Part shown: in pieces, positions 1 through 64,000 of the stretch
Layout of the letters: each line of letters opens with the position of its first letter
Numbering within the stretch: position 1 is the first letter of the stretch
Virus record (IMG/VR): IMGVR_UViG_3300045256_000653
Coordinates: 1 to 64,000 of that record
Source: a virus
Length of the DNA: 64,000 bases
Reading direction: 5' to 3' (one strand)
Position numbers and translations under genes: made by a program
The notes under the pieces: generated by a model
What the model was told of the DNA's origin: nothing
Database searches by the model: none
The model's input: the letters and a program-made list of their open reading frames with translations, nothing else

Positions 1-784
1 CGGCGCAGCGGCAGCCACCGCACAGGTGTCGGTCTCGAACATTGCCGTTGGCGCGAACGGATCGATCTCGTACCTGACAACGGTCGTCCCTCCTCCGGCG
101 CCGGCACCCACGCCGCCCAATCCCCCGCCCGCCCCGCCGTCGCCCAATCCTCCCCCGCCCGTTCCCCCGGCACCTCCGTCGCCGCCGCCCGCTCCTCCGA
201 AGCTGGTTCGCGCGAGCCGCCTCTTCGAGTATTACGGCACGCGAAAGATCGAGGGCACGGTTTCGGAGGACTCCGGCGCCACGATTCGTGACGCGATCAA
301 GTGCGGCGTCACCTACGGCGTCGCGGATGAAACGCTGTGGCCGTACGACATCGCGAAGTTCACCACCAACCCGCCGCAAACGGTTTGGCAGGCGGGTGCC
401 GCGCACAAGGTCACGAGCTACCACGCCATCTCGGACGGCGACCTCCAATCGATGAAGTCGGTTCTCGCAAGCGGCTTCCTCGTTGGCTTCGGCTTCCAGG
501 TCTACGACTACATGATGAGCGCCCAGATGGAGACGACGGGCCTTCTGCCTCTCCCGGATCCGAGCGAGCAGCTCCAGGGCGGCCATGCCGTCGCGCTCGT
601 CGGCTACGACGACAACAAGCAGATCAAGCGCGCGAACGGAACGGTTTCGACCGGCGCCTTCCTCGTCCGCAACTCGTGGGGCACGAGCTGGGGCATCCAG
701 GGCTACTTCTGGATGGCCTACGATTACGTGGGCAACACGCAGCTCGCATCGGACTTCTGGGTCGTTCAGTCGGCTCCGATCTGA
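1..784 (+). CDS. Papain-like (C1A) cysteine protease, 5'-truncated, with Pro-rich insert
   Basis: GGHAVALVGY and VRNSWG..WG..GYFWM motifs. The frame is open to the window edge, so the catalytic Cys lies upstream. Confidence 0.85.
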   Translation, partial: GAAAATAQVSVSNIAVGANGSISYLTTVVPPPAPAPTPPNPPPAPPSPNPPPPVPPAPPSPPPAPPKLVRASRLFEYYGTRKIEGTVSEDSGATIRDAIKCGVTYGVADETLWPYDIAKFTTNPPQTVWQAGAAHKVTSYHAISDGDLQSMKSVLASGFLVGFGFQVYDYMMSAQMETTGLLPLPDPSEQLQGGHAVALVGYDDNKQIKRANGTVSTGAFLVRNSWGTSWGIQGYFWMAYDYVGNTQLASDFWVVQSAPI

Positions 785-802
785 GCGGTGTAAGCCGCCC
801 AG

Positions 803-1243
803 GTGGCTGACGAACATACCGCGCTTCCCATTCGGGTTCCATCGCTGGTCCATCTCACGGACCAGGAGCTGAGCGATCTTCGCTCGAAGCTCACTTACCA
901 GTCTCGGGAAGCGCGGCGTCGAGCCACGCAAGCAATCGGGAAATCGTCGTCGCTTCAGAAGCTGTTCAACAAGACGTTGAACCTGACGAAGGACACGAAG
1001 ATCGAAGAGCGCGAAAACGTGATGGCGATGTTCGAGAAGGAATTGCTCCGCGTGCCGGACGCCTTCATCGCCCACGCGTACGCCAACTCGCTCATCCTCC
1101 TCGACGTCGCTTGTCGGGACGAACTACTTCGTCGAAAGGGGCCGCCACCAAAAAAGAAGAAAGCGACCGACACAACGCCGCCGGCGAAGACGGAAGGCAG
1201 TTCGGACATCATGTCGATCGTGGACGCTCTCTCGGAGGATTGA
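803..1243 (+). CDS. Hypothetical protein
   Basis: GTG start 10 nt after CGGTGTA. Its stop overlaps the tdk start (TGATG). Confidence 0.65.
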   Translation: MADEHTALPIRVPSLVHLTDQELSDLRSKLTYQSREARRRATQAIGKSSSLQKLFNKTLNLTKDTKIEERENVMAMFEKELLRVPDAFIAHAYANSLILLDVACRDELLRRKGPPPKKKKATDTTPPAKTEGSSDIMSIVDALSED

Positions 1244-1779
1244 TGATCGGTACGCTCACAGTGTTCTGCGGTCCGATGTTCAGCGGCAAGACCGAAAGTC
1301 TCATCACGAAGCTCAGGACGTTCGTCAGCCAGGGCACGACAGTTTCGGCAATCAAACCGATCATCGACAACCGCTACCCGACCGGCGATGTCAACATCAT
1401 CTCCCACACGGGTAAGACGTTCCCGGCTCGTGCGATCGAGGACGACCCCCAAATACTGTCAGCGTTCTGTAAGGGGGAAATCATCGGCATCGATGAGGTC
1501 CAATTCTTTGGCCCATGGATCCTCGGCGCCATTCAGGAACTCCAGTTGCAGGGCAAGCACGTTGTCGCCTCAGGTCTGGATCTCACCTACAAGGGGGAGC
1601 CCTTCGGGATGATGCCCGAGCTACTCTGCTTTGCAGATGAGGTGCGGAAACTCCGTGCGAAATGCGCGAAATGCGGGTGTGTCGCGACTCGAACGGTCCG
1701 CACGGCCAGCGAGGACACGCCGACCCTCGTAGGCGGAGCCGAAGCGTACGAGCCGCGTTGCTTCGCGCATTTTGGGTAA
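1243..1779 (+). CDS. tdk: Thymidine kinase
   Basis: GPMFSGKT P-loop, IDEVQF, C-terminal CxxC and YEPRC. Confidence 0.93.
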   Translation: MIGTLTVFCGPMFSGKTESLITKLRTFVSQGTTVSAIKPIIDNRYPTGDVNIISHTGKTFPARAIEDDPQILSAFCKGEIIGIDEVQFFGPWILGAIQELQLQGKHVVASGLDLTYKGEPFGMMPELLCFADEVRKLRAKCAKCGCVATRTVRTASEDTPTLVGGAEAYEPRCFAHFG

Positions 1780-1817
1780 GCTTTTATGGTCCGCCATGAT
1801 TGCGCAAAAGGCGCACC

Positions 1818-2381
1818 ATGGCCGACTCGTCCTCCCTTCTCCAAAGCATCATCTCCGGAGTGATCTCCGGTGGAGGCAGCGCCACGACCGCCGTGCTGGC
1901 AGTCTTCCGCGACATCAAGAAGCGACTCAAGGCGCTGGAAGAGAAGCTCGGAAATGACGGGTCGAACGGATCCCCCAAGACGGGAATGTTCGCAGCCATC
2001 GAACGGCTCGAAGAACTCACCCGCAAGATGAAGAAGGACTTGAGCCAGTGGGAGGAAGACCCTCCCGAGTGGCTCGTTCGCATGGTGAACCGGGCCGCCC
2101 GCTCGACCTCGGTGAACATGGAGCAGTTCGGTGAGATCGAACGTCTCATCGAGCAACGCGCTCGTACGACCAACGCTAGCCTTGCCCGACTCGAATCGAT
2201 GATCGAATCGCTGGAGAAGCGCCTCGACAACTACATCGAGAAGGCCGAGTACGAGAGCGATGCACGGGAACGCTCCGAGGAGCTGAGCAAGCTGCGCGAG
2301 CACCTCGCCAGCGCCAACGGACTTCTGCGTGGGATCATGACGGCGATGGGTTACGTCGATCCGTCCAAAAAGAGACCGTGA
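1818..2381 (+). CDS. Coiled-coil protein with hydrophobic N-terminus
   Basis: Gly/Ala-rich hydrophobic N-terminus followed by heptad-rich helices. Confidence 0.65.
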   Translation: MADSSSLLQSIISGVISGGGSATTAVLAVFRDIKKRLKALEEKLGNDGSNGSPKTGMFAAIERLEELTRKMKKDLSQWEEDPPEWLVRMVNRAARSTSVNMEQFGEIERLIEQRARTTNASLARLESMIESLEKRLDNYIEKAEYESDARERSEELSKLREHLASANGLLRGIMTAMGYVDPSKKRP

Positions 2382-2399
2382 GGGGGTTGCGGGTTCGCC

Positions 2400-2594
2400 A
2401 TGAAAGAAGTCGATTCGATTCGTGCGGCAGCGGCGGAGGCAGCGGAGACGGTGGTGTTGACCCGGGAGTTCTATTCGTGCGTCGTCAAGGACAATCGCAC
2501 GGCTTCCGGTCAATTCCGAGCGGTCAAAGCGCCTCCTGTACCCTTCGTGGCCATGACCCTCGAAGAAGCCGACAAGCCCGGCAGCGGTTTTTGA
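2400..2594 (+). CDS. Small hypothetical protein
   Basis: Fills the gap in a co-directional gene run. Confidence 0.4.
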   Translation: MKEVDSIRAAAAEAAETVVLTREFYSCVVKDNRTASGQFRAVKAPPVPFVAMTLEEADKPGSGF

Positions 2595-2622
2595 TCGTCG
2601 GCCCCGCCCCTGTATAGGGGGC

Positions 2623-2973
2623 ATGAAGCCCGCGATCGTTCTGGCAGCCCTCCTCGGAATCATTGGGTTTTCCTCGGTTGCGTCCGCCGACCCCCTGGCG
2701 TGCGACGTCGGGGACAAGCAGGTGGGCCCGAACTGCGTGCACGTCCAATCGGTCGCCTACTACTGGGGCACCACGTACGGCGGAATGACCTTCGCCTCGA
2801 TGGTGTATCGCCCGAGCGGCAACACCAAGACCGTTGTTTGGTCGGGCCGTGGCGTCATCCGCTACGCCGACCAAGAGATCTTGGGGGTCCAGCAACTCTA
2901 CTTCCCAAAAACGGGAGGAAGCTGGCAAAATACGGTGATGTTTCGATGGGATGGCTCTAAGTACAGTGGTTGA
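2623..2973 (+). CDS. Secreted hypothetical protein
   Basis: Signal peptide MKPAIVLAALLGIIGFSSVASA-D. Confidence 0.7.
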   Translation: MKPAIVLAALLGIIGFSSVASADPLACDVGDKQVGPNCVHVQSVAYYWGTTYGGMTFASMVYRPSGNTKTVVWSGRGVIRYADQEILGVQQLYFPKTGGSWQNTVMFRWDGSKYSG

Positions 2974-3448
2974 AGCAAGTGAGATCGTGGCCGGGCACCT
3001 CTATCAGGGGAGCGTCCCGCCTATTGGGAATCATCTGAAGGATGCCGGCTTTACCCACGTCGTCTTGTGTGCCGAAGAGTGGCAGCCACCGAATTATGTT
3101 CGGCCGGACATCCTCGCGCCCATGGGCTACGTCGCGAACACCGATCCCTACCCGGGCGTGACGATCCTTCACTCGCCGAACGACGACGACTACGACATCC
3201 CACCGTCCCGGATACAGCTCGCCTTGGCCATCAAGACGGCCAAGGCCGTCGCCGACGCAGTTCTCTCGGGAGGTAAGGTGCTCGTCACCTGTTGGGCCGG
3301 CCGGAACCGCTCAGGGCTCGTCTCGGCGCTTGCGCTGCACAAGATCACGGGCGCCTCTGGGGAGGCGTGCATCTCGTTCGTCCAGAAGGCTCGTTCACGG
3401 GCTCTGACAAATCCCCAGTTCGTGGAAGCGCTTGGTCGCATTCGCTAG
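2951..3448 (+). CDS. Dual-specificity / tyrosine phosphatase family protein
   Basis: VLVTCWAGRNRS is a Cx5R motif, with C-terminal ALTNPQF. Confidence 0.85.
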   Translation: MALSTVVEASEIVAGHLYQGSVPPIGNHLKDAGFTHVVLCAEEWQPPNYVRPDILAPMGYVANTDPYPGVTILHSPNDDDYDIPPSRIQLALAIKTAKAVADAVLSGGKVLVTCWAGRNRSGLVSALALHKITGASGEACISFVQKARSRALTNPQFVEALGRIR

Positions 3449-3531
3449 GTGTAGGCCGGTGGCCTGACGGTGGCCCGAGATGCCCGTTTTAGGGTGGCAC
3501 AAGGTCACCACGCGGTCACCGCAAAGGACTT

Positions 3532-4140
3532 GTGGACATGACAGAGACCGTCATGCAGGTTGTTCTCCCTCGACGGGTCGTCCCGCAGCCGACCCCGAAC
3601 CTCTATCCCGGTGGAGATTGTGGCCCGTGCGTGCTCGCGGGCGTCCTCGGGAAGACGGTGCAAGAGGTCTACGACACATTCTCAAAGGGGCAGTACAAGT
3701 CCTTCCACTTCTCCGAGATGTGCGGCGCTCTGCACTCGGCCGAATGTTACGGCATGATCGATCGGGTTGTGACCGACATCCCGATTTGGCCCTGGGCAGG
3801 ATCGGCAGCGGCTTTCTGTTCTTGGGGGATCCCGAGTCCCCTCCAGAGCCTTGCGTGGTTCCATTATCTCACGATGGCGATGGATGCCGGCTACTACGGC
3901 TTCGCAATGGTGGACACGAAGAAGGGCGGTGCACATGGAGAGGGCACCAACCACTGGGTGCTTCTCGTGGGCGTGCGAGAGCTACGCATTCCGATCGACG
4001 AGCGAAGTGCGCGTATCAGCACCGAGGTCCTTGTCTCGTGTTCTTCACGTTCGACACCAGATGAGGAGTGGGTTGAAGCAAGCACGTTCCTAAAAGAGCG
4101 TGGCGGTTTCAATCTCCTGCTCGCACGTCCGGCGCCTTAG
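3532..4140 (+). CDS. Papain-fold (C39-like) peptidase/transferase
   Basis: Q..N...GDCGPC near the N-terminus and NHWVLLVG further on. Confidence 0.55.
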   Translation: MDMTETVMQVVLPRRVVPQPTPNLYPGGDCGPCVLAGVLGKTVQEVYDTFSKGQYKSFHFSEMCGALHSAECYGMIDRVVTDIPIWPWAGSAAAFCSWGIPSPLQSLAWFHYLTMAMDAGYYGFAMVDTKKGGAHGEGTNHWVLLVGVRELRIPIDERSARISTEVLVSCSSRSTPDEEWVEASTFLKERGGFNLLLARPAP

Positions 4141-4340
4141 GTCTTCTTCCGCTTCTTGGGCTTGTACCCGAGCGTGCCATAAGCCGGCGTGACCTTCCGC
4201 ACCTCGACGTCCCATACGGGGATGTCGTGCTTGCAGTAGAAGCACATGTACGGCTCGGTCGGCCGGCGATCGTAAAGATACCACCACCAGCCGCAGGTGT
4301 GGCACTGTACGACAGCGAGGGGATCGACTTCTCCCATCAC
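4137..4340 (-). CDS. Small Zn-finger protein
   Basis: CHTC...CFYC with a basic tail. Confidence 0.55.
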   Translation of the reverse strand: MMGEVDPLAVVQCHTCGWWWYLYDRRPTEPYMCFYCKHDIPVWDVEVRKVTPAYGTLGYKPKKRKKT

Positions 4341-4361
4341 GGTGGGAGAGCTATCGCAAGA

Positions 4362-4991
4362 CTAGCCGTTGAGCGGTTCTCGCGGTGCCCGATCGCGGGC
4401 TCGTTTGATGGCCTCGCGAAGCTCGTTGCGATGCGCACACCCACCCGGATGCGAAACGCCTTCGTACCGGAAAACATTCGGGTGTTCCTGATCCCCACCC
4501 TTCGCGAAGCCGATGTTCCACGGATGCGCGAGACAGATCACGAGGCCGCGCGGTCGGTGCTTGAGCCAGGACAGGAAGTACGGAGGGAAGTCGTCGAAGA
4601 GGATGCGTCCGTACGTGAGGGACTTCTCTCCGGTGACGTGCACAGTGGCATCTGAGAGGTACTGCATGCACCATTCGAGCTTTTCGCCCCACGCGGTCGG
4701 ATTCTTCTGAGGGCCCTTCGTGAGCACGTGCAGAGCGAACTCTGCATTCCGAAGATCGTCGATCACCTCGAAGCCGGAGGGAAGAGGTCGAAGATTTTTC
4801 CAGAAGCCCGGGACGCGTTGAACGAGTTTGCGTCGAGCCTCGATGTAGGGAGGTTCGACACCTCCCGTGTAGCGGTCGTTGTAGGGAGGCTCGTTTGGAG
4901 CCTGGATGGCGCGCATCGCATCTTGCAGCGCCGTGTCGTAGTCTGCCACTGTCCCATCGAGGTCGATGAGTGCCACACGATCTTCGGTCAT
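4362..4991 (-). CDS. HAD-family 5'(3')-deoxyribonucleotidase (NT5C-like)
   Basis: DLDGTVAD, LTKGP, EK..W, LFDD and PWN motifs. Confidence 0.85.
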   Translation of the reverse strand: MTEDRVALIDLDGTVADYDTALQDAMRAIQAPNEPPYNDRYTGGVEPPYIEARRKLVQRVPGFWKNLRPLPSGFEVIDDLRNAEFALHVLTKGPQKNPTAWGEKLEWCMQYLSDATVHVTGEKSLTYGRILFDDFPPYFLSWLKHRPRGLVICLAHPWNIGFAKGGDQEHPNVFRYEGVSHPGGCAHRNELREAIKRARDRAPREPLNG

Positions 4992-5000
4992 GATCTAGAT

Positions 5001-5017
5001 TACACCGCGCCGGTGTA
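5001..5017. promoter_or_regulatory. Back-to-back CGGTGTA promoter motifs
   Basis: TACACCG-CGC-CGGTGTA, each motif 9 nt from the ATG of a divergent gene. Confidence 0.65.
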
Positions 5018-5026
5018 GGGCCGTCC

Positions 5027-5530
5027 ATGTTCATCACGGCCGATCAGCTTGTCGCGCACGCCTTCGGCGATTACGTCCTTCAAAGCGATTGGATGGCGTC
5101 CGAGAAGACCAAGAAGTCGTTGGCGGCACTCGCCCACGTGAGCACGTACTTCCTGCCGTTTCTCTTCCTGACGACCTCTTGGAAGGCGCTTCTCTTCATC
5201 GCCGGGACGCACTTCGTGATCGATCGCTGGCGCTTGGCTCGTTACGTCTGTTGGGTGAAGAACTTCCTCGCGCCCCGCTGGGTCCCCATCTGGGCGTGCA
5301 GCAACTGCCTCAATGTCGAGACGAAGGAGCGGGAGATCGTCTGCTGGAAGTGCCACGGAAAGGGCGAGATGATCTATACGAAGAAGGTGCAGAACCCGCC
5401 GTGGGCCTTGTGCTCCGGGACCGGTTACTCTCCCGATCGTCCCCCGTGGCTCGCGACATGGCTGCTCATTATCACAGACAACCTCCTCCATGTTGTCTGC
5501 AACGCCATCGCCCTCACGTACCTGTCTTGA
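5027..5530 (+). CDS. DUF3307-like membrane protein with Zn-ribbon insertion
   Basis: HAFGDYVLQ, THFVIDR and DNLLH motifs, with a CSNC/CWKC insert. Confidence 0.75.
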   Translation: MFITADQLVAHAFGDYVLQSDWMASEKTKKSLAALAHVSTYFLPFLFLTTSWKALLFIAGTHFVIDRWRLARYVCWVKNFLAPRWVPIWACSNCLNVETKEREIVCWKCHGKGEMIYTKKVQNPPWALCSGTGYSPDRPPWLATWLLIITDNLLHVVCNAIALTYLS

Positions 5531-5684
5531 TCTCGTTCGCCGGCCAGTCGGGCGTGTAGGGCTCTTGGGGAGGGTCGATCCCTCTCTGCCATCGACTGAA
5601 CATCTCATCGATCTGCGGGTCAGGGGCGTCCTTCGGAAGCCACTTCACCCACTGATTGAGTCTATCAGCCGCTTGCGAATCCAT
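5514..5684 (-). CDS. Small hypothetical protein
   Basis: ATG at 5684 with plausible composition. Confidence 0.45.
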   Translation of the reverse strand: MDSQAADRLNQWVKWLPKDAPDPQIDEMFSRWQRGIDPPQEPYTPDWPANEIKTGT

Positions 5685-5899
5685 GGCTAGAACACCTAGC
5701 AGGACGGATCGACGTGTCAATCCTTTGGATCGTACGCGAGAAGGAAGTCCGAGAAGGTGTCGCACCACTCGCCGGTGCTCAGCGTCTCTGGATACCCATG
5801 GGGTCTTGCTCGTGCCGCTCGGCATACCACAAAGCGAACTTGGCGAGGAGGTCCTCTCGACGGGCGAACGCTTGAAACTCCGTGATGCTTAGGTCCATG

Positions 5900-6520
5900 T
5901 CAGCTCTCCACCAGCTTTTGGCCTTCGACTGCTCCATGGATTGCGATCACGCGATCGATCCACGTCTGGGTCTTTGCTTTGGCCCGAATGATTTCTTTCC
6001 TTGTCCCGAGCTTTGCAACTACACCCTCAGAAGTGACCCCTTCGATCTGCCCCTGGCGTACGAGGTCGATGTAGCCTCGGGTCCAGTTCACACGGCCGAG
6101 GAAGCGGGCCGTGGGCACCTTGTCTTCGAAGAGCTTCCGGAATTCGTTCGGCGGCAGGATCTCGTCTCCTACGGCGACGTCGAACAGCGTGACGAACTTG
6201 GGGTCGTCGGGCTCGTGAAAGCCGGCGAGGCTCTTCTCGCCCCAGAACTCGTAAAACGCCACGAGCTGATCGAGTCTCTCATCTCGCGCAATCTTGGCTA
6301 GGGGTTCCGCCAGCACTTCCTCGAACAGCTTCGGTGCGATGGCGCAGTAGGGATTGGTGTCGTCCACGAGCGTGTGGCGCTTGCCATGCTTGTACCACCC
6401 GCGCTTTCGGTTCCATTCCGACCGCATCGAGTTTCCGTCGAGCTTGTCGAACACGTAGGCGTTCGGGATCTCGCGGAAGGCTTGGCCCATGGCCCGTGGA
6501 ATAGAGGGGTACTCTTTCAA
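5900..6520 (-). CDS. ATP-dependent RNA ligase (stand-alone nucleotidyltransferase domain)
   Basis: N-terminal YPSI, motif I DKLDG, FYEFWG, LFDV, EGVV and AKAK. Confidence 0.8.
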   Translation of the reverse strand: MKEYPSIPRAMGQAFREIPNAYVFDKLDGNSMRSEWNRKRGWYKHGKRHTLVDDTNPYCAIAPKLFEEVLAEPLAKIARDERLDQLVAFYEFWGEKSLAGFHEPDDPKFVTLFDVAVGDEILPPNEFRKLFEDKVPTARFLGRVNWTRGYIDLVRQGQIEGVTSEGVVAKLGTRKEIIRAKAKTQTWIDRVIAIHGAVEGQKLVES

Positions 6521-9500
6521 TCGGCGCCGTCCGTGAGCATTTTCCAGAGCTGCTTTCCGATCGACATCCCAGCAAGGTACTCGTCCTCACTGACGCCGGC
6601 GGCTTGAAGCGCGGACTCGGGGTCCAGACCATCGGTCGAAATGCTAACCGCGACCTTCTTCATGAGCAGATCGTAGAGTTGCTGCTGAAGCGTGTCCTTG
6701 TAGACCGGGAAGTGAATTTTGCTAGGCAACGTTTGACCGATGCGATCGACGCGTCCGATTGCCTGCCGGAAGATGATGGGGTTGCAGGCCGGATTCTCCA
6801 TCCAGATTTCTGACGCGAAGTGAACGAGGTTGTTGAGACCCGTTTGGATGGCCACTGGATTGGTCACGAGCACGCGCCTGTTCGGACGAACGACTTCCCG
6901 ATCGATCCAATCCTGACGCTTGCCCGTAGAAACCTTGTCCGCATAAAGGATCGGGACCGCCACATTTGTGTGTTGCGAGATGAGCCGAGCAAGGCGCGGC
7001 AAGAGCGCAACGTGCCAGCAGAACACCATCACGTTGCGGCCCTCAGCAAGCTCTTTCTCGACGAGAGACAGCATCCATTCCTCTTTCGGAAGGATCGTGT
7101 CGAGCGGAAGGCCCGGCTGTACAGCGACTAGTTGGCTTCCAACAGACTCCGGGTACCGAATCTCGTAATCGCCGCCCTCGACGTTGCCAACATCGCACGT
7201 CGCACGGTCGAGGTAGCTGGGAAGCTCCGCGAGCTGACCCCAGAGTCGGCCGGCAAGATCCGGCTGGAATTGGTCTTTGCGGATCTGGGCCACAAGGGCG
7301 TCTTGCAGCTTGCGGAAGCGGCTCCTCAATTCATCGTCGGCTTCGATCGCATGCGTGAATTGCGAGCAGGGAGGAAGGTCGATCGCGAGATCGGTCTTGT
7401 GGAGGGTGACCGCGAACGGGAGAAGATGACGCAGGAGGAACAGCGGTAGGACGCCAGGGGCGTTGCCGATGACGCGCTCCGAACGGGTCACGCGATCGGA
7501 CATCGAGCCGAACTCGACGACCTCGCCCGTTTCCTTGTCCTTGTCCTCGACGACACGCTTACGGTAGCCGTATCGATCGATGAACTTCTGGCGCTCGTCG
7601 CGCTCGAATTCGAGTCGGAACTCCGGCGACAGCGCCCACATGTTCGTAAAGAGGCTTTCCGCGTAGCCGTTCATGATCGAACCGGTCATGAGCACGGTCG
7701 GAATTCCAAGGGACGTGAGACGGTGGGCCGATCGTTCTTGGGCGGAGCCATCCGTTGCGTACTCGTGGCCTTCATCGAGCACGAGGAAGTCGAAAAGGTC
7801 CGGGTGATACTTCACGATGTGCCGGGCAAGCGCGACACGGCGCGGCTCGGGAATCGCATCGAAGAGGTACTCGCCGCATTCCGGCCCCCAAGAGACCGAT
7901 CCGATCCTCCCGATGCACACCAAGGCGGCAAGGGCAGCCTTCAAGCTGTAGCGGGGGGTGTCGTCGCCGAGCACGAGCTTGCCAGATGCCCACGACGCGG
8001 AGTAAGGACCGATCTTCATTTGCTGGCCGCCCGATTGGATTTGCTCCAAATCGTGAGCGAACGGGGTCCACGGATTGTAGTAGGCGCTCGTCGCGGTTTT
8101 CTTGGCTTCCTGCACGTACGCCGCTTGTCGCGGATCGCCAGGCTTGAGCATCAAGATCAGGTCTTTTTCCAAGTTGGTGCCGTACGAATAATGCTCCTGT
8201 CGGACTTGAAGCGCAGTACGAAGAATGCGCTCGTCATCGCCAGCCGCATGGAGGATCATGACGATCGCTCGCACGTAACGGTCGCGATCTCCGTAGCCTT
8301 CCTTGTAGAGGGCCACCACCTTTTCGAGAATCTCGTCGAGGTCCCCGATGGGAAGGGGAGAGAATTTGGGAACGTCCTTGTCGGCCGCCTTTTTCGCGAG
8401 ACTTTCGAGCATCTTCGTTTGGAATCGATTCCGGAGAAGACCTCCAATGCTCGGATCCGTGGGCGCGTACGGAGCGAGGTGGGTGGCGAGCCGGAAAGCG
8501 GTCCGCGAAAAGTCATCCTTCAAAATCAACGCCTTGTGCTCGCACCGAGCGCGCTTCTTTGCGAGATCAATTTGGGGGGTCGGCATACCGCACTTCGGGC
8601 AGACCGGGCCGCACCCTTCCCAGCCGTGCGTGAGCTTGGCCGTTTCACGGGAGAGGATAGAGACCACGAAATCACTCTTGTCCTCGGAGAGTTGATCCAG
8701 ATCTTCGACCGACGTGAGAACCTTGACCTTCGCGTCCGGCGAAATCGCCGCGATCTCGTTGGTCCACGACTTGAGAAGGTGCGGCGGACAGAGAACGAGC
8801 ATGCGACGAGCGCCAATCGTACGAGCCGTCATCGTTGCGACGGTCGATTTACCCGACCCGATCTCGCCGAGGAGGATTCCAGCCTTGTGCTTTCGCTTGC
8901 GCGCCGTTGCTTTGGGTCCGCCGAGGAGCTTGACCAGCGCTCGAACCGCGTGCGACTGCGCCGTGAAAAGCTGGCGCGGTGATTCGGCGACCGTGATGCT
9001 ATCCGCATCACGACGGGGGTCGTAAAGGATGGGGCACTGGCGCTCCATCACTTGCATCATGCTATCGCCGTAGTGCTTGATGAGATCGGCGACGCCCATT
9101 GACGCGACGTCCTTGGCTTTCGATTCCTCGATGCCCGTGCGAAGCGTATGGTACTTGTGCGTCGAGAGGTCGAGCACCGTCGTGACGAGCTTGGGTTGCT
9201 GCACTTGGACAATCGCTTTGACGCTACCATCCTTTGCGTGACGTTCTTCGACGGTCTTGTACTCGCGATCGAAGACGCCCTTCACGAGTAGCGGCGGGAG
9301 CTTGGTTCGGCGCCCGGACGGTTCGAGACGCGCGCCGTTGAAGAGTCCCGAGGCAATGCCCGCCGCAATGTGAGCCGGGCGCGGGGGCGTAGCGACCGGA
9401 TAGCAGCGAAGAAGCATGTCTTGGACCGGAAGTTCTGGGATGATGCCGTGGACCGGCACGAGGGTGCCGCCACGCGTGGTCTGCATCCAAGGCTTGCACT

Positions 9501-10287
9501 TCTTGAGGATTGTCGTCACGTCCACGGGACGCATGGACCAGTCGGCAACGCCGCCCTGGTAGCTCTTAGCCGTGGCGACTTTTGCGACCGGCTTGGCGCC
9601 GACTTGTGGAAGCTCGGGAACCTTCGAGACGTCTTCTGCCCACGTGCGGACCTTCTCTAGAATCTTGGGGTCCGGGTCGAACAGCGACGGACCGCGACGG
9701 GCGTAGAGAACGATCTGCTTGAACGCGGCGAAGTCTTCTGCCGGGAACCGGAAGCATTTGACGAGATCGAACTCGCGCGCAATGAACTCGGCCGAAGCTT
9801 TGAGTGCGTAGAACGGGACAACGAAGAGGAGCGCCCCTTCGGGCATGATCGCTGGCGTGAAGCGCGCGAGGTACCTTTGCTCAAGTCGGCCATGGACCGG
9901 ATCGGTATCGTACGGCGGGTTGAGAAAGAGAACCGAGACGCCAACCTTGGACTCTCGATTGAAGGTGACCCGGAACGCATCCCCGTGGAGGAAATTGTTC
10001 CCGGTATAGATGTTCATTTCCCGTTGCTTCTGTTGCGCGCCCTCGAACCGAGTCTGTTCCAACTCGCATGCAAAAACGTCAACGCGATTGCTGTCCCCGT
10101 TGAGAATCTTGGCGAGCGTAAAAATCGCCTCGCCATCGCCCGCGCACGGGTCCATGTAGGAGGCGTCGTTCGTTTGCCACTGAGAAAGATCGGGCGCCTT
10201 GGGCTCGAAGAGCGCCGCAATCCTCGGGAGCAAGTGCTTCGGGGTCGGGAAGTAACCGCCGACTGCGACCGATTCCGGACGAGCCAT
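6517..10287 (-). CDS. Adenine MTase (DUF6094-like)-SNF2/SF2 helicase fusion
   Basis: GYFPTP, DPCAGDG and LNPPY (MTase). GEIGSGKS, DEGH, TGS and QAIGRVDRIGQ (helicase). Confidence 0.88.
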   Translation of the reverse strand: MARPESVAVGGYFPTPKHLLPRIAALFEPKAPDLSQWQTNDASYMDPCAGDGEAIFTLAKILNGDSNRVDVFACELEQTRFEGAQQKQREMNIYTGNNFLHGDAFRVTFNRESKVGVSVLFLNPPYDTDPVHGRLEQRYLARFTPAIMPEGALLFVVPFYALKASAEFIAREFDLVKCFRFPAEDFAAFKQIVLYARRGPSLFDPDPKILEKVRTWAEDVSKVPELPQVGAKPVAKVATAKSYQGGVADWSMRPVDVTTILKKCKPWMQTTRGGTLVPVHGIIPELPVQDMLLRCYPVATPPRPAHIAAGIASGLFNGARLEPSGRRTKLPPLLVKGVFDREYKTVEERHAKDGSVKAIVQVQQPKLVTTVLDLSTHKYHTLRTGIEESKAKDVASMGVADLIKHYGDSMMQVMERQCPILYDPRRDADSITVAESPRQLFTAQSHAVRALVKLLGGPKATARKRKHKAGILLGEIGSGKSTVATMTARTIGARRMLVLCPPHLLKSWTNEIAAISPDAKVKVLTSVEDLDQLSEDKSDFVVSILSRETAKLTHGWEGCGPVCPKCGMPTPQIDLAKKRARCEHKALILKDDFSRTAFRLATHLAPYAPTDPSIGGLLRNRFQTKMLESLAKKAADKDVPKFSPLPIGDLDEILEKVVALYKEGYGDRDRYVRAIVMILHAAGDDERILRTALQVRQEHYSYGTNLEKDLILMLKPGDPRQAAYVQEAKKTATSAYYNPWTPFAHDLEQIQSGGQQMKIGPYSASWASGKLVLGDDTPRYSLKAALAALVCIGRIGSVSWGPECGEYLFDAIPEPRRVALARHIVKYHPDLFDFLVLDEGHEYATDGSAQERSAHRLTSLGIPTVLMTGSIMNGYAESLFTNMWALSPEFRLEFERDERQKFIDRYGYRKRVVEDKDKETGEVVEFGSMSDRVTRSERVIGNAPGVLPLFLLRHLLPFAVTLHKTDLAIDLPPCSQFTHAIEADDELRSRFRKLQDALVAQIRKDQFQPDLAGRLWGQLAELPSYLDRATCDVGNVEGGDYEIRYPESVGSQLVAVQPGLPLDTILPKEEWMLSLVEKELAEGRNVMVFCWHVALLPRLARLISQHTNVAVPILYADKVSTGKRQDWIDREVVRPNRRVLVTNPVAIQTGLNNLVHFASEIWMENPACNPIIFRQAIGRVDRIGQTLPSKIHFPVYKDTLQQQLYDLLMKKVAVSISTDGLDPESALQAAGVSEDEYLAGMSIGKQLWKMLTDGAD

Positions 10288-10288
10288 C

Positions 10289-11098
10289 TCAGCGACCTCC
10301 CGTGATCTTGAAAAACAGCGCCACCTGTTCGGCTAGGACGCGTTCGACTTCTTCGTGATTCGCGTGGAAGGCGATCGGTGTTGCGAGACCCACGTCAGTG
10401 ATCCAGTGGGCGGTAAACTTGAAGGACGGGTTGCGCCCAAATTCGGGCTCCCGGTAGTGGTACTGTCCGCCCGTGGTTGGCCACGACGCGAGACCCTCAT
10501 TCAGACAGGCCAACATCAACTGGAGGTAGAACCGATCGTCCGAGTAGATCGGACAGCGCGTGCGCCGGTCGAGATACGCGCAGAAGAGAAACGAGAGCGG
10601 AATCATGGCCGCCAGCACGTCTTCCCCCAGCGGGTACTTGAGCTTGGTCGCGTGCTTGAGGATTCGACCCATTTCGATCTTCTGGTTCGCGATCCATTCG
10701 AGCGTGGGGAGCGCGATGAAGTTGGCGCCGGTCACATCGACCATGCCGGGGTCGAGCTGAAAAAGATCCGGCAGGAAAATCGTTGCGATCGATCCCTCCA
10801 GCTCGCGCTGCCACGTCAATTGATAGCCAGCGGACCGGAGAATTTCGAGGCGGTCTTCCTTGCGCGAGCGGTAACCGCTGGAGTGTCCAAAGGACACTTT
10901 GCGACCCGTAACGAGGTTCGCGGCAAACGGACGCATTTCTTGGTCGGAGCCGGCGAACATGGCCCATACAGGGCGCATGTTGTCAGTAGGAGTGCTCCCG
11001 CCAGTCCACAGAAGATCCGCCTCGATGGCCGCCAGGCAAAGGGCTTGAAATGTCCGCCCTTTTCCCTCGTGTTGCGGCTCGATGTAGACCTGTCTCAT
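10289..11098 (-). CDS. Hypothetical protein co-transcribed with the MTase-helicase
   Basis: ATG 9 nt after CGGTGTA. It abuts the downstream gene. Confidence 0.7.
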   Translation of the reverse strand: MRQVYIEPQHEGKGRTFQALCLAAIEADLLWTGGSTPTDNMRPVWAMFAGSDQEMRPFAANLVTGRKVSFGHSSGYRSRKEDRLEILRSAGYQLTWQRELEGSIATIFLPDLFQLDPGMVDVTGANFIALPTLEWIANQKIEMGRILKHATKLKYPLGEDVLAAMIPLSFLFCAYLDRRTRCPIYSDDRFYLQLMLACLNEGLASWPTTGGQYHYREPEFGRNPSFKFTAHWITDVGLATPIAFHANHEEVERVLAEQVALFFKITGGR

Positions 11099-11158
11099 GG
11101 TTCCTAGTACACCGCAAGTAGCCGCGATCAAAAGGGCCGGTGAGGGCACCAGTGCAGG

Positions 11159-11440
11159 TCATTCGCCCCACCAGGAAAGAAAGGCGTTCTGCTCCATTTC
11201 GATTGCATCCTCGTCCCGAAGGTGATCGAGAGCAGCTTGCACCGCCAAAACCCATTGCAATGAGGTGCGGTCGTGCTTGGCCTGACGGATGGCCAACCGC
11301 ATCTCGTTGGGGACCCGTTCCCAATGCTTTTCACACATGATCTGGCGGGGAGCGATCCGTCGCTGCGGGCACTCGGCGGCAGTCCGACAAGCCGGGCAGA
11401 TTACTTGTCCGGCTTGATCCCCAAGTTGTTTTCGAGCCAT
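11159..11440 (-). CDS. Small Cys/His (Zn-binding) protein
   Basis: CPAC..C..MCEKHW pattern. Confidence 0.55.
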   Translation of the reverse strand: MARKQLGDQAGQVICPACRTAAECPQRRIAPRQIMCEKHWERVPNEMRLAIRQAKHDRTSLQWVLAVQAALDHLRDEDAIEMEQNAFLSWWGE

Positions 11441-11616
11441 CGGATCGTTACCTCTGCTTTCTCGTCGCCGAATTCGTAGCGAAGACGCTGGTCCCAGCGT
11501 GCATCCCCCAGTGAGCCGATGTGGCGTAGCAAATACTGGATCCCCTCCTCGACCTCGCAGGGCGCTCCCCCGAAAGGGTCCGGGTGACGAAGGCGCTCGT
11601 AGACCGAAGCCATCAA
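11401..11616 (-). CDS. Small hypothetical protein
   Basis: Coupled to the upstream phosphatase stop. Confidence 0.5.
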   Translation of the reverse strand: MMASVYERLRHPDPFGGAPCEVEEGIQYLLRHIGSLGDARWDQRLRYEFGDEKAEVTIRWLENNLGIKPDK

Positions 11617-12554
11617 CGCACCACTTCGTCGGGGATGGGAGCGGGCGGCGTGATGTATTCGCGCTCGGCTTCCACTTGCACGAACTCCTTGAGTTCACCG
11701 TCCACGAGAATGGCGGCCGTTAGATGTCCGCCATAGCAGCATCCCGTGTCGAGGCCGACCATGGTCACGGTGCCGGTTGGCGTCTCGCGCGTGTCGATCC
11801 TCGGCTTTGTTCGCGAATGCACGGCGTGCCCGTAGAAGACGTTTTGCGGACCAGGCCAGACTTCCGTCCAGTAGACCGTGTTCGGAGGCTGTTCGAGCTT
11901 GTCTTCCTGGTAACCGACCATCTCGCCGGCAGCATCGAGATAGCGAATGCGGATGACGTGATCGCGTTTCTGTTCGCTCAGGGGCTTGGGTTCGAATCCC
12001 GCGTGGACTCCAAGACAGTTGGGTGCGATCTCCATCCACAACGGAGCGGCCTTGAGCCACGCCACATCCTCTTCGGACAGGCCGCGCCATTCTGCCTTGC
12101 GCTCTTCCGGAATGCCGCGCCGAGGTTTCTTCTCGGGCTTCGGTTGCTCCGGAGGTTTGGGCTTCGCCGCTTCCGCTGCCCTCTTCGCGGCACGCTCTTC
12201 CCGAATGAGGAGCTGCGCCGCTTGCAGGATGGGCATGGCTAGCATGCGTCGAGGTGGTGGGTCTGCCGGCTTTTTCTCCGGCTGCGGCTCCATCGGGTTG
12301 ATGAGGCTTGGATCCTCGGCTCGCCGCTTCTCGTATCCGAGCCAGCGAAGCGCTTTCTCCTCGTGGTTGCCCAAGACGATTTGGGCGCCTTGTTCCCGTG
12401 CGAATCTGACCACACCGACTGGATCGGGTCCGCGATCGATGAGGTCTCCCAAGATTACCAGGCGATCATCGCCCGGCACGTACCCCACCTTCCGCAGTAG
12501 CGCCTGCAACTCACGCAAGCACCCGTGGGGGTCTCCTATTGCAATTGTTCTCAT
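11613..12554 (-). CDS. Calcineurin-like metallophosphoesterase (ApaH/PrpE/Pnkp-like)
   Basis: GDPHG, GDLIDRG, GNHE, VHAG, YGH and LDTGC motifs. Confidence 0.9.
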   Translation of the reverse strand: MRTIAIGDPHGCLRELQALLRKVGYVPGDDRLVILGDLIDRGPDPVGVVRFAREQGAQIVLGNHEEKALRWLGYEKRRAEDPSLINPMEPQPEKKPADPPPRRMLAMPILQAAQLLIREERAAKRAAEAAKPKPPEQPKPEKKPRRGIPEERKAEWRGLSEEDVAWLKAAPLWMEIAPNCLGVHAGFEPKPLSEQKRDHVIRIRYLDAAGEMVGYQEDKLEQPPNTVYWTEVWPGPQNVFYGHAVHSRTKPRIDTRETPTGTVTMVGLDTGCCYGGHLTAAILVDGELKEFVQVEAEREYITPPAPIPDEVVR

Positions 12555-12588
12555 GGTGTCACAGACGTTCGCGAAGGTGGCCCCGGAC

Positions 12589-12921
12589 TCAATTCGGTAG
12601 GATGTTGAGGACTTGCATGATGTCGTCTTCCGTTGCGGGCCATCCGCGTGTCCGCGCGACGTCCCACTGTTCTCGGGAGAGGAGCATGCAAGCCTTTTCT
12701 ACCCCGATCACCATGCTGCCCCCATCCGGGAACTGCTTTGAGTAGGTGATCGTGTTCCGGAAGCCATCACCTTCCGCCTGGGAAGGCAGAACTTCGCTGT
12801 AGAGCACCAGATCGTATTCGGGGAGGAACCACAGGAAGTAGCAGCCCTCGCAAATTTCTCTTTGCCATTCCGCATGTTTTGCGGCGCTGGCGATCGTCAG
12901 AGTTGTCAGCATACCCCTCAT
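12589..12921 (-). CDS. Hypothetical protein
   Basis: Part of the co-directional gene run. Confidence 0.55.
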   Translation of the reverse strand: MRGMLTTLTIASAAKHAEWQREICEGCYFLWFLPEYDLVLYSEVLPSQAEGDGFRNTITYSKQFPDGGSMVIGVEKACMLLSREQWDVARTRGWPATEDDIMQVLNILPN

Positions 12922-12952
12922 ACCTCCGACGACCCCGCGATCAAGCGGATGG

Positions 12953-13378
12953 TCAGGAAGTCAGGGCTTTCTGCGCCTCTGCTTCTTTCTCCAGCTCTTC
13001 CTTCGTGAGTTTTTCCGCCTTGTGGATCGCGCGGATCAACGGGAAGAAGTAGACCTTGATCGAGGTGTTGATGTCGAACGAGGCGACGACGGATTTGAGA
13101 ATCGCGTAGGCTTCGTCCGAGATGAGGACTTTCGAGCCCTCTTTCAGGAGCGGATTCTCCATGTCCTTGTCCGCAGCGTCGTATTCGCGGAATGAGGACA
13201 TGACCTCGATCGCAGCGTCGGCAGCTTCGAGCGTCGTCTGCCATTCTTTGGACGCCGAGAGCCAGTGCCGGATGAAGTTTGGGAGGCTCACCGAGGGCTT
13301 TTGCTTCTTGCCTTTGACCTCCACCTCGTCGGCATTTTCGATCTCGATGGGTGCGGGAATGGTGATTCGGCGGGGCAT
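12953..13378 (-). CDS. Hypothetical protein
   Basis: AGGAG SD and upstream CGGTGTA, protein-like composition. Confidence 0.7.
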   Translation of the reverse strand: MPRRITIPAPIEIENADEVEVKGKKQKPSVSLPNFIRHWLSASKEWQTTLEAADAAIEVMSSFREYDAADKDMENPLLKEGSKVLISDEAYAILKSVVASFDINTSIKVYFFPLIRAIHKAEKLTKEELEKEAEAQKALTS

Positions 13379-13400
13379 GGGATCTCCTGTGGCGCGGCGC

Positions 13401-13742
13401 TTACACCGGCAGAATGGCGGCGATCTGCTTATCGACGATCGATCCCACCGGGGTGCCGGGGTAGTTCGAGTTCGGATCGGTCGTCACCCAGAAGACGAAC
13501 CCCGCTCCGGTGTCTTTCGCGCGCATTTTGTAGGTCTTCGGAGCCCTCGGAATGCCGACAGTGTTGGTAGCGTTGACCGTGGTAACCGGCGTGAGATCGG
13601 GTTTGCTGACGTCCTTCACGGTTACGGGGAAGCCGTAGGAGCCCTTTGAAGAGGGGATGGCACCGGTCACACCTCCAGCGGGATCCACCTTGGAGGACGT
13701 CGATTGAAACTGGAGAACGATTCCCTGATCGGTCGAAGCCAT
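13401..13742 (-). CDS. Putative virion protein
   Basis: Start overlaps the upstream stop (TAATG). It ends the structural cassette. Confidence 0.6.
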   Translation of the reverse strand: MASTDQGIVLQFQSTSSKVDPAGGVTGAIPSSKGSYGFPVTVKDVSKPDLTPVTTVNATNTVGIPRAPKTYKMRAKDTGAGFVFWVTTDPNSNYPGTPVGSIVDKQIAAILPV

Positions 13743-15160
13743 TACTGCACCGGCGTCGTAGATCCGTCGTAGGGGCCCACTGCGATGGCGGGCTGGTTGG
13801 TCGTCGCGACGAACGTACACAACCATTGCTTGCTGTCGTAGGTGTCGTACGTGCTTCCAACGGTGAAGCACGAGATCCAACGGCAGCGACCTTTCACCTG
13901 TCGTGTCGCATTCGTGATGCTCGTGACTCCGGTAGTCTGAATGGTCAGCGGCTCACGAATCAGAGGGAGGGTCGTGGCAGGCGAAGCAACGGCTTTCATC
14001 GCACCGCTCAGGCCGCCGTTGCTGAGCATGTATGTGTTTCCCAGGGGCGTGTATTGGAGTGACCCCGTGTACCCGTTGATGGTGTCACGCGTCGTAACGG
14101 TGTTCCCACGAGACTGGTACCCGAAGAAGAAGGGGTTGTTGCTGCTGAAGATGGAGCCGTTCTGAAACGTGACGCTGGTCGCGCTGCTGGTCGTGCTCTG
14201 GCCGGTCCAGGTGGAAAACGATTGAGAAATTTGGGAGGTCATGAAGATATAGGGGTCGCAGTCGCCTGGCTCCGTATCGTCCAAGCGGGACAACACGATG
14301 CCGGAGCATCCGTTTGAGATCGTGCTGTTTGAAAGCACGCAGTAGAAGCTGCCGTCAGCGGAGACCCCTGTTGCAGCGACGGCATTGACGCACGCAATCT
14401 GGGCGTTCGTCTGAAAGCTGGCCGTGTTACCAAACCACGAATCGACGGTCGTAGACCCGCCCGTGCCGCGAACGGCGATGGCCTTTGGTGACGTGGCGAG
14501 CGTGTTCCCAGTTCCGCCACCCCACGGCGGAACCGACGCAGTACAACCAGCGGACGCAGCCATCGTCGTAAAGAGCTGGGCGGACTCTCCCGACACATCG
14601 AAGACGCCGTAGAAGATTTGGCCGTTGACCGTGCTGCCTGCCGTGCTCTTGGAAAACACGACCTCGCGGACGAACGTAACGATCGTGCCCGTTGGGACCA
14701 TCGTGGCTCCCGAGGTTGCGCCGGTGATCGTGTGGCTGTTGTCGAACGTCCCCGTGCGAGGGAGGACCACTGCCCAGCCTGAAAGGCCAACGGAGTCCCA
14801 GATGAATCCGACCAGCTCACCCTCGGCCGCCGATGTTGCCTGTGTGATCGTTTCGCCACGAACCGGAACGCCGGTGGGGGCCGCGTTCAGAGGGATCTTC
14901 AAGACCGAAGGACCCCTAAGAACAATCCAGCCGTTCGACGAATCGCTGAGAGAGTTCACGGGATAGGCGTCGGCCGTGGGGTCGGCGTTGCCACCCCACT
15001 TGTCGTTCGATTGCGTGCCGGTCGTATCCTTCGTGGTCCCGTCCGAGCTGGCCATCGTGGTCCAACCGGCCGCCTTCATGATTCGCGAGAGCTTCCAGAC
15101 GCACTGGAAGACGTTCGTTGCCGAAGGGATGGGGAAATTGGTTGCGAATTTGTTGGCCAT
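13742..15160 (-). CDS. Putative virion/tail protein
   Basis: Thr/Ser/Gly-rich beta composition, GETITQATSAAEG repeat-like motif. Confidence 0.65.
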   Translation of the reverse strand: MANKFATNFPIPSATNVFQCVWKLSRIMKAAGWTTMASSDGTTKDTTGTQSNDKWGGNADPTADAYPVNSLSDSSNGWIVLRGPSVLKIPLNAAPTGVPVRGETITQATSAAEGELVGFIWDSVGLSGWAVVLPRTGTFDNSHTITGATSGATMVPTGTIVTFVREVVFSKSTAGSTVNGQIFYGVFDVSGESAQLFTTMAASAGCTASVPPWGGGTGNTLATSPKAIAVRGTGGSTTVDSWFGNTASFQTNAQIACVNAVAATGVSADGSFYCVLSNSTISNGCSGIVLSRLDDTEPGDCDPYIFMTSQISQSFSTWTGQSTTSSATSVTFQNGSIFSSNNPFFFGYQSRGNTVTTRDTINGYTGSLQYTPLGNTYMLSNGGLSGAMKAVASPATTLPLIREPLTIQTTGVTSITNATRQVKGRCRWISCFTVGSTYDTYDSKQWLCTFVATTNQPAIAVGPYDGSTTPVQ

Positions 15161-15165
15161 GGGGA

Positions 15166-17622
15166 TTACTCGTAGGTGACTTCGAGGCGTGCGTTGCTGA
15201 GGGTGGCAGCATCGGTCCCGCCGCCACCGGTAATCCAAACGCGGACCGAGTACATCTTGTTGTCTTTCAGATTGCCGGCGGCAGCGCCGAGCGTGAGCGT
15301 CGCGCTGACCTCCGAAGGGCCAGCGTTCGTTGTTGTGAGGCTCGTGCCGGTCACGGTCTCAGCATCCGTCTCGTTGTACAGATCGACGTGCGCCGTACCG
15401 GCCGTAGTTTCGAGCGTTGCCTTGAAACGCACTGTCCTGTTGAGCGCGCCGAGCGTCGAGGCGTAGCGGGATGTGAGAACAATCCTGGACGCGGCCCGTT
15501 GGGGCGTCGTCGTGGTGTTGCTCACTGCATTCGCGTCGAGGACCAGCTCGTTGTAGACGAACGGCGCCGTGTTCGGGAACGACGTCGGTGTCCACGCCGA
15601 ACCGTTCCATCGGAGCAAGTCTCCAGTTGACGGGACACCCGCACCCACCGCGTGCGTCTGCAAAGCTACGACGGTAGCGTTGTTCGTGGTGCCGGTGAGG
15701 TCACCCCCGACGACGGTGGGCCCGCCGCTTCCGCCAACGGGCTGGCGAGCGTAGTGGCGGTACTTCGCCCGGAGGTACGCTTCGACGCGCGAGCACTCCT
15801 CGGTCGTGAGAGCACGATTGAAGACGATCACCTCGGCCCAAGAGAAGGCGCCTGCTGTAGCGCCCGCGCTGTCCGCGCCGATGGCGAAGATGTCGTTCGT
15901 GGTTCCGGTTCCCGGATCACCCGTCGAAACGCCGTTGGTCGTAGCGAACTGCGTTCCGTTCATGAACGCAACGTGACCCGCGTGCGTGCCGTCCATCGAG
16001 ACGCGGATCGTCTTGGGAGTGCTACCGAAGGCGCCCCACGTGCCGTTTTCGTTCCAGGTGGAGGAACCCGTTCCGTTTCGGTTGCCCGCGAAGATTGCTG
16101 GGGTTGCTCCGAAGAGGTAGTCCTGCACGGCTCCGCGCGTCCAGAAGTATTTGCCGGCGACCGACAGGCCAGTGGACACCATGAAGACCGTGAACGTCCC
16201 CAGGGTAAAGGCCGTGGTGGCCAAGAAATCGTCAACGCCGTCGTGCGTGATCGCCGGATAGCCAGAGAAGGCGGCCGAGTTCAGAGTGAGCGACGGTTGT
16301 TTTGTTGTGGTGAGCTGGTTCAGGTGGTGGCCATTACCGCTCTGGTCGGCTACCTGCGAGAGGTTGCCCGTCGTGATGTCGCGCGTGAGCCCGGTGTCAC
16401 TCTTCCACCATGCCGTGAGCCCCGTGATGTTCGAGGGCATCTCGACACGTTCGCCTTCGATCGTGATGAAGCCCTGGACTGGAATCGAGCCAGCCGCCGA
16501 GGTGTCGAGTGCGAACGTCTGTCCGAGATAATTCGATGGCCCTTGGCACTCGATCATCTCGAAGAGGAGCGGTGCCGTTGTGAAGACGATCGATTTCGGG
16601 GTCGCCGAGATGGATGTCGTGTCCCATCCTTGGGCGTGGCAACGTTCGAGCTTGAGGTGATCGACCTGGGCCGCCAGGCGCATCGCGCGAACGCCACCGA
16701 AGGCCGCCTGGTATGTGAAGGTGACTTCTTCTAGGACCAGCGAACGGACAGGGCTGTCCACTCGAATGCCGTCGCCGCTTCCTGGAGTCGGGCAGTTGAA
16801 GTAGCAGCGTTCGAGCTTGATGTGATCGAACGAGGGTTGATGGAACCCCGCCGCTTTGATCCACACCTGACCTTGGAGGGCCACCTCATCGAAGAAGCAG
16901 TCGCGGATGATCGTGCTTCCGACCGGGTGCTGTCCCGGGAGAGGATCTGCGACATGCCCACTGAGGAGGATCCACGCCTTGTTGGCACCAATCGTCTTCG
17001 AATACGAGACGCCAAGAAACGAATCGAAGTCGTCGAAGCGGACATTCTCAATGACCGATTCTTGTGCACCGACGACGAGCACGCCGCAGTCACTCACAGC
17101 CGCAGCGCAGCAACCGTGAAACTGCATGTTGCTGACGCGTGCGTGAACGGCGTCAATCCCGAGTGCTCCGGTGTCGAGAGACTCGGTTCGGATGCCCCAG
17201 AACGACATGTTCTCGGCTTCCCAAGATTTTCCGCTCAGGTAGAAGGCCGAGGCCGCATCGAGACCCGAACCGGACGGAGGGTCGCCGATGACAGTGAGAT
17301 TGCAGATCCGTCCACGTGCGTTCTCGTTCTGGAGAAGGCACATGTGGTGCCCCTTGTCCAGACTCGGAAGCTGCATCTTGATGACTGCCCCGTTTCCTTC
17401 GAGGCTGATGTATGCCGGGCCGTTCGAAGCGAGGAAGTCCGTCGAGACAAAGGATACCCAATTCCAAACGCCGCCATCCCTGGGGAAGGGGATGTGTACC
17501 GTTGATCCGCCGACCGTCGTCGCAGAAGAGAGCGCAGCACCAACACCGATGCCGATGTCCGCTTGGGTCCCCCCAAATTTGCGAACGTCAAAGACCTCGA
17601 TGCTGTTCGACTTGTTGCTCAT
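15166..17622 (-). CDS. Tail spike/fibre: beta-helix plus LamG/ConA-like domain
   Basis: N-terminal VFDVRKFG, then AWWKSD..DQSGNGHHL..EVIVFNRALT..VEAYL LamG-like motifs. Confidence 0.7.
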   Translation of the reverse strand: MSNKSNSIEVFDVRKFGGTQADIGIGVGAALSSATTVGGSTVHIPFPRDGGVWNWVSFVSTDFLASNGPAYISLEGNGAVIKMQLPSLDKGHHMCLLQNENARGRICNLTVIGDPPSGSGLDAASAFYLSGKSWEAENMSFWGIRTESLDTGALGIDAVHARVSNMQFHGCCAAAVSDCGVLVVGAQESVIENVRFDDFDSFLGVSYSKTIGANKAWILLSGHVADPLPGQHPVGSTIIRDCFFDEVALQGQVWIKAAGFHQPSFDHIKLERCYFNCPTPGSGDGIRVDSPVRSLVLEEVTFTYQAAFGGVRAMRLAAQVDHLKLERCHAQGWDTTSISATPKSIVFTTAPLLFEMIECQGPSNYLGQTFALDTSAAGSIPVQGFITIEGERVEMPSNITGLTAWWKSDTGLTRDITTGNLSQVADQSGNGHHLNQLTTTKQPSLTLNSAAFSGYPAITHDGVDDFLATTAFTLGTFTVFMVSTGLSVAGKYFWTRGAVQDYLFGATPAIFAGNRNGTGSSTWNENGTWGAFGSTPKTIRVSMDGTHAGHVAFMNGTQFATTNGVSTGDPGTGTTNDIFAIGADSAGATAGAFSWAEVIVFNRALTTEECSRVEAYLRAKYRHYARQPVGGSGGPTVVGGDLTGTTNNATVVALQTHAVGAGVPSTGDLLRWNGSAWTPTSFPNTAPFVYNELVLDANAVSNTTTTPQRAASRIVLTSRYASTLGALNRTVRFKATLETTAGTAHVDLYNETDAETVTGTSLTTTNAGPSEVSATLTLGAAAGNLKDNKMYSVRVWITGGGGTDAATLSNARLEVTYE

Positions 17623-18749
17623 GGATAGATCACGCTCGTGTAGCCGTTGACCTTCTCGATGCCATAGGAGGGCGTTGCCAAGGAGGTGTCGAGCGTGTAG
17701 CCCTCACACTCGTTGATCTCGACGTATGTCGGTGCCGGCGACGTCCACTGAATCTTCTTGCCCCCCGTCTTGAACTTGAGCAGGCGCGCGATGAACCGGT
17801 CGCAATCGCCCACCTTGATGACGACATCTCCAGCAGGAGAATTGCCGAAGTCACAGTTGTCCACTTCGAGGTTGCGGCAGAAGTCTGCGACGATGCAGGG
17901 GTTACCCGAACCCGGATTGAACGCGCAACCGGTGACCTGACCGTGATCGATGACGAAGCTTCCAGTAGGAAGAATGCCGATACATCCAGCAGGGACGCTC
18001 GATTCGAAATAGCACTGCTCAACCTTCACACCACCGTACGCCGTGACAGCGCCGTCGAGACCCTGGTTGGCCAACCAGAGCCACATGTTACCCGAGCTTC
18101 CAGACTTCGAAGTGAGAGACACTCCAGCGATGACCGCTTCTCCGATTTGGAAACGGCAGCCCTTGACGACGCAGGAGTCACGGAGCCCGCTGATAGAGAG
18201 AACGCCGCCTTGAAGGGCGGTCCCCGCGTAGTCGCAGCCTTTGAAAAGACAGCCCTCCACTAGAGCGGTGTCCGCAACGATTCGGGCGATCCCGTAGTTC
18301 GTTGCGTTGCAACTGAGTCCCAAGAACTGGCAGTCCCTCAAGATGCCTGTACGAGCTTGATTGATCGTCACGACGTTCGGCACATTCACGCCGGGCGCCG
18401 GGTTGCCGGTGAAGATCAAATCTTCGACGACGATCATCGCGTTCGAGTTTCCGACTTGTAGAAGGGAGACTCCCGCGAGGGGCGCTTGAATGATCGTCCG
18501 ACCTCGCATCCCACAAACCGTGATGCTCTTGTCGTTGTTGCAGTCGATGTTGACGAAGGTGGTCCACCCCCATTGGAGGGCGTCTGCACGAGGCGGGATG
18601 TAGATGACCCCGCCACCGTCCGCAATCGCAGCATTTCCGGCTGCCTGGACGGCCGGTCCGATGTCGGTCGGCGAAGAAAGCGCCCCGAATTTACGAATGT
18701 CGAATACCTCGACACTGTGGCTGGTCAGGACGCTCATGGGCTCGTCCAT
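17619..18749 (-). CDS. Pectin-lyase-like beta-helix tail spike protein
   Basis: VFDIRKFGA..DIGPAVQAA..GGVIYIP glycosidase-spike start, with Cys ladder. Confidence 0.7.
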   Translation of the reverse strand: MDEPMSVLTSHSVEVFDIRKFGALSSPTDIGPAVQAAGNAAIADGGGVIYIPPRADALQWGWTTFVNIDCNNDKSITVCGMRGRTIIQAPLAGVSLLQVGNSNAMIVVEDLIFTGNPAPGVNVPNVVTINQARTGILRDCQFLGLSCNATNYGIARIVADTALVEGCLFKGCDYAGTALQGGVLSISGLRDSCVVKGCRFQIGEAVIAGVSLTSKSGSSGNMWLWLANQGLDGAVTAYGGVKVEQCYFESSVPAGCIGILPTGSFVIDHGQVTGCAFNPGSGNPCIVADFCRNLEVDNCDFGNSPAGDVVIKVGDCDRFIARLLKFKTGGKKIQWTSPAPTYVEINECEGYTLDTSLATPSYGIEKVNGYTSVIYP

Positions 18750-18776
18750 GCCCGCCGATAAGAGGGCTATCCGGCG

Positions 18777-18998
18777 TCAGTCGGATGAGTCGCAGTCGCT
18801 GCACACGGGGGAGCCATCGACAGGCTGCGGCACGGGACGTCCACCAATGAGGGACCCGCATTTCGTCCGCTTGAGTCCGCGCAGTAGGGGATGCCAGGGT
18901 CGTCCAGCGGCCCGTACCTCCTGCTCGATCTCTTCAAAGGTGGGCTGGTCGGGGTGCAGTTTGCACCACTCCTCATCGTTTTTGATGTAGTTGCTCAT
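18777..18998 (-). CDS. Small Cys-rich protein
   Basis: ATGA-coupled to the upstream gene, WH...CG...CSDC. Confidence 0.5.
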   Translation of the reverse strand: MSNYIKNDEEWCKLHPDQPTFEEIEQEVRAAGRPWHPLLRGLKRTKCGSLIGGRPVPQPVDGSPVCSDCDSSD

Positions 18999-20500
18999 CC
19001 GATGTTGAATTCCTTGTAGACGTGCGCGTCGTGCGGCCAGTCGTGCATGTTGTCTTTGCCGGCACCCGATAGAGCTGCCCAAGAAGTTGGAACGCCCTCT
19101 GTGTTGAGGCCGGTAGCGGTGTCGTAGGCGGCAGCGGTCGTCCGGCCACAAAGCTGGTAGCCGCCGCCAGCCGGATCGGTTGCGCCCTTGATGTAGAATT
19201 TGGTCGAGTCCGAATAGGCGAGGCGAGAGCGATCGGTGATCTGGGCTCCGGTCGTATTCGCGACGGATGACGATCCCCAAAGTCCTTGCAACCCATAGAA
19301 GGCAGACGCCACGCGCGCCCTGGCCTCTCGCTCAACGATCAAACCCCCGTTGAAGAAGCTGCTTGCGGGCCAGTCGAAGACCCCACAATCCTCGATGGTC
19401 AACATCGAGCCGTGTTGATGGGCGAACACGGCCGCGTCCGCAACACCCGTCGATTGGACGATCGTTTCACCAGCTAGGACGAGTATCCCGCCAAAGTCGC
19501 ACGCGAGCCCTGCGAGAAAAAGACAGGCATCCGCAAAGTCCCCGTTCGGAGGCATCTCGCGCCAGAAGGTGAGATTCGTGAAAATGCAGCTCTGTTGATA
19601 CCCGAACGTGTTGTACGCATCGATGGAGAACGGCAAGCCGGTGAAGACCCACGTCCTTGTAAAGCCTGCCGGGACCGAATCGGAGAAGCGGCAGTTCGTG
19701 AAGACAGCATTGAGTCCTTCACGATGGAAGTGCCCGGCAAACGCCGAAGAGGATTGGCTGGCCACCGCAAAGTCGTAGTCACGGAACGCAACAAAGTCGT
19801 ACGGCGGGGCGCTTGCCAAAGACCCGATAGCCTGCCCGCGACACCGAACGTAATCGATCTCCAGTTGTCCAGGAGCTTGCAACACCTGGTAGGGATCCCC
19901 GGCTTGCGGAGTGGTGAACGTGTTGATGAGGTTTGTTGTGTCGGGAACGGCCCATCCACTGGTTCGAACGTTCGTCGCAGACAGAATCTTCGCCACAGCG
20001 GATCGCGAGCCCGCACGGGCGCCCGAGGGAATGAAGAGACGCAACCCCACGTCTGTGGAATCGAAGTCCTGAGTTCCGGGATTGTTCTTGGTAACGTTCC
20101 AAGGCGTGTTCGTTGAGCGGACGCGCGTCGTGATAGCTCCAAGCGTGCCGCTCTTCTTCACGGTGAGCGCTGGCGCCTGGAAGACGATTTGCAGAGGTCC
20201 CGAGGGATTCATCTGCTGGAGATCCAAGTCCAGGCGCAGCGGGTCGGCGCCGATTGGCGGATAGACCTGGTGCGTGATCGTCAGGTTGCTCGTAATCGGA
20301 TTGTGCGAGATGCGACGTGCAAGCTCCTTGTGTGATTTGATTGGCGCGAGCGCCGTGCCGGAGTTCTTATCGTCGCCGGTGTTCCAGTTGATGTAGATCG
20401 AAGACGTTGCAAGGGAAGCAATGCCGACGGTCGCATCCCAACACTTCCGGTTGTCCACCGAAAGGTCGTGCATCAGATTTTTGTTGGGGATGCTCGGCAT
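18995..20500 (-). CDS. Tail fibre/virion protein, paralogue family
   Basis: YINWNTGDDKNSG motif shared with neighbours. Confidence 0.65.
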   Translation of the reverse strand: MPSIPNKNLMHDLSVDNRKCWDATVGIASLATSSIYINWNTGDDKNSGTALAPIKSHKELARRISHNPITSNLTITHQVYPPIGADPLRLDLDLQQMNPSGPLQIVFQAPALTVKKSGTLGAITTRVRSTNTPWNVTKNNPGTQDFDSTDVGLRLFIPSGARAGSRSAVAKILSATNVRTSGWAVPDTTNLINTFTTPQAGDPYQVLQAPGQLEIDYVRCRGQAIGSLASAPPYDFVAFRDYDFAVASQSSSAFAGHFHREGLNAVFTNCRFSDSVPAGFTRTWVFTGLPFSIDAYNTFGYQQSCIFTNLTFWREMPPNGDFADACLFLAGLACDFGGILVLAGETIVQSTGVADAAVFAHQHGSMLTIEDCGVFDWPASSFFNGGLIVEREARARVASAFYGLQGLWGSSSVANTTGAQITDRSRLAYSDSTKFYIKGATDPAGGGYQLCGRTTAAAYDTATGLNTEGVPTSWAALSGAGKDNMHDWPHDAHVYKEFNIG

Positions 20501-20506
20501 GACTTC

Positions 20507-22273
20507 TCAAGTTTGCGAGAGGATGTGGCAGATCTTGGAGCCCGTCTCCAAGTCGATGATGTGACCGTCGCCAGGGCCGCCGAAGCCGCCCTGTGCCAAC
20601 GTCTTGTTGAAGAAGTTGTCGTACGTCAGGTCGAGCAGGATGCTCATGGCGCCCGACACCGGATCCAGCGTCACAGCCTTTTCGCCGAAATCATCGGAGT
20701 GCCCAATGCTGATGTCCTTCACGACACCAGAAAGCGAGATCATCGACGAGGTGTAGGCCGTCTCGAAGCGGAGATGTCCGTTGTCGATCGCAGCGATGCC
20801 GTACTTGCGCTGATTCGTCTGGTCCGACCCCCAAGCGCGACCAGCTCCGTAAAAGCCGGACGTGAAGAAGAAAACGAAGCCGCTGTATTGTGCGACGACG
20901 CCAGCTTTGATTGCGTGGCCGGGGTAGTCCCACACCTGAGCGCGTGTCAGCCAAATCTGGCCGCCTTTTTGCGCCATGATGATTCCGGTTTGAACGAGTG
21001 TGTCTGCATCGAGCGGCATGACAGCACCGTCGCTCGCAATGATGCCAAGGTGGCAGGCCCCGCTTTCGACGTAGAGGAATCCCGGTCCGACACCAATCCA
21101 ACTGTCAACGCAGTCGCAATTGAGGATGTAGCCGAAGGAGTCCGGATTGGGGCTGGCGCCCGCAGCAATTTCTGTAACGAAGTCGAACCCACAGGCAACA
21201 AAGGCTACGGAGCCCCCGTCGTGAACGATAACGGGTTGGGTGGCAGGGCTCTGGCTGTCGCCACCCATGATGGTGCGGATCCTGAATCCGTTGAATGCGA
21301 TACCCGAGCCGTTGTAGTCGCCGTTGCCACGGCTGATGATGTGATCGACGAAGAGGAGTTGGAGATCCTCAACGACGTAGGGGTCTCCAATCTGCGGAAT
21401 GACGTCCGTCACTCCGACTTGAGCGAAGTTCGCAGTATAGGCGAACGGCACGGGGATGGCCGGATTGCTTGTACGGATGATGCCGTTGGCACCGCTGCCC
21501 GGCACGTTGAACGATCCAAGGTTGCCTGGCACTGTCCAGCAAATCGCTCCCGCTCGCGGTCCACCGGTGATGCGAATGCGCTGCTCAGAATGGTTTCCCT
21601 GGCGAACGTTGCCATTCCAGTCGAGCGTCTGGTTGTACCAATAGTCAACATCGTGCGGCGGGGCCACGGGCGGTGTTTGGTTCGCACCGAGCATGTTGGT
21701 GTCGGTAAGCAGCCACGGCGTGTCGTTCGGATAGTTCCGGACGGGCTGCGTGACACCAGTGAGCGTGCCCGAGTAATAGACACGTGGAGTCATCGCGTGG
21801 ACGCGAATCTGCGTCAGCGGGTAGTTCGTTGGTTGCGGCGCCGGAGCGGGATTGGGGATCCTATGAACCGGGCAGTAAAACTCGGACCGCCACGGGTCGT
21901 TCGGGTCATTGCTCCCGTACAGGTAGATGTCGGCTCCGCCTACGGGAGGCTCCCAGCGCACGCCGACTCGGCGACGATGCTCGCGGAGAGTCTTGAGAGC
22001 GGTTCCCTGGAGGAGTCCGTCATTCTCATCGTTGCCGTTGACGAAATCGATGTGCCACGTCGTTTGCGCAGTGAACTTGGCGTGTGGGATCTCTTTGCGG
22101 ACCCACCGGGTATTCCCTCCCACGCTGGTGGCCTCCACGGCAATGTGATCGACCGTGTACGCGGATCCGTTGACGACATACACGAAGTCTGAGGCAACGG
22201 AGTCAACGAAGATGGCGTCGCCATCGAAGGAGCCGTATCGCGTCGTCAGGTTGTTGATTGTTGCTACGCTCAT
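20507..22273 (-). CDS. Tail fibre/virion protein, paralogue family
   Basis: VDHIAVEAT..GGNTRW, HIDFVNGNDENDG and C-terminal GGFGG. Confidence 0.65.
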   Translation of the reverse strand: MSVATINNLTTRYGSFDGDAIFVDSVASDFVYVVNGSAYTVDHIAVEATSVGGNTRWVRKEIPHAKFTAQTTWHIDFVNGNDENDGLLQGTALKTLREHRRRVGVRWEPPVGGADIYLYGSNDPNDPWRSEFYCPVHRIPNPAPAPQPTNYPLTQIRVHAMTPRVYYSGTLTGVTQPVRNYPNDTPWLLTDTNMLGANQTPPVAPPHDVDYWYNQTLDWNGNVRQGNHSEQRIRITGGPRAGAICWTVPGNLGSFNVPGSGANGIIRTSNPAIPVPFAYTANFAQVGVTDVIPQIGDPYVVEDLQLLFVDHIISRGNGDYNGSGIAFNGFRIRTIMGGDSQSPATQPVIVHDGGSVAFVACGFDFVTEIAAGASPNPDSFGYILNCDCVDSWIGVGPGFLYVESGACHLGIIASDGAVMPLDADTLVQTGIIMAQKGGQIWLTRAQVWDYPGHAIKAGVVAQYSGFVFFFTSGFYGAGRAWGSDQTNQRKYGIAAIDNGHLRFETAYTSSMISLSGVVKDISIGHSDDFGEKAVTLDPVSGAMSILLDLTYDNFFNKTLAQGGFGGPGDGHIIDLETGSKICHILSQT

Positions 22274-22276
22274 GCA

Positions 22277-24964
22277 TCACCCATCGAACGCTTGGATGAG
22301 GAAGGACTGCTCGCTGAGATTGTGCGCGCCGCCGCCGAACCCTCCTGGTTGGGCAGCGGACAAGTTCGCGTACGTCTCGGCGAGAGGGTTGGAATACGAC
22401 CCAGCGCCCTCGTTGAAGAATCGCGCTTTCCCTCCGGAGCCAAGTTTGAATTGGCCCAGGGTCCCGTAGATGTTGGGGAGGTGTTCCCAAGAGCCTTGCG
22501 TAGAGCCTCCGACCCAGAGGCCGACCCCCGCCGCTCCGCTTCCAAAGATTGGGAAGTTGCCTCTGTCCCCGAGTTTCACAAGACCCGCTGTCGAGTGGTG
22601 TCCGGGTGTGCCTAGAAGGAGTGCGTGGCCATGCGGGTTATCGCCGAAGGCAACGGCGTCCCAGATGGAGATCGAACGAATCTGAGTGCCGCCGTGAACA
22701 ATGACGTACCCGGTCTGGATGGTGGTGTGGTAATCGAGAACGCCCGCATCCCCCAACCCACCAGAGACTCGCGCGATGGCGATCCCAAAGTTATCCGTGC
22801 GAATGAGAGCGCCGCCGCAATATCCCATACCACCCGAGGGCGATTGCGAGATGCTGATCTCGTTAAGGCCCCAGGTCCTGCAATTGCCGAAGAGCGTCGT
22901 TCCATTGCTAGGGTCATTGAGGAAGTAGCCCTCAATGAGGCACCGGTAGAAGAAGGCCGGGTTTCCGGTTGAGGTTGTAACCGCGAAGCTTCGATCGTTC
23001 GGATTCGTCTGGATCGTAAGGTCCGCGATGTTGGTGTTGCTGGCCGAACCAAATGTGCCGGACACGTCGAGTACGGAGTCCAGGTAGATGTGGCCGAAGT
23101 TCACGGACACGGGATCTTGGATTTGGTACGCGTCGCCGTTCCCCGGGAAGCTGTTCGTCGGAATCGGGTTGAAGTTCGGCTCGTCCACCGTTTGGGGGAC
23201 AGAGATCCGCGCCTGGTGCCCGCCGAGGTCTTTCAGGATGTAGGCCCAAGAGTTGGCAACGGGGAAGAAGATCCGCTTGCCGATGTAGGGCGTCCAGTTG
23301 GCGAGGTTGCTGTCCCGAATGATCGTCGGAGAGCCCCCGTTCGCTCCGGTCGGATTCCAGGGCGTGAAACCGCCGAGCGCATCCAGAGAGCCCGAGTGGA
23401 GGGTGGTCGTGTTCTCTCCGAGGATGCGGATGAACGTGTCCTTCGCGGCGATGACGTCCAACTCGAAGCTGTCGGGTGCGTTGATCGGATTCAGAATGTG
23501 AATGTTGGTTTCGAGCGAGATGGGTTCCGCAGACAGAACGTTTCGCCTACCCCACCGGCGCAGAAGCTCTTGAGCCGTCCTGAGCGGTGCAGGAGATCCG
23601 GGCGTGTTCGTGTAGATCCCTTGGTTCTCGTCGTTGCCGTTAACCGAATCGATGTAGACGTTCGCGATCTTCGTGCGCCAATCGGCGTGGTTGAACGTCG
23701 TGCGGATCCAACGGGTGTTTCCGCCGAACGCGGTGGCTTCCACTGTGATGTGATCGACGGTCTCGGACGAGTTGCTTGCGAAGACGAAGTACGACTTGAG
23801 CGTCTGCACGTACGCCTGGTCGCCATCGTGCCCGTACATCGAGGTCAACGCTGCGACGTTGGCTGCGAGAAGTTCTCGTCCGCTCGTCTTGACGGTAAGG
23901 CTGGCCGGCGTGCCGCCCGAGAAGTTGAGCGAATACCCGGTCGCTTCATCGAAGGACACGTAGCCAACGCTCGCCCCGAACTTGATCCGGTTGCCGCTCT
24001 GGTAGAAGCCCGTGCGTGCGACTCGGAGAACGTCGGTGCTATCAACGTCGATCGCATTGGAGGGGCTTGCCGGACCGGCGAAGGTTCCGCGCTCGACATC
24101 CAGCGAGGTGACGTTGCGGACGTAGATGCCGGCGCCGTTCGGAATGAGATCGGAGGTAGGAACCGTCCATCCACAGCCCGTGAAGGCAACCCGATGGATC
24201 CGGAAGCCACCCGTTTGCGGGGCGAGAGCGACGGAATACTTCGCACCGCTGTCGAACGTGCAGTTTCGGAACTCGACTTCACCGAGCCCGGACGTCGGTG
24301 GGTTGGCCGCCTGGTTTCCGATCCAGATCCAGCCTTTGCCGTTTCCCTTCCCGTGTGCGGTTCCGTTGAGCGTGCCGCTGTTCTCGAATCGAACGCTGTC
24401 GAAGAGAGCGCCCTTCACGGGCAGCGAGTAGCTGATGCAGGCTCCGAGAGCGTCGGTGCCGCCGAAGTAGCAGCCGCAGAAGTAGAGGTCGCGTGCGTAG
24501 ACCTTTCCGGCCAAACGAACGATGCCGGAGGCGTCCGTGTCCACTCGGACGCCGTAGAAGGACAGACCTTCGAGGGCCGCTTGGCTTGCGCCAGCGAGAT
24601 CGAGAAGGTTCGTGCAGTCGGCGGTGATGATCGGGTTGCCGGCAAAAACAAGCTTCCGGACAGCCACCATCCCGATCGCGTTTTGAATGACGAGGCGACC
24701 GAGTTGCTGGTTGGCCTCTCCGACCTTGATGATGCTCGCCGAGCCCTCCCCAAAAATCTCGACGTTGTTGGCGAGGCCGGCAAAGTCCTTCGAGGCCAGA
24801 GTGCTCCAAAGCCAAACGCCCGGAGGAATGTAGACACGTCCGCCGCCCGCAAGCGCGACTTGATTCAGTGCGCTTTGGACTGCCGGTCCGATGTCTTGGT
24901 TTTCGATTGCTCCGAACGTTCGGATGTCGAAGACCTCTTCGGAATGTCGGAAGAGGACATTCAC
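22277..24964 (-). CDS. Tail spike/fibre: beta-helix plus paralogue module
   Basis: GTG start overlapping the upstream stop. VFDIRTFGA N-terminus, YIDSVNGNDENQG, GGFGGGAHN. Confidence 0.7.
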   Translation of the reverse strand: MNVLFRHSEEVFDIRTFGAIENQDIGPAVQSALNQVALAGGGRVYIPPGVWLWSTLASKDFAGLANNVEIFGEGSASIIKVGEANQQLGRLVIQNAIGMVAVRKLVFAGNPIITADCTNLLDLAGASQAALEGLSFYGVRVDTDASGIVRLAGKVYARDLYFCGCYFGGTDALGACISYSLPVKGALFDSVRFENSGTLNGTAHGKGNGKGWIWIGNQAANPPTSGLGEVEFRNCTFDSGAKYSVALAPQTGGFRIHRVAFTGCGWTVPTSDLIPNGAGIYVRNVTSLDVERGTFAGPASPSNAIDVDSTDVLRVARTGFYQSGNRIKFGASVGYVSFDEATGYSLNFSGGTPASLTVKTSGRELLAANVAALTSMYGHDGDQAYVQTLKSYFVFASNSSETVDHITVEATAFGGNTRWIRTTFNHADWRTKIANVYIDSVNGNDENQGIYTNTPGSPAPLRTAQELLRRWGRRNVLSAEPISLETNIHILNPINAPDSFELDVIAAKDTFIRILGENTTTLHSGSLDALGGFTPWNPTGANGGSPTIIRDSNLANWTPYIGKRIFFPVANSWAYILKDLGGHQARISVPQTVDEPNFNPIPTNSFPGNGDAYQIQDPVSVNFGHIYLDSVLDVSGTFGSASNTNIADLTIQTNPNDRSFAVTTSTGNPAFFYRCLIEGYFLNDPSNGTTLFGNCRTWGLNEISISQSPSGGMGYCGGALIRTDNFGIAIARVSGGLGDAGVLDYHTTIQTGYVIVHGGTQIRSISIWDAVAFGDNPHGHALLLGTPGHHSTAGLVKLGDRGNFPIFGSGAAGVGLWVGGSTQGSWEHLPNIYGTLGQFKLGSGGKARFFNEGAGSYSNPLAETYANLSAAQPGGFGGGAHNLSEQSFLIQAFDG

Positions 24965-25179
24965 GTACCAGCTCCCTTGGCAATGCAGTGCGGGCACTTG
25001 CCGTCAGGGTCGAAAGCGCGCTCCGATGCACCGCGAAGATCTTTGCCGCACATGGCGACGATGGACCTATCCGACTTGTACCGGGCGATGTCCGCGCAGT
25101 GGTACGTGGTCTCAAGTTCGAACTTGATCCAGAGCGGACCGGTGAACGGGCTGTTGTTGTCGAAAGGCATCATCGGCAT
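24961..25179 (-). CDS. Small Cys-rich protein
   Basis: YHC..MCG..CPHC, in a similar position and pattern to 18777-18998. Confidence 0.5.
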   Translation of the reverse strand: MPMMPFDNNSPFTGPLWIKFELETTYHCADIARYKSDRSIVAMCGKDLRGASERAFDPDGKCPHCIAKGAGT

Positions 25180-25186
25180 GGGGACC

Positions 25187-27271
25187 TCACGTCACCGAGC
25201 CCAGCACCACGGAGGCGCGCTGCTGGAAGTTGTGAGCCGAACCTCCAAAGCCTCCGGATGCAATGGCGAGAGCGAGATTCGCCCACGTGCACGTGATCAC
25301 GCCCGTGGGGGCGCCCACGGCTTCGTCCCACGCACGAGCGGTCGCCGCATCGGCAAGGATGAAGTCGCCGCCGGTCCCCGTGATTGTCGTGATCGAATTC
25401 CTGTGAATGCTGAGCGAAGAGCCGGCGGACATTCGGATGCCCGCCCCAGCATTCCCCGATCCCCAGATCGAACCGACAACGCCCAAGCTGGCCGCCTGTT
25501 CGAGGAACACGTCTTTCGCGAAGCCGACGTTGATTCCGTGTCCCCCAGGATTGGCGAAGGAGATTGGGACATCGAACACGGCAACACTGCCGGCGTTGAT
25601 TGCGTTGGACCCCACAAACAGAAGGGGGACCCCCTGGAGGTACGTGGTGACGTTGCCAAAACTGCCGCGCCAATTCGAAACGAGGAAGAATGGGTTTTGC
25701 GCGTTGATGTACTTGAAGAGGCAGCCGGAAAACCCGATGTTGTTGAAGAACGTCGTGCCCAGCACGCCATCGCTCAAGAACGAATTGATGTAATATTCCG
25801 AGCGGAGATAGAGCGGCTGACGGACGCGGCATCCGTAATACGAGATGGAGAGGTTGTGACCATCCGCGTGATCAGAGATGGCGAACCCAGGGCCGGGGTT
25901 CTGGATGTCCAGGTTCGCGACGTTGACGATGAGTGCGAACCCGAAAGCCGAGGTGGTGCGCCTAACACGAATCTCACCCAGGTTGATCTTCGTAAGGCGC
26001 TCGACCGCGTAAGTATTGCCGTTGGCGGGGGTCACGGCGTTGGCCGTATTGAAGAAGTCCGGCTCGTCCCAAGTGCAGGGAGGCGAGACCCTCAAAGAAC
26101 CGCTTCCCAAATCCTTCGCGGGCCAGCACGTGCCGTTGTTTGCCGGGCCGTTGGTGAAGCGGATACGCGCGTCCGTTTCCCACGTGACAACGCCCGTGTC
26201 TTTGATCACCCAGGGCTGGTTGGTGTTCGGGTTTTCGACGATGACGCCACCGGAGTTCGCAAGTGTGCCCGTCCGCAACGTCGCCGTGTTCTCTCCGAGA
26301 ATTCGGAAGTACGTGTCCACGTCGGCGGTGACATCCAGCTCGAAGTAGTCGGGCGCCAGGAGGTCGTTCTTGATGTGGTAGCGGATCGACAGGTCCACGC
26401 TCGTGCTGCGGACCAAGTTGCCGTGACCGTAGCGGCGCGAGAGTTCCGCACCCGTCCTGAGCGCGGTGAGCGCCGTCGCGCCGTTGTTTTCGTCGTTGCC
26501 GGCGATGCTGTCGATGTACCAGTCGTCGTGTTCGAGGCGCCACGAGGGGTGGCTGAACGAGGTTCGTAGCCAACGCGTGGCCCCGCCGCTTTGGGTGGTT
26601 TGGACAGTGATACCGTCCGCAGCCAACGTAGAACTCGACGTGTAGATGAAGAACGTCTTCAGCGTCTTGACGAAGACGAGTTCTCCCTCGACGCCGGGCA
26701 GGAGCGCGAGTTCCGCCATGTTGTTGGCGATCGTGACGCCGCTTGCGCCCTGCTCTTTGAGGAAGTCGATGACCCCCTGAACGGTGTTGAACCCAAGGTG
26801 CGGCGTGTTGAGAGAATCGTCGTAGAAGAGAGCGGCGGCGCCCGTTCGGAGGATCGGGTTGAGGAGTGTCGCCCAACCAAAGGACGTGTTGCCTTCTCGC
26901 TGTTCGCCGGTGGACGCGACGCGCTTTCCAAACGACGTCAACGTGTAGATCGCAAAGGTCGAGATGAGGGGACCCCCAGGTCCGGTCACCGTGCTCATGA
27001 AGAGCAGCGCTCGTCCTTGCGCGTTGGGGTAGGTGAAAGTGACAGTCGCGTTCGGCGTCGTCACCTGGTTCGTCGAGGGATTGACGTTCGTGAGGGACGG
27101 AGCGGTCGAAAGCTCGTCCGTACCGATGACCTGGAGGTACCACTTGTCCACCCCAGTGGCATCGACGAGCTTGATGCTGATCGTGTGGTTCTGGCCAACG
27201 TTCACGCCGTTTGCGGGCGGATTGAACGGGCCAGCGCCATCGGCGACAAGACACAACGGGGAAATCAGCAT
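25187..27271 (-). CDS. Tail fibre/virion protein, paralogue family
   Basis: About 170-aa N-terminal domain paralogous to 28162-33387. Also YIDSIAGNDENNG. Confidence 0.7.
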   Translation of the reverse strand: MLISPLCLVADGAGPFNPPANGVNVGQNHTISIKLVDATGVDKWYLQVIGTDELSTAPSLTNVNPSTNQVTTPNATVTFTYPNAQGRALLFMSTVTGPGGPLISTFAIYTLTSFGKRVASTGEQREGNTSFGWATLLNPILRTGAAALFYDDSLNTPHLGFNTVQGVIDFLKEQGASGVTIANNMAELALLPGVEGELVFVKTLKTFFIYTSSSTLAADGITVQTTQSGGATRWLRTSFSHPSWRLEHDDWYIDSIAGNDENNGATALTALRTGAELSRRYGHGNLVRSTSVDLSIRYHIKNDLLAPDYFELDVTADVDTYFRILGENTATLRTGTLANSGGVIVENPNTNQPWVIKDTGVVTWETDARIRFTNGPANNGTCWPAKDLGSGSLRVSPPCTWDEPDFFNTANAVTPANGNTYAVERLTKINLGEIRVRRTTSAFGFALIVNVANLDIQNPGPGFAISDHADGHNLSISYYGCRVRQPLYLRSEYYINSFLSDGVLGTTFFNNIGFSGCLFKYINAQNPFFLVSNWRGSFGNVTTYLQGVPLLFVGSNAINAGSVAVFDVPISFANPGGHGINVGFAKDVFLEQAASLGVVGSIWGSGNAGAGIRMSAGSSLSIHRNSITTITGTGGDFILADAATARAWDEAVGAPTGVITCTWANLALAIASGGFGGSAHNFQQRASVVLGSVT

Positions 27272-27335
27272 GCCGGGCTCTGCTCAAGCCCGAGGCATAA
27301 GAACTGTATCTTCCAGGACTACGGCCACACTAGAG

Positions 27336-28160
27336 TCACCATTCGATGATGATGATCCCGGACCCGCCGTTACCCCCACGACCCGGTGTCCCAGAGGTTG
27401 CGTTGCCGCCGCCTGATCCGCCACCGCCACCGCCGCCAATGCCGGTGTTCGCCGTCGCGTCGGTTCCTTGGGTAGCGTTGCTCGACGGAGCGCCGCTGTT
27501 TCCGTTGGACGCGGCGCCGCCGCTGACTCCGATTGCGATCTGATTTCCAGCCGAGACGCCACCCCCACCACCGCCGTGATACGTGCTTTGGTTGGTTCCT
27601 GCCGAACCGACAGTTGGGTACGTGCTAGTCGTTCCTGCCCAGCCGCCGGGACCCGGCAAGTTTCCGGGTCCGCTACCACCGGCCGCACCACCGTCACCCG
27701 ACTTGAAGACGGTGGTTGAGCCCACGTTTGCGTTGAGAGTGCCACCCAAACCGCCAGCACCATCCGAGGCGCCAGAGCCATCGGATCCTTTGGCACCCCT
27801 GCCAGATCCTTTGAATGCGGCTAGGACAGTCCCACCTGCGTGAGTCTGGAAGAGGGAGTCGTTCCCATCGGTTCCGTTTTGGGGTGAGGGCGCAGTGCCG
27901 CCTCCGGACCCTCCAGAGCCGCACGTCCCGTCGTAAACAGTGCCCGGGGTGACGGTTACCGGAATGGGACCGCCCCATTCCGCAGACCCTCCGGCGCCGC
28001 CGCCCCCACCGCCGCCCGCAGACCCAGCTCCGGATCCCGTGCCCTTGCCACCCGCACCACCGCCCGCTCCACCCCCACAACCGGAGACGAAGACCCTGGT
28101 CACACCATTGGGGCATGTCCAAGACGTGGCGACTGTCGCAGTGAAAACAAACCTGGGCAT
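27336..28160 (-). CDS. Glycine-rich tail protein
   Basis: WTCPNGVTRVFV.GCGGG...GGNGGSGIIIIEW, the typical phage Gly-rich domain. Confidence 0.8.
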   Translation of the reverse strand: MPRFVFTATVATSWTCPNGVTRVFVSGCGGGAGGGAGGKGTGSGAGSAGGGGGGGAGGSAEWGGPIPVTVTPGTVYDGTCGSGGSGGGTAPSPQNGTDGNDSLFQTHAGGTVLAAFKGSGRGAKGSDGSGASDGAGGLGGTLNANVGSTTVFKSGDGGAAGGSGPGNLPGPGGWAGTTSTYPTVGSAGTNQSTYHGGGGGGVSAGNQIAIGVSGGAASNGNSGAPSSNATQGTDATANTGIGGGGGGGSGGGNATSGTPGRGGNGGSGIIIIEW

Positions 28161-28161
28161 G

Positions 28162-31100
28162 TTAGCAATTGAACCTTCTGACGATCCACCAATCGGTGCC
28201 GTCCGAGAGCAGCTCAAGGGTTGCGTACGGACCCCCGCTCACAACCATGTCGCCAGCCGTTCCTTCGATCTTTCCAGAACCAGTTCGAACTAGCGTGAAA
28301 AGGTTCGTCGAGTCTGCGGTGCCCGTCGTCGATTTGGCGATCACCTTGCGGCCGGCCCACAAGCTCGGATCCGGCAGCGTGAGATTCTTGCCGTCCGCCG
28401 TTGCGAGGAGGTACGTGTCCGGTCCGGTGGTATCGACCGTGTAGTTGTTCGAGAACGCTCGCTGCTGGCTGCTCTCCGTTCCGCTGATGATGGAGGAGAG
28501 GATGGCGTTGAGGTATTTGATTTCGAGAACGGTGGTGCCGTCACCGGTTCGCAGGCGCACGCCGCCGTCAACGCCGCCCGTTGCTTTTGCTCCACCTTGG
28601 AGGAGGAGGTACGCGCCGTTGCGATTCGTACCTGTCGCCGATGCGAAGGCGCTCTGCGCGTGAAACAGGAAGTCGTGGACGGCGGCGTCGCTCGTTCTGG
28701 ATTCCTGGTAGATCTGCTCGGTGAAGCCCTGATCGAAAATCAGGTTGTTGCCGTTCCAGTAGAGCAACGAGCCGCCGGCGTTCCAATTGATGCTCGTGTT
28801 CGCGACTTCGTAGATCGAAGCCGGGAATCCGGCGCCAGTCGAATAGCTGCCGATGTAGACGTTGTTCGAAGTGAAGTAGATACCGCCGATATCCGCGCCA
28901 TTCGACGAGTTGCGGAATCGGATCTCGGAATCGTACGGGAGGAGAATGGAGACACCGGTCGCAGTGCCGATCGTCGCGAAGTTCGACTGCCCCATCTGAA
29001 TGGCGCCGTCCAAACCAGCGCCATCATGAAGGCCGGGGCGAAGCCACAGGTTTCCTCCATTTCGGTTCGCGCCGGTCGAACCCGTGAAGGCATCTTGGCC
29101 AGCGATCTGCAACGTGTGCGTCGCCGCATCACTGGTCATCTTGTCGTAGATGATCGTCGCGCTTGTCGCATCGACACCGAAGCGGAACTTCGCTGTCGCG
29201 GACATATTGAAAAGGTACGAAGGCGTCGCGTAGGACTGCCCCAGTTGGAACGTCGAGGGCGATCCGTTGACGTACGCCATCTGGTACGTCCCGCTGATGC
29301 CGAAGTACATGTTGACGGACGGCGCGTTGAAGTACGTGCTCGATCCGTCTCCGAGGAAGGACCAATTCGTGCTGCTCGGAGCTGTGGCTGCGTTGCCGAA
29401 CCACATTGCGCCGTACGTTGTTCCGCCGTCAACGTACTCGCCCATCGTGATGATGTTCGTGCCGCTGTAGCGGATGTTGAAACCACCGCTGTGTCCCGGG
29501 GACCCAACCTTCGCCGGAATGTCGATCGCCACGTTGCCTGGATTGCGATTCGCTCCCGTCGCAGATCCAAATGGCGCCATTCCTCGAATGATGAGATCTT
29601 TGGTCGCAACGTTAGAGACTTGGCCACGCTTCTCGATGACTTGATCGATGGTGACGTTGTACGCTTGCATCACCCCCGTGTTGAGGATGTACCAGTGCGT
29701 GAGACCGGAGAAGCACGCGATGTTGACGGCGTTGACGGCGTTGAGCGTCAAGGAGCCGACTGGCGCCGTGAAGTCTTTCTTCGCTCCGAGGATGAGTCCT
29801 CCCGAATCCCAAGAGACCAACCCGTAGTCGGTCGCCGAGTAGTTTCCGGCGAGGATGTTCTCGCTGTCTTTGCTTCGGATGTTTCCGAAGGCCGGGAAGG
29901 TCCCGCTGGCTGAATTCAGTCGAAGCGGCAGGTAGAAGTCGAACGTGCTGGCGTTGAAGTCGCCCGTGAGTACCGCGCCAATGCCCGTGTAGATGTGGCC
30001 TGCACCGCCAGGCGCGTTGACGTAGGTGTTAGTGCCATCACCCTCGATGGTGAAATTCGTCGAGCTATTTGCCGTGGCGTTGTTCAGGATGTAGAGCATC
30101 CCGTAGTTGGCAGGGGCGCCTGCGTTTGGGCCGATTCGAACTTGGAAAGTGCTGCTCGTGCCGACAGACAACGACGGCGCAGCCGTCCCGCTCAATTGTG
30201 CGATGGCCGTAGTCGCGACGCTCCAGTAGTGCGTCCCCGAGCCTCCGGGCGTGTTCCAATACGAATTTGCCCCGTCGCCAAGAATCGTATAGTTGGTCGC
30301 GCTGCTCGCTGTTCCGTTGCTGAGAATGTAGAGAGAACCGAACAACGTGGGCGTACCGACAGTCGGAGCAAGCCGAATTTGCATCTCTGTCGCTTTTCCA
30401 ACGGAGAGCTGGCTGCCTGTTTCGGTGAACGTTGCGTACTCGGTGTGCGTCGAACCTCGAATGTGGTGTGCAAGCGCGTCGAGGTACATGTTCCCCGGCG
30501 TCTCGATCGCGATCACACCATTCGAGAGGACGTCAACTTCGCTTGCACCTTGAAGAGACAGGTTGCTGACTTGGGAGACGTCACCCACCTGCACGTTGTT
30601 GGTGCCGTCAACGGAAAGGACATTTAGGTTGCCGGTGTTGCCGGAGTTCCTGGCCTTGATGTTGAAAGTCTTGGGCCAACGGAGGTAGCCGGCCGTCGCA
30701 AAGGTGTCCCCGTTGACACCCATCTCGATGTAGCCAAACGACGAGGTGTAGCCGCCCGTGTTTGCACCGATCAGAAGAGCAAGGGCTCCACCTTCACGAT
30801 TGGCCCCGGTGGCGGTCCCCGACGCATCTTGGGCTTGATACGTGGTCTTCTTCGTCGCGTTGTCGCCAGAGCGCTGGGATTGACGGAAGAGGGGGTTGAC
30901 GTCTTCGGCGTAGTCCCAGCTTCCGTAGGGGTAGAGCAGCGATTGGCTATGCCCGCTGGAGAAGACCGCAATGACACCGCAGTTATAGAGGTACCAGGTG
31001 TATGGCGGGCTGTTGTACCCGAAGTACATCAGCGACGAGGTATCGAGGAACGTGATGTCGTTGCTATCGCCAAATCGCTTCCCGCCGAGGACAGGATCGA

Positions 31101-33387
31101 TCTTGGCGATCAACGAATCGGCGGTTCCGCCGACGTTGCGACCGTAGAGCGAGAAGTCCTTCGCGACCCGCATGGTTCCGGTCGTCGCGACCGTGGTATC
31201 TCCAGTCGCAAAGAACCGGACGTGATAGTTGCCGGCTGCGTCGCAGATGTTGAACGACGCGCCCTGCGTGTACATCGCGGACGGACCATTCAGGATCAAC
31301 GACCCCGTTTGGGTAACATCACCGAGCGTGATGTTGTCGGCGCTGTCAAGGGACAGCAGGTTCGCGTCTCCAGAGTTGATGGAGTTGCGATTCTTGAGCG
31401 AGAAGTCTTTCGCCGCTCGCATCGTGCCTGCCGATGCAATGGCTGTCCCGCCGCCCGGAGAGAAACGGAGGAATTCCGTCGCCGCCGCCAAGAGTTCGAT
31501 GTGGCCGGCCGCCGACGTGTTGATCGCGACCAGCGTGGGTTGAGCGGAAACGTACGGGAAGGTCGAATTCGGAACGGGGCCGTTGACGCCCGTTTGGACC
31601 GCAGAGGCAATCCCCACGAACTGGCCTACGACCGTCGTGTAGTTGTGAACGTTGTCACCGATCTGAAGCGAGGTATTGTTGAGCGCCTGCTCGATGGTCG
31701 AGAGAACGTTGATGTTGCCCGCACCGGGACCCTGACCGGGAACCGTGTGCGTTTCGATCATGACGTAGCGATTGCCAAGACCGGACCCCGCTGTCGGGAA
31801 CCGTAGAGCGCCCGTGTTCGGCGCGTTGTTGGCGCCGTCCGTCCACTTGATCGCAGCCGACGAAGACACAACGCCGGCGGTTCCCGTCATCGCAACGAGC
31901 GTGTTCGCTGAGGTCGTTCCGGTGACATCCCCGGTGAGCGTCTGCGCCGCTTGGTTGCCGCTGGGGAGGACCCCCGTGACGTAGTTCGCCCCGCCGCCAA
32001 GGTTCACCGGGCCGTAAGTCAGCGCCGAAACACCGCTGACTTGTAGGACGTTGCCCGTCGTGAGGGCGCCGGCAGCGGGGACCGATGCGCCGTTGATCTT
32101 CGCGACGGTCGGGTTGGGATAGGTACCCGAGAGATCTCCACCAGCGGCGCCCGTGGTACCAGAACCGAGCGCGAACCACGTGCCGCCTTCACGGACGTAA
32201 ACGCCGGTCGCTCCGTCCGAACCGTCCGTGCGGAGATAGATCGAACCGTTCGCCGGAGTGGACGCCGGAACGCCCGTGCCGCTCGTCACGGTCGGTTGCG
32301 GATTCGCGAATCCGCCGACACCGAGCGTCGTGACATTCAGTTGGGCTCCGACCGCACGAGCCGCTTCCGTCGATCCGGTCTTGAGCGAGACGTTGCCGTC
32401 CGTGCCGCTTCCGTCCTTGGGACCGCCAGCGATGACGACATCTGCGCCGGCTGCGTTGCTCCCGACCGCTGCCGCTTGGCCGATGAATGACATCGTGTGG
32501 CCGGCACCGGCCACCGCTTGAAGCTGTGTGAGGACGATGGTCGCAGCGGCAACCCAGCGAAGCGTGCCCGGAGTGATCGGGAACGGAGAACCGCCCGAGA
32601 TCCCGGCGACCGTTGCCGAAGACGTCGTTCCAGAGAGATCTCCGGCGAGGTTTTGCGCCGCTTGGTTGCCGGCAGGAAGGACACCAGTGACGTAGTTGGC
32701 TCCGCCCGCGAGATTGACGGGTCCGTACGCTAGTGCGGATGCGCCGCTGACCTGGAGAACGTTTCCGGGAGTGAGAGCGCCCGCGACCGGAACCGTGGCT
32801 CCGTTGATCTTGATGACGGAGTTCGCGTTGAGGGCTCCGGTGACGTCCCCGTTGAGGGAAGGCGTTGCGCCCTTCAAGTAGTCGATTGCGCCTTGAATCG
32901 TGTTGGCGCCGGTCGGAGGACCAAGGAGGCTGTCGTTGTAGTAGAGGACCGACGCGCCCGATCGGATGAGCGGGTTGAAGATCGCGAGCCAACCCGAGAC
33001 GGTGTTCCCTTCGAGGGTCTCGCCGAATGCGCCGACTCGTCGATTGTGCGCCGTCAGAGTGTAGAACTCGAACGTTGTTGCGTTCGGGCCGCCCGTTCCC
33101 TGGACGGTGCTTCGGAGAATGACAGCGCGTCCGGTCGCGTTCGGGAATGTGAATGTGACGACCGTCGAAGGCGTCGCCACCTGGTGCGTGATCGGGTTGA
33201 CCCCCGTGAGCGTCGGAGCCGACGAAAGTTCGTCGATGCCGAAGACTTCCAGGAACCACGTAGTGACACCCGTGGTGTCCGCCAGCTTGACACTGATGGT
33301 GTCATTCGCAGCGACGTTGATTCCGTTCGTCGTCGAGATGAACGGTCCAGCGTTGATCGCTGCAAGGCAGACGGGGGAGACCGGCAT
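28162..33387 (-). CDS. Long tail fibre protein (1741 aa) with internal repeats
   Basis: GDLSGTYPNPTV motif, a duplicated ~75-aa block, four 'ATGANRxG'-like repeats, and C-terminal SDGTDWW. Confidence 0.8.
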   Translation of the reverse strand: MPVSPVCLAAINAGPFISTTNGINVAANDTISVKLADTTGVTTWFLEVFGIDELSSAPTLTGVNPITHQVATPSTVVTFTFPNATGRAVILRSTVQGTGGPNATTFEFYTLTAHNRRVGAFGETLEGNTVSGWLAIFNPLIRSGASVLYYNDSLLGPPTGANTIQGAIDYLKGATPSLNGDVTGALNANSVIKINGATVPVAGALTPGNVLQVSGASALAYGPVNLAGGANYVTGVLPAGNQAAQNLAGDLSGTTSSATVAGISGGSPFPITPGTLRWVAAATIVLTQLQAVAGAGHTMSFIGQAAAVGSNAAGADVVIAGGPKDGSGTDGNVSLKTGSTEAARAVGAQLNVTTLGVGGFANPQPTVTSGTGVPASTPANGSIYLRTDGSDGATGVYVREGGTWFALGSGTTGAAGGDLSGTYPNPTVAKINGASVPAAGALTTGNVLQVSGVSALTYGPVNLGGGANYVTGVLPSGNQAAQTLTGDVTGTTSANTLVAMTGTAGVVSSSAAIKWTDGANNAPNTGALRFPTAGSGLGNRYVMIETHTVPGQGPGAGNINVLSTIEQALNNTSLQIGDNVHNYTTVVGQFVGIASAVQTGVNGPVPNSTFPYVSAQPTLVAINTSAAGHIELLAAATEFLRFSPGGGTAIASAGTMRAAKDFSLKNRNSINSGDANLLSLDSADNITLGDVTQTGSLILNGPSAMYTQGASFNICDAAGNYHVRFFATGDTTVATTGTMRVAKDFSLYGRNVGGTADSLIAKIDPVLGGKRFGDSNDITFLDTSSLMYFGYNSPPYTWYLYNCGVIAVFSSGHSQSLLYPYGSWDYAEDVNPLFRQSQRSGDNATKKTTYQAQDASGTATGANREGGALALLIGANTGGYTSSFGYIEMGVNGDTFATAGYLRWPKTFNIKARNSGNTGNLNVLSVDGTNNVQVGDVSQVSNLSLQGASEVDVLSNGVIAIETPGNMYLDALAHHIRGSTHTEYATFTETGSQLSVGKATEMQIRLAPTVGTPTLFGSLYILSNGTASSATNYTILGDGANSYWNTPGGSGTHYWSVATTAIAQLSGTAAPSLSVGTSSTFQVRIGPNAGAPANYGMLYILNNATANSSTNFTIEGDGTNTYVNAPGGAGHIYTGIGAVLTGDFNASTFDFYLPLRLNSASGTFPAFGNIRSKDSENILAGNYSATDYGLVSWDSGGLILGAKKDFTAPVGSLTLNAVNAVNIACFSGLTHWYILNTGVMQAYNVTIDQVIEKRGQVSNVATKDLIIRGMAPFGSATGANRNPGNVAIDIPAKVGSPGHSGGFNIRYSGTNIITMGEYVDGGTTYGAMWFGNAATAPSSTNWSFLGDGSSTYFNAPSVNMYFGISGTYQMAYVNGSPSTFQLGQSYATPSYLFNMSATAKFRFGVDATSATIIYDKMTSDAATHTLQIAGQDAFTGSTGANRNGGNLWLRPGLHDGAGLDGAIQMGQSNFATIGTATGVSILLPYDSEIRFRNSSNGADIGGIYFTSNNVYIGSYSTGAGFPASIYEVANTSINWNAGGSLLYWNGNNLIFDQGFTEQIYQESRTSDAAVHDFLFHAQSAFASATGTNRNGAYLLLQGGAKATGGVDGGVRLRTGDGTTVLEIKYLNAILSSIISGTESSQQRAFSNNYTVDTTGPDTYLLATADGKNLTLPDPSLWAGRKVIAKSTTGTADSTNLFTLVRTGSGKIEGTAGDMVVSGGPYATLELLSDGTDWWIVRRFNC

Positions 33388-33401
33388 CCGTCACTCCCCC
33401 T

Positions 33402-33737
33402 TCACGGACAGGTTTTCTGGCGCGCCGTTTCGATCTCGTCACACGACTTGATTTGCAGCAAGCAGCGCGGGTTCAGGTAGAGCCCGTTGTTCTGTTGGTC
33501 CTTGCAGAAGTCCGTGCACGACTTGTTGGGGACGTCCACCGGGCCGGGAAGATCCGAGTCGTAGACCGGAGCACCCTCTGCGCATCCGAGACCCCCAGCT
33601 TCGACCGGGCCGATGTGCTGGCACATGGCAGCGCACAACTCCGAATCGACTGGGTGCGGCGGCCGAGGAGGATTCGGCGTCGAGGGCGGGCAGGCGATCA
33701 GCCCGATTGCGAGGATCGCGAGTAGTTGTAGGCGCAT
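33402..33737 (-). CDS. Cys-rich lipoprotein
   Basis: Lipobox LIAC after a hydrophobic stretch, with multiple Cys. Confidence 0.7.
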   Translation of the reverse strand: MRLQLLAILAIGLIACPPSTPNPPRPPHPVDSELCAAMCQHIGPVEAGGLGCAEGAPVYDSDLPGPVDVPNKSCTDFCKDQQNNGLYLNPRCLLQIKSCDEIETARQKTCP

Positions 33738-34882
33738 GGCTCTCGAAGAGAGGGCGCCATAAGGAGAACTTCGGATGCGAGAACCGCTCGAAACGATTCG
33801 ATTTGGTCCCGGTTCATGTCGCGACCGACGCAGTACCACATGAAGGCCTCAGCGAACGCTTCGACCGCGTTCGTCTTGCCGTACTCCGAGACAGGCAAAA
33901 CGCCCTCTTGAAGGTAACCCTCAAACCGCGCTCGCTGCTCGCTGCTCATCCGTTTGAACCAGTAGCGGTGCCCAAGCTCGTGTATGACCGTACCGATGAG
34001 CCTATCGTCAGCCGGAGCGGTGATCGAAACAACATCACGTCCGCTGTGAAACATGCCGGCGGTGGATTGCAGATCCTTGTACCCGGCCTTCTCGTAGTTG
34101 GCCTTGTCCCAATCCGAGAGGTTGTTGAAGTCTGTCGATTGGATGAGAAGGACACCGTACCAAAGATTGCCGAATCCCTTCTTGGTGGTCAGCGTGTGGG
34201 CGATGTCGAGCATGCGGATGTAGGGCCGGATGCGGTGACCGTTCCCTTTGGGGTCGGTCACGACGATCTTCATGTTGCCTAGCGAGAACTCCTTGAACGC
34301 GGGCTCTTCGAAGACTTGTTTCGTTACGTCGAGGCCCATCCCCTTTTCTGTCTGGATTGTCTGTTCGAGACGTGCAGCATCCGCTCGCAGGATCTCTAGA
34401 AGCTTGTCGAGGAGTTCGGTGATGTTGGCTTCACGGTGTTGATTGAGCCCGCGTGTAGGGACGTACGTCGTGAGGAGATCCCCAAACTTCTCCTCGTAGA
34501 GCTTGCGCATCTTGGCGCCTTCCTCTACCGAGAATGTTCCTCGGCCGATGAACTTCGGATCGAGTTCGGCCTCCATCCAATGTCTGGCTCGACGCGTGGC
34601 ATCGGAGATAGCTTCGCGGACGGCCTTGAATGCGTCCTTTGCCTTCTGGCTTTCTGTCATCGAGGGGACCGAAGTGTACGGGCCCCTGCGAACGTAGAAG
34701 ACCTGATCCTCAAGGTTGTCCACGAACGACCGCAGGTGGTCGAACGCTTTCATGATGCCGTCCCACCCGTGGGGCTTGACCTTCAAGAGCGAGAGCCACC
34801 CCCGGCGAACCCCCATGAGCCATTGCTTCGTGAGGAGTTCGGCCTTGAATCGCCGGGCAATGCGCTCTTCGATCGTGTTCAC
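33698..34882 (-). CDS. Zn-metallopeptidase-like protein (HExxH)
   Basis: VIHELGHRYW...SEYG..NAVEAFAEAF. GTG start with the ERIARRF motif. Confidence 0.7.
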   Translation of the reverse strand: MNTIEERIARRFKAELLTKQWLMGVRRGWLSLLKVKPHGWDGIMKAFDHLRSFVDNLEDQVFYVRRGPYTSVPSMTESQKAKDAFKAVREAISDATRRARHWMEAELDPKFIGRGTFSVEEGAKMRKLYEEKFGDLLTTYVPTRGLNQHREANITELLDKLLEILRADAARLEQTIQTEKGMGLDVTKQVFEEPAFKEFSLGNMKIVVTDPKGNGHRIRPYIRMLDIAHTLTTKKGFGNLWYGVLLIQSTDFNNLSDWDKANYEKAGYKDLQSTAGMFHSGRDVVSITAPADDRLIGTVIHELGHRYWFKRMSSEQRARFEGYLQEGVLPVSEYGKTNAVEAFAEAFMWYCVGRDMNRDQIESFRAVLASEVLLMAPSLREPCAYNYSRSSQSG

Positions 34883-34884
34883 GG

Positions 34885-35175
34885 TCAGTGGGGTTCGTGG
34901 GTCTTCATGAGGAATTCGGCGAGCTGCTCGACCCCCGAAACATCCTTCATGTGCTTTTCGAGCATCTTGAGGAGCTGCTCGTTCTTCAACTCGTCCATCG
35001 CCTCGGGATCGTGGTGCTCGAACTTCTCCACAAGGTCGAGGTAGTGGTTCGCAGCCAACCTCATCTGTTGCGCAGCCTTGTGCAGCGGCACCGCGAGCTG
35101 CTTCACCTTGTGTAGGGATTCGCTCACGGGTTTGGTGTCGCTGAAAGCCCGGCGATCGTAGGAGAAAGCGCCCAT
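34885..35175 (-). CDS. Hypothetical protein
   Basis: Helical protein with N-terminal AFSYDRR. Confidence 0.6.
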   Translation of the reverse strand: MGAFSYDRRAFSDTKPVSESLHKVKQLAVPLHKAAQQMRLAANHYLDLVEKFEHHDPEAMDELKNEQLLKMLEKHMKDVSGVEQLAEFLMKTHEPH

Positions 35176-35189
35176 CGTCGATCGCGGCC

Positions 35190-35209
35190 GATAAGAAGAA
35201 CTTCTTATC
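35190..35209. promoter_or_regulatory. Inverted repeat between divergent genes (candidate second promoter class)
   Basis: GATAAGAAG-AA-CTTCTTATC. Confidence 0.45.
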
Positions 35210-35222
35210 AGACCTCATCGGC

Positions 35223-35828
35223 ATGGACAGCCTTGCCCAGCGCGTCGCTCGACGCTTCTTGGCGGACACCCCCGAGGGGGCCGAGATCCGCAAGCGTATC
35301 GAGCAGATCCCGAACTGGGCGTCCTCGGAGTTCCTCCGGAAGATGCACAACATGGCGGGCCGCTACACGCTCTCGCCCAAGCAGATCGCTGTCATCGAGA
35401 GGATCGAGAAAGAACGGGCGGTCAAAAGCCAGCCGGCACCCACAAACGCGGACGTGGTTCTTCACCCGAAGAAGCAATGGGTCGAGCATCACGAGATCGA
35501 GTCGATCATCCAAGCCCTCAGGCAGAAAGCCGTTGTCCGTGTCTTCGACCCCCGCAGCCTCGTGGTCGAGAACACCACCATGCAGGGGTTCTTCATCAAG
35601 GAGCTGGCGAACGACTTCTACGGCGCCGCCGAGGACTACGCGGAGCGAAACGCCGACGAGGATGACGAAGAGAAACGCGAGCGCAATCGCATGGGCCAGG
35701 ACGCGGCGGACGCGGCGGCCCACGAGATGTCTCGCGCCAAGCTCCACGTGAAGAGGGACGGTCAGGTGACCGTGCTCACTTTGACCCCCTCCTACCAAGA
35801 AGTGCTGCACAAGCACCCGTTCCGCTGA
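35223..35828 (+). CDS. Hypothetical protein
   Basis: N-terminus MDSLAQRVARRFLA. Confidence 0.7.
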   Translation: MDSLAQRVARRFLADTPEGAEIRKRIEQIPNWASSEFLRKMHNMAGRYTLSPKQIAVIERIEKERAVKSQPAPTNADVVLHPKKQWVEHHEIESIIQALRQKAVVRVFDPRSLVVENTTMQGFFIKELANDFYGAAEDYAERNADEDDEEKRERNRMGQDAADAAAHEMSRAKLHVKRDGQVTVLTLTPSYQEVLHKHPFR

Positions 35829-35834
35829 GGTACC

Positions 35835-36605
35835 ATGGCTTCGGTTTACGGATACGTTCCCACTCCCAGCTCCGTCAGCTTCAAGACCTACGGAGCGGCC
35901 ATGCCGATGTTCAAGCCCGCGCTCAGCGGCGACATCGACCTCTCGCAATACTGCGTCGCCATGGACCAGTACGAGCTTTCGTCCTGCGTCGGCAACGGCA
36001 CGTGTGAAGCCTTGGAGATGCTCGAATCGATGGCGCACGAGGGGATTCAGGGCTACTCGCCCGTCCTTCTCTCGCGTCTCTTCATCTACAACGCCGCCCG
36101 CGAGAAGGAAGGCATTCTCGACCAGGATGCTGGCACGACAATCAGCACGGCCTTCGACGTGCTCGCGACGCTCGGCGTCTGCCGCGAAACCCTCTGGCCC
36201 TACCAGACATCGCTCGTCTTCCGGAGCCCGTCGATCCTTGCTCAACGCGAAGCCGTTGGGCACAAGATTCACTCGGCCTACAAGATCACTTCGACCGGCC
36301 AAAGCCGCATCGACGACATCATCAGCGCGCTCAGCTCGCGACACCCTGTCGTCTTCGGTACGCAGGTGACGAAGGCTTTCGAGCAGCTCAAAGGCCTCGG
36401 GCCGATGACGACACCCGGACCGAAGGACGTGATTGTCGGCGGTCACTGCATGGTGATCGTCGGCTACCTCGGAGGGAACTTCCTCATCAAGAATTCTTGG
36501 GGGACGAGCTGGGGCCAAGGTGGCCTCTGCATGTTCACGCCCGACTATCTCGCAGACAGCGTGACCCAGGACATCTGGGTTCCCACGCTCGGACCTGTTT
36601 TCTGA
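35835..36605 (+). CDS. Papain-like (C1A) cysteine protease
   Basis: DQ...SSC, GGHCMVIVGY and KNSWG complete the catalytic set. Confidence 0.9.
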   Translation: MASVYGYVPTPSSVSFKTYGAAMPMFKPALSGDIDLSQYCVAMDQYELSSCVGNGTCEALEMLESMAHEGIQGYSPVLLSRLFIYNAAREKEGILDQDAGTTISTAFDVLATLGVCRETLWPYQTSLVFRSPSILAQREAVGHKIHSAYKITSTGQSRIDDIISALSSRHPVVFGTQVTKAFEQLKGLGPMTTPGPKDVIVGGHCMVIVGYLGGNFLIKNSWGTSWGQGGLCMFTPDYLADSVTQDIWVPTLGPVF

Positions 36606-36615
36606 CCGGAGAGCC

Positions 36616-37287
36616 ATGAGCACGATCGCTGAAAAGGTTGCCAAGAGGTTTGCGGACGAGAAGCTTGTTGCGCGTGTGGCGACTCGCTATCGCGTGGCTC
36701 TCGAAGTAGGCCAGGGTGTCTTCACCCAGCATCTCAAGCTCCACCACTTCCACGGCAGTCTCCGCATCACCGACATGACGAATGCCGGCAAGCGGGGCAA
36801 GAAGGTCCGTGAGCTGACCGTCATCCCGAAAACCTTCGCGGACGATCTCTCGGACAAGATCATCAAGCAAGCCGTCTCGGCGATCCTCCACATGACGTAC
36901 GACCAGGCGAAAGATCACCTGGAAGACATCCTCACCCGCGAGGGCCACGAGAATCTCTACTCGCTCGAAGAGCGCGAGCTTCGTGGGATCGACGTCGAGC
37001 CGATGGGCACCAAGATCAACCTGGAGAAGAAATTCCCCAACGGAGAGATCGTCACCATCGAGTCCTCGCCGCACGACTTTCTCGTGGTGGACAGCGTGCT
37101 CATCGAGGCGCCCGGGAAAGCCGCACACGGTCACCGCCAGGACACGTCGTACTGGCCCGTCGCCAAGAAAGACGGCATCACGTTCTACGGCTGGCTCAAG
37201 GACAATTTGAGCAAGGCCGCGAACATGAAGATGATGGAGCTACTCAAGGTTTTCGAGCAGCTCGGCATCCGCTACAACTCTCACTGA
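36616..37287 (+). CDS. Hypothetical protein
   Basis: N-terminus KVAKRF...RVATRYRVA. Confidence 0.7.
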   Translation: MSTIAEKVAKRFADEKLVARVATRYRVALEVGQGVFTQHLKLHHFHGSLRITDMTNAGKRGKKVRELTVIPKTFADDLSDKIIKQAVSAILHMTYDQAKDHLEDILTREGHENLYSLEERELRGIDVEPMGTKINLEKKFPNGEIVTIESSPHDFLVVDSVLIEAPGKAAHGHRQDTSYWPVAKKDGITFYGWLKDNLSKAANMKMMELLKVFEQLGIRYNSH

Positions 37288-37784
37288 CGGCGTAGTTTCT
37301 TCAACGCCATCTTCCTCGCCAACGCTCCCATGCGGTCGAGGGTGAGAATCCCGTCCAAGTGGTCGTACTCGTGTTGGATCGCCCGCGCGAGGAATTCGTC
37401 CGCTTCGATTTCGAAGGTTTCGCCCTTCACGTTCTTCGCCTGAATCTTGACCGTCTGAGCGCGATCGACGTACTCGTAGAGGCCCGGTAGCGAGAGGCAT
37501 CCCTCCTGGCCCCGCTGCTTTCCCTGCATCATGAGGATGGTTGGGTTGATGAAGACGAGAGCGCCGCTCGCATCCTTCGTGTCGGGCCACCAGATGTCCA
37601 CGACGAAGAGCCGGATGTTTTGACCGATCTGCGGCGCCGCAAGGCCGACGCCGTTCGAGGCCACCATCGTCTCGATCATGTCGGCGGCGAGCGCCTCGAT
37701 TTGCCCATCGATGACCGGAACAGCGTCGCACACCTCGTTCAGGCGATCGTCCGGATACTTTACGAGACCGAGCTTGCTCACCAT
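37281..37784 (-). CDS. def: Peptide deformylase
   Basis: GVGLAAPQIG, EGCLS and QHEYDHLDG motifs. Confidence 0.95.
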   Translation of the reverse strand: MVSKLGLVKYPDDRLNEVCDAVPVIDGQIEALAADMIETMVASNGVGLAAPQIGQNIRLFVVDIWWPDTKDASGALVFINPTILMMQGKQRGQEGCLSLPGLYEYVDRAQTVKIQAKNVKGETFEIEADEFLARAIQHEYDHLDGILTLDRMGALARKMALKKLRRQ

Positions 37785-38009
37785 GGATATTACACCGGTT
37801 CTCCGCCGAGTTCCCGGGCGATACGCATGATGACGGCTTCCTCGTTTGGGGAGGCGACGATCACGTGGACCTTGTTTCCGTCTCGGAGGCAAGGCGCACC
37901 ATAGGTGAATGCGGCCCTGCGAATGAAGAGTTTCACCTGCTTGGCCGAGCCGAAGAGTACAGCGAAGGAACGAGCCCGGCCCACAACAAGCCGGTGTAAC
38001 AAGTGCACG

Positions 38010-38636
38010 ATGACCGCTCAAGGGATCCTCAGCGATCTGGCTATTTGCAGGGCTATCGAACTCGGACACATCCGTATCGATCCCTTCAAGCCGGAGCACG
38101 TGAACCCCGCGAGCTACGACCTCACGTTGGGCAAGCACGTCGGCACGTACGATCGGTGGGTATCGCAAGTCCCGTTTTACCAACACGATCCCATGGATGG
38201 GAACACGTTTCTCTTGCGTAAAGACATGGTGCTCGATGTCCGCGACAAGCCCACGTTCTCAACGCAAGAGATCGATCCAGAAGTGGGGTGGGTCCTCAAA
38301 CCGGGCATCGGTTACTTGATGCACACGGAGGAGAGGATCTGGACCGAACGCTACGTCCCCATCGTGGACGGCAAGTCGAGCATCGGACGCCTCTTCATCC
38401 AGATCCACGCAACGGCAGGCTACGGGGACCCGGGCTTCGATGGCCAGTACACGCTCGAAGTTCTCGTTGCACATCCCGTCCGCGTCTACCCGGGCATGCG
38501 AATCGGGCAGATCCGATTTCACACGCTCGCGGGGGAAGTAGGTACCAACTACAAGGCGACCGGCAACTACAAGAACCACGACGCCATCGGGCCGGTCCCC
38601 TCCAAGGCGTACAAGCAATTCGAGAAGAAGACATGA
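38010..38636 (+). CDS. dcd: dCTP deaminase
   Basis: ILSD, NPASYDLTLG, GKSSIGRL, AGYGDPGFDGQYTLE and IGQ motifs. Confidence 0.92.
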   Translation: MTAQGILSDLAICRAIELGHIRIDPFKPEHVNPASYDLTLGKHVGTYDRWVSQVPFYQHDPMDGNTFLLRKDMVLDVRDKPTFSTQEIDPEVGWVLKPGIGYLMHTEERIWTERYVPIVDGKSSIGRLFIQIHATAGYGDPGFDGQYTLEVLVAHPVRVYPGMRIGQIRFHTLAGEVGTNYKATGNYKNHDAIGPVPSKAYKQFEKKT

Positions 38637-38908
38637 TCGACCCGTTCGTCATTGCCATCCTTTTCCTTGCGATCTTGGGAGTCGCCCTGTGTCTGGAATG
38701 GGTCATCCACCAGATCACCAAGTTCGTCTTCCGCAGGGTCATGAAGGGCTATCCCCACAAGACCATGAAGAAGGCTGACGTGGACGCAGTGCTCCGGGAA
38801 CACTGGGAGAAGCAAGGTCTCAAGATCGAGATCATGGAGCGCGTCGGAACCGAGATCCTCATTTGGGGCGAAAGGCCCGACGAAGACGAGGAAAAGTCAA
38901 CCGACTAG
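38633..38908 (+). CDS. Small membrane protein
   Basis: ATGA overlap and an N-terminal TM segment. Confidence 0.55.
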   Translation: MIDPFVIAILFLAILGVALCLEWVIHQITKFVFRRVMKGYPHKTMKKADVDAVLREHWEKQGLKIEIMERVGTEILIWGERPDEDEEKSTD

Positions 38909-38970
38909 CATAGTTACAGGATCCGGTGTATGTACCATTTGATCCGGCCCTCCCCGGTTGTACATCCACC

Positions 38971-39666
38971 ATGGACGCTATCAAAGTCGGTGTTGGCACC
39001 AGGTTCCACTCGATCCTCATGGACGGAAACCCTCTCTGGGAGGTGACCCGTCCCCGAGGGAAAGGCGTCTGGGAAGCCAAGGTCGTCGAATCGCTCGACC
39101 ATCTCGGAACGAAAAAGGTCTTCACCACGGAGGGAATTCGCCGATCCGTGGGCATGGAACGAATGTTCGTGGCGAGCGCGAGGGACTCCAACAAGTTCTA
39201 CGCGGACAACCTCGGCAAGGTCATTCACTACCACAACTCCTTTGGCCAGTTCGTCCGCTGCCTCGTCGTCATGGGGACGACGGTCCACAACAAGGAGCCG
39301 CACCCGTGCGCGAAACCGATCGCGCTCGTCGGCAAGTGGGGCCCCAACGATCTTCCGAAACGCCTTCCGAATGGCGAGGTTCGCCTCGGTTATCATGCCG
39401 AAAGCATCGCGAAGGGTGAATGCTTCGAGCCCCATTCTTCCTGCATCTACGAAGCTGGCGGTAGGAGCGCTCAGGGTCACGGTGACCCGGCCGGGATGCC
39501 CGAGATCGATCTCAGCGTCCCGCCGATCACGTCGGAGCAAGAGAAGCAAGCGCGCCTGTGGAAGGCCACGGAGGCCGCCCGCGCTGCACTCGACGACTAC
39601 AAGGAAGAGGATCCGGCCGCGCGTCTTGCGAAGGCGCTCGACATTATCAAAGGAGCCCTCTCGTGA
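38971..39666 (+). CDS. Hypothetical protein
   Basis: Long ORF in the gene run. The start is uncertain. Confidence 0.65.
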   Translation: MDAIKVGVGTRFHSILMDGNPLWEVTRPRGKGVWEAKVVESLDHLGTKKVFTTEGIRRSVGMERMFVASARDSNKFYADNLGKVIHYHNSFGQFVRCLVVMGTTVHNKEPHPCAKPIALVGKWGPNDLPKRLPNGEVRLGYHAESIAKGECFEPHSSCIYEAGGRSAQGHGDPAGMPEIDLSVPPITSEQEKQARLWKATEAARAALDDYKEEDPAARLAKALDIIKGALS

Positions 39667-40037
39667 AGACCATCCTCATCATCGATGACGAGCCCATGAT
39701 TCGAAGGGGGCTGGTACGTCTCTTCTTCAGGGAGGGTATGGCCGGCCTTCTCACGATTCGGGAGGCGTCCAACGGCGCCGAGGCCCTCAAGATGCTGGAG
39801 GACGGTCTTGTGCCCTCCCTGATCATCTGCGATCTCGACATGCCCGTGATGAACGGCGCCGAGTTCATGCGTCGCCGGGCCAAGACGGCCTTCGCGACCA
39901 TCCCCCTCATCCTCCACTCGGGAAACCCCGACGTTTTCGTGCTCGCTGATGAATTCGGGGTCGGCGCCTTCCACAAGGGCGACCCCATCCCGGAACTCAA
40001 AGAGCAGATCGCTGCGGCCCTCGAAAAGGTCGTTTGA
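39663..40037 (+). CDS. Stand-alone response-regulator receiver (CheY-like)
   Basis: ILIIDDE, DLDMPVMNG, S and K at conserved positions. Confidence 0.88.
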   Translation: MKTILIIDDEPMIRRGLVRLFFREGMAGLLTIREASNGAEALKMLEDGLVPSLIICDLDMPVMNGAEFMRRRAKTAFATIPLILHSGNPDVFVLADEFGVGAFHKGDPIPELKEQIAAALEKVV

Positions 40038-40065
40038 TCACAACCCCCAAACTTGTATGTGAGAC

Positions 40066-40437
40066 ATGCTCAGGAAATTTCGCTACGAGGCAAAAGCAGT
40101 CTTGAAGCTCACGCGAGCGGCCCATGCCCATCTCATGGACATGTCCCAGCGTCACTACGACATGAAGTGCAAGGGAATCAGCTCGCCCGGCATCGGCAGC
40201 TTCCTCTACGGGTGGGGCGCCGAGTTTCGTGACGTAAGTACGGAGTCGGACACCATCGAGGTCTTCGCGAGGGCGCACGAGTTGGACACCCTCTGCAAGA
40301 TCATGGAGCTTCCGCCTGCGGACCCGGATCTCCGCAAGGCTCTACAGACCGCGCTCGAAGAGACGATCGCCGAAAACCTTCGCGTGAACGGCGGACCGCC
40401 GTTCCCCACGCTCAAGATCAAGAAAGGGGACGAGTGA
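40066..40437 (+). CDS. Hypothetical protein
   Basis: Coupled to the next gene. Confidence 0.6.
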   Translation: MLRKFRYEAKAVLKLTRAAHAHLMDMSQRHYDMKCKGISSPGIGSFLYGWGAEFRDVSTESDTIEVFARAHELDTLCKIMELPPADPDLRKALQTALEETIAENLRVNGGPPFPTLKIKKGDE

Positions 40438-41066
40438 TGTTCCCCGAAATGTACACCAAGGTCCCGGCTGGCAAGCTCAACACCGCCGAGGTCACGCACA
40501 CCGTCGTGACGAAGGAAGACTCGGACTTCACGAGCATCCGCGCCGTCATGGGTCGAGACGAATACGTGCCGCCCGGCACGATCACGCGCCTCCTCATCAA
40601 CGGCGAGATCATGATGTCGGACACGCCGATGGAGAAGAACTCGAACTTCCACGTCGTCCGCCGCGCGAAGGGTCACGTGTTCATCGCGGGTCTCGGACTC
40701 GGCATGATTCTCTGGCCCATTCTCGCGAAGCCCGAAGTGCTCCGGGTCGTCGTGGTGGAGATGAACCCCGACGTGATCAACCTCGTGGGCCCGCACACCC
40801 CAAAGGATCCCCGGCTCACGATCGTCCAGGCGGACGCGTTTGCGTACAAGCCGACGACGAAGTTCGACGTCATCTACTTCGACATCTGGCCGAGCACCAC
40901 GACGGACAACCTTCCCGAGATGGCGAAGCTTCACCGCCGCTACGGCCGCTTTCTCCAAACCGGTGGCTGGATGGAGTCGTGGCAGCGCGGCTTGCTCCGG
41001 GCCCGCCGTCGCCGCGAGCAGCGGGAAGAGCGCGAGTACCAATCGTTCGCCCGAGTGTTCCGCTAA
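40434..41066 (+). CDS. Class I SAM-dependent methyltransferase (spermidine-synthase-like fold)
   Basis: MMSDTPME, IAGLGLG, VVE, ADAF and FDVIYFDIW motifs. Confidence 0.8.
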   Translation: MMFPEMYTKVPAGKLNTAEVTHTVVTKEDSDFTSIRAVMGRDEYVPPGTITRLLINGEIMMSDTPMEKNSNFHVVRRAKGHVFIAGLGLGMILWPILAKPEVLRVVVVEMNPDVINLVGPHTPKDPRLTIVQADAFAYKPTTKFDVIYFDIWPSTTTDNLPEMAKLHRRYGRFLQTGGWMESWQRGLLRARRRREQREEREYQSFARVFR

Positions 41067-41455
41067 TGCCGGGGCACCGCGCAGTCGAGACCATGCTCGT
41101 CGTCTTCAACGAGCAGACGGTTGATGCCTGCTTTGCCCGCGCGAAGAACTACTTCGAGCAGCGGGTTGACCATCCGGGCGATGCGTTACTGCGGGATGGG
41201 ATTCATCGCTGCGAGCGAGACCTAGGGCGGCTTCCGACCACCAAAGAGGTGATGGCAGCCTGTTGCCTTACGAAGGAGCAGAAGCATCGGACGGTCGAGT
41301 TGCTTTCCGCTATCCGAGAGTACCGCGCTGTCGATTACGACGACTTTGAGCACGTGGGAGGGTACCGGGAAGGGGCAAGGCCGAAGGCCGCTTCTAGGAG
41401 CCGCCCAGACAGGCTGGCGCGCCTTTACGAGCGCATCCGAGGCTTGTTCTCTTAG
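41066..41455 (+). CDS. Hypothetical protein
   Basis: TAATG coupling. Confidence 0.5.
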   Translation: MPGHRAVETMLVVFNEQTVDACFARAKNYFEQRVDHPGDALLRDGIHRCERDLGRLPTTKEVMAACCLTKEQKHRTVELLSAIREYRAVDYDDFEHVGGYREGARPKAASRSRPDRLARLYERIRGLFS

Positions 41456-41739
41456 GCTTTCGCCATCGGGTGACACACGCCGTGCGTGATGAGGGCGAAG
41501 AGGAAGATCCCGGCGCGAATGTCTTCGGGCGGATCTCCGACGATGCGGATCCGGATGTGCTGGTGCTCGGCGAGCGCGTTGAGAATCGTCTCCATCGCTT
41601 CGCCGGGCGTGACTTCCGGTCCGATCTCGGCCGCCATTTGTTGAACCATCTCTAGAGGGCTGCCGCGATAAATCAGCGGACCCTCTTTTGAATACGTCCA
41701 GACGGCCAAGGGAAGATCTTCGAGGAACTTCAGATTCAC
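41452..41739 (-). CDS. Hypothetical protein
   Basis: GTGA coupling with the upstream gene. Confidence 0.55.
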   Translation of the reverse strand: MNLKFLEDLPLAVWTYSKEGPLIYRGSPLEMVQQMAAEIGPEVTPGEAMETILNALAEHQHIRIRIVGDPPEDIRAGIFLFALITHGVCHPMAKA

Positions 41740-42050
41740 TCGATGACCTGAGGAGCGTGCCGCGCCGGAGAGAGCTTTCGGCGAACGCCGCCAGTCTTCT
41801 TCACGGCTTTCCACACGGGAGCGGCGTCCATCGATTCCACAGAGAGAATTTGACGCGTCGAGTCGAAGCTCACAACTTTGATTCGGAACTCCCCAACAAC
41901 GTCGAGGATTTCATTCCGTCCGCCCTTTTGACGCGCGATGCGGAGCCGCAGTTGAAGACGGTCCCCCACACGAAGAGGAGAGGGAAGATCCATCTTCGCT
42001 TTCGGCTTGTCGAGGACATCTTCGAACTGCACGATCGTGGCGGGGTTCAT
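41736..42050 (-). CDS. Hypothetical protein
   Basis: Beta-rich basic ORF. Confidence 0.55.
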   Translation of the reverse strand: MNPATIVQFEDVLDKPKAKMDLPSPLRVGDRLQLRLRIARQKGGRNEILDVVGEFRIKVVSFDSTRQILSVESMDAAPVWKAVKKTGGVRRKLSPARHAPQVIE

Positions 42051-42757
42051 GCCTTGTCGATCGCATCGAAGCTTTGATTGACGAAATCCTTCATACCTAC
42101 ACGTTGGCCAATGGCCGAGCGTCGCATCAACAAACAAACGCGAATGAAACCTTGCGCGTGTCTCGTTTGAAGGTGTAGACCTGTTCCGATCGAGCGGTTC
42201 TCGATTTCGGTTCCCAGGTTCCGTACCTCCTTCGAGGGGTCGGGGTGCCATCATGCTCGGATGGGCAACACCTCGAAAAACCAACTGCCTCAGTTCAGGA
42301 CGAACCGTAGCTCGTAAGAGTTAGCTCCTGAAGTGGACCTCGGAAGCCGTTACGATTGGGTTGGGCAACCTTACAGGCTTCCGAAGGAGAGATGGACAGG
42401 GAATCGGAATTCCCGGAAACAGTCCGTCTTGGTCGAAGTAGCGTGACCGAGGTCGATTCCGAGAGCTTCAAGCTCAAGACCTCACGTTCGGACAAGTAGG
42501 ATCAAATTAAAATACCTACTGTCCGAAGCGAAGCTGAGGACTCCAAAACAAACCGAACAAATGCAGCGATCGAAACAGCAACACGAAGTGATGAAACGGT
42601 CAGCAGTCGTACAACGACACGTCTAGAGGAAGCACCCGATGAACATGCGATGCGCTTTTCGCTTGCTTGATTCGAGTTGATGCGATAACTTCGGTCCTAA
42701 GCTCGTAGACTTCCCAGCCCGAAATTCGGGCGGGCTGTCTCCTTGCAGGAGAAAGTG

Positions 42758-43195
42758 ATGCTGAAGAAGGCTCAGGAGGTGATCGCCTCCGGCAACGTCC
42801 GTTCTGTCGTGGATTACGGGATCGAACTCGATCGCGGAATAAAGGACGAACGGAGAGAGCTGGAAGTGATCAAGGATTTTCTGCGGAAGATTGGAGAGAC
42901 CAGCCTCGCCGATCGGAGAACGGAGAAGACCGTGGACGTCCAAGGCAACCTCGGAAGTGTCTCGATCACGTACCCAGCGGATCGACCGAGGGTGAAGTCG
43001 AATGTGGACATCCTCGCTGCGGAACCGGGAATCCCGGAAGCGGTCTTCAAGGTTCTCTTCACGAAGAGGGTCGTCGTCGATCTCGCCGAAGGGTTCCTAG
43101 AGAAGCTGGAAAACCTCTCGGACGAAGATCGGGAAATGATCTTGAACCTCGTGGAGATCGAATCTTCGACGCCCCGTGTGAGTTGGCCGAAATGA
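42758..43195 (+). CDS. Hypothetical phage protein
   Basis: AGGAG SD and a coiled-coil N-half. Confidence 0.7.
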   Translation: MLKKAQEVIASGNVRSVVDYGIELDRGIKDERRELEVIKDFLRKIGETSLADRRTEKTVDVQGNLGSVSITYPADRPRVKSNVDILAAEPGIPEAVFKVLFTKRVVVDLAEGFLEKLENLSDEDREMILNLVEIESSTPRVSWPK

Positions 43196-43202
43196 AGGCG
43201 AA

Positions 43203-43892
43203 CTACTTTTTGAACTGCGCGCCGTCCGAGAAGAACGTGGCGGCATACGTCCAGGAGATGACCGGGTGACTTTCGGTTCCGAACTGCGATCCAAGCTCCA
43301 GGGCACGCCGGTAGAACTTGTGTGCCGACTTCCGGTTCTCGGAAGAGAGTTGCAAGATCGCCTCGCCCCAGAAGTACAAGGCGAGGAGATGGATCGCTCC
43401 GGAACGGGACGCAGCCGGTTCTCGGGGAATGGGACGCTTTCGGAGGCGGCGGATCTCTCTTGCAGCAAGCGCAGTTTTTCCGCGCGCCAAATCGACCCAC
43501 GCACAACCGGTGGCGTCGCTTACGTACGCTTCCCACGGGCGCCGGAGGAGCGGTTCGTCAAGGGCAACGATGTCCTCTCCAACAATGAGCTGCATCGCGG
43601 CCTCGATGACCTCTTCGCTGTACGTCCTCGGTTCGTACATCGAGAGGAAATCTCGAACGAGTTCGCGGGTTGCATTCGGGTGCGCGCCGGTGTCGGCAGC
43701 GAGAGTGGCCGCTCGGAGAACACGCATCTCTCGGACGGTCCAATTCGTGGATCGCTCGTCCGGCTCGGTGACACTTACCGAGGAATCTCGGCGCGTCCGT
43801 TCCGACTCTTCGAAAACATCCCGCATGGCCTCGGTGGACTTCGACGCAAAGGTCGAGCCAACCGCTCGGAGCAGGTTTCGAGATGAGTTCAC
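43203..43892 (-). CDS. Hypothetical helical (TPR-like C-terminus) protein
   Basis: GTG start 10 nt after CGGTGTA. Confidence 0.6.
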   Translation of the reverse strand: MNSSRNLLRAVGSTFASKSTEAMRDVFEESERTRRDSSVSVTEPDERSTNWTVREMRVLRAATLAADTGAHPNATRELVRDFLSMYEPRTYSEEVIEAAMQLIVGEDIVALDEPLLRRPWEAYVSDATGCAWVDLARGKTALAAREIRRLRKRPIPREPAASRSGAIHLLALYFWGEAILQLSSENRKSAHKFYRRALELGSQFGTESHPVISWTYAATFFSDGAQFKK

Positions 43893-44187
43893 ATTCCTCT
43901 TATACACCGTCCACACCCTTCTTGAATAGGGCCGCGTGTGTAAAAGCAGAACACGGCCCATCCTCCCCGTTTAACGGAAAGAATACAACGACTTTCGCGA
44001 TGGGCGCAACATTTTCATTTACGACGTCGGGCAAAGTCTGTAGAAGGGAAAATTCCTACTCTGGCCGGCTACTTCATCTTCGCTTGAAAAAGGTGGTGGG
44101 CAGAACCGAGGCTTTTGATCGGGTTCGAGTTCGCTTGTACGAAACGTACGGGACCCTAGGAGAGGGTTCCAGTCGAGAGGGGTCCTC

Positions 44188-45180
44188 ATGGGTAACGTGA
44201 CGATGGTGCAGTCGCAGTCTTTGGCGTCCGAATCGATGATCGAGGCTTGCTGGCCCGAGGACATCCCTAGGAATTACAAGGAGATGGAAAAGCAGTACGG
44301 CGGCTTCGTCGCTGCGACCTTGCGCAAGTACAACAAGGTCAATCGGAATTTCTCGGAGCTTCTCGCGCACATCTGGATGCGCTTGATCCACGTGGACGTG
44401 ATCGGCAAATTCATGGCCTCCGTCGCGGAAAAGATGCCGCGCACGATGACGGCCACGGAAGCGTGCCACCTCTTGGGGGTCACCTTCGGACAGTGGCGCA
44501 CGAAGATGTGGGCGTACCACGTCGGCGATCCCGTCATCCGCAACGGCCGCATGGTGTGCCGCAAACAGGGCGGCTGGATGCCGACGCCGATCAACGCCGA
44601 GATCTTCCTCAAGAAGACGAACGGCAAGTCGAACGGCTACTCCTCGAAGAATGCGATCTTCGCCTCCGAGGACATCATGAAGCTCGCCTCCGACGAGCAC
44701 GAATTGAAGAACGGCGGCGTTCGCGGCCCGTTCGCCAAGCAGGGACCGCTCAACCTCCCGCAGCTCAAGGCGACGAAGGGCCATTTCCAGGCGTACCTGG
44801 CACGCACGATCCACTCGAACTTCGCGAACTGGTGCCGCACCGACGAGCGCAAGTACAGCAAAGATCGCCCGATGTTCCTCCGTACGGACGAAGAGGGCGA
44901 GGAGAGCAACTGGGAGGCGAATCTCGCCGACCCGCGTAGCTCGGGCCAAGAGACGACGGCCATGGTCAGCGAGGCGTGCAAGCGCCTCTCGACGACGCTC
45001 TACTCCGCGATGGAGGGCGTTCCCTCGTGCAAGCCCGTCGAGGAGCACGAGACCGAGATGTTCGAGCTTCTGGAGGACGGCTACACGCTGCCCGAGGTCG
45101 TCCGCAAGATGGACATCCCGGAGAAGGCCAAGAAGGCCATTCTCCGCTCCGTCGCCGATCTTCGCTCGCACGCTGCCTGA
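44188..45180 (+). CDS. Divergent sigma-70/ECF-like factor with inserted HTH
   Basis: Region-2-like SELLAHIWMRL and FQAYL..IHSNFANWCR, internal TATEACHLLGV HTH, region-4-like LLEDGYTLPEVVRKMDI. Confidence 0.6.
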   Translation: MGNVTMVQSQSLASESMIEACWPEDIPRNYKEMEKQYGGFVAATLRKYNKVNRNFSELLAHIWMRLIHVDVIGKFMASVAEKMPRTMTATEACHLLGVTFGQWRTKMWAYHVGDPVIRNGRMVCRKQGGWMPTPINAEIFLKKTNGKSNGYSSKNAIFASEDIMKLASDEHELKNGGVRGPFAKQGPLNLPQLKATKGHFQAYLARTIHSNFANWCRTDERKYSKDRPMFLRTDEEGEESNWEANLADPRSSGQETTAMVSEACKRLSTTLYSAMEGVPSCKPVEEHETEMFELLEDGYTLPEVVRKMDIPEKAKKAILRSVADLRSHAA

Positions 45181-45215
45181 TCGGGTAATCCTCTTGTCCG
45201 GCGTCTTCGGACAGG

Positions 45216-46157
45216 ATGGATCCCGTCTCTAAGCTCATCCTTGCCTCGTCGGAAGTGCGGCGCCGTCTTTGGGCGTCGCTTTCGTGGAACGAACGGTTTG
45301 CTGAGGTTTTCACGGTTCTTGCCGAGGCGACCCACGAGCCGTTCAGCCGGGCAATGGCCGCGATGTTCTTGCTTGCCGGGGTTCGCGGGATGCCCCCGAT
45401 CAAGGGCCAGAGCCCCGAAGAGTTCATGGCCGCTTTCAAGGGCGGAAAGCATGGACAGGGTTCGTGGCACTCCCAAGTCAACGCGCTCACGGCCATGCTT
45501 CCGCGTGGGTATGCGGGCGTCATTGGGGGTGCCGCCTTCAAGCAGGCGCTTGCCGTTTCCCGCAACAACATCGACACGGCCGAAGACATCCTGTCGATGG
45601 TCCTCACGACGTTTCTCGGCGGGGCGGGTCAGAACATCAAGCCGGTTAGCTTCGGCGAGGCGATCAAGCTCGTTCAGACGTCGGCGCACAACACTGGAAT
45701 CAACCTCGGAAAGAAGCGCCAGCGCGAGGTGATGCCGGGTGCGGGGGAAGAAGATGACGAGCGTTCGGGCGTTCCCGAGGGGATCGCTCCGGGCGTTCAC
45801 AACCTCGACGAGCTTGCGCACAAGCACGTGAAGCTCCTGCTCGAAGCGATGCATTCGAGCGCCCTCAAGAGCGAGCTGGAACACATCCATCCGAGCGCGG
45901 TCCAGTACGTCGAGCTTCTCCTGGAAGGCTACGACAAGTCCGAGATCCTCGGCATGACGCCGCGCGGGCAGGCGCTCCCGGGCGGGTCGAAGTTGAAGCA
46001 CCCGGTCACGAAGAGCGGACAGCCGCTCACGCCGCAAAACTGGTCCCCGTACGAGAAGAAGATCTTCGACACCATCCGTGGCTTCGCTGCAAAACACCAC
46101 ATTCACGAGCAGCGCGAGCACATGATGGAGCCGGTCTACGCGTACAGCAGGGCCTAA
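45216..46157 (+). CDS. Second sigma-like protein (divergent)
   Basis: TAEDILSMV..F...AHNTGINLGKKRQR and YVELLLEGYDKSEI. Confidence 0.45.
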   Translation: MDPVSKLILASSEVRRRLWASLSWNERFAEVFTVLAEATHEPFSRAMAAMFLLAGVRGMPPIKGQSPEEFMAAFKGGKHGQGSWHSQVNALTAMLPRGYAGVIGGAAFKQALAVSRNNIDTAEDILSMVLTTFLGGAGQNIKPVSFGEAIKLVQTSAHNTGINLGKKRQREVMPGAGEEDDERSGVPEGIAPGVHNLDELAHKHVKLLLEAMHSSALKSELEHIHPSAVQYVELLLEGYDKSEILGMTPRGQALPGGSKLKHPVTKSGQPLTPQNWSPYEKKIFDTIRGFAAKHHIHEQREHMMEPVYAYSRA

Positions 46158-46176
46158 CCCGGTGTAACCCGGGTGA

Positions 46177-47832
46177 ATGGCTGATCTCCCGAAGAACATC
46201 ATCCTGCTCGGCGACTGCGAAGAGGTCCTCAAGACCCTGCCGTCGAACTACTTCGATGCCGTGATTTCCGACCCACCGTACGGACTGGGAACGAAAGAGC
46301 CCACGGCGCGAGACATCGAGCTGTACCTCGAAGGAAAGCCGCTCGACACGGGCGGAGACTTCATGGGCAAGCCTTGGGAGATCCCGAGCGTCGGCGTCTG
46401 GAAAGAGGTCTTCCGCGTCCTCAAGCCGGGCGGCCATGTTCTGAGCTTCGCGGGCACGCGCACATGGGACATCATGTCGATCGGCATCCGAGCCGCTGGG
46501 TTCGAGAACCGAGACACGATCTCCAGCCTGTTTTCGTCCCCCTGTCTCCAGTGGCTTCATGGACAGGGGTTCCCCAAGTCGCTCAACATCTCCGACGCCC
46601 TTCGGAAGATGGCCGATCGCGAGAAGGACCCCGAGAAGAAAGAGCGGCTCCTCGTGGCGTCGAAGGAACTCGAAGGCTACGGGACGGCGCTCAAGCCCGC
46701 ATGGGAGCCCATCCTCTGTTTCCGCAAGCCGATCGAGACGACGAGCCTTTCCCTTCAAGCGGCCGAGACCCGAACGGGCGGGATGAACATCGACGGCACG
46801 CGCGTCAAACATTCGAGCCCCGAGGACTTCGCCAAGCACAAGGAGCACGTCGATCGTATCAAGGCCGAGGGAGGCCAGTGGGGTGACTCGTGGAAGAACA
46901 GCTCGGATCTCTCGGGCGCCAACGAGGTCACGACGGCCGGCCGCTGGCCCGCGAATGTCGTCCTCACGCATTCGCCCGGTTGCACCAAAGTCGGCACGCA
47001 GGAAGTCGCCGCTCCCGTCATCAACCGCTTCACGGACGGGATGAAACCCTTCGGCGACGGCGCCGGACACCCCTACGAACAGAGCGGCGGGGGAACCGAG
47101 GCCGTTGCGGTATACGAGTGCGTTGAGGGTTGTCCCGTGAAGACCCTCAACGAACAGAGCGGACGTCTCACCACGAATTCAGGCACCGTCACTCCTGACA
47201 TGGCGTCGATGGGGTACCACGGAGGGCAGGGCAGCTCTCGGGTCGTGACTGCTTCAACGGGCGGAGCCGATCGCTTCTTCGCGCAGTTCATTCCGGAAGC
47301 GCCGTTCTTCTACACGGGGAAGGCCTCGAAGAAGGAGAAGAACGAAGGTTTCGAAAAGGGTCCTGCGAAGGTGTCCAAGAAGAAGGGACAGCGCCTCGTC
47401 GTTCTCCGCGAAAAGCTCGACGAGCCCGAAATGGCACTCTTCGTCAAGCACTGGCCGGACGACTTCCCCGATCCGCGTACGACCCCGCTCCCCGAGTCTC
47501 TGATCGCAGAGATCACCCCGGAGATCGTTTCCTTGTTCACGGTGGCCAAGCCGAACGACAACGTGCACCCCACGGTCAAGCCGGTCGAACTCATGCGATG
47601 GCTGGTTCGGCTCGTCACGCCGGCGGGAGGCATCGTTCTCGACCCCTACTGCGGATCGGGCACGACCTGCATCGGCGCCTTGGAAGAGGACAAGGACTTC
47701 GTGGCGATCGAGAAGGATCCCCTCTACTTCAAGATCGGGAGCAAGCGCATCGAGAAGAAGCTCGGCGCCGTCCTCGACAACCGATCGGCCTCCCTCACGG
47801 CGAGCGCGATCTACGATCTCCCCGACGACTAG
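46177..47832 (+). CDS. DNA N4/N6 methyltransferase (beta class)
   Basis: DPPY, HPTVKP and LDPYCGSGTT motifs. Confidence 0.92.
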   Translation: MADLPKNIILLGDCEEVLKTLPSNYFDAVISDPPYGLGTKEPTARDIELYLEGKPLDTGGDFMGKPWEIPSVGVWKEVFRVLKPGGHVLSFAGTRTWDIMSIGIRAAGFENRDTISSLFSSPCLQWLHGQGFPKSLNISDALRKMADREKDPEKKERLLVASKELEGYGTALKPAWEPILCFRKPIETTSLSLQAAETRTGGMNIDGTRVKHSSPEDFAKHKEHVDRIKAEGGQWGDSWKNSSDLSGANEVTTAGRWPANVVLTHSPGCTKVGTQEVAAPVINRFTDGMKPFGDGAGHPYEQSGGGTEAVAVYECVEGCPVKTLNEQSGRLTTNSGTVTPDMASMGYHGGQGSSRVVTASTGGADRFFAQFIPEAPFFYTGKASKKEKNEGFEKGPAKVSKKKGQRLVVLREKLDEPEMALFVKHWPDDFPDPRTTPLPESLIAEITPEIVSLFTVAKPNDNVHPTVKPVELMRWLVRLVTPAGGIVLDPYCGSGTTCIGALEEDKDFVAIEKDPLYFKIGSKRIEKKLGAVLDNRSASLTASAIYDLPDD

Positions 47833-48092
47833 GCGGCGAGGCCGACGAGCACGAGCTTGGCGGGCCGACCGAGCTTCTTGATCTCGTGCTCACGCTTCAA
47901 GGCGGCGCTCTTCGAGCGGACTTCTTCTACTCGAACGAGCTTCCAAGGACGTCCGGCCCTCGTGGACTTCGCGCCCCGCTTCCCTTTGCCGTTGTGCTCT
48001 TCGCATCGACGAGAGGGTGACGTGGAAACGCCCGTGTAAAGCCTTCCGGTCGTCAGGCTGTAGAGCACGTAGACGTACCAGCGGTGCTTCAC
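47829..48092 (-). CDS. GIY-YIG nuclease (SLX1/YhbQ-like)
   Basis: WYVYVL..LYTGVS..RR..HN..GAKST..ALKRE. Confidence 0.88.
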   Translation of the reverse strand: MKHRWYVYVLYSLTTGRLYTGVSTSPSRRCEEHNGKGKRGAKSTRAGRPWKLVRVEEVRSKSAALKREHEIKKLGRPAKLVLVGLAA

Positions 48093-48094
48093 GA

Positions 48095-48328
48095 TTACCC
48101 GCGACGGTCGTAGGAGAAAGCCGCCGTCTTCAAACCGGCGATCTCTTTGGCCTTCTGCTCCGCCTTGTGGAGATCGGGGAAGTTGAACCCGTGGGGCACC
48201 ATCAAACCGGAGTCGAGATCCTTGAGCGTGACGTTGTACCCGCCCCGTGTGCTTTCGAAGACGTAGGCCTCCATGCCGTCTTCCTTGTTCGTGAACGTTT
48301 TGAGGGGCTTGGGGTGCATCGTACTCAC
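48095..48328 (-). CDS. Small hypothetical protein
   Basis: C-terminus KTAAFSYDRRG. Confidence 0.6.
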   Translation of the reverse strand: MSTMHPKPLKTFTNKEDGMEAYVFESTRGGYNVTLKDLDSGLMVPHGFNFPDLHKAEQKAKEIAGLKTAAFSYDRRG

Positions 48329-48993
48329 CAGGTGAAGTTGTTCTCGGCTTTGCGGTGACGGAGCGAGGAGATGATGAAGGGCCCTCGGCTGAGGGAGGCG
48401 TAGAGACCTCCCGCCCAGCGTTTGCGGTCCCAGTCCGAGAGATCGAGCATGGCACGTTCTCGGCGCGTCTTGATGTTGAACGCGGCGGCCTCGATCATCT
48501 CCTGGCGGTAAGGCTCCCAGACGGGCGCGTGGGCCATGACCCAGACGCTGTAATCGACGAAGCCTTCCTCGTAAAAGGGGTCACCTTCCGGGAACTTGGC
48601 GAGCGATCCATGGGTGAACTCGTGGGTGAGCTTCTCCAGCGTCTGGCCGGCCTTGCCACCCACGGAGGACGACAGACGAACCTGTCCGGTCCCAGGGTCG
48701 AAGCTTGCCGTGGCGCCGGCGGTGTGCTGGCCGTCCGGCATCGGTAGGATCTCGGGCAAGGGATCCATTCCGTACGGGCCGAGAGCGTGACCCACGAAAT
48801 CGTAGATCTTGGGCGCCCATTGCTCGACGAACTGGTCCCATTCATTGCCGAAAATGTGGCACGTGAAACGGCGAGAAGCCGAATCCTCGTCCCAGTTGAT
48901 GAAGCCCGAGGGCGGCCCCTGCAAGGTGTCGTCCGAGGCTTTCTTGAGCATTGCCTGGACCTTCGGGTCGATGGGGTCGCGGGAGGGATACAT
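48325..48993 (-). CDS. Zincin-like metallopeptidase
   Basis: LTHEFTH...EEGFVDY. The start is uncertain. Confidence 0.65.
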   Translation of the reverse strand: MYPSRDPIDPKVQAMLKKASDDTLQGPPSGFINWDEDSASRRFTCHIFGNEWDQFVEQWAPKIYDFVGHALGPYGMDPLPEILPMPDGQHTAGATASFDPGTGQVRLSSSVGGKAGQTLEKLTHEFTHGSLAKFPEGDPFYEEGFVDYSVWVMAHAPVWEPYRQEMIEAAAFNIKTRRERAMLDLSDWDRKRWAGGLYASLSRGPFIISSLRHRKAENNFTW

Positions 48994-49045
48994 TCCGACA
49001 GGAGGCGACGCAAAAGAGCTTTTGCGGTTTGGACTTAGGAGCACC

Positions 49046-49813
49046 ATGGGCGACTCGTTCAGCATTCTCTACCCCACCGGCCTTGTGATGGACGTTGGAG
49101 TCCAATCCCCCGTCAATGGCCAGGGAAATTACGGCTCAGTCGTAGTCTCCCAACCCATCCCGGGCCTGGGATTCCAATCGCAGAGCTTCGGGACGTTCGC
49201 GCTCGCTCAAGGGCAGCTCAGCGGTCACCAAGGGACCATCGAGGCTCAGATCGTCACCGGCGTGCAGGGAAGTGCGAGAACCATCCTCGTACTCTCGACA
49301 TCGGATCCGGCAACGACGAACTCGAACATCGCGGTCGCCCTGGACAGCTTGAACCGACCCTACGCGATGGTCTACAGCGCTCTCGGAACGCAGATCGCTC
49401 TCTCGCAGGTTCAGGCGCGACCCCAAGATTCTAACGTCCCCATGACGATTCGTCTCGTGTGGAACACGCTCTCGCCCGTTCTTGGGGGTGATTACATCGC
49501 GTTGGAGATCAACAACACGCTCTTCCTCACGTGGGCCACGGGGCTCACCGCTGCGTGGACTCCGATTGTCCCCTCCGTCGCCATCGTCGGCGACGCGATC
49601 TCGGGACTATCTCTATCGGGATTCAACGGCACCCTCAAGAAAGTACAGGTGTCGAACACGCCGGTGCTCTCCACGCAAGCATCAACGACATCGCTCGTTC
49701 TCGGACGCAGCCAGGCGACGATCGTCGGAACGGGCAGCGTGACAGCGACCGCGAAGGCGGTTCACAAGGCCACAGCCGTCCTCGTCGGTCAGGCTACGGT
49801 CTCGACTCGGTGA
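49046..49813 (+). CDS. Beta-sandwich (LamG-like) putative virion protein
   Basis: AGGAG SD, with GTIE..FNGTLKKVQVSN pattern. Confidence 0.6.
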   Translation: MGDSFSILYPTGLVMDVGVQSPVNGQGNYGSVVVSQPIPGLGFQSQSFGTFALAQGQLSGHQGTIEAQIVTGVQGSARTILVLSTSDPATTNSNIAVALDSLNRPYAMVYSALGTQIALSQVQARPQDSNVPMTIRLVWNTLSPVLGGDYIALEINNTLFLTWATGLTAAWTPIVPSVAIVGDAISGLSLSGFNGTLKKVQVSNTPVLSTQASTTSLVLGRSQATIVGTGSVTATAKAVHKATAVLVGQATVSTR

Positions 49814-49940
49814 CGGTGTAGGAGAAATCTGTAAAAAAACTCTTGACCCGTCAAAAATCCACTTGTGCACTCGTCTAAGGGAGTGTACAGATAGTCGGGC
49901 GCCAGACTTGTTCTCTGGCACCTAAAACGAAGCAAACGAC

Positions 49941-50093
49941 ATGACTACCAGGCTCTTGCAAACCACCACAACCAAGCGGGCGAAAAGCCTCGCGGCGGTG
50001 TGGTGCATGCTGAGCCTCGGTTATGATCACGTCGCCACGCCCGCAGAACCCTCCGAATTTTCGCGCATTCAGCAAAATCCGGAGGGACCCTAG
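49941..50093 (+). CDS. Putative leader peptide (50 aa) of the tRNA array
   Basis: MTTRLLQTTTTKR...QNPEGP*, immediately followed by alternative hairpins. Confidence 0.45.
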   Translation: MTTRLLQTTTTKRAKSLAAVWCMLSLGYDHVATPAEPSEFSRIQQNPEGP

Positions 50094-50170
50094 AGGCGGC
50101 ACTTCGATCGCGCACTGAGCGCACTTGAAGGCCGCCTCCGGGAAACTGGATGCGGCCTTCGGCGTTTCAG
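50093..50170 (+). promoter_or_regulatory. Putative attenuator (terminator/antiterminator)
   Basis: GAAGGCCGC (50127)/GCGGCCTTC (50152) hairpin competes with GAGGCGGC (50093)/GCCGCCTC (50131). Confidence 0.5.
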
Positions 50171-50309
50171 GCCCTCAAAAAATCGACCCCCAAGAATCTG
50201 ACGCTACCGATCTGCCCAATGGTTTGGGCGGATCCACAGGAGACGTGTAACCAATGACCCCCAAGACGACAATGCGAGAGAGCTATCCCAGCTCAGTCCC
50301 ATATTTTCT

Positions 50310-50393
50310 GCCGGGGCTGAGCATGAGTGGGCTCACCTGACTGTAAATCAGGCGTCTCTGACCGTGGGGGTGCGAATCCCTCCCCCGGCACCA
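50310..50393 (+). tRNA. tRNA-Tyr(GTA), atypical D arm and T loop
   Basis: GCCGGGG/CCCCGGC-ACCA acceptor, CCTGA-CTGTAAA-TCAGG, T loop TGCGAAT. Confidence 0.75.
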
Positions 50394-50477
50394 TCAAGAA
50401 AGTTCGATTGTTCGAGGAAAGAAGGACCCAATGAAACGTAAGAGCGAGCCCGGGAAAGCCGGGCCAAAAGAAAGCGA

Positions 50478-50551
50478 GGGACGTTAGCTCAGTTGGTAGC
50501 AGCAGCGGACTTTTAATCCGTAGGTCGTGAGTTCGAGCCTCACACGTCCCA
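50478..50551 (+). tRNA. tRNA-Lys(TTT)
   Basis: Cloverleaf with loop CTTTTAA. Confidence 0.9.
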
Positions 50552-50571
50552 CTCGGTCGCAAGGCCGAAAC

Positions 50572-50646
50572 GGACTCGTAGCTCAATCAGGCAGAGCAGG
50601 CGACTCTTACTCGCAAGGTTGGTGGGTTCAATTCCCCCCGGGTCCA
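50572..50646 (+). tRNA. tRNA-Lys(CTT)
   Basis: Cloverleaf with loop CTCTTAC. Confidence 0.85.
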
Positions 50647-50687
50647 CTGGGAAAACAAAACGTTCGATCACATAGCAGTCACACCAT

Positions 50688-50759
50688 TCCGGGTTCGCCT
50701 AATTGGTAAGGCAGCGGTTTCTGATGCCGCCCAACGAGGTTCGAATCCTCTACCCGGAA
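50688..50759 (+). tRNA. tRNA-Gln(CTG)
   Basis: Cloverleaf with loop TTCTGAT. Confidence 0.88.
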
Positions 50760-50805
50760 CTGATTGGGGTCCCTTCGGGGACTCCCGGTCTTTGAAAATC
50801 TGCCA

Positions 50806-51002
50806 GGACTTGAGACAACTCTTTCACCGGGACGTTCTCTTCGGAGTGCTTCTCGGAAAAGCGTGCGCCATCGTGATCGACCCACGAGTATAGTGTGGGG
50901 CTACAGCGGGTGCGAAGAATGCGGGAGATCCCCGCATCACGCAGCAAGAGACTCTCTCCTGTTCGTTCGTGGAAGGGGCGGGGGCTCAAAAGCTCTCAAG
51001 CC
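50806..51002 (+). ncRNA. Candidate structured ncRNA of unknown class
   Basis: The ends pair (CTTGAGA/TCTCAAG and CTCTTTCAC/GTGGAAGGG), with several internal hairpins. Confidence 0.4.
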
Positions 51003-51025
51003 GTTGGGCCCTCGCCTTTTCGTTT

Positions 51026-51098
51026 TGCTCGGTAGCCAAGCAGGCAAGGCAGTGAGCTGTTAACTCACCTATCGCTGGTTCGAATCCAGCCCGAGCAG
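51026..51098 (+). tRNA. tRNA-Asn(GTT)
   Basis: Cloverleaf with loop CTGTTAA and G73. Confidence 0.9.
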
Positions 51099-51167
51099 CC
51101 GATCCCCAACGGGATCATTTGTGGCCGAAGCTCAAGTGGTAGAGCAGACACGGCGGGCTTCGGGCGC

Positions 51168-51506
51168 ATGCGCTTCGGTGCTCTCTGGGTCCCCACCTGG
51201 CCGTGGGCGCTCACACTGGGTGGGACGGTCGAAGTGAACAATCTCCCGGTGGGGATCGGCGGCGTGCAAGCCGAGGCTCTTCACCTTGGAAGCGGGCTTT
51301 GGGTCAGGGCGGGCGCCGGAATGGATCCCTTCGCCAGGCCGCACATGAATGCAGCCGCTGGCTGGTCGATCTTCGGTCTGGAGGTCTCGGGGTTCCCGCG
51401 CAACTCCGTGGTGACCAACGGCCAAGACCCGCGAGAAGCGGTGTCACTCTTCGCGACGATTCGAATCCCGCTCGGCTACGTCTTCTACGTGTTCGCCAAA
51501 CACTAA
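51168..51506 (+). CDS. Hypothetical beta-strand-rich membrane protein (possibly 5'-truncated)
   Basis: Alternating hydrophobic strands. Confidence 0.45.
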   Translation: MRFGALWVPTWPWALTLGGTVEVNNLPVGIGGVQAEALHLGSGLWVRAGAGMDPFARPHMNAAAGWSIFGLEVSGFPRNSVVTNGQDPREAVSLFATIRIPLGYVFYVFAKH

Positions 51507-52111
51507 CGCGAGCACCAGCGCATCCCTCGTAGATCGAGCTGTCGGTAGGCAGCAACCGCACGCACGGCGGTCTCGTCGATGCAGTCGTAGTTGTTGCCGA
51601 TGATCGACGGGCTCATGAGAACGTCCTTGCCGATGTGCCCCGAGCCGAGCATGTGCCCGATCTCGTGCATCGCGATCCGTTGAAGCTCGTTCAGAGGGAA
51701 ACGGTCCCGCACGAAGTAGACTCGATTCCCGGCAAGGCCTCCTCCCGGCCCCTGCGCCCAAGCGTTGCTGAGAAGGTGCTCGGGCTCTCGCGTCAGCGGA
51801 TTCGTGGTGTCCGTCCGAATGAGGATGTACCCGAAGTCGTCCGCTTGATCGTGCTTCGGCGGAACGTGAAAACTGTAGCTCATCACGCGCAGCACGATCT
51901 GCCCGTTGAGCGTCTTGTTCCACTCCGTGATGGCCTCCTGGAGTAGAGCTTTCTCCTCAGCTTCCCACCGCTCATCGATGTACATCGGCATGATGCGTAC
52001 ATCGGGACCCTCTCCCGACCGCGCGATGTAGGTGTAGTCACGCGGAACGGGGACGCAGTTTGCACACAACGTAAGCGCCAGAAAAACAGCGCGCAGCTTC
52101 ACCTTAATCAT
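51503..52111 (-). CDS. Matrixin/metzincin-like Zn protease with signal peptide
   Basis: HEIGHMLGSGH plus a Met-turn (LMSP). Confidence 0.85.
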   Translation of the reverse strand: MIKVKLRAVFLALTLCANCVPVPRDYTYIARSGEGPDVRIMPMYIDERWEAEEKALLQEAITEWNKTLNGQIVLRVMSYSFHVPPKHDQADDFGYILIRTDTTNPLTREPEHLLSNAWAQGPGGGLAGNRVYFVRDRFPLNELQRIAMHEIGHMLGSGHIGKDVLMSPSIIGNNYDCIDETAVRAVAAYRQLDLRGMRWCSR

Positions 52112-52133
52112 CCCCAACGGGATGATTAACGAC

Positions 52134-52209
52134 GGCCCCATCGTCTAACGGTTCAGGATGCCGGCCTTTCAAGCCGAGAATACGGGTTCGATTCCCGTTG
52201 GGGTCACCA
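52134..52209 (+). tRNA. tRNA-Glu(TTC)
   Basis: Cloverleaf with CCA encoded. Confidence 0.9.
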
Positions 52210-52213
52210 CTTT

Positions 52214-52286
52214 GCTCCCATCTCACTAACGGTCAGGTGGCTGGATTCTCAATCCAGAGGTGCGGGTTCGATTCCCGCTGGGAGTG
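52214..52286 (+). tRNA. tRNA-Glu(CTC)
   Basis: Loop TTCTCAA with a variant D arm. Confidence 0.8.
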
Positions 52287-52291
52287 CTACT

Positions 52292-52367
52292 GTCCCCATC
52301 GTCTAGCGGCCTAGGACGTGACCCTCTCAAGGTCAAAACACGAGTTCAAGTCTCGTTGGGGACACCA
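52292..52367 (+). tRNA. tRNA-Glu(CTC)
   Basis: Cloverleaf with CCA encoded. Confidence 0.9.
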
Positions 52368-52425
52368 CGTGCTATCAACGGCTCGTTGATTATCAACGAT
52401 CTTGATTGATACCGGTTGATAGAGC

Positions 52426-52749
52426 TTACGGCATCGCGAAGATTCGCAGAAGCGTGTCGGCGCGATCCATCTTACGGAGGGCGACGGCTTCGATCTGGCG
52501 GACACGTTCTCGGGTGAGACCCAAGAGCGCGCCCAACTCTTCGAGCGTCATTCCTCCTTGGTCAGCAACGTCGAGGGTGCACGTCGGTGCGCCTTCGGAA
52601 AGAGGGACCAGGTAATACTTGCACGTGATCCACTGGCACGGTCGGACGGCATTCTTTCCGCCCGGCAGGCAGTCACTCCTCACACGAGGACGCTTCGACG
52701 AGTCGTAGAGCGGGAGGCGAGTCTTCTCGTTGGACGAACCGTCAGCCAT
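52426..52749 (-). CDS. Sigma-70 region-4 HTH protein with Cys cluster
   Basis: MTLEELGALLGLTRERVRQIE, with C..PC...C...C upstream. Confidence 0.8.
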   Translation of the reverse strand: MADGSSNEKTRLPLYDSSKRPRVRSDCLPGGKNAVRPCQWITCKYYLVPLSEGAPTCTLDVADQGGMTLEELGALLGLTRERVRQIEAVALRKMDRADTLLRIFAMP

Positions 52750-52766
52750 GGATCTAGATACACCAG

Positions 52767-52839
52767 GGCCACTTAGCTCAGTTGGTAGAGCGGCTGGCTG
52801 AAGTCCAGCGCGTCGGGAGTTCGATTCTCTCAGTGGCCA
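52767..52839 (+). tRNA. tRNA-Phe(GAA)
   Basis: Cloverleaf with loop CTGAAGT. Confidence 0.9.
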
Positions 52840-52861
52840 CCGAAATTGGTTTGTCTTTAGC

Positions 52862-52939
52862 TGTGCGCGGCTCGGCCGGGGATGGCCGGTGGGTCTCATA
52901 CGCCCGCTAAATTCCGTTCGACTCGGAAGCGCGCAACCA
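52862..52939 (+). tRNA. Atypical tRNA(CAT) (Met/Ile2)
   Basis: TGTGCGC/GCGCGCA-ACCA acceptor, loop CTCATAC, non-canonical D arm. Confidence 0.6.
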
Positions 52940-52958
52940 GGGTCTTCGGACCCTTTAC

Positions 52959-53032
52959 GTCGGGGTGGAGCAGTCAGGTAGCTTGTCGGGCTCATAACCC
53001 GAAGGTCGATGGTTCAAATCCATCCCCCGACC
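52959..53032 (+). tRNA. tRNA-Met(CAT), initiator-like
   Basis: TCGGG-CTCATAA-CCCGA with three G-C pairs, fMet-like D arm. Confidence 0.85.
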
Positions 53033-53042
53033 CAAATCTTAT

Positions 53043-53117
53043 TCCGGAGACGCCTCACATGGAAGGGCACCCGCCTTTGAAGCGGTCTTTTTGGGGGTTC
53101 GAATCCCTCCTCCGGAA
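53043..53117 (+). tRNA. tRNA-Gln(TTG)
   Basis: Loop CTTTGAA, acceptor TCCGGAG/CTCCGGA. Confidence 0.8.
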
Positions 53118-53161
53118 CTCGGCTTAGATTCGGGAAAGACCTTATACCGTCCCGAATCTAG

Positions 53162-53593
53162 ATGACGGACAAAATTTGCGTCAAATGCAAGGGAAAACCG
53201 CAACCGATCGAAAACTTCAATCGGGGACCTAAAGGGTTCCACTCGTACTGCCGTCTCTGTCAGAAAGAGTACGACCGAGCGCGCTACAAACGACGCCACA
53301 AAGAGGAGCTGGCTCGGCAGAAGCAAAAACGATCAGCGTCGTACAGGCAGAAACAAGAGGTACTGCGACACGCAAAACAAGGTCCGTGTTCGGATTGTGG
53401 TGGTCACTTTCACTTCGCCGCGATGGACTTCGATCATCGCGACCCGTCAACAAAGATAGACAATGTTGGCAGCCTCGTGGGCTCCGGTTGTCGCCTCGAA
53501 ACCTTTTTGGCCGAGATCGCAAAATGTGATCTTCTTTGTGCCAACTGTCATCGCATCAGAACGTATGAAGCAACCCATCGGAGTGTAGCTTAG
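53162..53593 (+). CDS. HNH homing endonuclease
   Basis: CVKC..CRLC, CSDC, DFDH and CANCHR motifs. Confidence 0.85.
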   Translation: MTDKICVKCKGKPQPIENFNRGPKGFHSYCRLCQKEYDRARYKRRHKEELARQKQKRSASYRQKQEVLRHAKQGPCSDCGGHFHFAAMDFDHRDPSTKIDNVGSLVGSGCRLETFLAEIAKCDLLCANCHRIRTYEATHRSVA

Positions 53594-53653
53594 TCTGGCT
53601 AAAGCGCGTGCTTCGGGAGCACGAGACCGCCGGTTCGAGTCCGGCCACTCCGA
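53579..53653 (+). tRNA. tRNA-Pro(CGG)
   Basis: CGGAGTG acceptor with loop TTCGGGA. Confidence 0.9.
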
Positions 53654-53693
53654 CTACTCTTTTCCTACTCTTCACGCGGTGTAACCTGCCGGC

Positions 53694-54050
53694 ATGGCTG
53701 ATCTCTTGTGCCAGAAGTGCCGGAACTGGAAAGAGCTGGACGACTTCCGTCACCTCATTCAGCCCGATCCCCACGAGCAGCCGGAACACTCCAACGTGTG
53801 CCGGCAATGCGAGGACCCGCTCGATCACGATCTCTACGGGTTGCCGAAGGAAGACCTCCTTCAAGAGGTGAAGAAGCTTCGTGCGGCCATTCGGGAGCAC
53901 CGAGACGCTTCGGGACATGACCTCTGCTGGTACCAGCCGGAGCTTTGGAACTTGCTCCCCGAAAAGACGGAGCCGAAGCCGAAGGTGCCGCCGACGAAGG
54001 AGTTCCTCGATGCGTGCGCCCTCTACCGCAAGTCGCTCGACACGCGCTAG
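53694..54050 (+). CDS. Hypothetical Zn-binding protein
   Basis: CQKC/CRQC, with ATG 10 nt after CGGTGTA. Confidence 0.7.
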   Translation: MADLLCQKCRNWKELDDFRHLIQPDPHEQPEHSNVCRQCEDPLDHDLYGLPKEDLLQEVKKLRAAIREHRDASGHDLCWYQPELWNLLPEKTEPKPKVPPTKEFLDACALYRKSLDTR

Positions 54051-54247
54051 TTGACGTAGACGAAGTACGCCCAGGTCGAGCCCTGGTCGTGCTCCCAGAC
54101 GCGGCTCTTGCCGAACTCACCCCAATCGAGAATGAGCTTCACGCGGCCGTCGTGCTCTTTCTCGATGCGCTCGATGACGACCTTCTCGGGTCGGTCACAG
54201 ACGACAAGGCGGTCTCCAACTTTCGGCTTGCGAGGGGCAAAGAACAT
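54047..54247 (-). CDS. Small hypothetical protein
   Basis: GGAG SD, SH3-like composition. Confidence 0.55.
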   Translation of the reverse strand: MFFAPRKPKVGDRLVVCDRPEKVVIERIEKEHDGRVKLILDWGEFGKSRVWEHDQGSTWAYFVYVN

Positions 54248-54250
54248 CGG

Positions 54251-54745
54251 TCACTCCGCCTCTCGGAAAGTTCGGAACAGCCGGTCCCAGCCGAAGAAGA
54301 GGATGCCGAAGTTGCGGTTCGTGCGCTTGTGATGCACGAAGTGCAAATCCCGCAGCGGCGAGAAGATCTTCCAGCGTGCCCAGACCGACTTCTTCACGTG
54401 GAAGCCTGTGTGGAGCGAATCGTGCAGGATGCCGAGGGCCAACGTTTCGAGCGCGGCGCCGCCGATGACGTAGACGTCAGTGCCCAACGCGTAGAGGACG
54501 GCGGCGTAGAGAAAGAAGGCGAGGGTGACCGCCGGCGTGAAGATCAGCGTCGAATCTGCGGTGCCGGATGTGCGATAGACGCCCGAGACGAGATCGTCGG
54601 GCGGGTACTGGAAGATGTGGTGGTTCATGTGGGCGCGGTAAAGCGGCCCGGACCATCGCTGGTGGAGCACCCAGTGAACGAACCAGCCGATGAGGCTTCC
54701 GTACACGAAGGTGATGGCCGCCGCGACTACTGCGCCCATACCCAA
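54251..54745 (-). CDS. Fatty-acid hydroxylase / sterol desaturase family membrane protein
   Basis: His boxes HWVLH, HMNHH, HDSLH and HFVHH, with NFG..WDRLFRT. Confidence 0.88.
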   Translation of the reverse strand: MGMGAVVAAAITFVYGSLIGWFVHWVLHQRWSGPLYRAHMNHHIFQYPPDDLVSGVYRTSGTADSTLIFTPAVTLAFFLYAAVLYALGTDVYVIGGAALETLALGILHDSLHTGFHVKKSVWARWKIFSPLRDLHFVHHKRTNRNFGILFFGWDRLFRTFREAE

Positions 54746-54772
54746 GAAGACTCAGAACAGGTTTAACAATGC

Positions 54773-54847
54773 GGGCCCGTAGCTCAGTGGCAGAGCACCG
54801 TCTTCACACGGCGGGTGTCGGAGGTTCGATTCCTCTCGGGCCTACCA
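54773..54847 (+). tRNA. tRNA-Val(CAC)
   Basis: Cloverleaf with CCA. Confidence 0.9.
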
Positions 54848-54855
54848 AACATCCC

Positions 54856-54927
54856 GGGCTGATAGCTCAATGGCAGAGTGCCGGTATTACACGCCGGAAG
54901 TTGCCGGTTCAAGTCCGGCTCGGCCCA
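54856..54927 (+). tRNA. tRNA-Val(TAC)
   Basis: Loop ATTACAC. Confidence 0.85.
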
Positions 54928-54951
54928 CCCCGTTCGTCACCAAGTTTCCGA

Positions 54952-55023
54952 TGGCCCGTAGCTCAGTGGTAGAGCGCTTCCTTGACACGGAAGAGATCGG
55001 AGGTTCGATTCCTCTCGGGCCAA
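54952..55023 (+). tRNA. tRNA-Val(GAC)
   Basis: Loop TTGACAC. Confidence 0.9.
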
Positions 55024-55050
55024 CTGCACTTCACTTATTTCAAGAGATAC

Positions 55051-55125
55051 AGGCACGTAGCTCAACCTGGTTAGAGCACCATCCTGATAAGGTGGGGGTT
55101 GGAGGTTCAAATCCTCTCGTGCCTA
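55051..55125 (+). tRNA. tRNA-Ile(GAT)
   Basis: Loop CTGATAA. Confidence 0.9.
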
Positions 55126-55127
55126 CT

Positions 55128-55289
55128 GATCGCGCCCAGCAACCCGTGAAGCACACAAGCATCCCGCAAGGGATATGCAGGTTCGAATCCTGCTCCCCTC
55201 ACTTCTACGAGGGGATGGCGGAATTGGAAGACGCACTGGTATAAGGGACCAGCCGAAAGGCAGACTGCTACACACCCTCGGGCGCGATC
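55128..55289 (+). ncRNA. Y-RNA-like RNA A: circularly permuted tRNA-Leu(AAG)-like body on the conserved stem module
   Basis: Order is T arm, 3' acceptor, linker, 5' acceptor, D arm, anticodon arm. It is closed by GATCGCGCCC-AG / CT-C-GGGCGCGATC and carries ACAAGC. Confidence 0.8.
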
Positions 55290-55316
55290 TATTTTTCCTT
55301 TGAACGGACAAGGTAG

Positions 55317-55664
55317 GTGATGGACTCCCTCGCCAGCCGCGTCGTTCAACGTTACATGACGGCCGCCGACCCCGGCGCCATCCGGATCAAAGAGATTCGG
55401 CCGGGAAAGACGGACAAGTCCTACATGGTGACCGTCTACGTTGAAGGCGACTGGGACGAGCCGAAGGGCTACGAAGCCAAGCATGCCTTGGCCAAGGCCA
55501 TCGCGGCGAAGGTCCTCGCCGACTCGCACTTCAAGTCGAAGATGAACGAGTTCAAGTCGAAGAAGCTGCCGTTTCCCATCCCCAAGAGCCCAAGCGACTT
55601 CACCGACTGGGACGTGTGGGCGGGCGAAGCGCAGCTTTCGTACGCCGTCGAAATCGACGACTAA
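55317..55664 (+). CDS. Hypothetical protein
   Basis: N-terminus MDSLASRVVQRYMTA. Confidence 0.7.
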   Translation: MMDSLASRVVQRYMTAADPGAIRIKEIRPGKTDKSYMVTVYVEGDWDEPKGYEAKHALAKAIAAKVLADSHFKSKMNEFKSKKLPFPIPKSPSDFTDWDVWAGEAQLSYAVEIDD

Positions 55665-55912
55665 TCGCCGAGGGATGCAAGGTCCAGGGCTCCGGAAGGT
55701 CCCTGGATTTGGCCGTTCGAGATCGGCCAGTTCTTCTGCAATGCGAGGCGCTCGACCTCTCGTCCTCGGACGAAGGCATCGGCGATGGCCTCGCTCATGC
55801 TCTTCGAGAGCCCGGTCGCATCGCGGATCACCTTGGTCATGCGTTCGACCTTGTGCTCTTTGGTCTCTTTCGGGACGTATTTGAACGCGACCCGCTTGGC
55901 GAGAGGATCCAT
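55661..55912 (-). CDS. Hypothetical protein
   Basis: N-terminus MDPLAKRVAFKY. Confidence 0.65.
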   Translation of the reverse strand: MDPLAKRVAFKYVPKETKEHKVERMTKVIRDATGLSKSMSEAIADAFVRGREVERLALQKNWPISNGQIQGPSGALDLASLGD

Positions 55913-55942
55913 CAAGCGGTGTATCTGAATAGGTAGAAATTC

Positions 55943-56016
55943 CGGGGTGTCGCATAGTGGCAATTGCACGTGCTTTGGGTGCACGTATTACGCGGGTTCG
56001 AGTCCCGCCACCCCGA
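55943..56016 (+). tRNA. tRNA-Pro(TGG)
   Basis: CGGGGTG acceptor with loop TTTGGGT. Confidence 0.88.
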
Positions 56017-56134
56017 CCGGGCTGCTGTTCCGCAGCCCAACACACTTCCCACCTCGACTCTCTTCGGGGAGTCCGCACAGGGCGGTGTATTCACTTAATT
56101 CGGCGACGTGCGAAGCCGAGATCGGATCGGAACA

Positions 56135-58012
56135 ATGGCAAACGAGAATCTTGGACCCGCCGAGCGGATCATCAACTCTCTGCTCGCGTACACGGACCAC
56201 ATGGTCCACAACCGCCCGGGCGTGGTCATCCCGGATCGCCGCTTCAACACCGGCGTGCGCTGGCAATTCGTCACGCACAAGGAGGAAGGCGGCCAAAAGG
56301 TCGTCTACGCCCTCACGAAGGTGGGCAAGAAGACGACGAGGACCCGCCTTGGTGTGATGCAGCCGGATCGTAGCGTCGTCGAGAACGGCGCGAAGATCGG
56401 CGATTACCGCCCGGCCGGATACAACCGCGAGGCGGCTGCCTGGATGTACCGACAGGTCGCCGAGGTGTGGAAGCTCGACAACGAGTTCGCGGCCCGCTGG
56501 GCCTCGTACGCGTTCAAGAACGACAAGAACCGCGACCTCAAGGTCATTCTCTGCGCGTTCATGCTCGTTCAGAGCCGCCAAGGTGATCCGGTCAAGGGCG
56601 CCGATGGCAAGGTCGAATTCTTCGACGACGACTTCCGTGAGGTCGGTGAGGCGATGATCCTCAGCGACGAGAAGGGTGTCGAGCACTTCGACGCCAAGCT
56701 CCTCATCCGGGTGCGCGAGATCCTCTCGCTTCCGGAGATCGCGACCATCAACCGGGAACTCGGCTTCGGGCGCTCGACGCGCAAGGCGCCGCTCGGTCGT
56801 TGGGAGAAGGCGGTCACGCGGTGGCTCCAATACCGGGAGCGCAACCCGAAGATGCTCGAAGGTCTCGTCAAGGCGGGCCTTCGGAACAAGGTCGTGTCGC
56901 TCGCTCAGCAGGTCGGCTACAAGCCGGACTCGCCGAACTTCTACCGGATCCTCCGGTGGGAGCAAAACCAGGCGAAGGACGGTCACCGCCAGCTCGCGAT
57001 CGGCGAGGCAGTCGCTGCCGGGGAAACCTGGGAGGGCCTCACCGAGGAGCAGGTCTGCCAGCGCATCATGAAGGACAAGCCGAAGTGGAACCGTCTCGCG
57101 GTCATGCTCCCCAAGAGCACCGGGTTGACGAGGGCCATCATGGCAGCGGCGATCGAGGCGGGTTCCGTCTCGAACAAGGAACTCATCATCCTTTCGCCGA
57201 CGCTCGAAGAGCTTGGCCTTCTCCAAGTTCAGAACATCCGAGAGCGTTGGGAGCGTGCGCAGCGTGAGGCGGAAGACACTCGCGCGGCCAACGTCGCTCA
57301 ACGCATGAAGTCGAAGGAGGCGCAAGAGAAGCTCCAAGAGGCAGCCGACGTCGCGGTCCAAAAGGCCGTGGCCGAGGTCGTCAAGGGGATGCTCGTCTAC
57401 GTCTGCATCGACATCTCGGGATCGATGACGAACTCGATTCCGACCGCGAAGCAGTACATCGCGCAGTTCCTCCAGGGTTTCCCCCCGGAGCAGCTCGTCG
57501 TGTGCGTCTTCAACACGGTCGGACGCATCGTCACCATCAAGAGCCCGTCGAAGGCGGGCGTGGAGAATGCGTTCGCCGGCATTCAGGCGGGTGGTGGCAC
57601 CGATCACGGATCGGCCATTCGCACGATTGCCAAGCACCGCATGCCCACGGCGGACGAGGATGTCGTGATGATCTTCATCGGTGACGGTGGAGAGATCAAG
57701 ACGTTCGACTCCTCTCTGGCGGTCGATCACATCAAGCCGATGGCCTTCGGGTTCCTCCAGCTTCCTGGAGACAACTCGGGGTGCATCACCAACACGGCGG
57801 CTCGGCTGGGTATCCCGTGCTTCAACATCGACGAGGGAATCTTCGCGGACCCGTATGCGATTCCGCGTACGCTCCGTGCCCTCATCGCTGCAACCCCGGT
57901 GGGCCAAGCTCCCCGGACGCAGGCAGCTCCGCGCGTGTCTCTCGTGGACACGATTCAAAAGACGGCGCTACTCAAGAAGCCGGCATGGGCAACCGTGGTC
58001 GCAACAGCGTAA
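56135..58012 (+). CDS. Ro60/TROVE-like protein: helical N-domain plus C-terminal vWA
   Basis: vWA MIDAS motifs IDISGSM, GGGTD and FIGDG follow ~410 aa of basic helical sequence. Flanked by Y-like RNAs. The vWA call is firm and TROVE is inferred. Confidence 0.7.
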   Translation: MANENLGPAERIINSLLAYTDHMVHNRPGVVIPDRRFNTGVRWQFVTHKEEGGQKVVYALTKVGKKTTRTRLGVMQPDRSVVENGAKIGDYRPAGYNREAAAWMYRQVAEVWKLDNEFAARWASYAFKNDKNRDLKVILCAFMLVQSRQGDPVKGADGKVEFFDDDFREVGEAMILSDEKGVEHFDAKLLIRVREILSLPEIATINRELGFGRSTRKAPLGRWEKAVTRWLQYRERNPKMLEGLVKAGLRNKVVSLAQQVGYKPDSPNFYRILRWEQNQAKDGHRQLAIGEAVAAGETWEGLTEEQVCQRIMKDKPKWNRLAVMLPKSTGLTRAIMAAAIEAGSVSNKELIILSPTLEELGLLQVQNIRERWERAQREAEDTRAANVAQRMKSKEAQEKLQEAADVAVQKAVAEVVKGMLVYVCIDISGSMTNSIPTAKQYIAQFLQGFPPEQLVVCVFNTVGRIVTIKSPSKAGVENAFAGIQAGGGTDHGSAIRTIAKHRMPTADEDVVMIFIGDGGEIKTFDSSLAVDHIKPMAFGFLQLPGDNSGCITNTAARLGIPCFNIDEGIFADPYAIPRTLRALIAATPVGQAPRTQAAPRVSLVDTIQKTALLKKPAWATVVATA

Positions 58013-58024
58013 GGAGCAAATCAG

Positions 58025-58996
58025 ATGGGATGGAGGGACCTACTTCAAACAGGCGACGAGACCCTCGTCTCGCCGTGGGTTGGAGGCAGGTCCCTTCGTT
58101 CCGGTCCTCGCACCTGGACGATCGACGGCCGACTCCCTCGGGAGATGGGCTGGTACTCGTTCAAGCTCAACGGACGCCGGGCCACACTAAATGGTTCGGC
58201 CGATCCGGCGAGCGAGGGTTTCAGAGACGTGGTGCGGGGTTACCTGGTCGGCGACCGGCTCGTTCCGGACGGCGCTCGGGTCAACCCCGATCCCACCAAG
58301 ATCGCAGAGGCGACGGAGACCGTTCTCCTCGTTGACCGTGGGCTCGATCGATTCGTGCGGATTGCGGCGGGACGCCTCTTTGATGAGGGCCCGCTCATCT
58401 TCATGAACCAGGAGATGCCCGTTGGCCCCGAGGATGCGGTCAGCAACGCCTACCTTCGCCGGCTTCCTTCAGTGAGTGACATCGCCGGAGTGACCCCGGC
58501 CCTCGAAGCCGCCTTCCGCATGGAAGTGTGGCAGCGAGAAGAAGCCGAACGTCGGCGCCTCGAATTGGAGCGCCAGCGTCGGGAAGAAGAGGAACGCAGG
58601 CAGCGTGAGGAACGGCGCGAGCAGATGGCGCGCCAGCTCGGAACCGGTACCGGACGGCGGGAGATGGCCCTCGTGGACTTCGCCGAAGCCGCTCGTGCTG
58701 CGCTCCGGGTTGGAGGTGCCGAGTATCTCGACCACCGGGCATCGTACCGGCCGGGCGAGATGGTCGTCACCTTCCGGATGCTCAACCGAGCCTTCATGTG
58801 CACGTGCGACGAGAAGACGCTTCGCATCATCGATGCTGGCGTTTGCCTCGGGCACGGGGACGAGAGAGGGGACACGCGGTTCACTCTCGAATCCTTGCCG
58901 GCGGTGATCAACGAAGCTCACCGCACGCATCGATTGGTCGTTCTTCGTCACGTCGGCGATCAGGACGAACCTGATTGGAGGAACGATGACGATTGA
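58025..58996 (+). CDS. Putative E2-like (UBC-fold) protein with N-terminal domain and coiled coil
   Basis: C-terminal IIDAGVCL followed by the TLESLPAVI helix resembles the E2 G-x-x-C-L site. Operon context supports it. Confidence 0.5.
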   Translation: MGWRDLLQTGDETLVSPWVGGRSLRSGPRTWTIDGRLPREMGWYSFKLNGRRATLNGSADPASEGFRDVVRGYLVGDRLVPDGARVNPDPTKIAEATETVLLVDRGLDRFVRIAAGRLFDEGPLIFMNQEMPVGPEDAVSNAYLRRLPSVSDIAGVTPALEAAFRMEVWQREEAERRRLELERQRREEEERRQREERREQMARQLGTGTGRREMALVDFAEAARAALRVGGAEYLDHRASYRPGEMVVTFRMLNRAFMCTCDEKTLRIIDAGVCLGHGDERGDTRFTLESLPAVINEAHRTHRLVVLRHVGDQDEPDWRNDDD

Positions 58997-59393
58997 AGCT
59001 GGAGTTGTTGTGGGGCGCGACGGCGAGGAGGCTGTCTACTGGCATCTTCCTCCCAACAGGAACGTCGTCGCGCTCCCCGACAGCCGAGATCTTTGGGACG
59101 TCTTCTGGGAGAACAGGGATCGCATCTCTGGGTTCGCGCACAGCCATCCCGGGCTCGGCGTTCCCGGCCCCTCCTGGGAAGACCTCACGACATTCGCCGC
59201 CGTCGAAGGCGGTCTGGGTCGTCGCCTCAAGTGGTGGATCACGAGCATGAATGCCGTCTCGGTCCTCACGTGGAAGGGCCCGGGCAAGTACGACTACGAG
59301 CTGACCGTGCTCGACAAGGAACCGTCATGGATTCCGGAGCTACGGCGTCTCTCGCAGAACGAATCAACACCAAACGAGGAGCAGATACGATGA
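58986..59393 (+). CDS. JAB/MPN+ metallopeptidase
   Basis: N-terminal E, then AHSHP....PSWED (HxHx7-8Sx2D). Confidence 0.88.
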   Translation: MTIEAGVVVGRDGEEAVYWHLPPNRNVVALPDSRDLWDVFWENRDRISGFAHSHPGLGVPGPSWEDLTTFAAVEGGLGRRLKWWITSMNAVSVLTWKGPGKYDYELTVLDKEPSWIPELRRLSQNESTPNEEQIR

Positions 59394-59665
59394 CGATTCA
59401 GGAAAACGAGGCCCAGGTGAACATCACCTGGAACGGAACGAACTTCGAGCTTCCGGACCCGGTTCTCTTCGAGGCCGCAGACGGAGACCTCAAGCAGTGG
59501 GCGGCGGAAGCGATTCGCACGGGCTCGATCCCGGGCTTCGCGGCCGATCCGGCCGTGGACCTCCGGAATCACATCGTGGACCGCTTCCCGGCGCCGGCTC
59601 AGGCCGCGCCCGGCCAGCGTACCCACAACCTCATCCAGATTCGCCCGAAGACGGCATTCGGATGA
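59390..59665 (+). CDS. Ubiquitin-like (beta-grasp) protein
   Basis: 91 aa, beta-beta-alpha pattern, ends IRPKTAFG, ATGA-coupled between JAB and E1. Confidence 0.75.
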   Translation: MTIQENEAQVNITWNGTNFELPDPVLFEAADGDLKQWAAEAIRTGSIPGFAADPAVDLRNHIVDRFPAPAQAAPGQRTHNLIQIRPKTAFG

Positions 59666-60237
59666 AGACCGTGGTCATCGTCGGAGTCGGGGCGCTGGGT
59701 TCACACCTCGTGCCCTTGCTCCGGAACGTGGACGCCTCCGTCAAGGTGATCGACTTCGATCGCGTCGAGGCGAAGAACGTCCTCAGCCAGTTTCACGGCA
59801 AGCCGAATGTCGGGAAGCCCAAGGTGCTCTCTCTTCAGAGCACGATGAACTTCCTCTTCGGCAAGAAGATCGAGACCGTTCCCCACAAGCTCGTGGAGAA
59901 CAACGCCACCGAGCTTCTCGGCAAGGCTGATCTCGTCATCGACTGCCTCGACAACGGGGCAGCTCGCAGGATCGTCCAGGGCTTCGTTCGCAAGAACAAC
60001 ACCCCCTGTTTGCATGGGGCTGTCGATGCGAACGGCAGCTTCGGACGCATCGTTTGGGACGAGACGTTCGCAATCGACGACGAAGACAAGGCCGGTGCGC
60101 CCACCTGCGAAAACGGCGAGCACCTCACGTTCTTGTCGATCGTCGCTTCCTACCTGGCGCACGCGGCCAGGGAATTTCTCGTGAAGAATCGCAAGCTCGG
60201 GTATCAGGTGAGCCCGGGTGGGACTATTCTAACGTGA
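59662..60237 (+). CDS. E1/ThiF-family adenylating enzyme
   Basis: VGVGALGS, DFDRVEAKN..Q, K and DCLDN..R motifs, with candidate catalytic Cys in APTCE. Confidence 0.92.
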   Translation: MKTVVIVGVGALGSHLVPLLRNVDASVKVIDFDRVEAKNVLSQFHGKPNVGKPKVLSLQSTMNFLFGKKIETVPHKLVENNATELLGKADLVIDCLDNGAARRIVQGFVRKNNTPCLHGAVDANGSFGRIVWDETFAIDDEDKAGAPTCENGEHLTFLSIVASYLAHAAREFLVKNRKLGYQVSPGGTILT

Positions 60238-60298
60238 CCGCGCTTTTTTCTTAGCACCACGACCGGCGTCGGTGTAAACCAACGCCGGAAGTAACTCT

Positions 60299-60439
60299 GA
60301 GGGATATTGGCCGATGGCAGGCCGCGTGACGGTAACTCACGTGCATACGCACAATCAGGATTGCACTCTCGGACCTCGCAAGGGGCCCAGCTCCTCGTAG
60401 TCCTTACAAGCTTTCTAGGTTCGAATCCTAGGTCCCTCA
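60299..60439 (+). ncRNA. tRNA-like RNA B (GTA anticodon) with module in the variable loop
   Basis: GAGGGAT/GTCCCTC-A acceptor, CGTGA-CGGTAAC-TCACG, insert AGGATTGC..CTCGGACC..GGCCCAG..GTAGTCCT-TACAAGC, and T arm. Confidence 0.8.
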
Positions 60440-60442
60440 CTA

Positions 60443-60610
60443 CTTCGCGCCCAGCAAAACCCGAAAGACCTTACAAGCAAAGTATGCAGGTTCGAATCCT
60501 GCTGAGCCCACCAACGGAGGGTCAAACCTCCGGGGCCCATCGTCTAACGGATAGGACACTCGTTATTCAAACGAGCAATCGCAAACAGGTTTCTCAACTC
60601 GGGCGCGAAG
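60443..60610 (+). ncRNA. Y-RNA-like RNA C: circularly permuted tRNA-Glu(TTC)-like body
   Basis: CTTCGCGCCC-AG / CT-C-GGGCGCGAAG closure. T arm comes first, then internal ACCA, a linker hairpin, and a Glu-type D arm. Confidence 0.8.
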
Positions 60611-60662
60611 GAATTTTTTTCTGTCAGACCCATCTCGGGTCGTCGTCTCTGGAAACATCAAT

Positions 60663-60795
60663 GCCGATCAAGGGCCGTGGGGCCCACCTCTTTGTTAAAG
60701 AGCAACAAATCCTGCATTCACCCCTCGGACCTCGAAAGTGGTCCAGCCCCAACGAGTGCATACAAGCTTGCCAGGTTCGACTCCTGGGATCGGCG
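60663..60795 (+). ncRNA. tRNA-like RNA D (GTT anticodon) with module in the variable loop
   Basis: GCCGATC/GATCGGC-G acceptor, TGCATTC..CTCGGACC..GGTCCAG..GAGTGCA-TACAAGC. Confidence 0.8.
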
Positions 60796-60797
60796 CT

Positions 60798-60927
60798 GAG
60801 GCACCCAGCCTCCCGTAGTGCTCACACGCGAATAGCTCACTCTGGTAGAGCATCTGTTTCGAACACAGAAGGTCACGGGTTCAAATCCCGTTTCGTAACC
60901 AACCAGCATTACAATCTCGGGTGTCTC
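60798..60927 (+). ncRNA. RNA G: tRNA-like body (CGA anticodon, 60826-60901) enclosed by the module through its acceptor ends
   Basis: GAGGCACCC-AG..GTAGTGCT [tRNA] AGCATTAC..CT-C-GGGTGTCTC, followed by a T-tract. Confidence 0.75.
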
Positions 60928-60935
60928 TAATTTTT

Positions 60936-61063
60936 GCGGGTCAGGGCCGTGGGGCCCACTTTCCTCTCCAAGGAACAAACCAGCATGCGCCCTCGGGCCT
61001 CGAAAGGGGCTCAGCTCTCAAGCGTGCTCACAAGCTCGTCAGGTTCGACTCCTGAGACCCGCT
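60936..61063 (+). ncRNA. tRNA-like RNA E (TCC anticodon) with module in the variable loop
   Basis: GCGGGTC/GACCCGC-T acceptor, AGCATGC..CTCGGGCC..GGCTCAG..GCGTGCT-CACAAGC. Confidence 0.8.
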
Positions 61064-61126
61064 CTAACCCGTCATCGAGGCCGGCTGTCCCGCAAGGGCC
61101 TACCGACCTCGAGGCGCGTAAATTAT

Positions 61127-61273
61127 GGGGATGTTACAGAGGGATGGACCCTCGCCTGCCCACGAAGCAGGAGCGAAAGCTCAACCCAGGATCAAACCTC
61201 GGATCTCTTCACCGGGATCCAGCCCCCTCTCGGTCCTTACAAGCCCTCGGTTCGAATCCGAGACATCCCCCCA
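61127..61273 (+). ncRNA. tRNA-like RNA F (ACG anticodon) with module in the variable loop
   Basis: GGGATGT/ACATCCC-C-CCA acceptor, AGGATC..CTCGGATC..GATCCAG..GGTCCT-TACAAGC. Confidence 0.8.
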
Positions 61274-61324
61274 TCTTCTTCCCTCGCAGCTAGCCACCGC
61301 GAGGTGATCGTTTCGCACCGTTAT

Positions 61325-61400
61325 GGTGGGCGTAGCCTAGTGGTAAAGGCGGCGGGTTGTGGCCCCGCAGACGCGAGTTCAATTCTCGTCGCTCACCCCA
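61325..61400 (+). tRNA. tRNA-His(GTG)
   Basis: G-1/C73, loop TTGTGGC, CCA. Confidence 0.9.
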
Positions 61401-61426
61401 ATTTTTCTCCGGTGTAGGCGCCGCGC

Positions 61427-61789
61427 ATGCCGGAGAATTGCCCGAAATGCGGATTCTATCTTGGCGTCGAGCCAAACGTGGAGCTGGAGTGCGACACGCT
61501 CTATCAGCTCGTCACCAACGTGATCCGTCACGTCCGCATGACCGGCAGCAAGATCGTCTCCTCGGATGATCCGATGCGTCTTCGCATCGGTTTCGAGACC
61601 CTTCTTCTGACCGGTCCTCACGCCGCTCGGTGGTCGATCGGTATCGCTAAAGTGCGGGAGGTCAACTTGGCAGCGGCCGAAAGTGCGCAGCTCGCAGCTT
61701 ACATCCCCTTGCTTGCGACGGCCCAAGGAAGGCAACAGATCGCCGACCTTTGGAGTCTCGGTCAAGAGCCCTTTCTTGTTCGTGAATGA
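61427..61789 (+). CDS. Hypothetical protein
   Basis: ATG 10 nt after CGGTGTA, with CPKC. Confidence 0.6.
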   Translation: MPENCPKCGFYLGVEPNVELECDTLYQLVTNVIRHVRMTGSKIVSSDDPMRLRIGFETLLLTGPHAARWSIGIAKVREVNLAAAESAQLAAYIPLLATAQGRQQIADLWSLGQEPFLVRE

Positions 61790-61865
61790 GCCCTCGTGGC
61801 GCAATGGATAGCGCGAGTCTTTCCTAAAGACGAGGTTGCAGGTTCAAGTCCTGCCGGGGGCACCA
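61790..61865 (+). tRNA. tRNA-Arg(CCT)
   Basis: Loop TTCCTAA, CCA. Confidence 0.88.
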
Positions 61866-61880
61866 GTGTAGACCGGGATC

Positions 61881-62396
61881 ATGCCTGGCCTCACCGCAGA
61901 AGATCGTGACTGGCTCTGCTCGCTTGACGTGGAGCTTCATCCCCCGAGAGACACTCGCTCGGCCGGCCGCAAGCTTGCGGACAAGTTTCGAGGGTCCGAG
62001 CCGAAGTTCGCCAAGCCGCGAGCCAAGCTCACTCGGCAAGAGGTTCTACGGATCTTCCAGCTCGTCGAAGAGGCGGACCTCTTCACGATGCTCTACTCGT
62101 CCGGGACGATCTGCGGGGTCGGGATCATCATCTTCGAGCACGAGCAGTTCCCCGGCACGGGCCCGGAGGAGCTTCTTCACTTCTCGGAAGAACACCTTCC
62201 GGAATCGGGCGTGCCGAGCGTCTACGATCGGTTGAAGGGCAAGAAGCCGCCGAAGAAGAAAGCACGCGCTCCGGGAGACTGCGATCCCGACGCCTGGGAG
62301 CTGTTCACCAAGTTCACGCACACCGAGAAGAACCGTCGCTGGATCGACCAGTACGGTCTCGAAATGCACTTCGACAAACAACACTACGACTACTGA
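61881..62396 (+). CDS. Hypothetical protein
   Basis: ATG 10 nt after CAGTGTA. Confidence 0.65.
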   Translation: MPGLTAEDRDWLCSLDVELHPPRDTRSAGRKLADKFRGSEPKFAKPRAKLTRQEVLRIFQLVEEADLFTMLYSSGTICGVGIIIFEHEQFPGTGPEELLHFSEEHLPESGVPSVYDRLKGKKPPKKKARAPGDCDPDAWELFTKFTHTEKNRRWIDQYGLEMHFDKQHYDY

Positions 62397-62443
62397 AAGG
62401 AGGTTACCGCTATGGATGCACCAGATGATTGCGACGATCGTAC

Positions 62444-62519
62444 GGCCTCATGGTCCAGTGGTTAAGGACACCCGCCTGTCACGCGGGAGGCACGGGTTCA
62501 ATTCCCGTTGGGGCCGCCA
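62444..62519 (+). tRNA. tRNA-Asp(GTC)
   Basis: Loop CTGTCAC, GCCA end. Confidence 0.9.
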
Positions 62520-62541
62520 GTGTACAGTGTAGACACGTTGA

Positions 62542-62892
62542 ATGCCGCACCGCGATGTAATCAAAAAGCGGGCCACTTGGCGCCGCTGGTACCAGCGGAA
62601 TAAGCAGACCCACATCAGACGGGTTCGAGCTTGCGACGCAAGAGTGGAGAAGTCGGTGCGTGAGTTTCTCCTGTCTGAAAGGAAGAAGGGTTGCTCACGA
62701 TGCGCAATGAAGCATCCAGCGACCATCGACTTTCACCATGTCTCAGGGACCAAAGAATCCTCCCTTGGGCAGGTGGTCTACGCGAAGTGGTCTCTCAAGA
62801 GAGTTCAGGCGGAAGTCCAGAAGTGTGTGCGCCTTTGCGCTAACTGTCACCGCATCCACCACTGGGAAGAGCGGCAGAGGCTGAAAAAGTAA
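62542..62892 (+). CDS. HNH homing endonuclease
   Basis: CSRC, DFHH and CANCHR motifs. Confidence 0.85.
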   Translation: MPHRDVIKKRATWRRWYQRNKQTHIRRVRACDARVEKSVREFLLSERKKGCSRCAMKHPATIDFHHVSGTKESSLGQVVYAKWSLKRVQAEVQKCVRLCANCHRIHHWEERQRLKK

Positions 62893-62897
62893 AGTTT

Positions 62898-62974
62898 GGG
62901 GTTGTTGAGGAATTGGTTCCCTCGCTTCCTTGTCAAGGAAGAGCATGCGGGTTCGAGCCCCGTCAGCCCCGCCA
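62898..62974 (+). tRNA. tRNA-Asp(GTC), variant
   Basis: Loop TTGTCAA, GCCA end. Confidence 0.8.
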
Positions 62975-63052
62975 GGGAAAGAGCAGTGCGCCGCTTAACG
63001 GTGGCGTTCGCCGGAGTAGAAGCGCTTCACGGCAGCTCGGACCCTGACCAAT

Positions 63053-63127
63053 ACGGACGTGATCTAGCGGCAAAGATGCTGGTTTCCAACTCCAGTCACA
63101 CAGGTTCGAGTCCTGTCGTCCGTGCCA
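63053..63127 (+). tRNA. tRNA-Trp(CCA)
   Basis: Loop TTCCAAC, G73, T-T mismatch at 31:39. Confidence 0.75.
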
Positions 63128-63134
63128 CTTTTCT

Positions 63135-63210
63135 GCGGTCGCATGATCCATGGAGGCGACAGGGATTCCAAATCCCCGTGTGGTGGGTTCAATTCCCTCA
63201 GGCCGCGCCA
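63135..63210 (+). tRNA. tRNA-Trp(CCA), atypical D arm
   Basis: Loop TTCCAAA, GCCA end. Confidence 0.7.
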
Positions 63211-63221
63211 CCTTATCGTTT

Positions 63222-63294
63222 GGGGATGTAGCTCAGTTGGGAGAGCGCCGCGTTCGCAATGCGGAGGCCGAGAGTTCGATCCTCTCCATCTCCA
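63222..63294 (+). tRNA. tRNA-Ala(CGC)
   Basis: G3:U70, loop TTCGCAA. Confidence 0.9.
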
Positions 63295-63580
63295 CCCAAG
63301 TTCTCTTTTATGCGGTGTATCTATTGGGGGTCCGACCGTGGACCAAGAGGTACCTCACAACCTACTGCGAATCGTCAGTGCGGTGGTGATCCTCGTCCTC
63401 AGCTTGCTTCCACACTGCTAGCTTGACGACGTGTCCGGCAACGGTCACGATCATCGTCTAGTACAACCCACGGGGGAACGGCGCGGACCTCGATTGTCCG
63501 CGTCCGCCCGTCAATCATCGATGAAGAAGATTCACGCGCCTCCCTAGCGACTCCTTGTTCAACAACAAGGAGGTGGCATC

Positions 63581-63673
63581 ATGTGCAAGTGGTGTCTGAT
63601 CGCTTCCGCCATTCTCGGCCGGCCCTACATGTGCCGTCCGTGCTGGCGAAAAGCGTATCGCAACAAGAGGTAG
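63581..63673 (+). CDS. 30-aa CxxC..CxxC mini-protein
   Basis: Strong AAGGAGGT SD, MCKWCLIASAILGRPYMCRPCWRKAYRNKR. Confidence 0.6.
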   Translation: MCKWCLIASAILGRPYMCRPCWRKAYRNKR

Positions 63674-63759
63674 CGAAAAGACGTCCTGGCTGCTACGGTG
63701 GCCAGGAACTAAACTCCCCCGGGGTCGCCCGCGAGAGCGGTAACCACGCCGGGGCATTT

Positions 63760-63832
63760 GGGGCTGTAGCTCATCTGGGAGAGCGCATCGATGGCATCGA
63801 TGAGGTAACCGGTTCGATCCCGGTCAGCTCCA
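63760..63832 (+). tRNA. tRNA-Ala(GGC)
   Basis: G3:U70, loop ATGGCAT. Confidence 0.88.
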
Positions 63833-63858
63833 CAAAAGTTCTTGTGGACTCTGTAGGC

Positions 63859-64000
63859 ATGTCTCACGAGGAGATGGTCACCCGTGTGGCCAAACGGGCC
63901 GCCGTAAAGTCACCCAAACAGGTGGCCGACGAGCTTTTTCGCCTCACCGAGGAGACCTTCACGATGGGCAACACGGCCGCGTCGATGGTCCTGGACAAGC
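63859..64000 (+). CDS. Hypothetical protein, 3'-truncated
   Basis: MSHEEMVTRVAKRAAVK..., open to the window end. Confidence 0.5.
   Translation, partial: MSHEEMVTRVAKRAAVKSPKQVADELFRLTEETFTMGNTAASMVLDK

What the first reader, a model, noticed from the sequence alone, without database searches (positions are those of the whole stretch)
60299..61273. A conserved, covarying ~70-nt module inserted in the variable loop of four different tRNA cloverleaves
RNAs B, D, E and F have acceptor, D, anticodon and T arms in normal order but are 128-147 nt long. Each insert has a helix that varies in sequence yet stays paired (AGGATTGC/GTAGTCCT, TGCATTC/GAGTGCA, AGCATGC/GCGTGCT, AGGATC/GGTCCT). It also has a pyrimidine-rich internal loop, an invariant CT[C]GG helix strand pairing with CCAG/TCAG, and ACAAGC just before the T arm. 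The GGTCCAG strand recalls the GGUCCGA Ro-binding strand of Y RNAs, but here the bulged C is on the opposite strand. Standard tRNA finders would probably miss these or call them pseudo- or intron-containing tRNAs.
Basis: seen in the sequence. Interest (0 to 1): 0.9.

Follow-up and report, generated by a model that had tools for sequence, protein, structure and literature searches.

The report
Handle-bearing tRNA mimics of huge phages
Four 128-147-nt RNAs in a huge phage's tRNA island are tRNA look-alikes with a conserved, covarying bulged hairpin in place of the variable loop. The same "handle" recurs in over 100 copies in related phages beside a very divergent Ro60-like gene, so they are most likely a new form of Y-RNA-type tRNA mimic, not working tRNAs or introns.

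Summary
B, D, E and F fold as acceptor, D arm, anticodon arm, a 48-50-nt bulged hairpin, (Y)UACAAGC, T arm and acceptor. ARAGORN and the Rfam tRNA model both miss them.

A covariance model of the hairpin plus T arm finds more than 100 copies in 42 of 66 related huge-phage loci. 86.8% of cells are paired and 19 of 20 pairs show compensatory changes. 83 distinct copies have a perfect 7-bp acceptor stem at the expected distance.

The same handle also occurs opened at its tip, which gives a Y-RNA topology. It then carries either a circularly permuted tRNA body (55132-55285, 60447-60606) or a whole cloverleaf (60802-60923).

The nearby 625-aa vWA protein fails the TROVE HMM. Its N-terminal model, however, has Ro60 as its three best matches among 48,161 PDB chains (Z 10.7, 9.6, 8.5; the next is 6.1).

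The Ro60-like gene, a ubiquitin-like enzyme set and these RNAs stay together down to 35% protein identity.

Best reading (about 0.5): a new variant of the Ro60/Y-RNA tRNA-mimic ribonucleoprotein. Binding and expression are untested. The RNAs are not members of Rfam YrlA.

The scan has noted this gene set before on other phage DNA.

The parts
60299..60439 (+). RNA B, closed-handle type (i). 7-bp acceptor; D arm; anticodon arm with loop CGGUAAC (GUA, with G33); small hairpin; handle 60357-60404 (outer helix 60357-60364 with 60397-60404, CUCGG, GCAA loop, CCAG); ACAAGC 60406-60411; T arm; discriminator A.
   Evidence: MFE fold and z-score -2.55; R1 88.0 bits; not called by ARAGORN or Rfam tRNA.
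60663..60795 (+). RNA D, type (i). Acceptor GCCGAUC/GAUCGGC; 5-bp D stem with a 4-nt loop; loop UUGUUAA (GUU); handle 60713-60760; ACAAGC 60762-60767; T arm.
   Evidence: MFE fold, z-score -3.35; R1 88.6 bits.
60936..61063 (+). RNA E, type (i). Acceptor GCGGGUC/GACCCGC; loop UCUCCAA (UCC, with C33); handle 60982-61028; ACAAGC 61030-61035; T arm.
   Evidence: MFE fold, z-score -2.60; R1 78.1 bits.
61127..61273 (+). RNA F, type (i). Acceptor GGGGAUG/CAUCCCC; loop CCACGAA (ACG, with C33); extra AGC-GAAA-GCU hairpin; handle 61188-61237; ACAAGC 61239-61244; T arm; CCA-like tail.
   Evidence: R1 58.7 bits. The MFE keeps the acceptor, anticodon and T arms but misfolds the handle; the handle helices were read directly from the sequence. 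The subfamily with the same extra hairpin recurs in L158, L127, L170, L157 and L182.
60447..60606 (+). Type (ii), a circularly permuted Glu-like body. Order: 5' GCGCCCAG, outer strand, UACAAGC, T arm, 3' acceptor strand, ACCA, hairpin, 5' acceptor strand, D arm, anticodon arm (UUC), outer strand, CUCGGGCGC 3'. A T-run follows at 60614-60620.
   Evidence: MFE closes the ends in an 8-bp helix with a bulged C, z-score -3.90. The same layout occurs in relatives with covarying terminal helices.
60802..60923 (+). Type (iii), a whole cloverleaf mounted on the opened handle. ARAGORN calls the cloverleaf tRNA-Ser(cga) at 60825-60901, but it has a short variable loop and a frayed acceptor. Order: CACCCAG, GUAGUGCU, CACACG, body, AGCAUUAC, CUCGGGUG. 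A T-run follows at 60930-60935.
   Evidence: MFE fold, z-score -2.25; Rfam tRNA 53.7 bits with acceptor mismatches; 31 such copies in relatives.
55132..55285 (+). Type (ii), a permuted Leu-like body (AAG loop) just after tRNA-Ile and upstream of the Ro60-like gene. The ends GCGCCCAG and CUCGGGCGC pair. A T-run follows at 55290-55296.
   Evidence: MFE fold, z-score -2.59; descriptor hits.
56135..58012 (+). 625-aa protein. The N-terminal 400 aa have a Ro60 (TROVE)-like helical-repeat fold. The C-terminal part is a vWA domain with an invariant MIDAS motif D426-x-S428-x-S430.
   Evidence: Pfam finds VWA_2 only; TROVE HMM gives no hit. VIA-align on 48,161 chains: the top 3 are Ro60 with Z 10.7, 9.6 and 8.5, and the next is 6.1. 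The best full-length Foldseek matches are Ro60. The ESM feature search gives TROVE clusters at 0.83. hhalign to a TROVE+vWA_Ro60 protein has 90% probability over the vWA domain plus about 70 residues upstream.
58025..60237 (+). Four co-directional genes: unknown 323 aa (58025-58996), JAB/MPN (58986-59393), a 91-aa Ubl-like protein ending AFG (59390-59665), and a ThiF/E1-like protein (59662-60237).
   Evidence: Pfam Prok-JAB and ThiF; ORFs; the gene order is kept in about 50-61 of 66 phage loci and in the distant clade.
60270..60276 (+). CGGTGTA motif 23 nt before the 5' end of RNA B, also present at 56083 before the Ro60-like gene. It is a candidate phage promoter element for the RNA array.
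   Evidence: 17 occurrences in the window against 3.4 expected; 0 of 100 shuffles reach 17.

Best explanation
These are non-decoding tRNA mimics of the Y-RNA kind.

- Anatomy: each RNA joins a tRNA-shaped body, with an intact T-loop/D-loop elbow and acceptor, to a conserved "handle". The handle is an outer helix, a G-poor internal loop with invariant CUC(G), an inner helix, and invariant (Y)UACA(A/C)GC next to the T arm.
- Inferred function: the handle is the docking site for the phage's own very divergent Ro60-like (TROVE-fold plus vWA) protein. The tRNA-like body engages tRNA-recognising factors such as processing or modifying enzymes, or host tRNA-targeting nucleases. The particle would then tether or gate those factors, or act as a decoy for them. 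It probably works together with the co-inherited ubiquitin-like enzyme set.
- Topologies: B, D, E and F have the handle closed by a tetraloop and the acceptor open. Sister RNAs have the handle open and the body closed, which is the classical Y-RNA topology. That the ends can sit in either place suggests the folded shape, not the position of the ends, is what is selected.
- Status of each step: the structure, its covariation, the three topologies, the Ro60-like fold and the conserved gene linkage are shown. Binding, processing and the biological role are inferred.
For: - Structure and covariation: 128 distinct sequences, 86.8% of cells paired against 59.5% in shuffles and 32-55% in slid controls; 19 of 20 pairs have double changes; 0 of 500 shuffles reach the observed covariation score or percentage paired.
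- Body: 83 distinct copies have a perfect 7-bp acceptor stem 45-63 nt upstream of the handle. T-loop GG-UUCGA-N-U-CC is about 100% conserved.
- Decoding features are relaxed. Only 51 of 82 anticodon loops have 7 nt and only 26 of those 51 have U33. In the window, 3 of the 4 RNAs lack U33.
- The bodies duplicate isoacceptors that the phage also encodes as normal tRNAs, for example Asn-GUU at 51026.
- Y topology: 19 of 28 permuted candidates have a perfect, covarying 6-bp terminal helix at a fixed spacing of 20-23 nt. A descriptor finds 27 permuted and 31 mounted copies, against 12-25 control hits. MFE folds agree.
- Protein: Ro60 gives the 3 best of 48,161 chains, the best full-length Foldseek matches, and the TROVE clusters in the ESM feature search.
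- Linkage: 42 of 66 Ro60-like loci have handles within 6 kb, and 7 of 10 others have them elsewhere in the record. All 8 handle-bearing contigs found from the RNA pattern alone carry the gene. 0.92 Mb of other pattern-matching viral loci gave handles in only 4 loci, all on contigs that carry the gene.
- Distant clade (35-39% identity): the RNAs keep CUCG and YACA(A/C)GC and lie directly after the Ro60-like gene. Rfam YrlA hits their tRNA-like core at 33-40 bits.
- Precedent: Y RNAs lie beside Ro60 genes and mimic tRNA, also in phages (PMC4201824, PMC12135203).
Against: - No RNA-seq run holds this DNA, so expression, ends and processing are unknown.
- No binding test is possible with these tools.
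- Sequence-level TROVE membership fails. Profile-profile comparison aligns only the vWA region plus a short upstream stretch. A Z of 10.7 on a helical repeat is moderate.
- The RNAs lack the known Ro-binding motifs.
- In one complete genome, six of seven copies lie 232 kb from the Ro60-like gene, in another tRNA island. Linkage therefore also follows tRNA arrays.
- The loci are related phages, so co-occurrence counts are not independent.
- The Ubl genes are just as tightly linked and could supply the true partner.
- Some bodies, such as the UCC type with loop CUUCCAC, look fully decoding-competent.
Confidence: 0.5

Rival explanations
1. The handle is recognised by another product of the conserved cluster, not by the Ro60-like protein. 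Candidates are the 323-aa unknown protein, or the E1/Ubl/JAB set acting as a sulfur relay or tagging system on tRNA-like RNAs, as in Urm1/Uba4 or TtuB/TtuC. A host factor is also possible.
For: The four genes keep their order next to the Ro60-like gene and the RNAs in about 50-61 of 66 loci and in the distant clade. In most close relatives the RNA array starts 100-250 nt after the E1 gene. E1/Ubl pairs that thiolate tRNA are established biology (own knowledge).
Against: In the distant clade the RNAs abut the Ro60-like gene and precede the other genes. No PP-loop thiolase or other RNA-binding domain was detected in the 323-aa protein. Of all the cluster's products, only the Ro60 family has a documented habit of binding stem-closed tRNA mimics (PMC4201824).
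Confidence: 0.2
2. B, D, E and F are working tRNAs with a giant extra arm. The arm would serve as an identity or protection element, for example against host anticodon nucleases or for a phage-specific enzyme.
For: Perfect 7-bp acceptors and canonical T arms. C follows the discriminator in 76 of 83 copies and CCA is encoded in 22 of 83. Position 37 is a purine in 47 of 51 loops, and some loops are fully canonical. Phage tRNAs that evade defence nucleases are known (own knowledge).
Against: U33 is present in only 26 of 51 seven-nt loops, and 31 of 82 loops are not 7 nt. D and E have a 5-bp D stem with a 4-nt loop and A8. The bodies duplicate normal phage tRNAs of the same anticodon. The same handle is carried by permuted bodies whose acceptor is sealed by a loop and cannot be charged.
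Confidence: 0.12
3. The handle is a processing or punctuation element of the tRNA operon. It would be a leader-trailer stem or nuclease entry site that is cut away, or an intron that is spliced out, leaving ordinary tRNAs or tRNA halves.
For: In type (iii) the two handle strands flank a complete cloverleaf like a leader and trailer. The window's type (ii) copy has an internal ACCA and a spacer hairpin, which RNase P and 3' trimming could remove. T-runs follow the Y-topology copies.
Against: Removing the hairpin from B, D, E or F still leaves about 20 nt of conserved linker including the invariant ACAAGC, so the product would not be a normal variable loop. I saw no bulge-helix-bulge motif at the junctions on inspection. 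Rfam finds no group I intron in the region, and 48-50 nt is far too short for one. Invariant single-stranded nucleotides and a covarying two-helix architecture kept down to 35% protein identity exceed what a cleavage stem needs.
Confidence: 0.08

Closest known systems
YrlA-type bacterial and phage Y RNAs with Ro60/Rsr (Rfam RF02553; Chen et al. 2014, PMC4201824; Thermus phage phiLo Ro60 with Yrl1/Yrl2, PMC12135203)
   Same: A small RNA that joins a protein-binding stem to a tRNA-like domain with conserved T and D arms. It is encoded beside a Ro60-type gene, also in phages with tRNA arrays. The window's type (ii) RNAs share the order T arm, acceptor hairpin, D arm, with the ends paired in a stem.
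   Different: - The stem leaves the body at the variable-loop position and a full anticodon arm is kept. In YrlA the stem replaces the anticodon arm.
- The conserved motifs are CUC(G) and UACA(A/C)GC, not GNCGAAN0-1G.
- Three circular permutations coexist, including an unpermuted cloverleaf.
- There are 5-10 copies per phage with different anticodon-like loops.
- The partner protein fails the TROVE HMM.
- A Ubl/E1/JAB set is always linked.
- The Rfam score is far below gathering (19 bits in the window; 33-40 bits in distant relatives).
Metazoan Y RNAs (Rfam RF00019) bound by Ro60
   Same: The ends pair in a helix with a bulged C, next to a pyrimidine-rich internal loop. A U-run follows the 3' strand in the Y-topology copies.
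   Different: No sequence match. The bulged C lies on the 3' strand. The GGUCCGA strand is absent as a conserved element. Metazoan Y RNAs carry no tRNA-like body.
Class II tRNAs (Leu, Ser, bacterial Tyr, Sec) with long variable arms
   Same: An extra helix emerges between the anticodon arm and the T arm of a cloverleaf.
   Different: Class II arms are about 10-24 nt. Here the region is 66-87 nt, with two helices, an internal loop and invariant flanking motifs. The bodies are not restricted to class II identities, and their anticodon loops are often non-canonical.
Circularly permuted tRNA genes of Cyanidioschyzon merolae and two-piece (permuted) tmRNA genes (own knowledge)
   Same: The 3' half of a tRNA-like fold is encoded upstream of the 5' half. 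The window's copy at 60447-60606 even has ACCA and a spacer between the halves.
   Different: Those cases yield a normal tRNA after circularisation, or a two-piece tmRNA. Here the permuted and unpermuted forms coexist as paralogues that share a non-tRNA handle.

Membership tests
YrlA (Rfam RF02553) | Covariance-model score at or above the gathering score of 69 bits | tested here: not met
   The best match in 60100-61500 scores 19.1 bits, E 0.58, and spans D plus the mounted tRNA. There are no gathering-level hits in 10 relatives. In the distant clade the core scores 33-40 bits over model positions 24-84 only.
YrlA (Rfam RF02553) | Permuted order T arm, acceptor-like hairpin, D arm, enclosed by a stem made of the RNA's 5' and 3' ends | tested here: inconclusive
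   Met by 55132-55285 and 60447-60606 and by 27 copies in relatives. Not met by B, D, E and F, the subject of the finding, whose order is unpermuted.
YrlA (Rfam RF02553) | Ro-binding stem replaces the anticodon arm; GNCGAAN0-1G motif near the 5' end (PMC4201824) | tested here: not met
   A full anticodon arm is kept and the stem leaves at the variable position. There is no GNCGAAG or GNCGAANG in 60299-61273. The only match in 55132-55296 is an internal CCGAAAGG hairpin.
Ro60 / TROVE protein family (partner protein) | Match to Pfam TROVE (PF05731) above its cut-off | tested here: not met
   Not listed even at E<=10. A six-frame search of the whole record finds nothing, while the control genomes do match.
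Ro60 / TROVE protein family (partner protein) | Helical-repeat ring domain with the Ro60 fold, followed by a vWA domain with MIDAS | tested here: met
   N-terminal model (pLDDT 82.7): 1yvp_A Z 10.7 over 279 residues, 2nvo_A Z 9.6, 9l5y_B Z 8.5, next chain Z 6.1. The best full-length Foldseek matches are Ro60, E 8.6e-7 over 556 columns. VWA_2 at residues 430-527. D426, S428 and S430 are invariant. This is similarity of fold only; Z is moderate for a repeat protein.
Ro60 / TROVE protein family (partner protein) | Binds Y RNA or misfolded RNA | not testable with these tools
   Needs EMSA, pull-down or a structure.
tRNA (Rfam RF00005 / ARAGORN) | Recognised by tRNA models; variable region of 4-24 nt | tested here: not met
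   B, D, E and F are absent from the ARAGORN and Rfam tRNA lists. The region between the anticodon stem and the T stem is 66-87 nt.
tRNA (Rfam RF00005 / ARAGORN) | 7-nt anticodon loop with U33 and a purine at 37 | tested here: not met
   In the window only D has U33; B has G33, and E and F have C33. In the family, 51 of 82 loops have 7 nt and 26 of those 51 have U33. Some members do meet the feature.
tRNA intron (archaeal bulge-helix-bulge, or group I) | BHB motif at both junctions, or a group I catalytic core | tested here: not met
   No 3-nt/4-bp/3-nt motif was seen at the handle borders on inspection. Rfam Intron_gpI gives no match in 60100-61500. The same helix is formed by free RNA ends in types (ii) and (iii).
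Metazoan Y RNA (Rfam RF00019) | Match to the family model; conserved GGUCCGA strand with the bulged C on the 5' strand | tested here: not met
   No match at E<=10. The strand opposite CUCG covaries freely. The bulged C lies on the strand that is 3' in the Y topology.

The most novel reading that the evidence does not exclude
The handle is a portable docking tag that loads any tRNA-shaped body onto a viral Ro60-like ring. Each huge phage then deploys a panel of isoacceptor-specific tRNA decoys or sensors. The linked Ubl/E1/JAB cascade modifies the particle or whatever it captures. This would be a previously unrecognised virus-encoded tRNA-surveillance or anti-defence machine that joins Ro/Y-RNA biology to ubiquitin-like tagging.
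Probability: 0.15. Interest if true: 0.9.

Novelty: new variant of a known kind. Interest (0 to 1): 0.78.

Why it matters
- Y RNAs and Ro60 are known in animals, bacteria and a few phages, but what they do outside a handful of species is unclear.
- This family is large. The partner protein has over 1,600 homologues, mostly on 200-660-kb phage contigs.
- Its RNAs are invisible to both the tRNA and the Y-RNA models, so huge-phage "tRNA islands" contain many unannotated non-tRNA genes.
- The three coexisting circular permutations are a natural experiment. They suggest that the folded shape, not the position of the ends, is what is selected.
- The fixed linkage to a ubiquitin-like enzyme set gives a concrete, testable lead on what a Ro-type particle does during infection.
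- Annotation pipelines would gain from a covariance model of the handle.

Tried and rejected
- RNA evidence: no RNA holder is listed for window:60250-61420.
- Megablast and blastn of the region against GenBank phages found nothing but a chance tRNA match.
- PHROGs gave no family for the Ro60-like, 323-aa, JAB or Ubl proteins.
- phmmer and hmmsearch against PDB sequences found generic vWA domains only.
- VIA-align on the full-length model was swamped by the vWA domain. The N-terminus was therefore folded alone.
- Foldseek on the N-terminal model was weak in PDB and BFVD. Ro60 and "Ro-like" entries were the only high-probability rows.
- hhalign against a 21-sequence Rsr profile aligned only the vWA region, 80% probability.
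- RtcB as a fixed neighbour is rejected. It is present in 2 of 5 near-complete genomes and lies beside the Ro60-like gene only in L122. A CCA-adding enzyme family is present in 2 of 5.
- The first MAFFT alignments put two copies one column out of register. This was corrected by realigning to the model.
- The loose first descriptor for Y-topology RNAs had a high background: 111 hits against 31-53 in controls. It was tightened.
- Broad Pfam annotation of 10 large window ORFs gave only two methyltransferase-type matches (one DUF6094, one DNA methylase).
- Burroughs & Aravind 2016 (PMC5062991) and Sim et al. 2020 (PMC10870794) are not held, so prior description there cannot be excluded.
Full report
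**Setting**

The window is the first 64 kb of a 78-kb IMG/VR virus record that CheckV rates 17% complete, so it is a fragment of a huge phage. Positions 50.3-63.8 kb hold 25 ARAGORN tRNAs. The finding lies in that island, directly after five co-directional genes:
- a 625-aa vWA protein (56135-58012);
- an unknown 323-aa protein;
- a JAB/MPN protein;
- a 91-aa protein ending in Gly;
- a ThiF/E1-like protein.

**Observation**

Each has a 7-bp acceptor, D arm, anticodon arm, long hairpin, a single-stranded stretch containing ACAAGC, T arm and 3' acceptor strand. For F (61127-61273) the MFE keeps the acceptor, anticodon and T arms but misfolds the handle; its handle helices were read from the sequence and are fitted by the model at 58.7 bits. 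Z-scores are -2.55 to -3.35.

The quoted outer helices pair as stated. So does CUCGG with CCAG or UCAG, with a bulged C. Three of the four hairpins end in a GNRA tetraloop. The pattern ACAAGC-N3-12-GGTTCGANTCC occurs five times in the window against 0.00 expected. Neither ARAGORN nor the Rfam tRNA model reports these four RNAs.

**The family**

I built a covariance model, R1, of the hairpin, ACAAGC and the T arm from the four window copies and two copies in a 497-kb relative. I searched it against 66 viral loci fetched with the vWA protein.
- It gave 271 matches. Over 100 had E<1e-4, and nearly all were on the strand of the vWA gene.
- 42 of the 66 loci hold at least one full-length copy within 6 kb. 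The median is 2 and the maximum 6.
- On 128 distinct sequences, 86.8% of cells pair, against 59.5% in column shuffles and 32-55% when partners are slid.
- 19 of 20 pairs show changes on both sides. No shuffle out of 500 reaches the observed covariation score or percentage paired.
- This alignment was fitted to the model. I therefore ran an alignment-free check: 83 distinct copies have a perfect 7-bp acceptor pairing 45-63 nt upstream of the handle.

Invariant positions are CUC(G) at the 5' shoulder of the inner helix, ACA(A/C)G before the T arm, and the T-loop GG-UUCGA-N-U-CC. The helices covary freely. The internal loop is G-poor. About 45% of the hairpins end in a GNRA loop.

The likeness to the vertebrate GGUCCGA strand is therefore coincidental.

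**Three topologies**

The stretch between B and D (60447-60606) reads, in order: GCGCCCAG, outer strand, UACAAGC, T arm, 3' acceptor strand, ACCA, a hairpin, 5' acceptor strand, D arm, UUC anticodon arm, outer strand, CUCGGGCGC, and then a T-run. This is the same molecule opened in the handle and closed at the acceptor. I recorded it, before consulting earlier notes.

Leads from those notes, which I then tested, added two more RNAs:
- a Leu-like permuted copy at 55132-55285;
- a whole cloverleaf, ARAGORN's "tRNA-Ser cga" at 60825-60901 with a short variable loop and a frayed acceptor, mounted between the two handle strands at 60802-60923.

All three fold that way without constraints, with z-scores of -2.25 to -3.90.

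Support from relatives:
- 19 of 28 candidates with the order T arm, acceptor hairpin have a perfect 6-bp terminal helix. Its sequence differs from phage to phage but always lies 20-23 nt before ACAAG.
- A tightened descriptor finds 27 permuted and 31 mounted copies. The reversed and opposite-strand controls give 25 and 12 hits, comparable to the 23 unclassified real hits.

The closed and permuted forms are related in a simple way. Reading across the junction of two tandem permuted units gives a closed-handle RNA (inference).

**The neighbouring protein**

Pfam sees only VWA_2. The TROVE HMM finds nothing in the record, while the control genomes do match.

Evidence for a Ro60-like fold:
- An AlphaFold2 model of residues 1-400 (pLDDT 82.7) was compared with 48,161 PDB representatives. 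The three best matches were Xenopus Ro60 (Z 10.7, 279 residues), D. radiodurans Rsr (Z 9.6) and phage phiLo Ro60 (Z 8.5). The next chain scored 6.1.
- The best full-length Foldseek matches are also Ro60, over 507-572 columns.
- A language-model feature search of the N-terminus returns TROVE clusters, at a sub-threshold score of 0.83.
- hhalign to a myxobacterial TROVE+vWA_Ro60 protein reaches 90% probability, but only over the vWA half plus about 70 residues upstream.
- The MIDAS residues are invariant.

I read the protein as a very divergent Ro60 relative by fold and architecture, at roughly 80-85%. It is not a member by sequence model.

**Linkage**

- The order Ro60-like, 323-aa, JAB, Ubl, E1 is kept in about 50-61 of the 66 loci. 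The RNA array usually begins 100-250 nt after E1 or lies just upstream of the Ro60-like gene.
- Of ten records with no handle in the flanks, seven have handles elsewhere in the record.
- All eight handle-bearing contigs recovered from the RNA pattern alone carry the gene. 0.92 Mb of other pattern-matching viral loci gave handles in only four loci, all on such contigs.
- A scan of 185,579 prokaryotic genomes found 37 loci, mostly contigs binned to Myxococcota. The closer ones carry handles.
- A distant clade, at 35-39% identity on contigs binned to Verrucomicrobiota and Leptospirales, escapes R1. It nevertheless shows Y-topology RNAs with the same CUCG and YACA(A/C)GC motifs, placed directly between the Ro60-like gene and the next gene. 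Rfam YrlA touches their tRNA-like core at 33-40 bits.

Against a simple operon picture, one complete 436-kb genome keeps six of its seven copies in another tRNA island, 232 kb away.

**Are they tRNAs?**

Tails are tRNA-like. C follows the discriminator in 76 of 83 copies, and CCA is encoded in 22. Decoding features are relaxed:
- 51 of 82 anticodon loops have 7 nt, and only 26 of those have U33.
- In the window only D has U33.
- D and E have a 5-bp D stem with a 4-nt loop.
- The bodies repeat anticodons that the phage also encodes as ordinary tRNAs.
- The permuted forms have sealed acceptors.

I therefore rate decoding as unlikely for the family as a whole, though it is not excluded for some members.

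**Comparison with known systems**

Chen et al. 2014 (PMC4201824) showed that Y RNAs beside bacterial and phage Ro60 genes carry a tRNA-like domain. The phiLo study (PMC12135203) showed that a phage Ro60 binds two neighbouring Y-like RNAs and host PNPase.

The present RNAs work like that family in design, but they are not members.
- Rfam YrlA scores 19 bits against a gathering score of 69.
- The GNCGAA motif is absent.
- The stem leaves at the variable position and an anticodon arm is kept.
- Three permutations coexist.
- A Ubl/E1/JAB set is always attached.

I found no description of this in the searchable literature. Two key papers were not held.

Earlier notes of this scan describe the same gene set on other phage DNA, and analogous handle-tagged RNAs beside Ro60-like genes in other phage groups.

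**Verdict**

The most likely reading (about 0.5) is a new variant of the Ro60/Y-RNA tRNA-mimic particle, in which B, D, E and F are the closed-handle permutation. Binding, expression and function are inferred. No RNA data exist for this DNA.

Noticed in passing
window 56135-60237: A five-gene cluster: Ro60-like, unknown 323 aa, JAB, 91-aa Ubl-like protein ending AFG, and ThiF/E1. The gene order is conserved in about 50-61 of 66 huge-phage loci and in a clade at 35-39% identity. It is a ubiquitin-like cascade permanently coupled to the RNA array.
   Followed up: partly
window 60270-60276, 56083-56089, 55917-55923, 61410-61416 and 13 other sites: CGGTGTA occurs 17 times against 3.4 expected, often just upstream of genes or RNAs. 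One site lies 23 nt before RNA B and one lies before the Ro60-like gene. It is a candidate phage promoter element.
   Followed up: partly
window 55286-55296, 60607-60620, 60924-60935; the same feature in relatives: Y-topology RNAs are followed by a semi-conserved GAYC-N2-4-U3-7 tail, set 6-8 nt after the terminal helix. It could be a terminator, or a single-stranded 3' end.
   Followed up: no
window 61067-61125: A stable hairpin with a GCAA loop (MFE -26.9 kcal/mol) lies between RNAs E and F. It fits none of the three RNA classes.
   Followed up: no
window 50310-50390: An 81-nt Rfam tRNA match (39.9 bits) that ARAGORN does not call. It may be another atypical tRNA-like gene at the start of the array.
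   Followed up: no
L143:11913-12005 (497-kb relative): A bacterial small SRP RNA match above gathering (57.7 bits against 40) lies directly after the handle-RNA array of a huge phage.
   Followed up: no
L115:1948-2178 (complete 436-kb relative): A group I intron (76.6 bits) lies inside the phage tRNA array. In the same genome the Ro60-like gene contains one in-frame TGA.
   Followed up: no
L226:2544-2977; L219:8195-8240: In the distant clade there is a GOLLD-like RNA match (91 bits, below the gathering score of 150) in the tRNA array. An Acido-Lenti-1 RNA match above gathering (40.8 against 37) lies between the Ro60-like and the next gene.
   Followed up: no
L192-L217 (genome contigs): Nearly all close cellular-genome hits of the Ro60-like protein are on contigs binned to Myxococcota, including an isolate assembly of Paraliomyxa miuraensis (799-kb scaffold). 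This may be a hint to the host, or a sign of prophage or chromosomal copies.
   Followed up: partly
L122:1702-3141: RtcB lies 2.9 kb upstream of the Ro60-like gene in one 377-kb phage. No other of the 66 loci keeps it there.
   Followed up: yes

What the first reader, a model, noticed from the sequence alone, without database searches (positions are those of the whole stretch)
60443..60610. Permuted tRNA-Glu-like RNA with an internal encoded CCA, potentially a two-piece chargeable RNA
After the T arm, TGAGCCC-A-CCA (60503-60513) is followed by a linker hairpin (CGGAGG-GTCAAA-CCTCCG). Then come GGGCCCA, a Glu-type D arm and a TTC anticodon. Removing the linker would give a two-piece RNA with a free CCA end, analogous to two-piece tmRNA maturation. 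Its terminal helix is nearly identical to that of RNA A, 5 kb away.
Basis: partly seen in the sequence, partly recalled or inferred. Interest (0 to 1): 0.75.

Follow-up and report, generated by a model that had tools for sequence, protein, structure and literature searches.

The report
Permuted tRNA-like Y-type RNA in phage
This is a real, conserved RNA gene of huge phages in which a tRNA-Glu-like body is written in circularly permuted order and closed by a long helix, much like bacterial Y RNAs; its built-in CCA suggests, but does not prove, that it is cut into two pieces with a free tRNA-like end.

Summary
60443-60610 (+) folds as: terminal helix, T arm, 3' acceptor strand, A-CCA, linker hairpin, 5' acceptor strand, Glu-type D arm, and an anticodon-like arm with loop UAUUCAA.

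It is not a one-off. A covariance model finds 51 permuted relatives in related huge-phage contigs, and 27 of 29 base pairs show compensatory changes. About 100 non-permuted siblings carry the same module (invariant ACAnGC and CUCG) as a closed extra arm.

The RNA cluster lies right after a conserved operon: a Ro60-like (TROVE-like fold plus vWA) gene, an unknown gene, JAB, Ubl and E1.

N73-CCA follows the acceptor strand in 17 of 51 members. That is 17 of 34 with a linker of 7 nt or more and 0 of 17 with a closed loop. Background is 1.5%; real tRNA genes of the same phages have it in 39%.

Best reading: a new variant of the YrlA-type Y RNA. Cleavage by RNase P and trimming to CCA is inferred from Mycobacterium smegmatis YrlA, where it is already published.

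Glu charging is unsupported (A33 instead of U33). This member has no single-stranded leader, so it may stay closed. The scan's first-stage notes had already flagged the surrounding system on this same window.

The parts
60443..60454 (+). 5' strand of the terminal helix: CUUCGCGCCC, plus AG that pairs with CU at 60598-60599.
   Evidence: In the family this is helix 1: 9 of 9 pairs show compensatory changes.
60462..60469 (+). CCCGAAAG. This is a CGAA-type motif in the 5' internal loop. It differs at one position from the YrlA motif GNCGAAN0-1G.
   Evidence: It lies in an insertion that only RNA B carries in alignment A2, so it is not a family feature.
60472..60478 (+). UACAAGC. This is the family-invariant unpaired motif ACAnGC, just 5' of the T arm.
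   Evidence: A31, C32, A33, G35 and C36 are invariant in 35 sequences.
60486..60502 (+). T arm: GCAGG-UUCGAAU-CCUGC.
   Evidence: RF00005 partial match, 14.4 bits. Covariation.
60503..60513 (+). 3' acceptor strand UGAGCCC, discriminator A, and the encoded CCA.
   Evidence: N73-CCA is present in 17 of 51 relatives.
60514..60532 (+). Linker: A plus the hairpin CGGAGG-GUCAAA-CCUCCG. It abuts G+1 with no single-stranded leader.
   Evidence: The other 12 hairpin-linker members have 5-9 nt leaders.
60533..60558 (+). 5' acceptor strand GGGCCCA, then UC, then the Glu-type D arm.
   Evidence: 17 of 18 identical to the phage tRNA-Glu(UUC) at 52134.
60559..60575 (+). Anticodon-like arm: CUCGU-UAUUCAA-ACGAG. 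UUC is at 60566-60568 and A33 at 60565.
   Evidence: After virtual un-permutation ARAGORN calls tRNA-Glu(uuc).
60587..60610 (+). 3' strand of helix 2 (AGGUUU-CUC), the invariant CUCG with bulged C60600, and the 3' strand of the terminal helix GGGCGCGAAG.
   Evidence: C156, U157, C158 and G159 are invariant.
60614..60620 (+). A run of seven T after the terminal helix, a probable 3'-end or terminator signal.
   Evidence: A T-run of 4 or more follows 19 of 51 relatives, against a 3.6% background.
60290..60442 (+). Upstream sibling RNA of normal topology (E-type). It ends in GUCCCUC-A-CUA directly before RNA B, so its 3' processing would create RNA B's 5' end.
   Evidence: The tandem of an E-type RNA followed by a permuted RNA recurs in many loci.
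55128..55289 (+). RNA A, the permuted Leu-type sibling. Its acceptor stem is closed by an 8-nt loop and it has no CCA.
   Evidence: 103.7 bits.
56135..58012 (+). Ro60-like protein: an N-terminal helical-repeat domain with a TROVE-like fold, plus a vWA domain with a MIDAS motif.
58025..60237 (+). Four co-directional genes: an unknown 323-aa protein, Prok-JAB, a 91-aa Ubl-like protein ending in FG, and a ThiF/E1-like protein.
   Evidence: The synteny is conserved in almost all of the 63 loci.

Best explanation
RNA B is one member of a large family of tRNA-derived structured RNAs. The family was not found in Rfam or in the papers searched, and it is specific to a clade of huge phages.

Each member is a tRNA body carrying one conserved extra-arm module. 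The module is a bulged helix with invariant CUCG and ACAnGC. In RNA B the gene is circularly permuted, so the open end of that extra arm forms the RNA's 5' and 3' ends, and the acceptor stem is joined by a linker. This is the architecture of YrlA-type bacterial Y RNAs.

The RNA cluster is genetically tied to a Ro60-like protein and to a JAB/Ubl/E1 operon.

Proposed mechanism, with shown and inferred steps marked:
- Shown: the fold, the conservation and the synteny.
- Inferred: the RNA is transcribed together with the upstream sibling.
- Inferred: its 5' end is made by 3' processing of that sibling, and its 3' end by the terminal helix plus the U-run.
- Inferred: the module helix docks on the Ro60-like protein, while the L-shaped tRNA-like part recruits tRNA-binding factors.
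- Inferred from Mycobacterium smegmatis YrlA and from the CCA statistics: in the linker subclass, RNase P cuts before G60533 and the trailer is trimmed to CCA60513. This would give two pieces of 71 nt and 78 nt held together by the acceptor stem, the module helices and the D/T-loop contacts.
For: Fold and family:
- Fold z = -4.7.
- 35-sequence alignment: 26 of 29 RNAalifold pairs show compensatory changes.
- The covariance model finds 51 full-length members at 56-134 bits. 96.7% of cells are paired, against 65% after shuffling and 35-47% after sliding.

CCA:
- NCCA occurs in 17 of 51 members, and only in those with a linker of 7 nt or more.
- In the earlier set of 36 members it was 13 of 36, against a 1.5% background (p about 5e-15). 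Real tRNA genes of the same loci have it in 39%.
- The 3' trailers of the normal-topology siblings mostly read C-Y-R, as do many of the window's own tRNA genes by eye.

Protein partner:
- The whole-protein Foldseek search gives Ro60/TROVE chains as the top 9 hits, E 7e-7 to 2.5e-5, over more than 500 alignment columns.
- The language-model neighbours are TROVE clusters at 0.84, which is a lead only.
- The vWA domain is a Pfam hit; D426, S428 and S430 are invariant in the family.

Synteny and literature:
- The RNA cluster starts 150-700 nt after the E1 gene in almost every locus.
- YrlA RNAs are described as resembling circularly permuted tRNAs. M. smegmatis YrlA is cut by RNase P and gains CCA in vivo (PMC4201824; bioRxiv 10.1101/312249).
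- Phage Ro60 binds phage Y-like RNAs (PMC12135203).
Against: - The Rfam YrlA model does not match RNA A or RNA B even at E up to 10. It does match Y-like RNAs of another huge phage.
- The family's invariant motifs (CUCG on the 3' strand, ACAnGC) are not the YrlA GNCGAAN0-1G motif.
- The protein is not recognised as TROVE by Pfam or by a profile search of PDB sequences.
- Foldseek on the N-terminal domain alone finds nothing significant.
- The synteny is tightest with the E1 gene, not with the Ro60-like gene.
- Against cleavage of this particular member: G-1 is paired inside the linker hairpin and there is no leader.
- CCA has drifted to ACCC, ACCU or ACUC in a close group of relatives.
- A third of the members have closed acceptor loops.
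- There are no expression or end-mapping data.
Confidence: 0.55

Rival explanations
1. It is the same RNA family, but this member stays in one piece. The linker hairpin simply lengthens the closed acceptor arm, as in the long-armed YrlAs reported for some cyanobacteria. ACCAA is a 5-nt bulge, and the CCA is a relic inherited from a CCA-encoding tRNA-Glu ancestor.
For: - RNA B has no single-stranded leader, and the hairpin stacks directly on G+1.
- All 12 other hairpin-linker members have leaders of 5-9 nt.
- 17 of 51 members have closed loops of 6 nt or fewer.
- The phage's tRNA-Glu(UUC) encodes A-CCA, and the 5' half of RNA B is 17 of 18 identical to it.
- CCA decays in a close group of relatives.
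- Most YrlA RNAs are predicted to stay closed.
Against: - NCCA is found in 17 of 34 linker-type members, against 39% of real tRNA genes and a 1.5% background. A relic would be expected to decay below the tRNA rate.
- The 3' acceptor strand and T arm of RNA B are not those of the tRNA-Glu. They match RNA A instead. The CCA therefore sits on the part that is not Glu-derived.
Confidence: 0.27
2. It is a true permuted tRNA-Glu gene. The terminal helix and module would be excised and the ends ligated, for example by a phage RtcB. The acceptor linker would then be removed, giving a canonical decoding tRNA, as happens for the permuted tRNA genes of Cyanidioschyzon merolae.
For: - After virtual removal of the module and re-ordering, ARAGORN calls a cloverleaf in 33 of 36 members, with RNA B called as Glu(uuc).
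- RtcB is encoded in 3 of 5 related huge-phage genomes. In one it lies about 3 kb upstream of the Ro60-like gene.
- The trailer and leader look like those of real tRNA genes.
Against: - There is no bulge-helix-bulge motif. The helix carries a single bulged C.
- A33 replaces the universal U33. Across the family U33 is present in only 21 of 36 seven-nt loops, 8 of 51 members have 8-nt loops, and A34 is common.
- The module has invariant unpaired motifs, which suggests a retained functional element.
- A canonical tRNA-Glu(UUC) already exists 8 kb upstream.
Confidence: 0.08
3. It is non-functional debris: a rearranged tRNA pseudogene produced by recombination within the tRNA array.
For: It lies in a dense tRNA array, and its parts resemble two different neighbours, RNA A and tRNA-Glu.
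Against: Compensatory base changes occur in all five helices across 51 homologues from many phages. There are invariant motifs and conserved synteny.
Confidence: 0.02

Closest known systems
YrlA-type bacterial and phage Y RNAs (Rfam RF02553), especially Mycobacterium smegmatis YrlA
   Same: - A long helix formed by the 5' and 3' ends.
- The order T arm, acceptor stem-loop, D arm, that is, a circularly permuted tRNA-like domain.
- A YUAC motif just 5' of the variable region and T arm.
- The gene lies within a few kb of a Ro60-type gene on the same strand.
- M. smegmatis YrlA has a 7-bp acceptor stem, is cut by RNase P and ends in CCA, giving two halves bound to Rsr (PMC4201824).
   Different: - The Rfam model gives no hit.
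- The invariant motifs are CUCG and ACAnGC, not GNCGAAN0-1G.
- A complete 5-bp anticodon-like arm is present.
- CCA is fully encoded and followed by a trailer hairpin.
- Siblings of normal topology and of a third topology exist.
- The partner protein is only structurally Ro60-like.
- A JAB/Ubl/E1 operon is linked.
Permuted tRNA genes of Cyanidioschyzon merolae, some green algae and Thermofilum pendens
   Same: The 3' half lies upstream of the 5' half. The acceptor ends are joined by a short linker. The termini pair in a helix.
   Different: Those genes use a bulge-helix-bulge motif and the splicing endonuclease, and they yield canonical tRNAs. Here there is no such motif, the anticodon loop is non-canonical, and the helix carries conserved motifs.
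Two-piece (permuted) tmRNA
   Same: The gene is permuted, and processing exposes an internal CCA, giving a two-piece RNA that can be charged.
   Different: There is no tag reading frame and there are no pseudoknots. ARAGORN and Rfam give no tmRNA match at this site. The body is Glu-like, not Ala-like.
Class II tRNAs and tRNA-Sec (tRNAs with a long variable arm)
   Same: After processing, the module would project from the variable-arm position of an L-shaped tRNA body. RNA A and its relatives also keep a Leu-type D arm and a short variable hairpin.
   Different: The arm is about 55-65 nt and has its own conserved motifs. The anticodon loops do not match the identity of the tRNA body.

Membership tests
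YrlA / Y RNA-like (RF02553) | Scores at or above the Rfam gathering threshold of 69 bits. | tested here: not met
   No YrlA hit overlaps RNA A or RNA B at E up to 10. As a positive control, another huge phage gives 57.8 and 31.8 bits.
YrlA / Y RNA-like (RF02553) | Encoded within about 4 kb of a Ro60 (TROVE) gene on the same strand. | tested here: inconclusive
   RNA B starts 2.4 kb after the stop of the 56135-58012 gene, on the same strand. That protein is Ro60-like by fold only, not by Pfam TROVE.
YrlA / Y RNA-like (RF02553) | The motif GNCGAAN0-1G near the 5' end. | tested here: not met
   RNA B has CCCGAAAG, with one mismatch, inside an insertion private to it. The motif is absent from the family consensus.
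YrlA / Y RNA-like (RF02553) | A tRNA-like domain in the order T arm, acceptor stem-loop, D arm, closed by pairing of the 5' and 3' ends. | tested here: met
YrlA / Y RNA-like (RF02553) | Bound by the Ro60 protein. | not testable with these tools
   This needs a gel-shift assay or co-immunoprecipitation.
Permuted tRNA gene (spliced to a canonical tRNA) | A bulge-helix-bulge motif at the paired termini. | tested here: not met
   The terminal helix has a single bulged C and an asymmetric internal loop.
Permuted tRNA gene (spliced to a canonical tRNA) | A canonical 7-nt anticodon loop with U33 and R37. | tested here: not met
   The loop is UAUUCAA, with A33. In the family U33 occurs in 21 of 36 seven-nt loops.
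Two-piece tmRNA | A tag reading frame and pseudoknots, with detection by ARAGORN or by Rfam tmRNA_permuted. | tested here: not met
tRNA (RF00005) | A contiguous cloverleaf scoring at least 29 bits. | tested here: not met
   Only the T arm matches, at 14.4 bits. ARAGORN calls nothing here.
Ro60 / TROVE protein (the neighbouring gene) | A match to Pfam PF05731. | tested here: not met
   None of the 120 listed homologues carries it.
Ro60 / TROVE protein (the neighbouring gene) | A helical-repeat ring domain followed by a vWA domain with a MIDAS motif. | tested here: inconclusive

The most novel reading that the evidence does not exclude
All three gene topologies may fold into one object: a tRNA body with a free CCA end that carries a protein-binding extra arm. 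RNA B would then be a natural two-piece tRNA, split at the tip of its extra arm, that is actually loaded at A76. The load would be either glutamate, added by GluRS, or the C-terminal glycine of the neighbouring Ubl, added by the adjacent E1-type adenylating enzyme. The second case would be RNA-linked Ubl chemistry. The Ro60-like protein would serve as the platform.
Probability: 0.12. Interest if true: 0.9.

Novelty: new variant of a known kind. Interest (0 to 1): 0.62.

Why it matters
Y RNAs that mimic tRNA are known, but what the tRNA-like half is for remains open.

This phage clade offers dozens of natural variants of one design: closed, CCA-ended with a processing cassette, non-permuted, and attached through the acceptor stem. 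They carry diverse anticodon-like loops. They are tied both to a very divergent Ro60-like protein and to a ubiquitin-like conjugation operon.

That makes several questions directly testable. Is a free, possibly charged, CCA end part of Y-RNA biology? Which factor reads the tRNA-like half? Do huge phages use such RNAs against host RNA-directed defences or for RNA quality control?

It also shows that current Rfam and Pfam models miss a widespread RNA and protein pair.

Tried and rejected
- ARAGORN and the Rfam gathering search find no gene at 60443-60610. Permissive Rfam searches give only a T-arm fragment and chance hits.
- Sequencing runs: no RNA holder was listed, only DNA runs labelled hot-spring, microbial-mat or soil metagenome. 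Processing therefore could not be observed.
- Neighbouring protein: Pfam, PHROGs, and phmmer and profile searches against PDB sequences gave no TROVE or Ro60 hit.
- Foldseek on the N-terminal 415 aa alone gave nothing below E 0.05.
- The ESM Atlas gave nothing for the 323-aa protein.
No close orthologue was found. Only L021:7405-7573 and L023:6170-6309 share the Glu-type D arm.
- Hypotheses considered and dropped: tmRNA, a tRNA with a group I intron, a self-cleaving ribozyme, and an archaeal-type spliced intron. None has a supporting motif or model hit.

Full report
**Context**

The window is the first 64 kb of a 78-kb IMG/VR virus contig, estimated 17% complete. Its nearest named relative is the Caudoviricetes 'Virus Rctr197k'. 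From 50.3 kb onward it carries an array of 25 tRNA genes. The finding lies in a 590-nt stretch between an E1-like gene and the next detected tRNA. No credible protein-coding gene lies there; the ORF lister reports only mechanical frames that overlap the RNAs.

**The observation**

- The 168-nt stretch folds as a 10-bp terminal helix extended by two pairs across a bulged C.
- Inside it are a second helix, a canonical T arm and a 7-position acceptor helix (6 pairs, with C5-A68 mismatched).
- The 3' acceptor strand is followed by A-CCA and then a 6-bp linker hairpin.
- After the 5' acceptor strand come a D arm and a 5-bp arm with a 7-nt loop.
- The fold has -60.4 kcal/mol and z = -4.7; no shuffle of 200 is as stable.

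The 5' acceptor strand plus D arm is 17 of 18 identical to the phage's own tRNA-Glu(UUC) at 52134. The loop UAUUCAA differs from that tRNA's CUUUCAA only at positions 32-33. 'Glu-like' is therefore accurate, but the universal U33 is replaced by A.

The 5' part (terminal helix strand and T arm) is instead almost identical to RNA A at 55128-55289. RNA B is thus a mosaic of two neighbours.

**It belongs to a large family**

I fetched 63 loci through the neighbouring 625-aa protein. Most come from contigs of 200-620 kb.

- T loops outside annotated tRNAs are abundant there.
- Pattern analysis and then a covariance model give 51 full-length permuted members at 56-134 bits. There is a clear gap to the partial tRNA matches.
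- RNAalifold predicts the terminal helix, T arm, acceptor stem, D stem and anticodon-like stem. 26 of 29 pairs show compensatory changes.
- On the 51-member alignment, 96.7% of cells pair. The figure is 65% after shuffling and 35-47% after sliding the partners. 27 of 29 pairs show double changes. That alignment was fitted to the model, which inflates the pairing figure somewhat.
- The invariant unpaired positions are ACAnGC just before the T arm and CUCG just before the 3' strand of the terminal helix.

About 100 further RNAs carry the same two motifs in normal tRNA order. In these the helix is closed by a hairpin at the variable-arm position. Four of them flank RNA B, at about 60290-60442, 60663-60800, 60936-61066 and 61128-61275.

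Permuted members typically begin directly after N73+3 of such an upstream sibling. 19 of 51 are followed by a T-run of 4 or more, against a 3.6% background. RNA B shows both features.

**The CCA**

- N73-CCA follows the 7-nt acceptor 3' strand in 17 of 51 members.
- Split by linker length: 0 of 17 with a loop of 6 nt or fewer, 10 of 17 with a 7-13-nt linker, and 7 of 17 with a linker of 14 nt or more.
- In the first set of 36 members the count was 13, against a background triplet frequency of 1.5% (p about 5e-15). Canonical tRNA genes of the same loci encode CCA in 39%.
- Among long linkers the usual design is N73 + CCA (or CUA, CCG, CUG), then a stable hairpin, then a single-stranded leader of 5-9 nt. 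This resembles a tRNA trailer plus the next tRNA's leader.

Where the acceptor stem is not closed by a small loop, its 3' end is therefore conserved like a real tRNA 3' end. That argues that it becomes a free end.

Three caveats apply. The counts are not phylogenetically independent. In one close group the sequence reads ACCA, ACCA, ACCC, ACCU and ACUC. RNA B is the only hairpin-linker member with no leader, because its hairpin stacks directly on G+1. That could hinder RNase P.

**The anticodon-like arm**

If the module is removed in silico and the halves are re-ordered, ARAGORN calls a cloverleaf in 33 of 36 members. RNA B is called Glu-uuc and RNA A Leu-aag.

The loops are not those of a decoding set.

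- R37 is present in 36 of 36 seven-nt loops, but U33 in only 21 of 36.
- 8 of 51 members have 8-nt loops, and A34 is common.
- The 'anticodons' disagree with the identity of the tRNA body. Three Leu-type bodies carry AAG, UGG and UUG.
- The loop UAUUCAA recurs on a different stem in L017:4847-5005. The A33 variant is therefore probably not an accident.

**The neighbouring protein and the synteny**

The 625-aa protein has a Pfam vWA domain. Its family has more than 1,600 members at about 60% identity. None of the 120 listed homologues is annotated as TROVE.

Evidence on its fold:

- Whole-model Foldseek ranks Ro60/TROVE structures 1-9 over more than 500 columns.
- The N-terminal 415 aa modelled alone (pLDDT 84.7) gives no significant Foldseek hit.
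- Language-model neighbours are TROVE and DUF2828 clusters at 0.84, which is a lead only.

I read this as a very divergent Ro60-like protein, with moderate confidence.

tblastn shows the order Ro60-like gene, 323-aa protein, JAB, (Ubl), E1 in almost all loci. The RNA cluster begins 150-700 nt after E1, even where other genes separate E1 from the Ro60-like gene. RtcB is encoded in 3 of 5 related huge-phage genomes. In one it lies about 3 kb upstream of the Ro60-like gene.

**Comparison with what is known**

- Chen et al. 2014 (PMC4201824) defined YrlA RNAs. These are Ro60-linked Y RNAs whose effector half is a tRNA-like domain in the order T arm, acceptor stem-loop, D arm, closed by the 5'/3' stem.
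- The same paper showed that Mycobacterium smegmatis YrlA, which has a 7-bp acceptor stem, is cut by RNase P and carries CCA in vivo. Both halves remain bound to Rsr.
- Wang et al. 2018 (bioRxiv 10.1101/312249) describe most YrlAs as resembling circularly permuted tRNAs with closed acceptor loops.
- Phage Ro60 with phage Y-like RNAs is documented for phiLo and others (PMC12135203; PMC7824862).

What differs here:

- The Rfam YrlA model does not match RNA A or RNA B. It does match Y-like RNAs of another huge phage.
- The conserved motifs are different.
- A full anticodon-like arm is present.
- The CCA and a processing cassette are encoded in the gene.
- The same module occurs in three gene topologies.
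- A Ubl/E1/JAB operon is linked.

**Verdict**

- The feature is real and conserved, and the architecture is confirmed.
- It is best filed as a new variant of the Y-RNA (YrlA-like) kind, not as a member of RF02553.
- Processing into two pieces with a free CCA is plausible for the linker subclass and about even odds for this member.
- Charging with glutamate is unsupported.
- True maturation to a decoding tRNA is unlikely.

The scan's first-stage notes on this same window had already described the surrounding system. My tests agree with them. They add the family-wide statistics, the covariation, the structural test of the protein and the link to the literature.

Noticed in passing
window 60290-60442, 60663-60800, 60936-61066, 61128-61275: Four RNAs of about 135-150 nt in normal tRNA order. 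Each has a 7-bp acceptor stem, a long D stem with a small loop and a 7-nt anticodon-like loop. Each carries the same CUCG / ACAnGC module as a closed arm of about 60 nt at the variable-loop position. About 100 relatives occur in the fetched loci, and 26 of 101 end in N-CCA.
   Followed up: partly
window 60798-60927: The ARAGORN 'tRNA-Ser(cga)' at 60825-60901 has a short variable loop and a frayed acceptor stem. It is enclosed by GAGGCACCC-AG ... CUC-GGGUGUCUC. This is the same module attached through the acceptor ends, a third topology. Similar cases occur in other loci, for example L007 around 16440-16540.
   Followed up: partly
window 58025-60237, and all loci: A conserved four-gene block follows the Ro60-like gene: an unknown 323-aa protein with a coiled-coil middle, Prok-JAB, a 91-aa Ubl-like protein ending in FG, and a ThiF/E1-like protein. 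The RNA cluster always follows E1. This suggests a functional link between Ubl activation and the tRNA-like RNAs.
   Followed up: partly
loci L004-L066, and window tRNA genes: 3' trailers of the normal-topology tRNA-like RNAs that lack CCA mostly read C-Y-R (CUG, CUA, CCG), which are transition neighbours of CCA. Many of the window's own tRNA genes read the same by eye.
   Followed up: no
L144 2233-2517 (- strand; 423-kb phage contig): Two tandem RNAs match Rfam YrlA at 57.8 and 31.8 bits. The one I read, at about 2381-2517 (31.8 bits), has a GACGAAUG motif, UUUACA before the T arm, and a Glu-type D arm. These are canonical-style Y RNAs inside another huge phage's tRNA array.
   Followed up: partly
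L004, about 5870-7135 (+): An RtcB RNA ligase gene lies about 3 kb upstream of the Ro60-like gene in one complete 377-kb relative. This is reminiscent of the Salmonella rsr-yrlBA-rtcBA operon.
   Followed up: no
window 60263-60288: A hairpin CCGGCGUCGGUGUAAACCAACGCCGG containing CGGTGTA sits just before the first tRNA-like RNA. An earlier first-stage note proposes CGGTGTA as a phage promoter motif.
   Followed up: no
L001 5454-5541 (Virus Rctr197k): An apparent tRNA-Ser(uga) lies between two annotated tRNA-Ser genes. It is not annotated in the GenBank record and ARAGORN does not call it.
   Followed up: no
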